NCBI GenBank assembly: GCA_021108295.1 | Contig: JAIORF010000102.1 | Coordinates: 73,260 to 108,026 of the forward strand | Length of the DNA: 34,767 nucleotides | Origin: a bacterium | Lineage (GTDB): Bacteria > Patescibacteriota > Dojkabacteria > SC72 | Direction: 5' to 3' | In this document: piece by piece, positions 1 to 34,767 of the stretch | Position numbering within the stretch: position 1 is the first letter of the stretch | Layout of the letters: every line of letters starts with the position of its first letter | Program-made: the position numbers and the translations under genes | The notes under the pieces: model-generated | The model's input: the letters and a program-made list of their open reading frames with translations, nothing else | Database searches by the model: none | Told to the model about the DNA's origin: nothing

Positions 1-40
1 TATATTCGTCAGAGGACAAAGTCCCTAAACGTTATAAGAT

Positions 41-70
41 ATATTATCTGTTCTTTATGGAAAATGTCAA
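41..70 (-). promoter_or_regulatory. Putative sigma70 promoter firing leftwards out of the window
   Basis: Minus strand reads TTGACA (65-70), 18-nt spacer, TAATAT (41-46), in the intergenic space after the stop of 90..1292. Confidence 0.5.
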
Positions 71-89
71 GTCTTTTTTAAAAGATATT

Positions 90-1292
90 TTAATATCTTG
101 GGACAAATACAAAAGTGATAGTTTCGTTGTAGTCTGTGGCACCCTGTTTGTCCGCTGCAGCTCTAGCTTTTAGGTATAGTGCCATTCTTCCATCTACTAT
201 TGCTCCATCTCCGTCATATACCTTGTTCCAACCAGTAGCTACTATCCCAACGTTACTAATACTTCCACTGTAGTTAGCCATTGCAGTTATATCACCCAAT
301 TCTGAAGAGGCATTACTGTTGTCTATATAGAAACTTTGTAGTCCAAAACCTTCAGTAGTAGTGTCAAGATTCCCTGTGATGGAGTTTATCTGTGCAGAGT
401 GTGTTGAACTGTATAGTCCTCCGTTCTCTCCATGTTGTACTATCGCAAAGCCTCCTATACCATTGGTTGCTCCATCAAACCATATTAAATCGTCTGCAGT
501 TACTGTCCCTGCACCAGCGAGTAAGGAAGTGCTACCAGTGAAAGATATTGTATATGGGGGGCTTGTCTCTGTGGTTGTTCCAGTAGATATTGCAATATCA
601 ATATCAAAGCTTGAAGCTGCTTCTGTGGTTGTAGCCGTATCAGAAGGACCTTCCTCTGTTTGGGTAAGGTCTCCGTGTAATGCAATGATTCTAAGGTAAT
701 ATTGTGTACTGCTTGCTAGTCCTAAGACATTAAAGGTGTCAGTTTCCCATTGTGTCTGTGTACGGAAATCATTGAGGTTGTGTGTACTGTAGGATTCCAT
801 TTCGTATGTGGAGCCATCTATGTAGTTTGTGTCCGAAGCGAAGTCGTCTGTGGAGATTTGTATAGCGTAGAGTGTATCAGTAGGGTTGTTATTGGTATCT
901 ATCTCAAATCTTGCTCTGTTGTAGCATCCATTGCCTCCACACAGTACTACCATACCTCCAGCGGGAAGTTCGACTGGTCCAGTAGTACAGTTACTAGTTC
1001 CGTTCGTTGTTGTCTCAAAACAGCTTACCTCTGGTACAGCGGGTCTAAATGCGTATACTGGGTCTCCTAGGGATCTGTAATTAGTAGAGTAGGTGGTAGG
1101 GTCTGTAATTGCTTCATTGATAGTGAGTAGTGAGGAGTAGTTTGTACTTTCTACACTGTCTCCTCCTTGAGTAGTGACTCCTACTAGTTTGTAGTTTGTA
1201 GAGTCAAGTTCCTCAGCGAATGTAGTAAATACGGGAAAGAGTATTGCGAATATGCAGAACCATGTAATTGTAAGGACAGTTTTGTTATTCAT
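90..1292 (-). CDS. Secreted Ser/Thr-rich surface protein with FN3-like and WxL/fimbrial-like beta segments, function unknown
   Basis: 400-aa ORF with a signal peptide (TFA|EE), three STNY repeats, four Cys, an FN3-like strand GLASSTQYYLRIIA and C-terminal DYNETITFVFVPRY. Confidence 0.7.
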   Translation of the reverse strand: MNNKTVLTITWFCIFAILFPVFTTFAEELDSTNYKLVGVTTQGGDSVESTNYSSLLTINEAITDPTTYSTNYRSLGDPVYAFRPAVPEVSCFETTTNGTSNCTTGPVELPAGGMVVLCGGNGCYNRARFEIDTNNNPTDTLYAIQISTDDFASDTNYIDGSTYEMESYSTHNLNDFRTQTQWETDTFNVLGLASSTQYYLRIIALHGDLTQTEEGPSDTATTTEAASSFDIDIAISTGTTTETSPPYTISFTGSTSLLAGAGTVTADDLIWFDGATNGIGGFAIVQHGENGGLYSSTHSAQINSITGNLDTTTEGFGLQSFYIDNSNASSELGDITAMANYSGSISNVGIVATGWNKVYDGDGAIVDGRMALYLKARAAADKQGATDYNETITFVFVPRY

Positions 1293-1307
1293 ATGTACAA
1301 GTATATA

Positions 1308-2399
1308 CTATTTTATTCCTCTACTGGGAAAGTAGTATTTGTTTATTACCTCTATTGTAGTGAGTAGTAGCATGAAGATGACGGGGCCGTATATTAGTCC
1401 CCAGATTCCCCATATGGAAAGTCCACCGAATATGGCGATAAAGCTGACGAATATAGACATTCTTACATCTTTTGGAATGAGTTTGACTCTAAGGACTGTA
1501 TCAATATTTCCGATAAGGATAATCTGAAATATTGCAAGTATAAGACCCTTTAATATTTGTCCACTGAGTATATATACTCCTGCGATTGGTAATATTACTA
1601 TTCCAGTTCCAAGTAGTGGGATAAAGGAGAATAGAGCCACTAATAGCATGATTAGTAGTATGTATGGAGTGCCTAAGGAGTAGAGTACGAGACCGGCTAG
1701 GACACTTTGTGCTAGTGCTATTATCAACATTCCCCAGACCATTGCTTTAGCAGTTTCGAGAGATCTTTTAATGTAGAGTGTTGTAATTTCCTCCTCAAAA
1801 GGAAGGGCCTTTTTAACAAAAGCAACTATTTCATCGAAATTAGGTATGATGACGAATGTGAGGCCATAAAAGATCATTAAATTAAAGAAGGCATCTACTG
1901 AAAAGCTACTAATAGAGGTAACTGTAGCAAGTACATTGTCTAAGAGTCCTGTCAAAGAAGACCTGAGATTGTCTATTACTTCTCGTATTGTAATTACAAT
2001 TGGTATATTTAATTTGTACATTTGCAGGTTTATCCAATCAATTCCATCTTGCAGGTAAGCTGTTGTGGTACTGTTGTCTAATTGGAGATTGTTAACCTGT
2101 TCTGATATTAATAATACGATATTGACAGCTGCAATGCCTAGAGCAATTCCAATTATGAGTGTAAGCAGTATTATTAATGCGGTGGATAGTAAACTTGCAT
2201 TTACTTTCTTTGTTTTTAATCTTTGTGTTAGGAATTTGTATATTGGTTGTACAATGTAGGCTACTATTACGGCAAGTATTATTGCGTTGAGGTAGGGCTT
2301 TGCTATTACTAACACAAAGCCTAGTGTTATTAGTGCGAGGATTGTAAATATTAGTGTGGAATGTTTTTGCTGAAAAAATTTCTTACTTTTTGCTACCAT
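1308..2399 (-). CDS. AI-2E family transporter (PerM/YdiK-like)
   Basis: 363 aa, multiple TM helices, family motifs FSFIPLLGT, GNIDTVLR and GGLSIWGIWGLIYGP. Confidence 0.9.
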   Translation of the reverse strand: MVAKSKKFFQQKHSTLIFTILALITLGFVLVIAKPYLNAIILAVIVAYIVQPIYKFLTQRLKTKKVNASLLSTALIILLTLIIGIALGIAAVNIVLLISEQVNNLQLDNSTTTAYLQDGIDWINLQMYKLNIPIVITIREVIDNLRSSLTGLLDNVLATVTSISSFSVDAFFNLMIFYGLTFVIIPNFDEIVAFVKKALPFEEEITTLYIKRSLETAKAMVWGMLIIALAQSVLAGLVLYSLGTPYILLIMLLVALFSFIPLLGTGIVILPIAGVYILSGQILKGLILAIFQIILIGNIDTVLRVKLIPKDVRMSIFVSFIAIFGGLSIWGIWGLIYGPVIFMLLLTTIEVINKYYFPSRGIK

Positions 2400-2465
2400 A
2401 TGTATGTCTTTTTATATTAGATATTAGATTATACTATATATTTAAGATATAATACTGGAGATTTA

Positions 2466-2555
2466 GGAGAGATGCCAGAGTGGTCGAATGGGACGGTCTT
2501 GAAAACCGTAGTACAGGTTTCTGTACCGGGGGTTCGAATCCCTCTCTCTCCGCCA
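2466..2555 (+). tRNA. tRNA-Ser (anticodon TGA), CCA encoded
   Basis: Acceptor GGAGAGA/TCTCTCC, anticodon arm ACGGT-CTTGAAA-ACCGT, long variable arm, T-loop TTCGAAT, G discriminator plus CCA; TATAAT upstream at 2448-2453. Confidence 0.97.
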
Positions 2556-2583
2556 ATTACAAATTAAGTTTTCTCTAAATTAT

Positions 2584-2820
2584 ATGAAAACTAAACTCAA
2601 AATCATCATTGTTTCTATCATTCTCTTCATCCTAGCAATTGCCCCATGGATTACTGATGAGTATGCAGTTAGTAAAGTTAAGACATATCCCAATTTCCAA
2701 TACCAACATAGATTGGATAATAAGGATGATTTAGAAATATATGTTACAAAGACACCTTTTTGTAGATGGGTGACTACATACGAAGGTGGGTGGTTTGTAT
2801 GTTTTTGGCACATATTCTAA
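2584..2820 (+). CDS. Small membrane-anchored hypothetical protein
   Basis: 78 aa, ATG start, basic N-terminus followed by a hydrophobic helix, aromatic C-terminus; fills the gap after the tRNA. Confidence 0.65.
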   Translation: MKTKLKIIIVSIILFILAIAPWITDEYAVSKVKTYPNFQYQHRLDNKDDLEIYVTKTPFCRWVTTYEGGWFVCFWHIF

Positions 2821-2840
2821 GGAATAGAGATATATCTATC

Positions 2841-2869
2841 TTGACTCTCATAATAAATACAATTAAAAT
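2841..2869 (+). promoter_or_regulatory. sigma70-type promoter for 2915..3619
   Basis: TTGACT (2841-2846), 17 nt, TAAAAT (2864-2869); AGGAG SD-like site just before the ATG at 2915. Confidence 0.7.
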
Positions 2870-2914
2870 AATGCTAGTTATAGACAAATAATATAAGTTA
2901 TTAGGAGAATAGTT

Positions 2915-3619
2915 ATGAAAGTTATGAAAGGGAGCATACTAGTTATAATTCTGGCAGTACTAGCGGTAGGAGGCTTAATATTTGCAGGACTATCAGTTAC
3001 TGGTGTCTTGGAGAGTGAGACTTTTGATAAGATTAAGGAAAAGATAGAGATACTTCCTACAGAGGAAGAGACTTTAGTTGGTTCAATACAAGAAGTGTTA
3101 GATATGAAGACCTCACTTAAATGTACATATGTACAAAATGTGGATGGAGAAGATGTCGAGGGTACTGTCTATGTAGCTAAAGATCAGGTAAGGACAGAAA
3201 TCTTGATCATTAGGAATAATGGTGATTCAGATGCAACAATGGATATGATAGTTACAGGAGATTGGGTATATGTTTGGACAAGTGTTCAAGGCAGTGCTAT
3301 GAAGGCAGAGCTTTCAGCATTCGAGGGAGGAGAGGACTTTGATGCTCTTGAAGATATTGGGGGTCTTGAAGAGGAATTAGATATGTCATGTACGCCATGG
3401 ATTACAGATAGTTCCAAATTTGATGTACCAGATATGGAGTTTATGGATATAACCGAGATGATGGAAGGCTTTGGAGAGTATAGCGTAGAAGAGTTAAAGG
3501 AGATGGCAGAGGAAGACGCTGAAGCAAACAGGGAGCTTATATGTAACTTTTGTCTTTCAGCACCTACTCAAGCGGAAATAGATGAGTGTCGTGTCGATGC
3601 TGAGTGTGATAAGTTGTAA
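2915..3619 (+). CDS. Membrane-anchored acidic hypothetical protein with a beta-rich core and Cys-rich C-terminus
   Basis: 234 aa, N-terminal TM helix, beta-strand-rich core (SLKCTY...GTVYV...MIVTGDWVYVW) and a C-terminal CxxC plus two more Cys. Confidence 0.8.
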   Translation: MKVMKGSILVIILAVLAVGGLIFAGLSVTGVLESETFDKIKEKIEILPTEEETLVGSIQEVLDMKTSLKCTYVQNVDGEDVEGTVYVAKDQVRTEILIIRNNGDSDATMDMIVTGDWVYVWTSVQGSAMKAELSAFEGGEDFDALEDIGGLEEELDMSCTPWITDSSKFDVPDMEFMDITEMMEGFGEYSVEELKEMAEEDAEANRELICNFCLSAPTQAEIDECRVDAECDKL

Positions 3620-3659
3620 ATTAGTCTGTTTCTTACAATTATTGTAGTATACTTGTCTC

Positions 3660-4271
3660 ATGGATTTTTTTACGCTTGTTACAGAACTTGCACAACAATC
3701 TAAATACACATTACTATTCATTGTTTACCTTCTTGAAGGTCCCGTTGCAGGATTTATATCTGCTTTTATAGCGACTACGGGTCAGTTAGATATATCTATA
3801 GCATTCCCACTTCTTATTCTTGCAGAAATCATTGCGGATCTGTTCTTTTACTATCTAGGGAGACGGTTATCTAACGGAGGGCTTAATAAAAAGGTTAAGA
3901 AATATGAGCAAAATAATCTCTTACGGGTGATTAAAGAGATTCTTCTTACTCATCCAATTCGAGCTTTAATAGCAATAAAGGTAATCAGTGTGATTGCAAT
4001 ACCAGGGTTAATCCTAATTGGAAAGTATAAATCATTAAAGGTACAAACATACCTTCTATGGGTGTCTATCATATGCCTCATAAAGAATTCTGTGGTAAGT
4101 TTAATGGGATATGGTTTGGGTATAGGTGTTGGAGACTTCCTAGCAATATATGATATTTATATGAGAGTTGTAATAGTAGCAGGAGTTGTTGTAGTAGGAT
4201 ATGTTTTGGTACGAGCTTATCAAGACAAAATTGAGAAAGGTCTTCTTACTGTATTAAGAAAGATGAAATAG
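3660..4271 (+). CDS. DedA/VTT family membrane protein
   Basis: 203 aa, motifs LLEGP, ADLFFYYLGR and MGYGLG; multiple TM segments. Confidence 0.8.
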   Translation: MDFFTLVTELAQQSKYTLLFIVYLLEGPVAGFISAFIATTGQLDISIAFPLLILAEIIADLFFYYLGRRLSNGGLNKKVKKYEQNNLLRVIKEILLTHPIRALIAIKVISVIAIPGLILIGKYKSLKVQTYLLWVSIICLIKNSVVSLMGYGLGIGVGDFLAIYDIYMRVVIVAGVVVVGYVLVRAYQDKIEKGLLTVLRKMK

Positions 4272-4277
4272 AAGAGT

Positions 4278-5555
4278 TTAACTCTTACGTTGTTTTCTCT
4301 TAGCAGAGGACTTCGTGGTCCAATATACAAGAGGGTAGAGTGGAATAAGCAATGAGAGAAGTAGTATAAGGGAGGGAAAGCTTCTCTTATGAGATTTCTT
4401 AGATTCAAGTTTTAGGATTTCCTCATAGGTCTCCACTGTTCTTGTCTGTATATTACTCCAGTCCAACTCTGAGACTCTCTCAAGGCAAGACTTTGATATA
4501 TTTTCATAATCAGAGTCCTTTTCTTGTGTGAAATGCTCAACTGATTTAGCAAATTCTTTTGGAGAACTATTAGCATTAAGCCATATGCCAGTATCCTTAT
4601 TGACAAACTCATCTACGGTTTCGTTGCTTAATCCTACTATTGGTGTACCAGAGGCCAAGGTTTCAAGTATTGCAAGACTCTGCACTTCCTTTGTAGAAGC
4701 TGACACAAAAAGATAGCTTTGATTAAGGATATCAATAACTTCTGTGTGAGGAAGATTTCCATGTAGAGTAACTCTTTCATATAGTTTAAGTTTATGAATA
4801 AGGGTTTTAATCTTTTGCACATATTCTTTGTTATCTGAAGTACCAATTAGATGCAAATGATATTTCTTAGGCAAATACTGGAGAGCATCTACTAAGTAGT
4901 GTTGATTTTTCCTCCGGTCTAGATATCCGACAAATGTCAAATGAATAATCTTGTCTTCTAAGCTTATGTCTTTTGGTTTGTAATATCTCTTTAAATCTCT
5001 ACCATTAGGGATTGTATATATTGGTCCTTTATATCCTGTCTTGATTAATTCATCTCTTGCGGCTTGGTTTAAGCAAATTAAAGCATTACAATTGTTGTAG
5101 AAGACTTTTGCATAAGTATCTATTATAGAGGAGACCATTTTGAGAAAACGGATCTTGCTTTGTATAACGAAACTTGTCAATTGATTTGGTAAAGCATGTG
5201 TTGTGTATATGAATGGAACCTTATTAATATTTGCCCAAGCCTGGATGAATAACACGAAAGGTATTATTGTATGACAATGTATGACATCAGGTTGAAATTC
5301 CCGAAGAAAGGTTCTAAGTTTTAATAGATCTATGCCGGAAAATCTTGATATGGATATAAAATTGTCATTATATGCCTTAAAAGAAAAAACTTTCAAAGCT
5401 CCCTCATTGGGACTTATCTCTGTTTCCTCTCCAGATCTAATTAATCCAACATCAAGAGTATTGTCTTGAGAGAAATAGTGGGAGATTTCTTCTGCAACTT
5501 TACTCTCTCCGCCTACTTGATTTTTGCTAAAACCATTTATAAAGAGGATTTTCAT
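4278..5555 (-). CDS. GT4 (GT-B fold) glycosyltransferase with C-terminal membrane anchor, similar to diacylglycerol glucosyltransferases
   Basis: Start moved to ATG 5555 (MKILFINGFS..VGG); motifs PDVIHCHT, IPNG, RRKNQ and EVQSLAILE (EX7E); hydrophobic C-terminal helix. Confidence 0.9.
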   Translation of the reverse strand: MKILFINGFSKNQVGGESKVAEEISHYFSQDNTLDVGLIRSGEETEISPNEGALKVFSFKAYNDNFISISRFSGIDLLKLRTFLREFQPDVIHCHTIIPFVLFIQAWANINKVPFIYTTHALPNQLTSFVIQSKIRFLKMVSSIIDTYAKVFYNNCNALICLNQAARDELIKTGYKGPIYTIPNGRDLKRYYKPKDISLEDKIIHLTFVGYLDRRKNQHYLVDALQYLPKKYHLHLIGTSDNKEYVQKIKTLIHKLKLYERVTLHGNLPHTEVIDILNQSYLFVSASTKEVQSLAILETLASGTPIVGLSNETVDEFVNKDTGIWLNANSSPKEFAKSVEHFTQEKDSDYENISKSCLERVSELDWSNIQTRTVETYEEILKLESKKSHKRSFPSLILLLSLLIPLYPLVYWTTKSSAKRKQRKS

Positions 5556-5644
5556 AACCTTTTTGTTATTAATAAAAATAAAATGTATAATCATCATAGC
5601 ATAGATACAAATACAGATATAGATAAGTTGTTTGATTCCCAAAT

Positions 5645-7234
5645 TTGAAACAAGACAAGTTTAAACCAACAGATAGGCAATATGGTTTTCCTACAAATAC
5701 TCCCAAGTCAACAAGAAGATTCTTAGAAATAACTCCAGGTTTAATAGTGTGGTTATTAATATTGTCACCAATCTTGATGGCTCTAATGGGTTGGAATACA
5801 GCATTTGTCATTTATGTTGCATATTTAGTAGCATACTGGACAGTAAGAAGTGCGAAATTTGTATATGGAATTCTGGTTGGCTTGAAACGTGTGAGACGTG
5901 AGACAGCAATTGATTGGAGGCAAAAGATTAAGAATGAGAAAGAAGAAGAGTTTAAGAAGCTTAAGTTTGTCTATATCTTCCCAGTGTATGCAGAGAACTT
6001 AGATATCTGGGAACCATCGTTTGGAGCTTGGGCAAATAGTGATGTTGGGGCAGATAAGATAGATGTAGTAGTAGCAATGGAGGAGGGGAAGCAAGAATTA
6101 CAGGAGAAGAATTTCAGAATTATTCAGGAGAAATATGGAGAGAGGTTTAATAGTATGCAGTATTATGTACATCCAGCAGGTATTCCAGGGGAGATAGCTG
6201 GAGTTAAAGGAGGGAATATCAATTGGGCAACAAGGAGCTATGTAGAAGAATTAGAGGAAAAAGGAGAAGATTTAGGAGAGTATCTATTAATTACCTGTGA
6301 TTCTGACTTAAGGCCTCACCCAAAGTATCTTTCTGCAGTAACATATAAATATTTAACAGTGGAAGAACCAAAGATGAGGTTCTATACTTCAGCGCTTCAT
6401 ACATTTAATAATAATATTTGGAGAGTTGCACCTATTATTAGATCCCAATCCGCGATGCTTACTCTTGTTATTTTGCATGATTGGGTTATAGAAAAGACTA
6501 AAAGATTTTTTTGGTCTGATGAAGAGGTGTATGTAAGAGATTCATTCTCTTCATATATTGTGAATTTACAAACGCTAAAAGATCTTCAGTTTTGGGATCC
6601 TGAGATTGCTAATGACGACACTGCTTTTTTCTGGAATGCTTTGGCTAGGACAAAAGGTAAGTTTAAGAGTCAAGAGGTGTATATCCCTACATATAATGAT
6701 GCTGTTGAGAATAAAAACCTTTGGGAGTCACACAAATCATTCTATAAGCAACAACATAGATGGGGTTGGGGAATTATCACTCTTCCAATTAGTGCTGCTG
6801 CAATGATAGAGGATAAAGAATTTCCACTTAAGAGAAAGTTTATGCTTTTCCAGAGAATGTTTGAAACTCAAATCTGGTATCTTACTATTGTTTTTGTTTT
6901 AACTTTTGGCTTGAAAATAATGGGGTGGTTAAATCCTGAATATCAATTTAGTGCAATTTCACATAATCTGCCAAAGCTACTTAGCTATATCTTTACCTTT
7001 ATTACACTAACCAATATCCCTATAGTGTTTGCAAGGAGACAAATTACGAAAGTCCCAGAAGGCTGGAAGTGGTGGAGACACCTCTTAGACTTTGCAGAAA
7101 CTGTTCTAATTACAGTAAACATGCTCACCTTTGGATTTATTCCATATTTGCAAGCTATGACAGAAATGATGTTGGGTAGGACAGACTCGAATCGCAATTT
7201 CTACATCACTGAGAAAGTTAAGATGAAAAAGTAG
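5645..7234 (+). CDS. Membrane-integrated GT2 family glycosyltransferase
   Basis: 529 aa, TTG start (uncertain), N- and C-terminal TM helices, KGGNIN, CDSD (DxD), NDD and QQHRW (QxxRW). Confidence 0.88.
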   Translation: MKQDKFKPTDRQYGFPTNTPKSTRRFLEITPGLIVWLLILSPILMALMGWNTAFVIYVAYLVAYWTVRSAKFVYGILVGLKRVRRETAIDWRQKIKNEKEEEFKKLKFVYIFPVYAENLDIWEPSFGAWANSDVGADKIDVVVAMEEGKQELQEKNFRIIQEKYGERFNSMQYYVHPAGIPGEIAGVKGGNINWATRSYVEELEEKGEDLGEYLLITCDSDLRPHPKYLSAVTYKYLTVEEPKMRFYTSALHTFNNNIWRVAPIIRSQSAMLTLVILHDWVIEKTKRFFWSDEEVYVRDSFSSYIVNLQTLKDLQFWDPEIANDDTAFFWNALARTKGKFKSQEVYIPTYNDAVENKNLWESHKSFYKQQHRWGWGIITLPISAAAMIEDKEFPLKRKFMLFQRMFETQIWYLTIVFVLTFGLKIMGWLNPEYQFSAISHNLPKLLSYIFTFITLTNIPIVFARRQITKVPEGWKWWRHLLDFAETVLITVNMLTFGFIPYLQAMTEMMLGRTDSNRNFYITEKVKMKK

Positions 7235-7266
7235 TTCATCGAAAGTTCATAACTGTTTAGTAAAAT
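7232..7266 (+). promoter_or_regulatory. Direct-repeat box (AGTTCAT-N4-AGTTCAT) plus -10-like TAAAAT, copy 1
   Basis: 7232-7256 is 24/25 identical to 18643-18667; TAAAAT at 7261-7266 lies 10 nt after the second heptamer. Confidence 0.65.
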
Positions 7267-7294
7267 ATAGGTACTAATCTTAGTATCTAAAGTT

Positions 7295-8428
7295 ATGAAA
7301 ATGTTAAAAATCTTTCTCCTTTCCATCTTCTTTTTCTCAATACCATCAGTTGGTTGTATATATGCTCTAGAGGAGGGTTTCTACAGTACAATATCATTTA
7401 CGATAGGGGAAGTAGCTCCACGAGAAGAGGTATCACATGAGCCTACTCATATAGAAGGTGAATATACCTCTGAAGTGCTCTCTCATACTAAGATTCTCGC
7501 TCATCTTACGATGGATAGTCACAGAAGTAGGATATTCGATAGGTTGACTATGTTGGCATTACCTCCATTCTCACAAGTAGATATTGGATATTACTGGTAT
7601 AACTATACCCCAGACGAAGTAAATGTCGAAACTATAAGGATTCCCCTAAGTAGGGAACATATTCCTAGAGGAGATATGACCCAATTACTCTACGAAAATC
7701 CTAACCAGGAGTTTAAATGGGGCATAACACACTCGGACGGTCCTTCTAAAGGAGGAAAGTATGTAGACATTGAAGGAGTTGGTCTAGTGCAGTCTGATAT
7801 AGATACAGGGATGGACACAGGTGTGATTATAGAGTCCTTTACAACAAAACCCTCAGTTGTATTAGACAAGTGGGAGATAGAAGTGTTGAATGAAAGGCTC
7901 TCTAAAGTCACTCTCTATGTAAAAAATATTACAGGTGAATATTTACAAGATATATGGATAAACTACAAAGATTCTGTATGTAAATCAATAGACCTCGAAG
8001 GGTATAGCGGGTATAAACAGGAGGTATATAAGAAGTGTGTAGTAAGTGAAGATAGTGTGAATTGTGGAACCATTAAAATTATCGATAGAAATACCAAAGC
8101 ACACTGTATAGCATATGGGTCAGATTGGGACAACTACCTTAAACCAGACTCTATATCTGTATGGAACAAAATAGAAGGAGAGTGGACTATTGGAGCTCAA
8201 TTTCAGCCTGGCAGAGAAAGTCTTTGTCTTCGAAGACTTCCATATGCATATAGGACAGAAGAATTAATCGCCGAGTACAATCCACCAGAACCCCCACCTA
8301 CACAAGAAGAATATTGGAAAGACATACTAGGATTAGAACTTTTACCCATCACAAGCTATCAAAGTGGTATGAAGAGTTTTTTAAGATTGATAAAACCATT
8401 GTTTACTGATAATCTTAATACAATATGA
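7295..8428 (+). CDS. Secreted hypothetical protein with Pro-rich linker and LPxT-like C-terminal motif
   Basis: 377 aa, signal peptide, several Cys, NPPEPPPT linker, ILGLELLPITS; stop overlaps the next start (ATGA, 8425-8428). Confidence 0.8.
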   Translation: MKMLKIFLLSIFFFSIPSVGCIYALEEGFYSTISFTIGEVAPREEVSHEPTHIEGEYTSEVLSHTKILAHLTMDSHRSRIFDRLTMLALPPFSQVDIGYYWYNYTPDEVNVETIRIPLSREHIPRGDMTQLLYENPNQEFKWGITHSDGPSKGGKYVDIEGVGLVQSDIDTGMDTGVIIESFTTKPSVVLDKWEIEVLNERLSKVTLYVKNITGEYLQDIWINYKDSVCKSIDLEGYSGYKQEVYKKCVVSEDSVNCGTIKIIDRNTKAHCIAYGSDWDNYLKPDSISVWNKIEGEWTIGAQFQPGRESLCLRRLPYAYRTEELIAEYNPPEPPPTQEEYWKDILGLELLPITSYQSGMKSFLRLIKPLFTDNLNTI

Positions 8429-9843
8429 AACTGTCGATATTAATACCAGACTATGTACAAAGTACTGCGAAAATACTCGTAGACGAGGGCTTTGATTGCT
8501 ACTTAGTAGGAGGTGCAATTAGGGACCTTGTCATAGGGAAAGTCCCCAATGACTACGATTTAGCGACGGATGCACTACCCGATGAAATGTTAAATATGTT
8601 TCCCAAATCGGTAGCGACTGGTGCGAAATTTGGAACAGTACTCTCTCTGACACAGGATAGTAAAGGAGAGGTACATGAAGTAGAAGTCACTACATTTAGG
8701 AGTGAAGCAGAATATGTGGATGGTAGATGGCCAAGCAGTGTGGAGTTTGTAGTAGAGATAGATAAAGATTTAGGTCGGAGAGATTTTACATTCAACGCTA
8801 TGGCTATCGATCTGTCTTCTGCAAACCTTGATGGTACTACAGAGGAACAACGTTTAGATATATATGATCCATTTAATGGAATTACGGACCTTAATTTGAA
8901 GATAGTGAAGGCAGTAGGTACTCCAACTGAAAGATTTAAGGAAGATGGACTACGTGCATTTAAAGCATGTAGATTAGCTAGCCAATTAGAATTCGATATA
9001 GAAGAGGAAACCCTTAAAGCTATAGCAAGGGCTCTACCTGTTGCAGAAATGGTATCCCTAGAGCGTATAAGGGATGAATTTATGAAAATGCTTTTACTCT
9101 CGTCTAAGCCTTCAATAGGGATTAATCTAATGAAAGATACTGGACTCCTAGCAATCTTCCTACCAGAGCTACTAGAAGCGGTAGGTATGGAACAAAAACT
9201 TTTTCATAAATACGATGTATATGTACACTCTCTTCGTACATGCGATATTGCTCACGACTCTGTCAAATTAGCGGCACTCTTACACGACATTGGAAAGGTA
9301 AGAACAGATATGGGTAATGGCCACTTCTATGGACATGACACAGTAGGTGCTCAAATGACAGAAGAAATACTAAGAAGATTAAAATTCCCTAAACAGGAGA
9401 TAGAGAAAGTGTGTAAGTTGGTTAGAAACCATATGTTCTTTTACCCATACGTGACCTCTGAGATGGCTAAGAACGAAAAAGAGAGAATTGTGCTAAATGA
9501 GTGGGGAGATAGTGCAGTACGAAGATTCCTACAAAGAGTAGGGGAAGAAAATATTGAGGATCTCTTTAGATTAAGAATAGCTGATGCCACATCGAACCCA
9601 GCCTCAGAATTTCAGCCAGAAGAAATAGCGCAACTACAGACACACATATCTAAGGTATTACAAGAAGATATGGCTTTAAAGATATCAGACCTAAGAATTG
9701 ATGGAAAAGATCTAGGACAGATTGGTGTTGAAAGCGGTCCTAAAATGGGTGAGATATTAAGAAAACTACTCGATATTGTTGTAGAAGACCCTCTCCAAAA
9801 CAGTAAAGAGATATTACTGGAAGAGGCTAGAAAGATGATGTAA
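8425..9843 (+). CDS. cca: Class II CCA tRNA nucleotidyltransferase with HD domain
   Basis: LVGGAIRD..DYD, loop FRSEAEYVDGRWP, RRDFTFNA, EDGLR, ERIRDE and LLHDIGK. Confidence 0.92.
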   Translation: MKLSILIPDYVQSTAKILVDEGFDCYLVGGAIRDLVIGKVPNDYDLATDALPDEMLNMFPKSVATGAKFGTVLSLTQDSKGEVHEVEVTTFRSEAEYVDGRWPSSVEFVVEIDKDLGRRDFTFNAMAIDLSSANLDGTTEEQRLDIYDPFNGITDLNLKIVKAVGTPTERFKEDGLRAFKACRLASQLEFDIEEETLKAIARALPVAEMVSLERIRDEFMKMLLLSSKPSIGINLMKDTGLLAIFLPELLEAVGMEQKLFHKYDVYVHSLRTCDIAHDSVKLAALLHDIGKVRTDMGNGHFYGHDTVGAQMTEEILRRLKFPKQEIEKVCKLVRNHMFFYPYVTSEMAKNEKERIVLNEWGDSAVRRFLQRVGEENIEDLFRLRIADATSNPASEFQPEEIAQLQTHISKVLQEDMALKISDLRIDGKDLGQIGVESGPKMGEILRKLLDIVVEDPLQNSKEILLEEARKMM

Positions 9844-9874
9844 GATGTACTAACTAATATTAAAATCTGCCTAA

Positions 9875-11299
9875 ATGAAAATCCAATTCTGTGGTGCGGC
9901 TCGTATGGTTACGGGGTCTTGCTACTATATAGACACAGGTTCTGCAAAGTTTCTTGTAGATTGTGGAGCTTTTCAGGGTAGTAAAGAAGCAAATTCCTTG
10001 AATAGGGCACAATTCCCTTTCAATCCTGCAACACTTGATTACATATTTCTCACACATGCACATTTTGATCATTGCGGAAGATTGCCTCGTCTTATAAAAC
10101 AAGGTTTTAAGGGGAGGATAATATCAACTCAACCCACAAGAGATCTTACAAATGTAGTACTTATGGACTCAGCTAAAATACAAAGAGAAGACTTCGAAAG
10201 GTGGGAAGCTAGAGCTACAAGGAAAAATGGTAGTGAGATAGATCCTCAAAGTGAGGACTATATTAGCCACAGACCAATGTATTCAGAAGAAGAGGTAGAA
10301 GACACTATGACAAGGTTTGAAATATATCCATATGGTAATTCTGTCAAACTAGGCAAGGATCTTGAGTTTAGGATGAGAGACGCAGGGCACATTATCGGTT
10401 CTGCGATGCTTGAGTTTTGGCTTAAGACCAAAGCAGGTCGAGACAGAAAAGTGGTGTTCTCAGGGGATCTAGGACAGCCAGGTGCAAGGATAATTAAGGA
10501 TCCAGATATGATTAGTAAGGCGGACTACGTTATTTGTGAGTCTACATATGGTAATAGATTACATAAAAGTAGGGATGAGACAGTGCTGGAGTTCCTTGCG
10601 ATAATAAAACAAGCTCAGAAAGAAGGTGGTAATATTCTAATCCCGTCATTTGCAATAGAGCGTACACAGGAAATTCTCTATGAGATAAATCTGTTTGTTG
10701 AAAATAAGCTACTTGAAGGCTTAGAGGTATTCCTTGATAGTCCAATGGCATCAAAGGCTACTGCAATATTTAAGATGTATCCGGGTTTTTACGATGAAGA
10801 TGCTAGAAGACTTCTTCAGAAAGGGGATAATCCATTTGAGTTTGATGGTTTAAAGATTGTTGAGTCTGCCGAGGAGTCTAAAAGGTTGATAGATAAACAT
10901 GGAATATTGATAATTGCTGGTAGTGGAATGTGTACAGGGGGGAGAATAGTTCACCATCTGAAAAACAATTTAGCCAAACCTAGCACACATGTCATCATTG
11001 TAGGCTATCAAGTAGAAGGAACGCTTGGTAGGAGATTAGTAGAAGGGGAGTCCTCAGTGCGTATCTTTGGTGAACAGATAGAGGTTAATGCTCAGGTTCA
11101 TACTCTTGGAGGATTTTCTGCCCATGGAGATCAAAGAGACTTAAGATATTGGTTAAGAAGTTTTGGACATACTCCTAAGAAAGTATTTATCACACACGGA
11201 GATAAAGAAATCTCAATTGGTTTTGCTAGTAATATTAAGTCAGAATTAGGATTAGACGCATGTGTCCCAGAATTATATGAAGAATTTGAATTAAAGTAG
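9875..11299 (+). CDS. MBL-fold beta-CASP ribonuclease (YSH1/TTHA0252-like)
   Basis: VTGSC, THAHFDH, AGHIIGS, FSGDLG, ESTYG, SGMCTGGR, FSAHGD and THG motifs are all present. Confidence 0.93.
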   Translation: MKIQFCGAARMVTGSCYYIDTGSAKFLVDCGAFQGSKEANSLNRAQFPFNPATLDYIFLTHAHFDHCGRLPRLIKQGFKGRIISTQPTRDLTNVVLMDSAKIQREDFERWEARATRKNGSEIDPQSEDYISHRPMYSEEEVEDTMTRFEIYPYGNSVKLGKDLEFRMRDAGHIIGSAMLEFWLKTKAGRDRKVVFSGDLGQPGARIIKDPDMISKADYVICESTYGNRLHKSRDETVLEFLAIIKQAQKEGGNILIPSFAIERTQEILYEINLFVENKLLEGLEVFLDSPMASKATAIFKMYPGFYDEDARRLLQKGDNPFEFDGLKIVESAEESKRLIDKHGILIIAGSGMCTGGRIVHHLKNNLAKPSTHVIIVGYQVEGTLGRRLVEGESSVRIFGEQIEVNAQVHTLGGFSAHGDQRDLRYWLRSFGHTPKKVFITHGDKEISIGFASNIKSELGLDACVPELYEEFELK

Positions 11300-11300
11300 C

Positions 11301-12260
11301 ATGAAATATCCTGTAGAAATAGAAAAAATATATAAAGACATTGTAGATTTAAATATACAAGGTGCAACTAATGTTGCAATATCCACTCTCGAAGGTATGA
11401 AAGTGGCAGTAAGAAGTGAAGTTGTAAAAGACGATCATTTACTCGAAAGGATTATAAATATTGGTAATTACTTGGCATATGCAAGACCAAATGAGCCTTT
11501 AGCACAGAATGGTGTGCTGTATATTAAACAGTTCTTTCTTGAGAAGGATGGTATGAAGCTAGATCTTTCTAAAGAAAAGAATCTACTGGAGGACCTTTGT
11601 GAGGAGTATTTACAGATAATTGCTAATGCTAAGAGTAAGATAATTGAACACAACGCTCCAAAGCTCACAAATATTGATCATATTCTCACGCATTGCCACT
11701 CTTCAACAGCAGGTGCAATTATCAAAGCTATTGCTAAGGGAGATGATGATTTTACTGCAGTATGTACAGAAACTCGGCCAAGATATCAGGGTAGAATTAC
11801 AGCAAAGAATCTATTAGATGCTAGAATTAAAACTACATTAATTGCAGATAGTGCAGCAGAATCTTTCGTAATCGGAAGAGGTAGTAGACATGTATCTGCT
11901 GTCTTTATCGGTGCAGACGTAATTACCATGAAAGGTTTCTGTGTTAACAAAATAGGTAGTTGGGGTATAGCTATGGCTGCCAAACAAGCAGACAAACCAC
12001 TATATGTGATTACTCCGTTGTTAAAGATTGATCATGATACTGTATACAATGAGATAGAAATAGAGGTTAGAGAAGACAAAGAATTGTGGGACAGTGCTCC
12101 TAAGGGGTTAGAGATGTATAATCCTGCTTTTGAGATTGTAGATGCGGGATTGATAACAGGCTTTGTCACAGAATATGGTATCCTTAAACCAAGTGAAATA
12201 GAGGAGGTTATAAGAAGAGAGTACTCTTGGCTTTTTAAGCACAAACTTGATGACAAATAA
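11301..12260 (+). CDS. Ribose-1,5-bisphosphate isomerase (eIF2B/MtnA family)
   Basis: IQGAT, catalytic-type THCHSST (Cys) and GAD (Asp), ETRP, NKIGS and NPAFE; adjacent to AMP phosphorylase. Confidence 0.87.
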   Translation: MKYPVEIEKIYKDIVDLNIQGATNVAISTLEGMKVAVRSEVVKDDHLLERIINIGNYLAYARPNEPLAQNGVLYIKQFFLEKDGMKLDLSKEKNLLEDLCEEYLQIIANAKSKIIEHNAPKLTNIDHILTHCHSSTAGAIIKAIAKGDDDFTAVCTETRPRYQGRITAKNLLDARIKTTLIADSAAESFVIGRGSRHVSAVFIGADVITMKGFCVNKIGSWGIAMAAKQADKPLYVITPLLKIDHDTVYNEIEIEVREDKELWDSAPKGLEMYNPAFEIVDAGLITGFVTEYGILKPSEIEEVIRREYSWLFKHKLDDK

Positions 12261-12277
12261 TATTAGAAATAACAAAT

Positions 12278-13783
12278 ATGGGGCTGTATCTTAAATCAAG
12301 GGAGTTGGATTTTGAAGGAGGAAAAGACCTTTTTGTTGTACTTAATAGGGCTGACGCAGAGAGAATAGGGATTAAAGATGGAGGAACTGCACTCTTAGGG
12401 TATAGGGATGTTGAAATGTATGTGAAGGTAATCATCACAGATACGAAGGTTGAGGAGGGAGAGATAGGTTTGTATGAAGAGCTTGTGGATGAAAGGTTTG
12501 CTCCTGTAAATCAGAAAGTCTTTTTAGATATTCCTAAACCTACTAAGGCTTTAGACGCTATTAGAAAGAAAATGAAGGGAGAGAAACTTACTGAGGAGGA
12601 ACTTCTCTGCATTATGGAGGATATTGGTAGTAGGAAGTTAAGAGAAACAGAGGTTGCTTTCTTTGTAAGTACATTCTTTAATCCAGGTTTTGAAGATGAT
12701 GAGATATATTGGATGACTAAGGGTATGGCCAATTCTGGAGAGAAGTTGAGTTTTAAGGATATTAAGGATAATGGGGATCTTGTTGTAGACAAACACTCTA
12801 TTGGTGGCACTGCAGGAAAGGGTATTACTCCTATCCTTGTATCTATACTTGCTGCAAATAATTTGGTATGTCCAAATACCTCTACTCGCGCTATTACCTC
12901 TCCAGCAGGTACAAGTGATATCCTAGAAGTTGTAATGCCAGTAGCTGTTTCTAAAGATGATGTGTATAGGGTTGTAAAAGAAACTGGTGCTTGTCTAATA
13001 TGGGGAGGTTCTTTGTATCTAGCTCCTGCTGATGACGAGATTATCAACGTAGAGAGATCTCTTAGAATACAGGAGTTCCAGAAGGTCTTAGTAAGTATTG
13101 TGGCTAAGAAGGTTGCTATGGGTTCTACATGTGTATTAATTGATCTTCCATATGGTAAGAATACAAAGTTGGATAGGCCTGATGATTTAGCGTTTTTGGA
13201 GAAGGGGTTTATAAAATTATTTGCGAAATTCGGTATTAATTGCCTCATTATTAAACGACAGATCAAAGGTCCAGATGGTAATGGTGTGGGCCCTGCCTTA
13301 GAGATTAGGGAGGCATTAAGGGTGCTTGAGCAGACGGATAATAGGTCGAAGGATTTGGAGAATACAGTATTGGATATGGCAGAGATACTACTTGAGGAGT
13401 CTGGTAAGGCTAAGAAGGGAGAGGGTAGGGATTTAGCTATAGAGACACTGTCTAGTAAGAGGGCATTGAGTACATTCTGGAGAATTGCAGTTAGCCAAGG
13501 GAAGAAGGGAGTGATGCTTTCTCAAGAGATTGAGGTGGGTAAGCTTACTTATGAGCTTAAAGCTACTAAGAGTGGTACAATCATGAGGATTGATACTAGA
13601 ACTATTGTAGATATAGCTAGGTCTTTAGGAACTCCTAAGATAAAAGAAGCAGGAATATTCTTTGAAAAGAATGTGGGAGATCGTGTAGAGAAGGGGGAGG
13701 TTGTAGCGATATTATATGCACAAACAGAGGGTAGATTAGAGCAGGGTAAAGAGGCTGTAGAGGGTTTATTAGATATTAAATAG
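12278..13783 (+). CDS. deoA: AMP (NMP) phosphorylase, archaeal-type thymidine phosphorylase family
   Basis: 501 aa with the extra N-terminal domain typical of AMP phosphorylases, DKHSIGG, RAITSPAGTSD, LAPADD, SIVAKK and GVGPALE. Confidence 0.9.
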   Translation: MGLYLKSRELDFEGGKDLFVVLNRADAERIGIKDGGTALLGYRDVEMYVKVIITDTKVEEGEIGLYEELVDERFAPVNQKVFLDIPKPTKALDAIRKKMKGEKLTEEELLCIMEDIGSRKLRETEVAFFVSTFFNPGFEDDEIYWMTKGMANSGEKLSFKDIKDNGDLVVDKHSIGGTAGKGITPILVSILAANNLVCPNTSTRAITSPAGTSDILEVVMPVAVSKDDVYRVVKETGACLIWGGSLYLAPADDEIINVERSLRIQEFQKVLVSIVAKKVAMGSTCVLIDLPYGKNTKLDRPDDLAFLEKGFIKLFAKFGINCLIIKRQIKGPDGNGVGPALEIREALRVLEQTDNRSKDLENTVLDMAEILLEESGKAKKGEGRDLAIETLSSKRALSTFWRIAVSQGKKGVMLSQEIEVGKLTYELKATKSGTIMRIDTRTIVDIARSLGTPKIKEAGIFFEKNVGDRVEKGEVVAILYAQTEGRLEQGKEAVEGLLDIK

Positions 13784-15614
13784 GTTTATTCTTATTTCTA
13801 CTTCTTATCTTTTTAATAGTCCATCTTATAGATGATAGAAAGATTACTAATACGATAAGTACTAGTAATATAGGGGCAACAACGGCTGTACTTCTTCCAA
13901 TACTGCTTGCTTTGAAGAACCTATTTAATGTATCTCCGATATTTTCTTCAGACAAATCTTCTATTGGAGAGATTTCCTCATAGGTTTGTAAACCCTCTAT
14001 ATCTGCAATATCATTTTCTGTAATAGCATATATTGATATATTAAATTCTAATTCATCAATATTGTCCAAAGAGTCTGCAGAATATACCTTTGTATTAGAT
14101 AAATCATTACCACTAAAGGTCTCCCAAAGTATTCTATCAATATTTTGTCCGATATCCATATTCTCACTCTCAAGTGTAGGATCTATAGAAAGCCAACCGT
14201 AATCAGGTAGCCATACCTGTACCCATTGGTGTCTAACTTGGGAGTCTAAAGTATGAGCTATATCTTTCAAGTTCACATACCCTAATGCTGCCCTTGCAGG
14301 TATCCCCTGTGCCCGTAGTATTGTAATCATTGTATCTGCATACTCCATACATACAGAACCTCCTCCTTCTAGTGCTTCTTTTGCTCCGATTCTTTCATTG
14401 CTAGAATCTGCCTTGGTCTGGTCATAATCTAGATTTTCGTTGATATAGGTATAGTCTGCTTTAATTAAATCAAGAAAATCCCCTATATCTTTCTTTAACG
14501 CTTCAGCCTCTTGTTGAATATATTCATCATTTACTTGCCAGTACTTTGTTGAAGTAAGATATTGTGATAAGTTGGAGTCCTTTGATATGGTTTCTGTGTA
14601 TAGAGAAAGTTCTGGATTTGGAATTATCTTCGGATCACTAAGATCATTTTGTGTTACCCAGATATATCCAATTACTGATATTGTGCTTGTGTCATTTGCA
14701 TCTACTTCAAATGTCGCTATTATATTCCCTTCCGTGTCCCTCCCAATCTTGCTCGGAGTAGGAGAGATACTCTCAATCTTGACTGTCTGCATATTCTCAT
14801 CAAAGTGTCTTGGTAGAGATATTTCAAAAATATTTTTGGACAAACTTCCGAATATGTCCGAATACTGTTCTGGTATTAGTGTGTCTGTCTGTGGAGTGTT
14901 GTATTCCAATTCAAACCTATATATCTGGGATGTCCCAAATTCTAAGTAAGGGTTTTTACTGAGTCTAGATTCTGCAGAGAAGGTGTAAGTGTCTTGGGTT
15001 TTAGTACTGTCTAGTGTGTATGTTGTAGGCCATATTTTAGTTAGTTTACCAACCTCTTTGTCCACAACCATATTTAAATTGTAATCTAGGTGGGTTTTAG
15101 TGTTTGTTTCCTTATGTAAGATACTAAATTCTGTGTCTTGAGGAAGGGAAGGAGCTTGTAGGGTGATGTGTTGGTTTACAGCTTGTACATAGTCATGTGT
15201 CCTGTATGTAAGATATATCTTGTACGGTGAATTCTTTGTTGTTTGTTTGTAATTTGGTATTAGTACATGTATTCCTTCGTTCTCTTTCTCTGTAGTAAAG
15301 TAGGTGAGACTTTTGCCGTTAGAATCCTTCACTGTGATGGATTCCGTTTTGTAGTTTCTTTCAGTAGCTATTTGGGAATCAGTATGGGTAAGGATATCGG
15401 GTATTACAAATGTCTTCTCTCCACTTGCTGGGAAGAAGTAGTTACTATCTTTCACCTCTCTTAGATATTCAATTGTGATTGTGACATAGTCGTTGTTTTT
15501 GGAGTATTGTATCTCCATATTGTGTTCAATGTGGAAGTCGTAGGAGGATGCGTGTACTAAATTGGGTGTAATGAGGAGTGTGAGGAGAAGAATTGCGTTG
15601 AGAAGTTTTTGCAT
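13776..15614 (-). CDS. Secreted, membrane-anchored transglutaminase-like (Cys protease fold) protein
   Basis: Signal peptide (VHA|SS), triad motifs VCMEYA, HQWVQVW and IDPT, C-terminal TM helix followed by a basic tail. Confidence 0.88.
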   Translation of the reverse strand: MQKLLNAILLLTLLITPNLVHASSYDFHIEHNMEIQYSKNNDYVTITIEYLREVKDSNYFFPASGEKTFVIPDILTHTDSQIATERNYKTESITVKDSNGKSLTYFTTEKENEGIHVLIPNYKQTTKNSPYKIYLTYRTHDYVQAVNQHITLQAPSLPQDTEFSILHKETNTKTHLDYNLNMVVDKEVGKLTKIWPTTYTLDSTKTQDTYTFSAESRLSKNPYLEFGTSQIYRFELEYNTPQTDTLIPEQYSDIFGSLSKNIFEISLPRHFDENMQTVKIESISPTPSKIGRDTEGNIIATFEVDANDTSTISVIGYIWVTQNDLSDPKIIPNPELSLYTETISKDSNLSQYLTSTKYWQVNDEYIQQEAEALKKDIGDFLDLIKADYTYINENLDYDQTKADSSNERIGAKEALEGGGSVCMEYADTMITILRAQGIPARAALGYVNLKDIAHTLDSQVRHQWVQVWLPDYGWLSIDPTLESENMDIGQNIDRILWETFSGNDLSNTKVYSADSLDNIDELEFNISIYAITENDIADIEGLQTYEEISPIEDLSEENIGDTLNRFFKASSIGRSTAVVAPILLVLIVLVIFLSSIRWTIKKIRSRNKNKPI

Positions 15615-15673
15615 AAGTAAATCATATCATGTTTGTAAACAACATATTGGTTTTGTGATATTATAGGCACATT

Positions 15674-16771
15674 ATGATAACTAAATCGCATACATTGTCA
15701 GTTGGTATTGTTGGTTTGCCCAATGCAGGTAAATCTACGATTTTTAATGCACTTACAAAAAAGAGTGTGGCTGCAGAGAATTTCCCTTTTTGTACGATAG
15801 ATAAGAATGTTGGGGTAATACAGATACCTGATGTACGGCTGGATAGGATGAGTGAGTTTTTTAAGGCTCAGAAGGTAGTTCCTTCTGCTATGACTTTTGT
15901 GGATATAGCGGGTCTTGTTAAAGGTGCATCTCAGGGGGAGGGTTTGGGTAATCAATTCCTTTCACATATTCGTGAGGTTGATGTAATTATGTATGTTCTT
16001 AGAGCTTTCCCAAGTACAGAGATTGTACATGTCTATGATAGGGTAGATCCTGTTGAGGATTTTGAGATTGTACAGTCAGAATTGATACTCAAGGATATAG
16101 AGGTGGTAGAGAAGAGGATGGTTAGTGTAAGTAAAATGGCAAGGATAGGGAAGGAGGGTGCAGTTGAGGAAAGTGAGGTACTTAAGGAAATTTTAGAGGG
16201 GTTAAACAAGGGAGTTCCTGTGATAGATATGGAGTTTGGTGATGAAGAGTCTAAGGTTGTGTATGAGCTTTTCTTACTTACTTCTAAGCCTCGTATGTTT
16301 GTACTTAATTGTAAAGAGGGTGTTGCAGAGGAAGATTTAGAAAAGTGGGAGGATGGTCTTAAGGAGTTTGTAGGTGGTAAGAAGGAGTATATCTTGAGAG
16401 TGGATGTGAAGTTGATAGGAGAGATGGATGATGTGAAGGAGTATGAGGAGCTTTTGGGCTATCATCCTAGTACCATTAATGATGTGATGGATATTGCTTA
16501 CAAGAGATTAAATCTTCTTACCTTCTATACTGGCTCAGAGAAGGAGTGTAATGCTTGGACTATACAAAAGGGAGCTACAGTGAAAGAATCTGCTGGCGTT
16601 ATTCATACAGATTTAGAGCAGGGTTTCATCACAGCAGATGTTGTTAATGTAGATGATTTGATAGAGGAGGGTGGTTGGAATGGAGCTAAGGAGAAGGGTT
16701 TGGTAAAGAATATGGGGAAGGAGTATGTTACTAAAGATGGTGATTACGTTGTTATTTTAGCGAACAAGTAG
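15674..16771 (+). CDS. ychF: Redox-regulated ATPase YchF (Obg family)
   Basis: GIVGLPNAGKST, NFPFCTI, DIAGLVKGASQGEGLGNQFL, AGVIHTD and a C-terminal TGS-like domain. Confidence 0.96.
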   Translation: MITKSHTLSVGIVGLPNAGKSTIFNALTKKSVAAENFPFCTIDKNVGVIQIPDVRLDRMSEFFKAQKVVPSAMTFVDIAGLVKGASQGEGLGNQFLSHIREVDVIMYVLRAFPSTEIVHVYDRVDPVEDFEIVQSELILKDIEVVEKRMVSVSKMARIGKEGAVEESEVLKEILEGLNKGVPVIDMEFGDEESKVVYELFLLTSKPRMFVLNCKEGVAEEDLEKWEDGLKEFVGGKKEYILRVDVKLIGEMDDVKEYEELLGYHPSTINDVMDIAYKRLNLLTFYTGSEKECNAWTIQKGATVKESAGVIHTDLEQGFITADVVNVDDLIEEGGWNGAKEKGLVKNMGKEYVTKDGDYVVILANK

Positions 16772-16775
16772 GGGT

Positions 16776-16794
16776 TAGTATATAACATATACTA
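16776..16794. repeat. 8-bp perfect inverted repeat (hairpin or operator)
   Basis: TAGTATAT-AAC-ATATACTA just after the ychF stop; no U-tract follows. Confidence 0.35.
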
Positions 16795-16879
16795 GAAATC
16801 CTCATTATGAAGAAAAAACATTTTAATGCTTAGAATATCGGTAAGTTGCTTATGAATAAGAATATTGCTATAAATAATA

Positions 16880-18187
16880 ATGAAGGAAGACTATCAAGAA
16901 GAACTTATAGGAGTTAAAACACCACTTAATGTTGTAGAGATACAAGCACCTGGAATAGAAATGGAATCTATTCTTACAAGGATAGAGCCAATAAATGGAG
17001 TATTTAATCCTGAAGAAGAAATGGAAAAGCTTCGATTTATGATGTCTAGAATAGAAGACAGGAAAGAAGTAATAGGATTATTCAAAAGTAAATTATCTCG
17101 CCAAAGAGAAGCGTGGGCAGTATGTAGAAATACTATTGAAGAACAAATAATGTTCAAACCTGATTTGTCTAGAGAAGAGATGGTAGGGATAATTGGAATA
17201 TTTGCTTCTAATTATGGATTTCCTCCTGCTCAAATTGAAGTCGCAGAATCATTAGTAGATGAATATATTGATGTACATAGACGAGTTATAGAATTTCGTG
17301 AGAAATTTCCTAAGAATCGAGACTTATTGGAGAAGTTAAGTAGCGTAAGAATCAGCAAAGCCGAAGCAGAAGGAGTTGAGATTTCAGTAGGACCAGTAGC
17401 AATTGAAATATTTTGTCCCGAAAATGTTTTTTTAAAAATGGGAACTAATACTACGAGTTCTTGGGATATGGGATATGCTACACAGAGCATAGCTAGAAAC
17501 CCAATTCCATATTTAGTATTGAATGAAGACTCTCCTTGGCATGAAATATATTCAATGTCTTCGACACTTGTACATGAACGAGAGCATCAAAAAAACAAGA
17601 TTTTAGGGCCGAGGTTGTATAGTACAAAAGAAATTGAAACTGATGTCTTGAAGGGTATGGAAAAGGATATTCTGGGATCCTTAGTAATGAAGGCTAGTGA
17701 TAAATTGTTGAGGAGTACAAAATTGTTAGGGGCTAAAGAAACATTGGAGACAGTAGCGTTATTCAGGAGATATAAAAGGGCACGAGATTTTGATGAAAGA
17801 AGCCTTTTTGTTAAAGCATGTATGCAAAGGGCGAGGGAAGTTGCACTTAATTATGTCAAAGATGAAATTATTGCGATGAAGGCAGAAGCGGACGTGTCCC
17901 CTCATGGTGGTGAATATAATATTTTTTCAAATCAAGATGGTAGTTTCTATGATTATCTCCAGTTTTTCCGGGAAAAGTTACATAAAGACAAAGGTGATAA
18001 ACTTTGGCAAGAAGCTTCACAAAGAATACTAGTTGATGAATATAAGGAGATTATAGACAATTCAATTATGGCTTTTGATGATCTGAAAGACAGGGGGTAT
18101 TCAAGAAAAGAAGTAATTGCTTTGCTTTTTGATAAACGATTGCAGGAATGGCCAAAAACAGCTAAGAGATTATTAGAACAAAGATAA
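16880..18187 (+). CDS. Hypothetical cytoplasmic protein with HExxH motif (possible zinc metallopeptidase)
   Basis: 435-aa ORF, STLVHEREHQ, downstream KDEIIA; no signal peptide. Confidence 0.75.
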   Translation: MKEDYQEELIGVKTPLNVVEIQAPGIEMESILTRIEPINGVFNPEEEMEKLRFMMSRIEDRKEVIGLFKSKLSRQREAWAVCRNTIEEQIMFKPDLSREEMVGIIGIFASNYGFPPAQIEVAESLVDEYIDVHRRVIEFREKFPKNRDLLEKLSSVRISKAEAEGVEISVGPVAIEIFCPENVFLKMGTNTTSSWDMGYATQSIARNPIPYLVLNEDSPWHEIYSMSSTLVHEREHQKNKILGPRLYSTKEIETDVLKGMEKDILGSLVMKASDKLLRSTKLLGAKETLETVALFRRYKRARDFDERSLFVKACMQRAREVALNYVKDEIIAMKAEADVSPHGGEYNIFSNQDGSFYDYLQFFREKLHKDKGDKLWQEASQRILVDEYKEIIDNSIMAFDDLKDRGYSRKEVIALLFDKRLQEWPKTAKRLLEQR

Positions 18188-18291
18188 GTTTGTTCGTAAA
18201 GGGTAAAACTTACTACTACAAAACTCTTCCCATCTGTGTTGTTTTCTGCTAAAATCCAATCGCTAAATATAATTTAAGGAAGATATAGTTA

Positions 18292-18645
18292 ATGGCTAAG
18301 AAGAACGAGAACCAAAAGGTATATGAATTAATGATTATACTTAAACCTCTGCTACCAGATGAGGTAAGAAAAGAACTACACAAGGAGATTATTGGTCTTG
18401 TAGAATCTAAAAAGGGCAAGATCTTGGATATAGATGTATGGGGTAAAAGATATCTTACTTACAAAATATTAGGACACAATGAAGGATATTACATCATTTA
18501 CAACTATGAAATTGAACCAAAGCATATTGGAGAGATAAATAGACAATTGAAATTGAAACAAGAAATACTTAGAAGTCTAATAACAGAGGTTACACATCCT
18601 GAGGATATAGGAACAGGAATTAAGAAAAAAGAGATAAGTATCTAG
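18292..18645 (+). CDS. rpsF: 30S ribosomal protein S6
   Basis: YELMIILKP, WGKRYLTYKI, EGYY and ILR; rpsF-ssb-rpsR order; extended -10 TGCTAAAAT and AAGGA upstream. Confidence 0.96.
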   Translation: MAKKNENQKVYELMIILKPLLPDEVRKELHKEIIGLVESKKGKILDIDVWGKRYLTYKILGHNEGYYIIYNYEIEPKHIGEINRQLKLKQEILRSLITEVTHPEDIGTGIKKKEISI

Positions 18646-18677
18646 TTCATCGAAAGTTCATAATTGTATTGTATGAT
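18643..18677 (+). promoter_or_regulatory. Direct-repeat box (AGTTCAT-N4-AGTTCAT) plus -10-like TATGAT, copy 2
   Basis: 18643-18667 is 24/25 identical to 7232-7256; TATGAT at 18672-18677 has the same offset as in copy 1. Confidence 0.65.
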
Positions 18678-18708
18678 TAGATATAGTTAAATTAAATAAA
18701 TAATATAT

Positions 18709-19176
18709 ATGGCAGCAAGATCTTTAAATAAAGTTCAGCTAATAGGGAATCTCACAAGAGATCCAGAATTACGATATACAAACTCTGGTGCAGCTGTAGC
18801 AACCTTTGGGATGGCTACCAATAAGTCTTGGAAAGATGATAAAGGAGAGTTAAAGGAATTAGCAGAGTTCCACAATATAGTAGCATGGAGTAAGATGGCA
18901 GAAATATGTCAGCAACTTCTAGCTAAAGGTATGAAGGTATACATCGAAGGATCCCTCAATACAAGGAATTGGGAAGCTGACGACGGAAGTAAGAGGTATA
19001 AGACAGAGGTAAGAGTAAACGATATGATTCTGTTGGATAATAAAGGGAAACAGGGAGTTGGTTTCACTGAACAGCCTACAGATGATAAGAAGGAAGAAGT
19101 AAAGAAAGACTCCGAGCCTGTTAAAGATACCCCCTCTAAGGATGAAGATCCACTAGAAGAGGATTTACCATTTTAA
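18709..19176 (+). CDS. ssb: Single-stranded DNA-binding protein
   Basis: LNKVQLIGNLTRDPELRYT and acidic C-terminal tip EEDLPF. Confidence 0.97.
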   Translation: MAARSLNKVQLIGNLTRDPELRYTNSGAAVATFGMATNKSWKDDKGELKELAEFHNIVAWSKMAEICQQLLAKGMKVYIEGSLNTRNWEADDGSKRYKTEVRVNDMILLDNKGKQGVGFTEQPTDDKKEEVKKDSEPVKDTPSKDEDPLEEDLPF

Positions 19177-19196
19177 TTTAGTAAAGTTAGGAAGTA

Positions 19197-19496
19197 ATGA
19201 GTGAAGAAGTAAAAAACACAACAACAGCGACTACTACAACGACACAAAGTAGTCCTCCAAAGAAGAGAAGGAGAAAGAGAAAGATTATTCAAAATCTGAA
19301 GTGTCCTCTTTGTGAGTCTGGTACTAAGTACCTATCTTACAAAGATGTATACCAATTAAAAAAGTTTACATCTGTAAGAGGTAAGATCATATCTACAGAG
19401 AAATCTGGAGTATGTCACAAACATCAGAGACAGCTTACAAAAGCTATCAAAAGAGCTAGAGTCATGGCATTACTTCCATATGTAGCAAAAGAGTAG
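19197..19496 (+). CDS. rpsR: 30S ribosomal protein S18 (zinc-binding type)
   Basis: CPLC, YKD, RGKI, GVCHKHQRQL..AIKRAR..ALLPY; Thr-rich and basic N-terminal extension. Confidence 0.96.
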   Translation: MSEEVKNTTTATTTTTQSSPPKKRRRKRKIIQNLKCPLCESGTKYLSYKDVYQLKKFTSVRGKIISTEKSGVCHKHQRQLTKAIKRARVMALLPYVAKE

Positions 19497-19515
19497 TCCT
19501 CTTGGATTAGAATGT

Positions 19516-19543
19516 AAAAGGGAGTTTTAATACTCCCTTTTTT
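19516..19543 (+). terminator. Intrinsic terminator of rpsF-ssb-rpsR
   Basis: AAAAGGGAGT-TTTAAT-ACTCCCTTTT hairpin ending in a T6 tract. Confidence 0.85.
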
Positions 19544-19580
19544 GTTGTAAAAAAACATAGATTTAAGTAAACTAATATAT

Positions 19581-20951
19581 ATGAGTAAACTGTCCTTACT
19601 TAAAAAGAATGCCTACCTTACGATTGTAGTGAAAGATGATGCTATATGGTCGCATTTAGCCTATGTGGATTACAACAACGATGTACAATACATACTCTCT
19701 GATTACACAGACATATCCCATTTCCACAAACGCTTAGACGATCACCTATTCATGGGAACTTTCTGGAGTGAATATTTTAGACTCTTAGAAAAACTCTTTG
19801 GTTGGGAATTAATACAAAATACAGAAGGAGGGTTAAGTAGGATGGTGGATTTTAAAGATGAAAACCATGGAGTAAACGGTATTAAGATATTAGTTGATGA
19901 CAACCAACAATTCCTTACAAACATCTTCCATTCCATATCCCATTACTCCCATGATATAGCGGTGAGAGTAATTGATACACCCAATATGAGAAAACTAATA
20001 GGAAAGCTCTCTGAAAAATTGGGGTATGAAGACATGATATACATAGATCTAGATATCAACTCATTCCAAATATACAGAGTACAAAGAGAGGGAAAGCAAA
20101 CGGATGATACCAAACTACCAAACAAATACAAATATAGTGAGGCACAACAATATTGGAGTAATAGAATAGGGATTATAGACGCAATCAAAGATAGGAGACT
20201 ACACGCATTCATGGCCTCAGATATCAACAATGCACAATTAGAGAACAGCTGGGCTAATCTCATTATGCATCCAGTAGATGTATTACTTGATCAAAACTTA
20301 AAAGATATCTTAAGAAGCTTTACTACTGTACAACTCTTCTCACTACTTTCAGACAATAGAAGAAAGTTGGAAGGAATAGGGAGTGGAGAAACTAAAACCC
20401 TCATAGCCATTGGTGGTAAAATACCAAGACTTCTGGGTAAGAAGGCAACCCTCCTCTCTATCATTGATGGACTTGAACTCTACGGCACCTTTGATGTCAT
20501 CTGGGACAACGAATGTAAAATACAAGCCTATGGGATGAGTACTGCAATGGGGAGTCAATCAAGCGATATTATAATAGGCAGAAACGATGTGATATCTGCA
20601 ATAACGAAAGTATTGATACCAGAACTTAAATCCAAGAAAGCAATCGATAAAGTGATATTCTCTGCAACATACAAATCACAAGACTTTGAGCCAGAAACTG
20701 TCATTGTACTAGGAGATACCTTTGAGATGATTAAGATAAAGAATAAAGTAAACAAAGTTGTCTTCGAAGGTAAGCTGGAAGACAATGTATATCTACCAGC
20801 TCTTGAGGATAGGGCAGTAAACTTCATATCCTCACCACTAGGAGTGAGGTATGAGAATATTCTAATTGATTCTAGACTAAGACCAATTGTATATGGAATG
20901 GATAGCTATAGTAATAAATTAAAGATTAATAAATGGATAAATGATAATTAA
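19581..20951 (+). CDS. Divergent glutamate mutase L (GlmL)-like, actin-fold protein
   Basis: 456 aa; DMIYIDLD, IAIGG, LLSIIDGLELYG..VIWD and IDSRLRP recall GlmL-like proteins (recognised by eye). Confidence 0.55.
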   Translation: MSKLSLLKKNAYLTIVVKDDAIWSHLAYVDYNNDVQYILSDYTDISHFHKRLDDHLFMGTFWSEYFRLLEKLFGWELIQNTEGGLSRMVDFKDENHGVNGIKILVDDNQQFLTNIFHSISHYSHDIAVRVIDTPNMRKLIGKLSEKLGYEDMIYIDLDINSFQIYRVQREGKQTDDTKLPNKYKYSEAQQYWSNRIGIIDAIKDRRLHAFMASDINNAQLENSWANLIMHPVDVLLDQNLKDILRSFTTVQLFSLLSDNRRKLEGIGSGETKTLIAIGGKIPRLLGKKATLLSIIDGLELYGTFDVIWDNECKIQAYGMSTAMGSQSSDIIIGRNDVISAITKVLIPELKSKKAIDKVIFSATYKSQDFEPETVIVLGDTFEMIKIKNKVNKVVFEGKLEDNVYLPALEDRAVNFISSPLGVRYENILIDSRLRPIVYGMDSYSNKLKINKWINDN

Positions 20952-21951
20952 AGCCAAAGTGTTTGAACACTACGACAATTACCAGTTTAATATTCCACTA
21001 ATAGGTGGGGAAAGAATATGTGTTAAAAATAAGCAGAAGATAAAAGTAGGGGATAAACTATTTGCAAAAACAGATAATAATATTAAAGAGTCCTACTATT
21101 TAGTAGATGAACTGGGTTGTAAAACTTCTGAGTGTCTTAAGTACATCACATGTATAGATGGTGTATATGTAGAGAAGGGTGAAATACTTGCACAAAAGGT
21201 TGGGAGGAACAAATTAACTATTAAACAAATTGTTGCAGGGACTTCAGGTATTGTAGAACTAGATAGGATCACTAAAGGGTTTATAGATATATTGGGGGAA
21301 GAAGAGGAGATAGATGTAAAGAGTAACTTTATTGGAGTAGTATCACAAGTACTTCCTGGTAGTGCTATTACAATAAATTCTCCTGCTTCAGCACTAGACT
21401 TGGTAGCTACTACTATTTTTCAACAAAAACTGCTTGGAAATCTCATATTCCTTACAGATGGAGTAGAAGTGCTTACCAAAATACCCGATATTGATGTAAA
21501 GGGTAAGATTGTATGGGCAGGTTCATACCTACCTCTTAATCTAGCCCTCAAGCTCTTTGAAAGGGGTGTTAAGGCAGTACTTACATACTGTATGGAGTAT
21601 GAGGACTTCAAGAATCTAGGACTACCTGTAGGTGTAATAGAGGGGTTTGGAAAGATACATTGTGATGAGCAGTTCTTTAAACAATTTTATAAATTTAATA
21701 ATAAATTTGTAGTAATAGATGGAGAGGAAAGACAAATGTTTGTTGCAAAAGATTCCCAACTTGAGAAATCAGATACACAATACTTTGTGAGAGAGTTGCT
21801 AGGATCAAAGGTTATCTCTAGGCATAGTTCTCATTATGGACATATTGGTACTATAGTTGCAATGCATGATTTAGACTATGTGACTGTGAATTTTGGTTCT
21901 ACTGGAAGAGTAATAGTGGATATTGGATTGTTGGATTTCATAACAATGTAA
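20941..21951 (+). CDS. Hypothetical protein with barrel-sandwich-hybrid (lipoyl-like) repeats and a C-terminal KOW/SH3-like domain
   Basis: IKVGDKLF, VEKGEILA, AGTSGIV and SNFIGVV half-barrel motifs; YGHIGTIV at the C-terminus; 11-bp overlap with the upstream gene. Confidence 0.7.
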   Translation: MIIKAKVFEHYDNYQFNIPLIGGERICVKNKQKIKVGDKLFAKTDNNIKESYYLVDELGCKTSECLKYITCIDGVYVEKGEILAQKVGRNKLTIKQIVAGTSGIVELDRITKGFIDILGEEEEIDVKSNFIGVVSQVLPGSAITINSPASALDLVATTIFQQKLLGNLIFLTDGVEVLTKIPDIDVKGKIVWAGSYLPLNLALKLFERGVKAVLTYCMEYEDFKNLGLPVGVIEGFGKIHCDEQFFKQFYKFNNKFVVIDGEERQMFVAKDSQLEKSDTQYFVRELLGSKVISRHSSHYGHIGTIVAMHDLDYVTVNFGSTGRVIVDIGLLDFITM

Positions 21952-22004
21952 GAATATAATCAAAATGCTATACTCTATTTACTTTACTTTTAACTGTCTA
22001 GAAT

Positions 22005-23216
22005 ATGAATAAGAAAGAGAACAATATGAATATAAGAAGCTTTGGTGTAGTAATACTTGCCGTATGTATGTTGGCAATTGGATACACTGCTGGGAAATTA
22101 ACCAAAGGGGATCCTATGCAGTCTCTCAAAACATTGGTCTCAGATCAGCCAGACCTATCTCTGTTTTGGAGTGTATGGGATACAATGCAATCAGAGTTTG
22201 TAAACCCAGAGGGTATCACTGTAGAAGATATGCAATATGGTGCTATCAAAGGACTTGTAGACGCATATGATGACCCAGCTACTATATTTCTCACACCAGA
22301 AGAGACGGAGCTGTTTAATAGTTCCAACGAAGGGAAATATTTCGAAGGAATAGGGGCTGAACTTGGGTATGAGGATAAGAATATAATCGTAGTATCCCCA
22401 ATTGATGGATCTCCCGCAAAAGCAGCAGGTATTAGACCAGGTGACTATATTCTTGCTGTCGATGGAGAAGAAATTTATAGGGGAGATAATATCTATGGGG
22501 TTGTAAACCTCATTAGAGGAGAAGCTGGTACAGTTGTTACTCTGACAGTCCTTCACAAAGGTGATATGCAAAGTGTAGATATTGAAATTACAAGAGGGGA
22601 GATTACTGTGCCTAGTATGAGTTTCGAGTACAAGGATGATATCGCATATATCGACATCGCAAGATTTACAGACAATTCCTACGTGTCTTGGTTAAAGGCT
22701 TGGGACAAGATAGTGGATGAAATAACGGAGAATGGTACTAAGAAGGTAATAATAGACCTAAGAGGTAACCCAGGTGGGTACTTTGATGCAGCGGTATATG
22801 TAGCTGACGATTTCCTTTCAGGTACGCAGACGATATCTTTTCAAGAGGATGGTAATGGTAAGAAGCATACCTTTAGTTCAACAAAAGGAGGGGATCTTAC
22901 AGAGGTTGAATTGGTAATCTTAGTAGATGCAGGTAGTGCTTCAGCATCAGAGATTCTCTCAGGTGCTTTGAGTCAGAATGATAGAGCCATAGTAGTTGGA
23001 GAGAGTACATATGGTAAGGGTACTGCACAAGCGATTGAGAATTTCACAGATGGTTCGTCTTTGCATATTACTGTTTTTAAATGGTTACTTCCAGATGAGT
23101 CATGGATAAATAGGGAGAACCCAATTGTTCCAGACTTTGAGGTGGAGTTTACTACAGAGGATTTTACTAATGGAGAGGATCCTCAATTGGAGAAAGCTTT
23201 GGAGTTATTAAAATAA
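22005..23216 (+). CDS. ctpA: S41 family C-terminal processing peptidase with PDZ domain
   Basis: FEGIGA, GSPAKAAGIRPGD, DLRGNPGG, SASASE and GKG; start may be at 22026. Confidence 0.93.
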   Translation: MNKKENNMNIRSFGVVILAVCMLAIGYTAGKLTKGDPMQSLKTLVSDQPDLSLFWSVWDTMQSEFVNPEGITVEDMQYGAIKGLVDAYDDPATIFLTPEETELFNSSNEGKYFEGIGAELGYEDKNIIVVSPIDGSPAKAAGIRPGDYILAVDGEEIYRGDNIYGVVNLIRGEAGTVVTLTVLHKGDMQSVDIEITRGEITVPSMSFEYKDDIAYIDIARFTDNSYVSWLKAWDKIVDEITENGTKKVIIDLRGNPGGYFDAAVYVADDFLSGTQTISFQEDGNGKKHTFSSTKGGDLTEVELVILVDAGSASASEILSGALSQNDRAIVVGESTYGKGTAQAIENFTDGSSLHITVFKWLLPDESWINRENPIVPDFEVEFTTEDFTNGEDPQLEKALELLK

Positions 23217-23234
23217 ATTTAGATTTAATATAGT

Positions 23235-24392
23235 ATGGAGAAGAAAAAGAAAAGTGTAGCTAAGCAAAAGAAGGGTGTCTTTAAATGTAAAGATCCTAAA
23301 AAAGCTGGGATAATTGCATTCTTAGTGATGTTTTTAGTTAGTGCAATACTATTTGGGGTAATACTGGCAATGTTGTTCTTCTCTAATCCCTGGAAGGACT
23401 TCTTAGGAGATAATGCAAATTCGGATAGTGATGATGTAAATATTACTGTTACCCAAGAGGAGAATGTCATAATTAATGTAGTGAAAGAGTCTCAAAACTC
23501 AGTAGTGAGTATTGCGGTTAGTAAGCTCTCTTTTTCGCATGAGCAAGGACTGACAGATGAGAGTAATAATATTGGTACAGGTTTTGTAGTAGATAGTAAT
23601 GGGATAATTGTCACCAATCAGCATGTAGTATCTAACCTTGACTCTGATTATAAGGTAATCACACCAAATGGTGATGAATATGATGTTGTAGAGATAGAAA
23701 GAGATGATAGTAATGATATTGCTGTACTCAAAATAGATGCAACGGACCTAGTACCACTTAAGTTTGGGGATTCTAGCACTATAGTTGTGGGTCAGACAGT
23801 AATAGCAATAGGTACACCACTTGGTGAATATATGGGTAGTGTGACCACAGGTATTGTGAGTGGTTTAGATAGGGATGTAACTGCTTCTAGTAGTTGGTTT
23901 GGTAGTATGAAGATATATGAAGATGTAATACAAACAGATGCAGCTGTGAATCCAGGGAACTCTGGTGGTCCATTACTAAATACTGCAGGTGAAGTAATTG
24001 GTATTAATTTTGCTACTACAGCTGGAGCTGATAATATAGCTTTTGCATTACCAATCAATATTGTAGAGAGTAGGGTAGATGAGTATCGGACATATGGTAA
24101 GTTTATAAAGCCATACTTAGGAATTTCTTATCAAATGATATCTACTTACCAAGCACTATACTACGAAGATGTGGTGGCAGGGGCTTTGGTTGTAAGGACA
24201 GATCCGTATGGTCCTGCGTACTCTGTTGGTATAGTGAGAGGGGATATCGTGATAGAGTTTGGTGGAGAGAAAGTCGAGGGATCACTGAGTACAATGATCT
24301 CAGAGCATAAAGTGGGTGAGGAGGTAGAAATAAAACTTTGGAATGATGAAGTAGAAAGAGAGGTTAGTGTAATACTGGAGGAGTTAGAGTAA
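23235..24392 (+). CDS. htrA: HtrA/DegP-family serine protease with one PDZ domain
   Basis: N-terminal TM helix, TNQHVV, DIAVLK, QTDAAVNPGNSGGPL and PYLGI. Confidence 0.94.
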   Translation: MEKKKKSVAKQKKGVFKCKDPKKAGIIAFLVMFLVSAILFGVILAMLFFSNPWKDFLGDNANSDSDDVNITVTQEENVIINVVKESQNSVVSIAVSKLSFSHEQGLTDESNNIGTGFVVDSNGIIVTNQHVVSNLDSDYKVITPNGDEYDVVEIERDDSNDIAVLKIDATDLVPLKFGDSSTIVVGQTVIAIGTPLGEYMGSVTTGIVSGLDRDVTASSSWFGSMKIYEDVIQTDAAVNPGNSGGPLLNTAGEVIGINFATTAGADNIAFALPINIVESRVDEYRTYGKFIKPYLGISYQMISTYQALYYEDVVAGALVVRTDPYGPAYSVGIVRGDIVIEFGGEKVEGSLSTMISEHKVGEEVEIKLWNDEVEREVSVILEELE

Positions 24393-25205
24393 TTATCCTT
24401 TTACAATTATAAATCTCTTCTTATCGTTAATATCTTTAACAATTGCAGTTGTGTATTCTTTAAATATCTCTTGAGTATCTTTTATAATCCCTGTTTCTGT
24501 CTCTAGGATAAGGGTGAAGTTCTTACACTTTCGCTCTTTAATCTGCTTAAACAGTTCCCTGTAATACTTATTACCATCCTTACCACCATCTAGTGCGGAC
24601 TTAGGTTCAAAGTTTTTAACGCTGGGCTCTAACACCTTATATTGTTCAGTAGGTATATATGGGAGGTTGGCTAGTATGAGTACAGACTCTTTCTTTACAT
24701 TAATCCCTTTAATTAGATTGCCCTTGGTGAGGGTAACAACTTTTTTTAATTTATGATTTTTTATATTAGTAGTTGCAATATTAATTGCTTTCTGGCTACT
24801 CTCAGTTGCAAGAAACCGTGTATTAGAAATATCTCCAGAGAAGATAGAGGGGAGTTGTAAACTATTCACTAAACTGACTATTATACAGCTACTTCCCGTA
24901 CCAACATCTATAACGGTATCAAATTTGTTCTTTTTGTATTCCTTTATCGCAAGACTGACGAGCTTTTCTGTCTCAATACGAGGTATCAATACTCCTCGGT
25001 TAATTTTAAAGGTGAGAGTGTAGAAGTCTGTTTGACCGTGAACATATTCCCATGGTTTACCATTTTCTATTTCGTTTAGTATCTTATCAAGCTTCTTTCC
25101 TCCTTTAACGTGAGCAGCTATCTCTTTCGAGATCCTTTGGTAATCAGGGTAGTTAAGTTTCTTAAGGGTTCTTTGTATTCTAAAGAGTTGTTTGAGGTTA
25201 TACAT
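24393..25205 (-). CDS. prmC: Release factor glutamine methyltransferase
   Basis: Start moved to ATG 25205, overlapping the prfA stop; VLIPRIETE, DVGTGS, NLPY (NPPY variant) and EP.SALDGG.DG. Confidence 0.92.
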   Translation of the reverse strand: MYNLKQLFRIQRTLKKLNYPDYQRISKEIAAHVKGGKKLDKILNEIENGKPWEYVHGQTDFYTLTFKINRGVLIPRIETEKLVSLAIKEYKKNKFDTVIDVGTGSSCIIVSLVNSLQLPSIFSGDISNTRFLATESSQKAINIATTNIKNHKLKKVVTLTKGNLIKGINVKKESVLILANLPYIPTEQYKVLEPSVKNFEPKSALDGGKDGNKYYRELFKQIKERKCKNFTLILETETGIIKDTQEIFKEYTTAIVKDINDKKRFIIVKG

Positions 25206-26286
25206 TTTGTGTTTCTTCCAGTATTTTAAGTTGAATACCATCTCTTACTTCGTCCAAGACTTCTTGTATGTCTCCACTCAAAATATTTTCAAGGTTGTGC
25301 CAAGATTTTTTTATCCTATGGTCTGTAACTCGGTTTTGTGGGAAATTGTAAGTTCTAATCTTTTCTGCTCTCATAGCGGTTCCAATCTGAGAGACTCTCA
25401 TATCAGATCTTTGAGCTGCTTGATCAGATTTGTTCTTTTCGTAGAGTCTAGTTCTGAGTAGGTTCATGGCTTTTTCTTTGTTTTGCGCTTGATATTTTGT
25501 TTCTTGGCAACTTACTACAATACCGGTTGGAATATGGGTGATACGTACTGCAGAGTCTGTCTTGTTAACACACTGTCCACCAGCACCAGAGGCTCTCATA
25601 ACTTCTAGGTTGATGTCTTCTTGCCTTATCTCTATATCTATATTCTTGGCTTCGGGTAGTATGGCAACAGATGCTGTAGAGGTGTGTATTCTGCCGGCGG
25701 ATTCAGTTACTGGTACTCTTTGTACTCTGTGTACACCACTTTCGTACTTTAGGGCTTTGTAAGCTCCTTTCCCATTGATTTGTGCAATTACTTCTTTGTA
25801 TCCACCACCTTCCGTTAGATTTTCGTTTACAATGGAGATAGTCCAGTTTTTACTAGTGGCATATGCTTTATACATTCTAAAGAGTTTTGCACCAAAGAGT
25901 GCAGCTTCATCTCCTCCTGCTCCTGCCCTTATTTCAACTATTACAGATTTATCATCGTCTTCGTCTGCAAATTCCCTATCTGTTTGTATTTTCACTATCT
26001 CTTCGGTTAATTTCTTAACTATTTCCTCATTCTTCGCAATTTCAATTTTAGCGAGCTCTACCATGTCGGTGTCTTGCATTAATTCGTTGGCTTGTTTCCA
26101 ATCAGAGAGGGCTTTTTGTACTTGTGTAATCTTTGTTGCTAGAGTGGAGTAGTAGGAGAGTTCTGTGCTTAATTTAGACATGTTTTCTCCTGTAGTATGG
26201 GCATTAGCCATGCTTTTTTCAAGAGACTTCTGTTTATCTAGGGCTGTATTTGTCTTGTATTTTTCTTCGTATGTTTGAAGATCCAT
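25198..26286 (-). CDS. prfA: Peptide chain release factor 1
   Basis: EIRAGAGGDEA, ESGVHRVQRVPVTE (PxT), GAGGQ and IRTYNFPQNRVTDHRI. Confidence 0.97.
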   Translation of the reverse strand: MDLQTYEEKYKTNTALDKQKSLEKSMANAHTTGENMSKLSTELSYYSTLATKITQVQKALSDWKQANELMQDTDMVELAKIEIAKNEEIVKKLTEEIVKIQTDREFADEDDDKSVIVEIRAGAGGDEAALFGAKLFRMYKAYATSKNWTISIVNENLTEGGGYKEVIAQINGKGAYKALKYESGVHRVQRVPVTESAGRIHTSTASVAILPEAKNIDIEIRQEDINLEVMRASGAGGQCVNKTDSAVRITHIPTGIVVSCQETKYQAQNKEKAMNLLRTRLYEKNKSDQAAQRSDMRVSQIGTAMRAEKIRTYNFPQNRVTDHRIKKSWHNLENILSGDIQEVLDEVRDGIQLKILEETQNV

Positions 26287-26324
26287 GTTTGGATGATATC
26301 ATTTTAGAAATGTTTTGTGAATCG

Positions 26325-26657
26325 TTACTTAGAGATGTCTGCGTTTGCTAGCATATCTTTGAGTGTTAGTGTTGAGGATGGTTGTGTAATGCCTTCTTTC
26401 TTAGATTTTCTGGCTTCCATCTTAGCTTTCTTGGATCTAAAGGACATTGTTTTAGCTTTTTTCATCTTTTCTTCATATTTCTGAACAAGGTTGTCTGCGT
26501 CTACGATTTTTTGTTCACCTGTGTAGAAGGGGTGGCATTTAGAGCATAGCTCAACATTTATTTCTTCTGAGTCAAGGGTAGATCCTACTTGGAATGTGTT
26601 TCCGCATGAGCATGTTACTTTTATTGTGTTGTATTTTGGATGGATGTCTTTTTTCAT
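26325..26657 (-). CDS. rpmE: 50S ribosomal protein L31 (zinc-binding type, C-terminally extended)
   Basis: [13 protein letters not shown] and [10 protein letters not shown]; rpmE-prfA-prmC order. Confidence 0.96.
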
Positions 26658-26767
26658 AACGGTTAGGATTATATCAGAAGGTAGGGGAGGTGTCTAGAAT
26701 ATGGGGGATAGTGCTAAAGGAGTTGCAGTAGAGGTGGGGAAAGTGTAGACTCATAGTAATAACTTTA

Positions 26768-27247
26768 GTGGTTGGTGGTATGGAAGAATATGGGGATTGT
26801 CTTGAAAGGGAATTAAGATATGGTGGTACAGATCTTGAATCTCCGCGGCTTCTGTTGGAAGAAAGGTTTCTTTCTCAAATACAAAATGTTGTTGAGTGGG
26901 AGAAGCATCAACCTAGACCTGTGCTTCTAGCAAAGATTTGTATGCGTGATGCAGTGAAGAAGATGACGATACATGCAGAGGAACTGTCAGATTACTATGT
27001 TAGAAATAGGGATATGCAAAACTTAAGTGAAATGATAGGAGTAATAGAGGAGGGACTTTTAAAGTGTACGGGAGTCAACCTTTGGACACTGGTTGAAGGG
27101 ACTATACATTATCAATGTGATAAATACTATGAATTAGAAGGGGAAGAGAGTGCGAAGAGATATTTAGTGTTTTTGATGGAAACTAATCCACGATGGGAGG
27201 AAATCCTTGTAAAGAGGTGGGCTTTCTATAGGAATTTGCTCTCTTAG
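26768..27247 (+). CDS. Hypothetical protein
   Basis: 159-aa ORF filling the gap; start is GTG 26768 or ATG 26780; no recognisable motif. Confidence 0.6.
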   Translation: MVGGMEEYGDCLERELRYGGTDLESPRLLLEERFLSQIQNVVEWEKHQPRPVLLAKICMRDAVKKMTIHAEELSDYYVRNRDMQNLSEMIGVIEEGLLKCTGVNLWTLVEGTIHYQCDKYYELEGEESAKRYLVFLMETNPRWEEILVKRWAFYRNLLS

Positions 27248-27295
27248 GTAAAAAACTATAAAATTGAAGACTAATAATCTTACTATCCAAGACAT

Positions 27296-27943
27296 ATGAA
27301 AATCAAAAAACACAGTTGGACAACCTTTCTAATCACAGGAGACAACACCTCCCTACTCACTGATCCACAAGAAGTGAATAAATCGGGATTAAGCCTCTCT
27401 AAAGTGAAAACAGACGTTGTACTCTTCTCTGAAACTAGGCTAATATTCAAAGACAATATTCTTAAAAGTGAAGGGATAGAGAAAAAGGTGGTGGCTGATA
27501 AAAGGGAAAAGATTATGGAAATATGCAGTCCAGGAGAATTTGAAATAGGGGGATTAATGATAAGGAGAGAGATAGGGAGTAATATATATATCATTGATGA
27601 ACAAAACCTTCGTATAGTCTACCTAGGAGTCCTAGATCAGGAATTTAATGTAGACTCTACAAAAGATTTGGGAGATGTAGACGTACTAATTGTACCAATA
27701 GGAGATGGGAACCAATTTATATGCTACGATAAGCTAGAAAAAGTATTCTCTAATATAGATCCTCAAATACTACTACCATGTGGATATAAGGAAAAAGGTG
27801 TTAAATTAGACAAAGAAATAAAGACTAAAGAAGACTTTATCAAACACTTCGGTTTTACCAATATATCCGATGAAAACTATTTAAATATCAAATCAAAGAA
27901 AAGCGAAAGAGAAGGAGTCCCTATGGAAGTAATCTTTCTTTAA
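27296..27943 (+). CDS. MBL-fold (Lactamase_B_3-like) protein lacking metal ligands
   Basis: TDP, SPGEFEIGG, LGDVDVLIVPIG and IDPQILLP scaffold, but no HxHxDH motif. Confidence 0.75.
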   Translation: MKIKKHSWTTFLITGDNTSLLTDPQEVNKSGLSLSKVKTDVVLFSETRLIFKDNILKSEGIEKKVVADKREKIMEICSPGEFEIGGLMIRREIGSNIYIIDEQNLRIVYLGVLDQEFNVDSTKDLGDVDVLIVPIGDGNQFICYDKLEKVFSNIDPQILLPCGYKEKGVKLDKEIKTKEDFIKHFGFTNISDENYLNIKSKKSEREGVPMEVIFL

Positions 27944-27957
27944 ATCTTAAATGTAAT

Positions 27958-29277
27958 ATGGAGAAAATACCACCACAAAATGTAGATGCCGAAAGATCAG
28001 TACTAGGATCCATGCTTTTGGATAAGGATGCAGTAATAAATATTTCTGGTTGGTTAAGCCCGCTACACTTCTACGACGACAGACATAGACTGATATATGA
28101 AAATATCCTCTATTTGTTTGAGAATGGTTTACCCATTGATGTAGTTACAATATCGGATCAATTAAAGAAGAAGAAAGTTCTTAAAAAGATAGGAGGTAGA
28201 GCATACCTAGCGGAACTCTCAAGCAGTGTACCAACCGCAGCACACGCTGAAGAGTATGCCAATATTGTAAAAGAAGGAGCTACTAGAAGAGGACTCATAT
28301 CCTCTGCTACAAAGATGATACAGATGGCTTATGACGAGAAGCAAGTAATGCATGAAGTAGTAGATCGATCAGAAAAATTACTCTATGATATTGCTCAAGA
28401 AGGAGTGAAGGCAAATTTTGTACATATTAAAGAATTGCTTAAAGATGCCTACGAAAGAGCTGCAAGTGCTCAGGATTCTGATGAACTAAGAGGAGTATCA
28501 ACTGGATTTAAAGAATTAGATTCATTACTTGGAGGATTTCAGAAGTCAGATTTGATTATTGTAGCTGCTAGACCATCAGTTGGTAAAACTGCTATGGCTC
28601 TTGATATGATAAGACATGCGGCAATACATGAGAAGAAGAATGTAGCATTCTTTTCTCTTGAAATGTCCCAAGTACAGATTATGGATAGGCTGTTAGGTAT
28701 GCAATCTGGAGTACCATTTTGGAAGATTAGAACCAATCAAGTGGGTGATGATGAGGTACTTAAACTCTCTAATACAATGGGGATTATGGCTGACGCAAAC
28801 ATCTTTATAGATGATCAAGCAGGGCAACATATTAATCAAGTACGAACAAAAGCAAGAAGGCTTGCAATGGAAAGGGGAGTAGATATTATCTTCTTAGACT
28901 ACCTTCAACTTATGCGTGGTAATAGTAAAGAGAGTAGAACACTAGAAGTTGCTGAGATATCTCAAGGTCTTAAAAATCTATCCAAGGAGTTGGAGATACC
29001 AATAGTGGCACTGTCTCAGCTATCTCGTGCTATTGAGCAAAGACAGAGTAGGAGACCACAGCTCTCTGATCTTCGAGAATCAGGCTCTATTGAACAAGAT
29101 GCAGATGTAGTGATGTTTATCGATCGAGAAGAAACTTGGAACCCAGACACAGAAAAGAAGGGCCTTGGTGAATTGGTAGTATCCAAGCATAGGAATGGTC
29201 CTACTGGAGTAATAGAACTTGCCTTTGTAAAAGAAATTGCAAGTTTTAGGAATTTGTATAGAGAGAAGAGAAAGTAA
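27958..29277 (+). CDS. dnaB: Replicative DNA helicase
   Basis: PPQNVDAERSVLG, AARPSVGKT, FSLEM, DYLQL, LSQLSR, DLRESGSIEQDAD and KHRNGPTG. Confidence 0.98.
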   Translation: MEKIPPQNVDAERSVLGSMLLDKDAVINISGWLSPLHFYDDRHRLIYENILYLFENGLPIDVVTISDQLKKKKVLKKIGGRAYLAELSSSVPTAAHAEEYANIVKEGATRRGLISSATKMIQMAYDEKQVMHEVVDRSEKLLYDIAQEGVKANFVHIKELLKDAYERAASAQDSDELRGVSTGFKELDSLLGGFQKSDLIIVAARPSVGKTAMALDMIRHAAIHEKKNVAFFSLEMSQVQIMDRLLGMQSGVPFWKIRTNQVGDDEVLKLSNTMGIMADANIFIDDQAGQHINQVRTKARRLAMERGVDIIFLDYLQLMRGNSKESRTLEVAEISQGLKNLSKELEIPIVALSQLSRAIEQRQSRRPQLSDLRESGSIEQDADVVMFIDREETWNPDTEKKGLGELVVSKHRNGPTGVIELAFVKEIASFRNLYREKRK

Positions 29278-29321
29278 AACAGTATTCTCTTTGTATCAAC
29301 TTTTTTGTATAATGACTTGCA

Positions 29322-29405
29322 GGTCGAGTGGTGGAACTGGCAGACACGCGGGACTCAAAATCCCGTGCTAGCAATAGCATGAGGGTTCAACTCCCTCCTC
29401 GACCA
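29322..29405 (+). tRNA. tRNA-Leu (anticodon CAA), CCA not encoded
   Basis: Acceptor GGTCGAG/CTCGACC plus A discriminator, anticodon arm CGGGA-CTCAAAA-TCCCG, long variable arm, T-loop TTCAACT; TATAAT at 29308-29313. Confidence 0.96.
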
Positions 29406-29435
29406 TATATTTATAATAATTTAGTACAAAGAAAT

Positions 29436-30227
29436 ATGAATTTTGAAGAGTTTGTCTTAGGAGCTGTAGAAGGTATTGCAAATGCTGACTACAATCTGCT
29501 TGGTACTGGCTTAGGTATAGTGTCTTTAATCTTTTGGATAGTAGTGATTAGCTGGATATGGGTAGACTCAGGAGAACGAACTACTAGCAAATGGATGAGA
29601 GCCTTCTATGCTTTTATGGGTATAATCCCTATACTAGGGTGGATTATTTATCTAATAGTAAGGCCAGCCGAAACTATAGATGAGATATATTGGGGAGATC
29701 TTGAGAGAAGATATCTTAAATATGAGACATCTGAATTAAGTGATTGTCCAAAGTGTGCAACACAGCTCTATCCAGGCTTCATATATTGTCCTAATTGTAA
29801 GTATGAACTTAAGGTTAAATGTCCTCAATGTGAGGTGTATGTTAATGAAAATCATAAATATTGTACAATTTGTGGCTATCAGATGAAGGAGAAAGTAGTA
29901 AAAGAAGAGATTCCGGATGTAGAGACTATGCAAAGGCAGATAGATGCTACCAAACAAGAGGCTCATCAGCGCGTGAAAGCTAAGAGAAGCCGATACAAGA
30001 TAGAAATGAACTTTGTAAGTAGAATAGGGGGATCTGTGATAAAGGGGTATAAGTTACTCGGTAAGAAAACTAAAAGGCTCTTTGTGAAGAAAAAAGAAAT
30101 TAAGAAACCTGAAGTTAAGCAAGAAGAGAAAAAGGTAGAGCAGAAGCAGGTAAGTCCAGCAGATCAGAGTAAAGCTAAGAAGAAAAAGAGGAGAAAGAAA
30201 AAGTTAAAGAAAAAGAAGAAGAAATAA
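29436..30227 (+). CDS. Membrane protein with double zinc ribbon and Lys-rich tail
   Basis: Start moved to ATG 29436, after the tRNA; two TM helices (YLIVRP), four CxxC motifs and a poly-Lys C-terminus. Confidence 0.85.
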   Translation: MNFEEFVLGAVEGIANADYNLLGTGLGIVSLIFWIVVISWIWVDSGERTTSKWMRAFYAFMGIIPILGWIIYLIVRPAETIDEIYWGDLERRYLKYETSELSDCPKCATQLYPGFIYCPNCKYELKVKCPQCEVYVNENHKYCTICGYQMKEKVVKEEIPDVETMQRQIDATKQEAHQRVKAKRSRYKIEMNFVSRIGGSVIKGYKLLGKKTKRLFVKKKEIKKPEVKQEEKKVEQKQVSPADQSKAKKKKRRKKKLKKKKKK

Positions 30228-30244
30228 GTATATAATAAAAAAGA

Positions 30245-31072
30245 ATGCAGGATGTAATTATTACAATCCGAGAGTCTCTAGTGAATACAAATCCTCTTTG
30301 GGTGTACTTTGTAATCTCAATAGTTGGACTATTCGTATATTGGAGAGGGTGTACTGAAACAAGGAAGGATAGATCCTCAATATTTGACACTTTTTCTATT
30401 TCCATAATAGTTGGATTGATAATAGGTAGAGTATCTTACCTTGTCATTAATTGGTCGCAATACTCTAGGTACTCATGGTATTTTCTACCATATGAGAAAT
30501 ATGGTGACGCTATGTACTTTTTCAGACTACTACCATGGAGATTAATCAGGGTTTGGGACGGTGGACTTACTATCTTTGTTGCTATGGTAGCATTCTTACT
30601 CTTTATCACAATATTAGTAGTCCTTGTTAAAAAATGGAGATGGTATCAGGTGTATTTCCCAATATTCTTCTCTATGATAGCTATGCTAGGTATATCCTTC
30701 GTATATATGGGTATTCTAAATGAAAATACCCTATGGATGATTCAGGGTGGAATTCTTTTTGTAATACCAATACTGTTTTGGTTGGTGTCTAAATTCCTCT
30801 TGGTAAGTATTAAGAATGGGATTAAGAGAAGAAGAGTGTTGGTATATATAGGAGTATTGGTTGTTACACTTACCTCTATGTATATATCGTATAGCTATCT
30901 TTTAGACGATGTCTCCCAGTTTGAGTTTATAGCGGTGATTGCCCTTATCTTTTGGGTAGCCATTATGGACATCTTGTTGATAGTGGATATTAATCGTCCT
31001 AATGTAACTATCGAAAGAGTATCAAGTGTAAGAGCTGTAGATATTGAGATTAACCAACCTATCAAGTTTTAA
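30245..31072 (+). CDS. Prolipoprotein diacylglyceryl transferase (Lgt)-like membrane protein, degenerate
   Basis: GLIIGRVSY and RVWDGGL match the Lgt N-terminal half; the signature GRxGNF is absent. Confidence 0.6.
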   Translation: MQDVIITIRESLVNTNPLWVYFVISIVGLFVYWRGCTETRKDRSSIFDTFSISIIVGLIIGRVSYLVINWSQYSRYSWYFLPYEKYGDAMYFFRLLPWRLIRVWDGGLTIFVAMVAFLLFITILVVLVKKWRWYQVYFPIFFSMIAMLGISFVYMGILNENTLWMIQGGILFVIPILFWLVSKFLLVSIKNGIKRRRVLVYIGVLVVTLTSMYISYSYLLDDVSQFEFIAVIALIFWVAIMDILLIVDINRPNVTIERVSSVRAVDIEINQPIKF

Positions 31073-31073
31073 A

Positions 31074-32045
31074 ATGGAGATTAATATCGATTCACAAAAC
31101 AAAGGAGAAAGAGTAGATAAGTTAGTAATGGAGAGTCTAGAAGGATTAGGGTTTAGACAGGTCAGTAGGAATATGATTAAGGATGATATCTCTTCGGGTG
31201 CTACAGTCAATATGGGGAAGACAAAACCCTCCTACAGACTTAAGGTTGGGGATATCTTAAGTATAGATGAAGAATTTTGGAAGGATTTTTTTCTTGACAA
31301 AGACCTAAGTGAAGGAATTGTGGCACAAAAGGGAGATTTAGACATTCTGTATGAAGATGAATACCTTGTTGTATTATTCAAACCAAAAGGTCTAGTAGTA
31401 CATCCCGGTGTGGGTAACAAAGATGGGACATTAGCTAACCATCTTAAATACTACTTTCAGAGTAAGGAAGAGTTTGATATCAATATGGATAGGGCAGGTA
31501 TTGTACATAGGTTGGATAGAGGGGTGTCTGGGATAATGGTTGTAGCTAAGACCAAAGAAGCACAAGATATACTAAAGGAGCAATTTGCACATAGGGAGGT
31601 AGACAAGCTCTATCTAGCTACAGTAAAGAAGTTTAAAGAAACATCACTTGAATCAATAGAGGATATGAGTCTTGAAGAAATAGTAGAATGTATGAAGTGT
31701 GGGGATGTAAAATACTCGGCATGGTTTGATGCTCAAGGGTATATCGGAAGAGGCAGGACAAATAGGAAGAGAATGGAGTTTAAACTATACGAATTTGCCG
31801 GTTCTAAGAAAGCACAAAGCTATATATTACCAATTAGCAAAGATAAGATATTGATTAAGATAGTAACTGGTCGTATGCACCAAATTAGGGCCACTCTTTT
31901 CTACTACGGTTACCACATTCTAGGGGATGTTCTGTACAATCCTGGAAGTAGGGAGGTTTCTTCTCCAGAGATTATGTTACAATCTATCTATCTAGCCTTT
32001 ACACATCCAATTACCAAAGAGAGGTTACACTTTAGCAAGTTTTAA
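31074..32045 (+). CDS. rluD: RluA/RluD family pseudouridine synthase with S4 domain
   Basis: Start moved to ATG 31074; RVDK..SR (S4), KPKGLVVHP, GIVHRLD and TGRMHQIR. Confidence 0.9.
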   Translation: MEINIDSQNKGERVDKLVMESLEGLGFRQVSRNMIKDDISSGATVNMGKTKPSYRLKVGDILSIDEEFWKDFFLDKDLSEGIVAQKGDLDILYEDEYLVVLFKPKGLVVHPGVGNKDGTLANHLKYYFQSKEEFDINMDRAGIVHRLDRGVSGIMVVAKTKEAQDILKEQFAHREVDKLYLATVKKFKETSLESIEDMSLEEIVECMKCGDVKYSAWFDAQGYIGRGRTNRKRMEFKLYEFAGSKKAQSYILPISKDKILIKIVTGRMHQIRATLFYYGYHILGDVLYNPGSREVSSPEIMLQSIYLAFTHPITKERLHFSKF

Positions 32046-32048
32046 AAT

Positions 32049-33101
32049 ATGTCTACTGCCAAAAAAAGAAAAACGAAGAAACAGACGAAGGGTGATATTA
32101 CAAAAAGGTTGTTAAAAGTCTGGCCATATATATTTCTTGCGTTTGCTATCCTTTTCTTAATATATCGTACAATCATCCTAGTTAGTTTCAAGGTAGATTG
32201 TTCTAATATTCCAACAGATATGCTCTCTAAGGATAGAGGGATGATATCGAATCTCTTTGTCTTTGAGCATGATGGGAGAATAAGTAATATCGAAATACTT
32301 GTTTACAGTAGTGACAAGAAGAATATGTTGGAATTAACCATACCAACTTGGATATATGTGTCCGAAAAAGGAGTTGATGAATTTCCCATATCTTCCTTGG
32401 AGTCAGTAGGGGAATTTCTAAGTTATGGTCTTGGAAAAGAGTATACGGTTAAGTATCTAAGTGATCTACTTGGTATTAAGTTTGATAGCTATGTGTGGTT
32501 AGTAGATAGTAGTGAGAATGTAGAGGAGTTCCAGAAGGATCTTTCGGTATGGAGTATCCTTTTTGATTTTAAATATAATGAGGAACTAAAAGGACATATA
32601 TATTCCAACTTACCTATCATCAATCTAATTACCCAAGTTAATTACATAAATAGTGTAGTGGGAGAGTATGATTATGAACAGTTGGATATGTCAGTCTGTT
32701 GTCTTAAAGAGGTAGTTATTTCAGAGAGTGATAAGCAATTACATTTCGATAAAAGATCTTTTGATAGTGAATTTAGTAAATATATAGACGATTTGGTCAG
32801 TAGAGATGCAGAACGAGAGAGAGTGAATGTAGAAGTTTACAATGCAAGTGATATATCAGGTTTGGCGAGTAAGTATGCCAGAAAGATTAGACATACGGGA
32901 TGTAGGATTCTTAGGTATGATAATGCACCTAAACTTTATGAAAGTACAGTAATATTTGTACCAGAGTTAGAGGGCTATGAGAACTCTTTAGGATTGGTAC
33001 GAGATGTTATGGGAGAGGGAGTAAAACTTAGGTATGAGAGGCCCCAATTTATTACAACAGGTGATATTGTAGTAGTATTGGGTAAGGATCTTTCAGAGTA
33101 G
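32049..33101 (+). CDS. LytR_C-domain membrane protein with degenerate LCP-like N-terminal region
   Basis: Basic N-terminus plus TM helix, LTIP, LSDLLGIKFDSY, VEVYNAS.ISGLA and DIVVVLGKD. Confidence 0.75.
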   Translation: MSTAKKRKTKKQTKGDITKRLLKVWPYIFLAFAILFLIYRTIILVSFKVDCSNIPTDMLSKDRGMISNLFVFEHDGRISNIEILVYSSDKKNMLELTIPTWIYVSEKGVDEFPISSLESVGEFLSYGLGKEYTVKYLSDLLGIKFDSYVWLVDSSENVEEFQKDLSVWSILFDFKYNEELKGHIYSNLPIINLITQVNYINSVVGEYDYEQLDMSVCCLKEVVISESDKQLHFDKRSFDSEFSKYIDDLVSRDAERERVNVEVYNASDISGLASKYARKIRHTGCRILRYDNAPKLYESTVIFVPELEGYENSLGLVRDVMGEGVKLRYERPQFITTGDIVVVLGKDLSE

Positions 33102-33136
33102 TTTCAATTTATACTAATTAAATGTAAAATGTATTT

Positions 33137-34767
33137 ATGATAGGAGCAATACTTACGTTATTACTGTTCTCGTTCTGCTTTATAGCCTTTATCTTTGTTT
33201 ACAAACAGAAGTTCATGTCAGATGATATGGTGGATGTGTATGAAGAGCTTAGGAATCCTGTTGTTATGCAAGTACTTGTCCCAAGAGAAAATGACAAAAC
33301 TCCATTAGCTGCTGAACAAATGTTTGCTTCTTTGCACGGACTATTAGGAGACTTAAGGAAATGCCAGGATGTAGTTAGTTTTGAAGTCATCTCTACTGGG
33401 GAGAAGGGCATTAGATTCTTTATCATTTCTCCGAAGTCTTTGGCCAAGTTTGTGGAGGGGCAGGTATATGCGCAGTATCCCAATGCTGATATTAGGGATG
33501 TACAGGATTATACCTCTGAGAATGGTAAAGAGGGCTCATTTATCACGACTGGTGAAGTGGAATATATTAAAGATTACATATTCCCAATTAAGACATTTAG
33601 GGATTTCGAAGTAGATCCCTTGGCTGCAATTACTGGTGCAATATCGGATCTTAAGGTAGGGGAGAGTGCTTGGATACAGTTTCTAGTAAGGCCTGTGGGG
33701 AATTTCTGGCAGGAGGATTCTAAGAAATATATCTCTGCAATTAGAGAAGGGAAGGATTTGGAGAGTAATTTCTTTAAGAAGCTAGCTAAACTGTTTGAGA
33801 GTCTCGGAAAGGCGCTAGCTAGTGGTGAGGGAGAATCTTCTGGTAAGAAGGAAGTTGTACGGTTAGCTCCGGGTCAGGAGGAAGAGTTGTCCCAGATTGA
33901 GACTAAGATGCTTAAGGTGGGTTTCGAGTTTGTAATTAGGATTGTAACTAAGGCAGATACACAGATTCGTTCAGAGCAGATACTGAGAGATGCTGTTGCT
34001 AGTTTTAAACAGTTTACAACAGCTCATTTAAACAGTTTGTCCTATTCTTTGGAAGAAAGGGAGGCTAAGGTAATATATCAGGATTTCCTTAGTAGAAAGT
34101 TGTCTACTGATATTGTAGATATTATCAATATTGAGGAATTGGCCTCTCTTTTCCATATGCCAAATATCTCTGTAGAGACTCCCAATATTGCATGGAGTAG
34201 ATCGAAGAAGTTGGAACCTCCTATGGATTTGCCGGTAGCTACTGATTATGGTGTCTCAATATTCGGGGAGACTGATTACAGGGAGCAGAAAATAGAGTTT
34301 GGTATTAAGCCACAGGATAGGCAGCGTCATTTCTATCTTCTTGGTAAGACTGGTGTAGGTAAATCTACGCTTTTTAAGAATATGTTTATCGCAGATGTTT
34401 TGCGTGGGGACGGTGCCTGTTTTGTAGATCCTCACGGTGAGGTAGTAGAGGAGCTTTTAGATCATATCCCCCCAGAGAGAATAGATGATGTTGTATATTT
34501 CGATCCTACAGATATTGATCATCCTGTTGGTTTTAATTTACTAGAACTTAAGGATAAGTCGCAGAGGGATTTAATAGCGGATGGTGTAGTAGAGGTGTTT
34601 AAGAAGCACTTTGGTGACTCTTGGGGTCCTAGATTACAATATCTTCTTACTAATGCTGTAGCCACTCTTCTAGAGGCACAGAATACTACACTTCTCGCCG
34701 TTATTAGAATCCTTATAGATAAGAATTTTAGGAAGTTCATATTGAAGCAGGTAAGTGATCCAATTCT
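33137..34767 (+). CDS. Partial VirB4/TraG/HerA-like membrane-anchored ATPase (runs off the right edge)
   Basis: Not in the ORF track. ATG 33137 begins MIGAILTLLLFSFCFIAFIFVYK; in-frame HFYLLGKTGVGKST (Walker A, 34328-34369), FVDPHGE (from 34421) and SWGPRL. Confidence 0.88.
   Translation, partial: MIGAILTLLLFSFCFIAFIFVYKQKFMSDDMVDVYEELRNPVVMQVLVPRENDKTPLAAEQMFASLHGLLGDLRKCQDVVSFEVISTGEKGIRFFIISPKSLAKFVEGQVYAQYPNADIRDVQDYTSENGKEGSFITTGEVEYIKDYIFPIKTFRDFEVDPLAAITGAISDLKVGESAWIQFLVRPVGNFWQEDSKKYISAIREGKDLESNFFKKLAKLFESLGKALASGEGESSGKKEVVRLAPGQEEELSQIETKMLKVGFEFVIRIVTKADTQIRSEQILRDAVASFKQFTTAHLNSLSYSLEEREAKVIYQDFLSRKLSTDIVDIINIEELASLFHMPNISVETPNIAWSRSKKLEPPMDLPVATDYGVSIFGETDYREQKIEFGIKPQDRQRHFYLLGKTGVGKSTLFKNMFIADVLRGDGACFVDPHGEVVEELLDHIPPERIDDVVYFDPTDIDHPVGFNLLELKDKSQRDLIADGVVEVFKKHFGDSWGPRLQYLLTNAVATLLEAQNTTLLAVIRILIDKNFRKFILKQVSDPI

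Follow-up and report, generated by a model that had tools for sequence, protein, structure and literature searches.

PhoB, which contacts region 4 of sigma, occupies two direct repeats one helical turn apart that replace the −35 element and lie 10 bp before the −10. Competence is controlled in other bacteria through ComK boxes (Bacillus) or CRP-S sites with Sxy/TfoX (Gammaproteobacteria), and ChxR of Chlamydia is an atypical orphan regulator of the OmpR family. Promoters activated by CiaR carry TTTAAG-N5-TTTAAG at a distance of ten from the −10, and the available text of the study describes CiaR as dampening competence and not as driving uptake genes (PMC3091779). The streptococcal SigX core regulon, as given in the accessible part of its source, comprises comFC, comEA, comEC, dprA, radC and ssbB together with a lytic enzyme and a methylase (PMC5069739). 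Natural competence, shown for Saccharibacteria, is so far the sole route to Patescibacteria genetics, and neither a competence regulator nor a regulon is mentioned in the available portion of that paper (PMC10633639). Our literature search found no paper describing the element reported here or naming a competence regulator or regulon in Patescibacteria.

We examined a 34,767-nucleotide stretch of a Dojkabacteria (Patescibacteria/CPR) genome, referred to below as the window, by comparative sequence analysis of metagenome-assembled genomes. The window holds two copies of a direct repeat. With better than even confidence, we consider it the upstream part of the promoters in a regulon for DNA uptake (competence), arranged for class II activation and with an orphan OmpR-family regulator, RR-A, as its likeliest reader. 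To our knowledge, no member of the class has been cultivated or shown to be transformable, and the sequencing runs listed for the genome, from marine sediment and cold-seep metagenomes, are of DNA only.

The two copies had been picked out in the original prediction as a near-identical box at 7232 and 18643, and re-reading of the sequence agrees: TAGTTCATCGAAAGTTCATAACTGT (7232–7256) and TAGTTCATCGAAAGTTCATAATTGT (18643–18667) are the same over their first 21 nt and match at 24 of 25 positions overall, with AGTTCATCGAAAGTTCAT exact at 7233 and 18644. Copy 1 (7233..7250, + strand) consists of AGTTCAT (7233–7239), CGAA and AGTTCAT (7244–7250) and has the top position weight matrix (PWM) score of the assembly, 46.7 bits; copy 2 (18644..18661, + strand; 44.3 bits) repeats this arrangement with AGTTCAT at 18644–18650 and 18655–18661. 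The 11-bp period of the heptamers was seen in both copies, as were −10-like hexamers on the + strand, TAAAAT (7261–7266) and TATGAT (18672–18677), each starting exactly 10 nt past the second heptamer. If the transcript starts 7 nt past the −10, copy 1 would span roughly −40 to −23. In each copy the 25-nt stretch begins with the TAG stop of an upstream gene, again as predicted. Allowing up to 3 mismatches, the 18-mer had 2 matches in the window compared with 0.09 expected, a count reached by none of 100 shuffles. No Rfam family was detected at either box site at gathering thresholds, two tRNAs being the only matches in the window.

Across the whole assembly, GTTCAT-N5-GTTCAT occurs 9 times, compared with 0–1 occurrences at each other spacer from 0 to 15, and a 36-column PWM scores the nine sites at 34–47 bits, the next best score in 1.2 Mb being 13.3. 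The sites, two of which lie in the window, share one orientation and one spacing, and each stands directly before a gene. The box is thus almost certainly, on sequence grounds, the cis-element of one regulon, and the predicted link between ssb and the gene at 7295..8428, with the nucleotide-catabolism cluster behind it, survives as part of a small set of nine discrete sites. The targets are comEA-comEC, dprA, radC, comFC, ssb, an M23 peptidoglycan hydrolase, an NYN-domain protein, an IS200-like Y1 transposase and, behind copy 1, a surface protein with a sortase (LPxT) signal that heads a conserved cca/RNase J-like/e2b2/AMP phosphorylase cluster. Pfam and NCBIfam name these genes as HHH_3 plus SLBB (comEA) followed by a Competence domain and an MBL piece (comEC), DNA_processg_A (dprA), RadC, SSB, ComF family, Peptidase_M23, NYN and Y1_Tnp. 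Sites before the uptake and processing machinery (comEA, comEC, comF, dprA, ssb) account for five of the nine, with radC as a sixth; the NYN, Y1 transposase and LPxT proteins belong to three families without an established role in competence. Because the box precedes nearly all DNA-uptake genes of this bacterium and its relatives, the regulon very probably serves DNA uptake and processing. Co-regulation of pilus or pseudopilus genes and recA, true of several but not all known regulons, was not found: the type IV pilus (T2SSE) ATPase genes (C1:131074-133551) are at none of the nine sites, and recA lacks a box, with a best upstream PWM score of −14.

These contents bear on two readings considered earlier, in which the genome-wide and relatives-wide scan was expected to return either pst/pho or recA/lexA/uvr genes; the regulon and its link to ssb stood, neither gene set appeared, and the uptake reading is new. 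A Pho box of a phosphate-starvation regulon would fit the direct repeat at 11-bp period 10 nt before the −10, and the best NCBIfam match of both OmpR-family regulators of the assembly is the PhoB model. However, these matches are sub-threshold (121 and 192 bits against a cut-off of 296), genes for phosphate transport (pst/pho) or phosphatases are absent from the nine targets, and a search of the assembly, at 98.8% completeness, detected no PhoU domain. The target set and the missing PhoU domain ruled out this very improbable reading. A LexA/SOS box is equally improbable: some bacteria have ssb in their SOS response and GTTC occurs twice in the repeat, but the LexA DNA-binding domain (LexA_DNA_bind) was not found in the assembly, the targets are uptake genes and not uvr, recA or lexA, and recA, which is present, is preceded by a TTGACT hexamer instead. 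The targets, the missing domain and the boxless recA led us to reject it.

In the window, copy 2 overlaps the TAG stop (18643–18645) of rpsF, encoding ribosomal protein S6 (18292..18645, + strand), and precedes ssb (18709-19176, + strand), the sole ssb found in the assembly, which is followed by rpsR (19197-19496, + strand). The ssb leader contains AGTTAAATT (18685..18693, + strand), kept in nearly all family genomes; within it, TAAATT lies 15 nt before the ATG, a signal common genome-wide. Copy 1 overlaps at its start the TAG stop (7232–7234) of a 529-amino-acid open reading frame without a Pfam family (5645..7234, + strand), a homologue of which lies upstream of the orthologous box in 16/27 related loci. 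Between its −10 and the start codon lies a hairpin with a 9-bp stem (7268..7289, + strand; −8.4 kcal/mol); most of 25 orthologous leaders have hairpins of differing sequence in the same place, with compensatory changes at 5/7 pairs of the consensus.

The gene directly behind copy 1 (7295..8428, + strand) does not encode a salvage enzyme: its 377-amino-acid product is a secreted beta-sandwich protein carrying an LPxT sorting signal at its C-terminus. The genes for salvage come next, in the same orientation. The protein has the features of a sortase substrate, namely an N-terminal signal peptide (visible in all orthologues) and, at the C-terminus, an LPxTG-like motif, a hydrophobic stretch and a charged tail; no variation was seen at L350, P351 or T353 among 26 sequences, a helix (360–376) follows the motif in the predicted structure (pLDDT 85), and a sortase gene is present in the assembly (L006:5915-6709). 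The protein had no Pfam or NCBIfam match and no usable ESM Atlas match, the structure had no Foldseek PDB match at E ≤ 0.001, and a wide VIA-align search returned generic beta-sandwich domains only, with Z up to 8.1, within the tool's stated noise range. Behind it on the + strand lie genes encoding a cca-like nucleotidyltransferase with an HD domain (8425-9843, overlapping 7295..8428 by 4 nt), a beta-CASP/RNase J-like protein (9875-11299), an IF-2B/e2b2 family protein (11301-12260) and an AMP/nucleoside phosphorylase-like protein (12278-13783). Gaps across the 7295..13783 genes are −4, 31, 1 and 17 nt, no terminator-like site was found on the + strand of this cluster, the gene order is the same in the closed genomes G056, G023 and G003, and cca follows the LPxT gene in 27/27 loci. 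To judge from this arrangement, the four genes at 8425..13783 possibly share one transcript with 7295..8428.

Conservation of the box across the Dojkabacteria family was assessed with a relaxed pattern, TTMAD-N6-TTMAW-N10-YANNNT, in an orthologue search. The pattern was found upstream of ssb (23/29), comEA (27/29), radC (25/29), the LPxT gene (24/29 loci), comFC (18/29), Y1 transposase copies (16/29) and dprA (11/19). Strict-pattern misses in the same order amounted to 6/29, 2/29, 4/29, 5/29, 11/29, 13/29 and 8/19, although most missed loci appeared by eye to hold near matches, a softer judgement. The ssb, comEA and radC loci, 591,514 nt together, gave 81 matches, and all but 6 of these fell within the three target regions. 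In the closed genome G056, which belongs to another genus, a local form of the box, TTAATCTAGATTTAAT, again stands before all nine families (comFC, Y1 transposase, ssb, the LPxT gene, radC, comEA, dprA, the NYN protein and the M23 peptidase), reproducing the placement before uptake genes. The exact genus pattern, by comparison, has 3 sites in G001 and 7 in G002, both of the same genus, and none in 22 other-genus family genomes or 16 same-order genomes. The relaxed pattern and orthologue inspection revealed drift of the half-site between genera, and the zero counts do not reflect a lack of conservation. We did not find dprA with the query used in 21/41 family genomes, including the closed G003 and G023, in which other targets keep their boxes. 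The 147 family sites have TT-M-A in both halves by definition of the pattern, and show flanking preferences beyond it; the family-wide consensus is TTMAK-N6-TTMAT and the commonest half-site TTTAAT. Beyond the family, none of 32 genomes had the relaxed box before radC. A generic search there, for any T-M-A-containing hexamer that recurs at an 11-bp period and is followed after 10 nt by a −10, gave 4/32 compared with 0.09 expected, with half-sites TGTAAT/G (family f14) and CTTAAT/G (family f10), no more than a hint of box-like elements there.

This distribution also speaks against a non-regulatory repeat, whether spread as a mobile element or arisen by chance. Copies do lie before IS200-like transposase genes, which are multi-copy in relatives and flanked by GC-rich palindromes. 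However, similarity stops after the box and −10, every copy aims at a start codon from a fixed distance, orthologous positions are kept across the sampled genera while their flanks diverge, and the background is about 1 match per 200 kb (1 in 211,812 nt of 30 RR-A loci). We regard a repeat of this kind as scarcely credible; the copies are oriented and kept upstream of orthologues, in degenerate form, across the genera sampled in the family.

The geometry of the box agrees with the earlier assignment to sites of OmpR/PhoB-family activators. Two direct repeats of 6–7 bp recur at a 10–11-bp period, with a spacer peak at N5 alone; the box takes up the −35 region, its spacing to the −10 being constant (exactly 10 nt at 9/9 sites), and the promoters have no −35 of their own; and regulators of this family are encoded in the genome. 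The hexamer 16–18 nt from the −10 is part of the variable spacer, with a weak 4/6 match in the CGAA class only. An ATG follows the −10 by 5–7 nt at 7/9 sites, so that the mRNAs from these sites would be leaderless. In the mechanism we propose, a winged-helix OmpR/PhoB-family regulator would bind both repeats in head-to-tail arrangement, roughly from −39 to −23, in place of a −35 element. It would bring RNA polymerase, carrying the housekeeping sigma, to promoters with a good −10 and no −35, and so act as a class II activator in the manner of CiaR and PhoB.

Activation rather than repression is the likely mode of action. Under negative control, the direct repeat would instead be a repressor operator blocking the −35 region of otherwise active promoters, some with an extended −10. 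The box does occupy the −35 place, TG stands just before the −10 at several sites (TGT before TAAAAT or TAAACT at comEA, dprA and radC) and such promoters might fire without an activator; moreover, leaderless-type promoters genome-wide show no −35 signal anyway (≤0.11 bit per column at −40 to −13). But the exact 10-nt distance, held at nearly all orthologous sites as well, fits contact with RNA polymerase better than occlusion, and the identical geometry is found in the activators CiaR and PhoB, making repression rather unlikely.

The candidate readers of this putative activator site lie outside the window, as anticipated: the assembly has only two Trans_reg_C proteins, RR-A and RR-B, both encoded elsewhere. 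The suggested inventory of OmpR, LexA and sigma proteins thus yielded OmpR-family members, no LexA domain and a sigma-like pair restricted to the genus. RR-A (G000:C2:69318-69986) is an orphan regulator without a kinase neighbour and with a degenerate receiver, in which the acceptor Asp and conserved Lys align with Asn and Tyr, respectively, when compared with DrrD (1kgs), although the Asp is kept in some genera of the family. RR-A orthologues (at least 41% identity) are present in 39/41 family genomes, those of at least 50% identity are confined to the family carrying the box, and RR-A is the sole such regulator found in the closed genomes G003 and G023. The DNA-binding domain is nearly invariant across orthologues, as is the recognition helix when compared with the half-site by eye. 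No orthologue was found in two box-bearing genomes, G004 (88% complete) and G045 (92% complete), and none of 30 RR-A loci has a box before the gene, giving no indication of autoregulation. RR-A would be the most likely reader and, because its receiver lacks the acceptor Asp and conserved Lys, would act without phosphorylation. We hold with about even confidence that RR-A reads the box.

What ties RR-A to the box is distribution alone, and another protein might read the same element: RR-B, the sigma-like P0002 or P0003, or a protein of a family beyond those examined. RR-B (G000:C1:389744-390403) is a classical two-component regulator, a complete OmpR-family protein with an adjoining histidine kinase, but RR-B-like paralogues are present in only about 15/41 family genomes and in neither G003 nor G023, which keep the box. 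The tandem P0002 and P0003 each have two region-4-like helix-turn-helix units that could read two repeats. Against this, the one genome in which their orthologues turned up, G002, belongs to the same genus, no sigma factor besides the primary one was seen in the closed G003, G023 and G056, the −10 hexamers look housekeeping and neither repeat lies 16–18 nt from the −10; this genus restriction ruled out an alternative-sigma reading family-wide. Overall, we consider a reader among these other candidates rather unlikely.

With RR-A as the favoured reader, we tentatively extend the model to an orphan, phosphorylation-independent OmpR-family master activator of competence in a whole Patescibacteria family, whose box couples uptake genes (comEA/EC, comFC, dprA, ssb, radC) to an M23 hydrolase, to the cluster of wall-anchored protein, AMP phosphorylase and e2b2, and to IS200-like transposases. 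If true, this would be a programme to kill or open a neighbour, import its DNA and then recombine or eat it, and parasitic single-stranded-DNA transposons would have adopted the box, firing when single-stranded DNA enters. Because the same box heads a nucleotide-catabolism cluster, it would also bear directly on a long-standing question, namely whether the DNA imported by these reduced cells serves recombination or supplies nucleotides. The box and candidate regulator would also offer a testable means of inducing competence in relatives that have not been cultivated, and the box would allow competence regulons to be predicted from sequence alone.

Among known systems, CiaR is close in architecture, sharing the hexamer-N5-hexamer direct repeat and the distance of ten to the −10 in the available text of its description (PMC3091779). 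Its half-site differs from the family's TTTAAT mainly in the last base, and both regulons are small, with about 10–15 promoters. CiaR is paired with a kinase, CiaH, and its receiver is normal, in contrast to the orphan RR-A with its degenerate one. The CiaR regulon consists of small RNAs, htrA and others, whereas the Dojkabacteria targets are the uptake genes themselves. The Pho box of PhoB is alike in geometry but differs in half-site and targets, with no PhoU or pst link in the Dojkabacteria assembly. HP1043 of Helicobacter (PDB 2hqr) is, like RR-A, an atypical orphan of the OmpR family, and a distant sequence relative (E 2e-17). In content, the regulon resembles that of SigX, in which, in the part of the source available, a single cis-element likewise precedes scattered comEA/EC, comF, dprA, radC and ssb genes and a cell-wall hydrolase (PMC5069739); the methylase of that regulon has a parallel in a DNA methylase behind the box in G056. 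Compared with the alternative-sigma −10 of SigX/ComX, the AT-box pairs of ComK and the palindrome of CRP-S, the Dojkabacteria box is an OmpR-type direct repeat, and it differs from known competence regulons in leaving pilus genes and recA outside while taking in a nucleotide-catabolism cluster and IS200-like transposases. If our reading is true, an OmpR-type activator would be a fourth kind of competence control beside those by sigma factors, ComK and CRP/Sxy.

Both copies of the box were recovered as the original prediction described them. Copy 1, TAGTTCATCGAAAGTTCATAACTGT, starts at 7232 with the TAG stop codon of an ORF without family (5645..7234), and copy 2, TAGTTCATCGAAAGTTCATAATTGT, starts at 18643 with the TAG stop codon of rpsF (18292..18645). 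In each, AGTTCAT is repeated with an 11-bp period, and 10 nt separate the second repeat from a −10-like hexamer (TAAAAT, 7261-7266; TATGAT, 18672-18677). The 18-mer core, allowed up to three mismatches, matched twice in the window against 0.09 matches expected, and none of 100 shuffles reached two.

Rather than a pair, the box forms a family of nine sites. The window corresponds to C1:73260-108026 of the assembly. Across the assembly (1.206 Mb, 142 contigs; genes called with a crude longest-ORF caller), GTTCAT-N5-GTTCAT occurs nine times, compared with 0–1 times at each other spacer from 0 to 15. Eight of these exact copies immediately precede a gene start and have a −10 hexamer 10 nt further on; the ninth (C1:398953, minus strand), located within an ORF and lacking a −10, was excluded. 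Of eight single-mismatch copies, one, at C1:399586 on the minus strand, shows the full architecture and was added to the set. A 36-column position weight matrix (PWM; 43.6 bits) built from the final nine sites scored them at 34.2–46.7 bits and the next best position in the assembly at 13.3; because the matrix was trained on these same sites, what counts is the gap rather than the scores. The nine sites all lie on contigs C1 and C2 (680 kb, GC 36–37%). The remaining 140 contigs (C3–C142) amount to 526 kb of mixed GC (30–54%), relatives have genomes of 0.6–0.9 Mb, and part of the bin may be foreign despite 0.28% marker contamination. At seven of the nine sites an ATG follows the −10 by 5–7 nt, so that mRNAs there would be leaderless; the exceptions are the two window copies, with leaders of 28 and 31 nt. 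A separate signal was seen on C1 and C2: of 620 genes, 67 have a TAAWWT-like hexamer (TAAATT, TAATTT, TAATAT) ending exactly 14 nt, and 38 exactly 15 nt, upstream of the start codon; examples in the window are 18688-18693 and those before 9875 and 12278. Some of the genes so preceded are internal to tightly packed operons, and Shine–Dalgarno-like words gave a weak peak only; the hexamers may mark translation or short-leader promoters in a way particular to this lineage.

Six of the nine targets belong to the usual set of DNA-uptake and DNA-processing genes in naturally transformable bacteria. The sites precede comEA (HHH_3 and SLBB domains) followed by comEC (site 1), dprA followed by topA (site 2), radC (site 3), a 377-aa protein without family heading a nucleotide cluster (site 4, copy 1), ssb followed by rpsR (site 5, copy 2), a 493-aa M23 peptidase (site 6), a 171-aa NYN-domain protein (site 7), a ComF-family protein with a double zinc ribbon and phosphoribosyltransferase fold (site 8) and an IS200-like Y1 transposase followed by a sortase (site 9). 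Pilus ATPase genes lie at none of them. Only one ssb was found in the assembly, within rpsF-ssb-rpsR, so the box would give this gene, which is needed constitutively, an additional promoter that is internal and inducible. The comEC gene is present as two overlapping ORFs (L001:5861-8249, that is, C1:10661-13049), a 538-aa channel part (DUF4131 and Competence domains) and a metallo-beta-lactamase part whose probable start is an internal ATG some 26 nt ahead of the first stop; a naturally split gene with coupled translation seems a better account than a frameshift. Elsewhere on C1, ribosomal protein S2 carries, as a C-terminal fusion, a domain matching the RNA polymerase alpha C-terminal domain/helix-hairpin-helix (L002:7600-8736, C1:49200-50336). 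The sortase gene (L006:5915-6709, minus strand) begins 9 nt after the transposase gene. Many relatives have multiple copies of the Y1 transposase gene (loci L273-L302), several of them interrupted by stops, and in many copies the box and then the ATG come after a GC-rich palindrome (GGTCTGACC-TAGG-TCAGACC type); these IS200-like elements apparently bear the competence box of their host as a promoter.

The exact genus-specific pattern was present only in two congeners and was not found outside the genus, and across the family the architecture is retained as the half-site drifts. We sampled 41 family genomes from 21 genera, leaving our own genome out of the counts, and searched with the relaxed pattern TTMAD-N6-TTMAW-N10-YANNNT. 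Among the best 30 matching loci per query, rather than all 41 genomes, it lay upstream of comEA in 27/29, radC in 25/29, the 377-aa protein gene in 24/29, ssb in 23/29, comFC in 18/29 and Y1 transposase copies in 16/29; for dprA the figure was 11 of 19 loci. Most misses were near matches by eye, with a −10 starting in A or G or with TTAAC or TGTCAT half-sites. Background was low: the ssb, comEA and radC loci (591,514 nt) held 81 matches, 75 of them the target sites, and 30 loci around RR-A, an orphan OmpR-family regulator, gave a single match in 211,812 nt. Pooling yielded 147 distinct sites from 36 genomes with the consensus a-N-TTMAK, a spacer often with an initial C, then TTTMAT; the commonest half-site is TTTAAT, and GTTCAT is typical only of our own genus. 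With our query, dprA was not detected in 21 of the 41 genomes, including the closed G003 and G023; genomes without detected dprA still have boxes at comEA, comFC, radC and ssb.

An independent rebuild of the regulon in G056, a closed genome of another genus, gave 23 relaxed-pattern matches versus 10 in the reversed control. Thirteen have the local form TTAATCT-N3-TTMAT, sites of which precede comFC, Y1 transposase, ssb, the 377-aa protein gene, radC and comEA (by adjacency to located genes), as well as dprA, the NYN protein and the M23 peptidase; all nine gene families of our genome were recovered behind G056 boxes. Also box-preceded are an N6/N4 DNA methylase (C1:262798, L371), a Gp49-like small protein (C1:193400, L369), a small ORF that matches CdiA_C below threshold (C1:682371, L368) and two further genes without assignment. 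Beyond the family, the relaxed box preceded radC in none of 32 genomes from other families of the class. A generic search found equal geometry with other hexamers before radC in 4 of the 32 (0.09 expected), and dprA relatives of 42–49% identity carry hexamer-N5-hexamer-N10-CATACT/CATAAT before the ATG, suggesting that the architecture may be older than the half-site.

The first gene behind copy 1 (7295-8428) encodes a protein with a signal peptide in all orthologues, a confidently predicted, beta-rich structure (pLDDT 85) and an invariant LPxT ahead of a terminal helix, by sequence a sortase sorting signal; structure searches returned nothing beyond generic beta-sandwich matches. The site 9 sortase and this protein, as enzyme and substrate, may be co-induced. 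A cca-like gene follows in 27 of 27 loci, and the order LPxT gene, cca, RNase J-like (beta-CASP), IF-2B/e2b2-family, AMP/nucleoside-phosphorylase-like gene is retained in three closed genomes from two other genera. Because the gaps in the window cluster are short (−4, 31, 1 and 17 nt), no terminator-like site was found on its plus strand and gene order is kept, a single transcription unit, and with it the proposed link from the box to the nucleotide genes, is plausible. A leader hairpin (7268-7289) directly follows the predicted transcript start; in orthologous leaders (L212-L238) its sequence varies between genera with pairing retained, compensatory changes affecting five of seven consensus pairs. 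Possible roles are 5′-end stabilisation and translational gating.

Two Trans_reg_C proteins were found in the assembly. RR-B (C1:389744-390403) is a normal 219-aa response regulator with an adjoining HAMP-HisKA-HATPase kinase, whereas RR-A (C2:69318-69986; 222 aa) adjoins dnaN without a kinase neighbour. The RR-A receiver is weak (34 bits versus 115) and aligns Asn at the acceptor Asp and Tyr at the conserved Lys; family-wide, Tyr invariably replaces the Lys, some genera have Asn for the Asp and others retain it, and the winged-helix domain is almost invariant. RR-A orthologues (at least 41% identity, E 7e-37 or better) occur in 39 of 41 family genomes and were not found in G004 (88% complete) and G045 (92% complete); RR-B-like paralogues occur in about 15; in closed G003 and G023, RR-A is the only match. 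At class level, only this family yielded orthologues of at least 50% identity (13 of 13 sampled), and the best matches outside (at most 37%) were no better than generic paralogues. The assembly also encodes one primary sigma factor and two tandem 419-aa sigma-like proteins (C1:331820-334390, minus strand; L089:712-1971, L090:715-1974), each with region 2 and two region-4-like helix-turn-helix units, and with an identical stretch of about 45 residues in common. Their orthologues were found only in our own genus; in G003, G023 and G056 only the primary sigma was seen, so box promoters there must use the housekeeping sigma. The OmpR type was the only matching DNA-binding family found, and its distribution, among kin that are not independent, makes RR-A the candidate reader of the box.

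The original prediction had weighed a Pho and an SOS regulon. PhoB sites have geometry equal to that of the box, with repeats in place of a −35 and the same distance to the −10. The Pho reading was contradicted by the target list, which holds no phosphate genes, by the missing PhoU domain (no match in the assembly; control positive in 13 of 14 reference genomes) and by RR-A and RR-B both scoring far under the NCBIfam PhoB cut-off. SOS control, suggested by ssb, was contradicted likewise, as no LexA DNA-binding domain was found in the assembly and recA, although present, is box-free, its upstream region scoring −14 with the PWM and showing TTGACT.

With a transcript start 7 nt past the −10, the repeats would span about −39 to −34 and −28 to −23, where a head-to-tail dimer would take over the −35 contact and recruit polymerase. 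Less probably, the box is a repressor site, a reading compatible with the TG before the −10 at several sites; the invariant 10-nt spacing would imply a fixed protein–polymerase contact and argues for activation. Outside subscription journals, we found no paper on a competence regulon binding motif in the candidate phyla radiation, and the literature found on uptake genes with a direct repeat and a response regulator comprised streptococci or reviews only; in PMC10633639 the word 'regulon' is absent, and what is said there on promoters deals with tuf and rpsJ cassettes. CiaR sites, as given in PMC3091779, read TTTAAG-N5-TTTAAG at a distance of ten from the −10, and the box repeats occupy the same positions relative to the −10. 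The streptococcal SigX core regulon, as covered in PMC5069739, comprises comFC, comEA, comEC, dprA, radC, ssbB, a lytic enzyme (CbpD/LytF) and the competence-induced methylase DpnA, of which the box-preceded N6/N4 DNA methylase of G056 is reminiscent.
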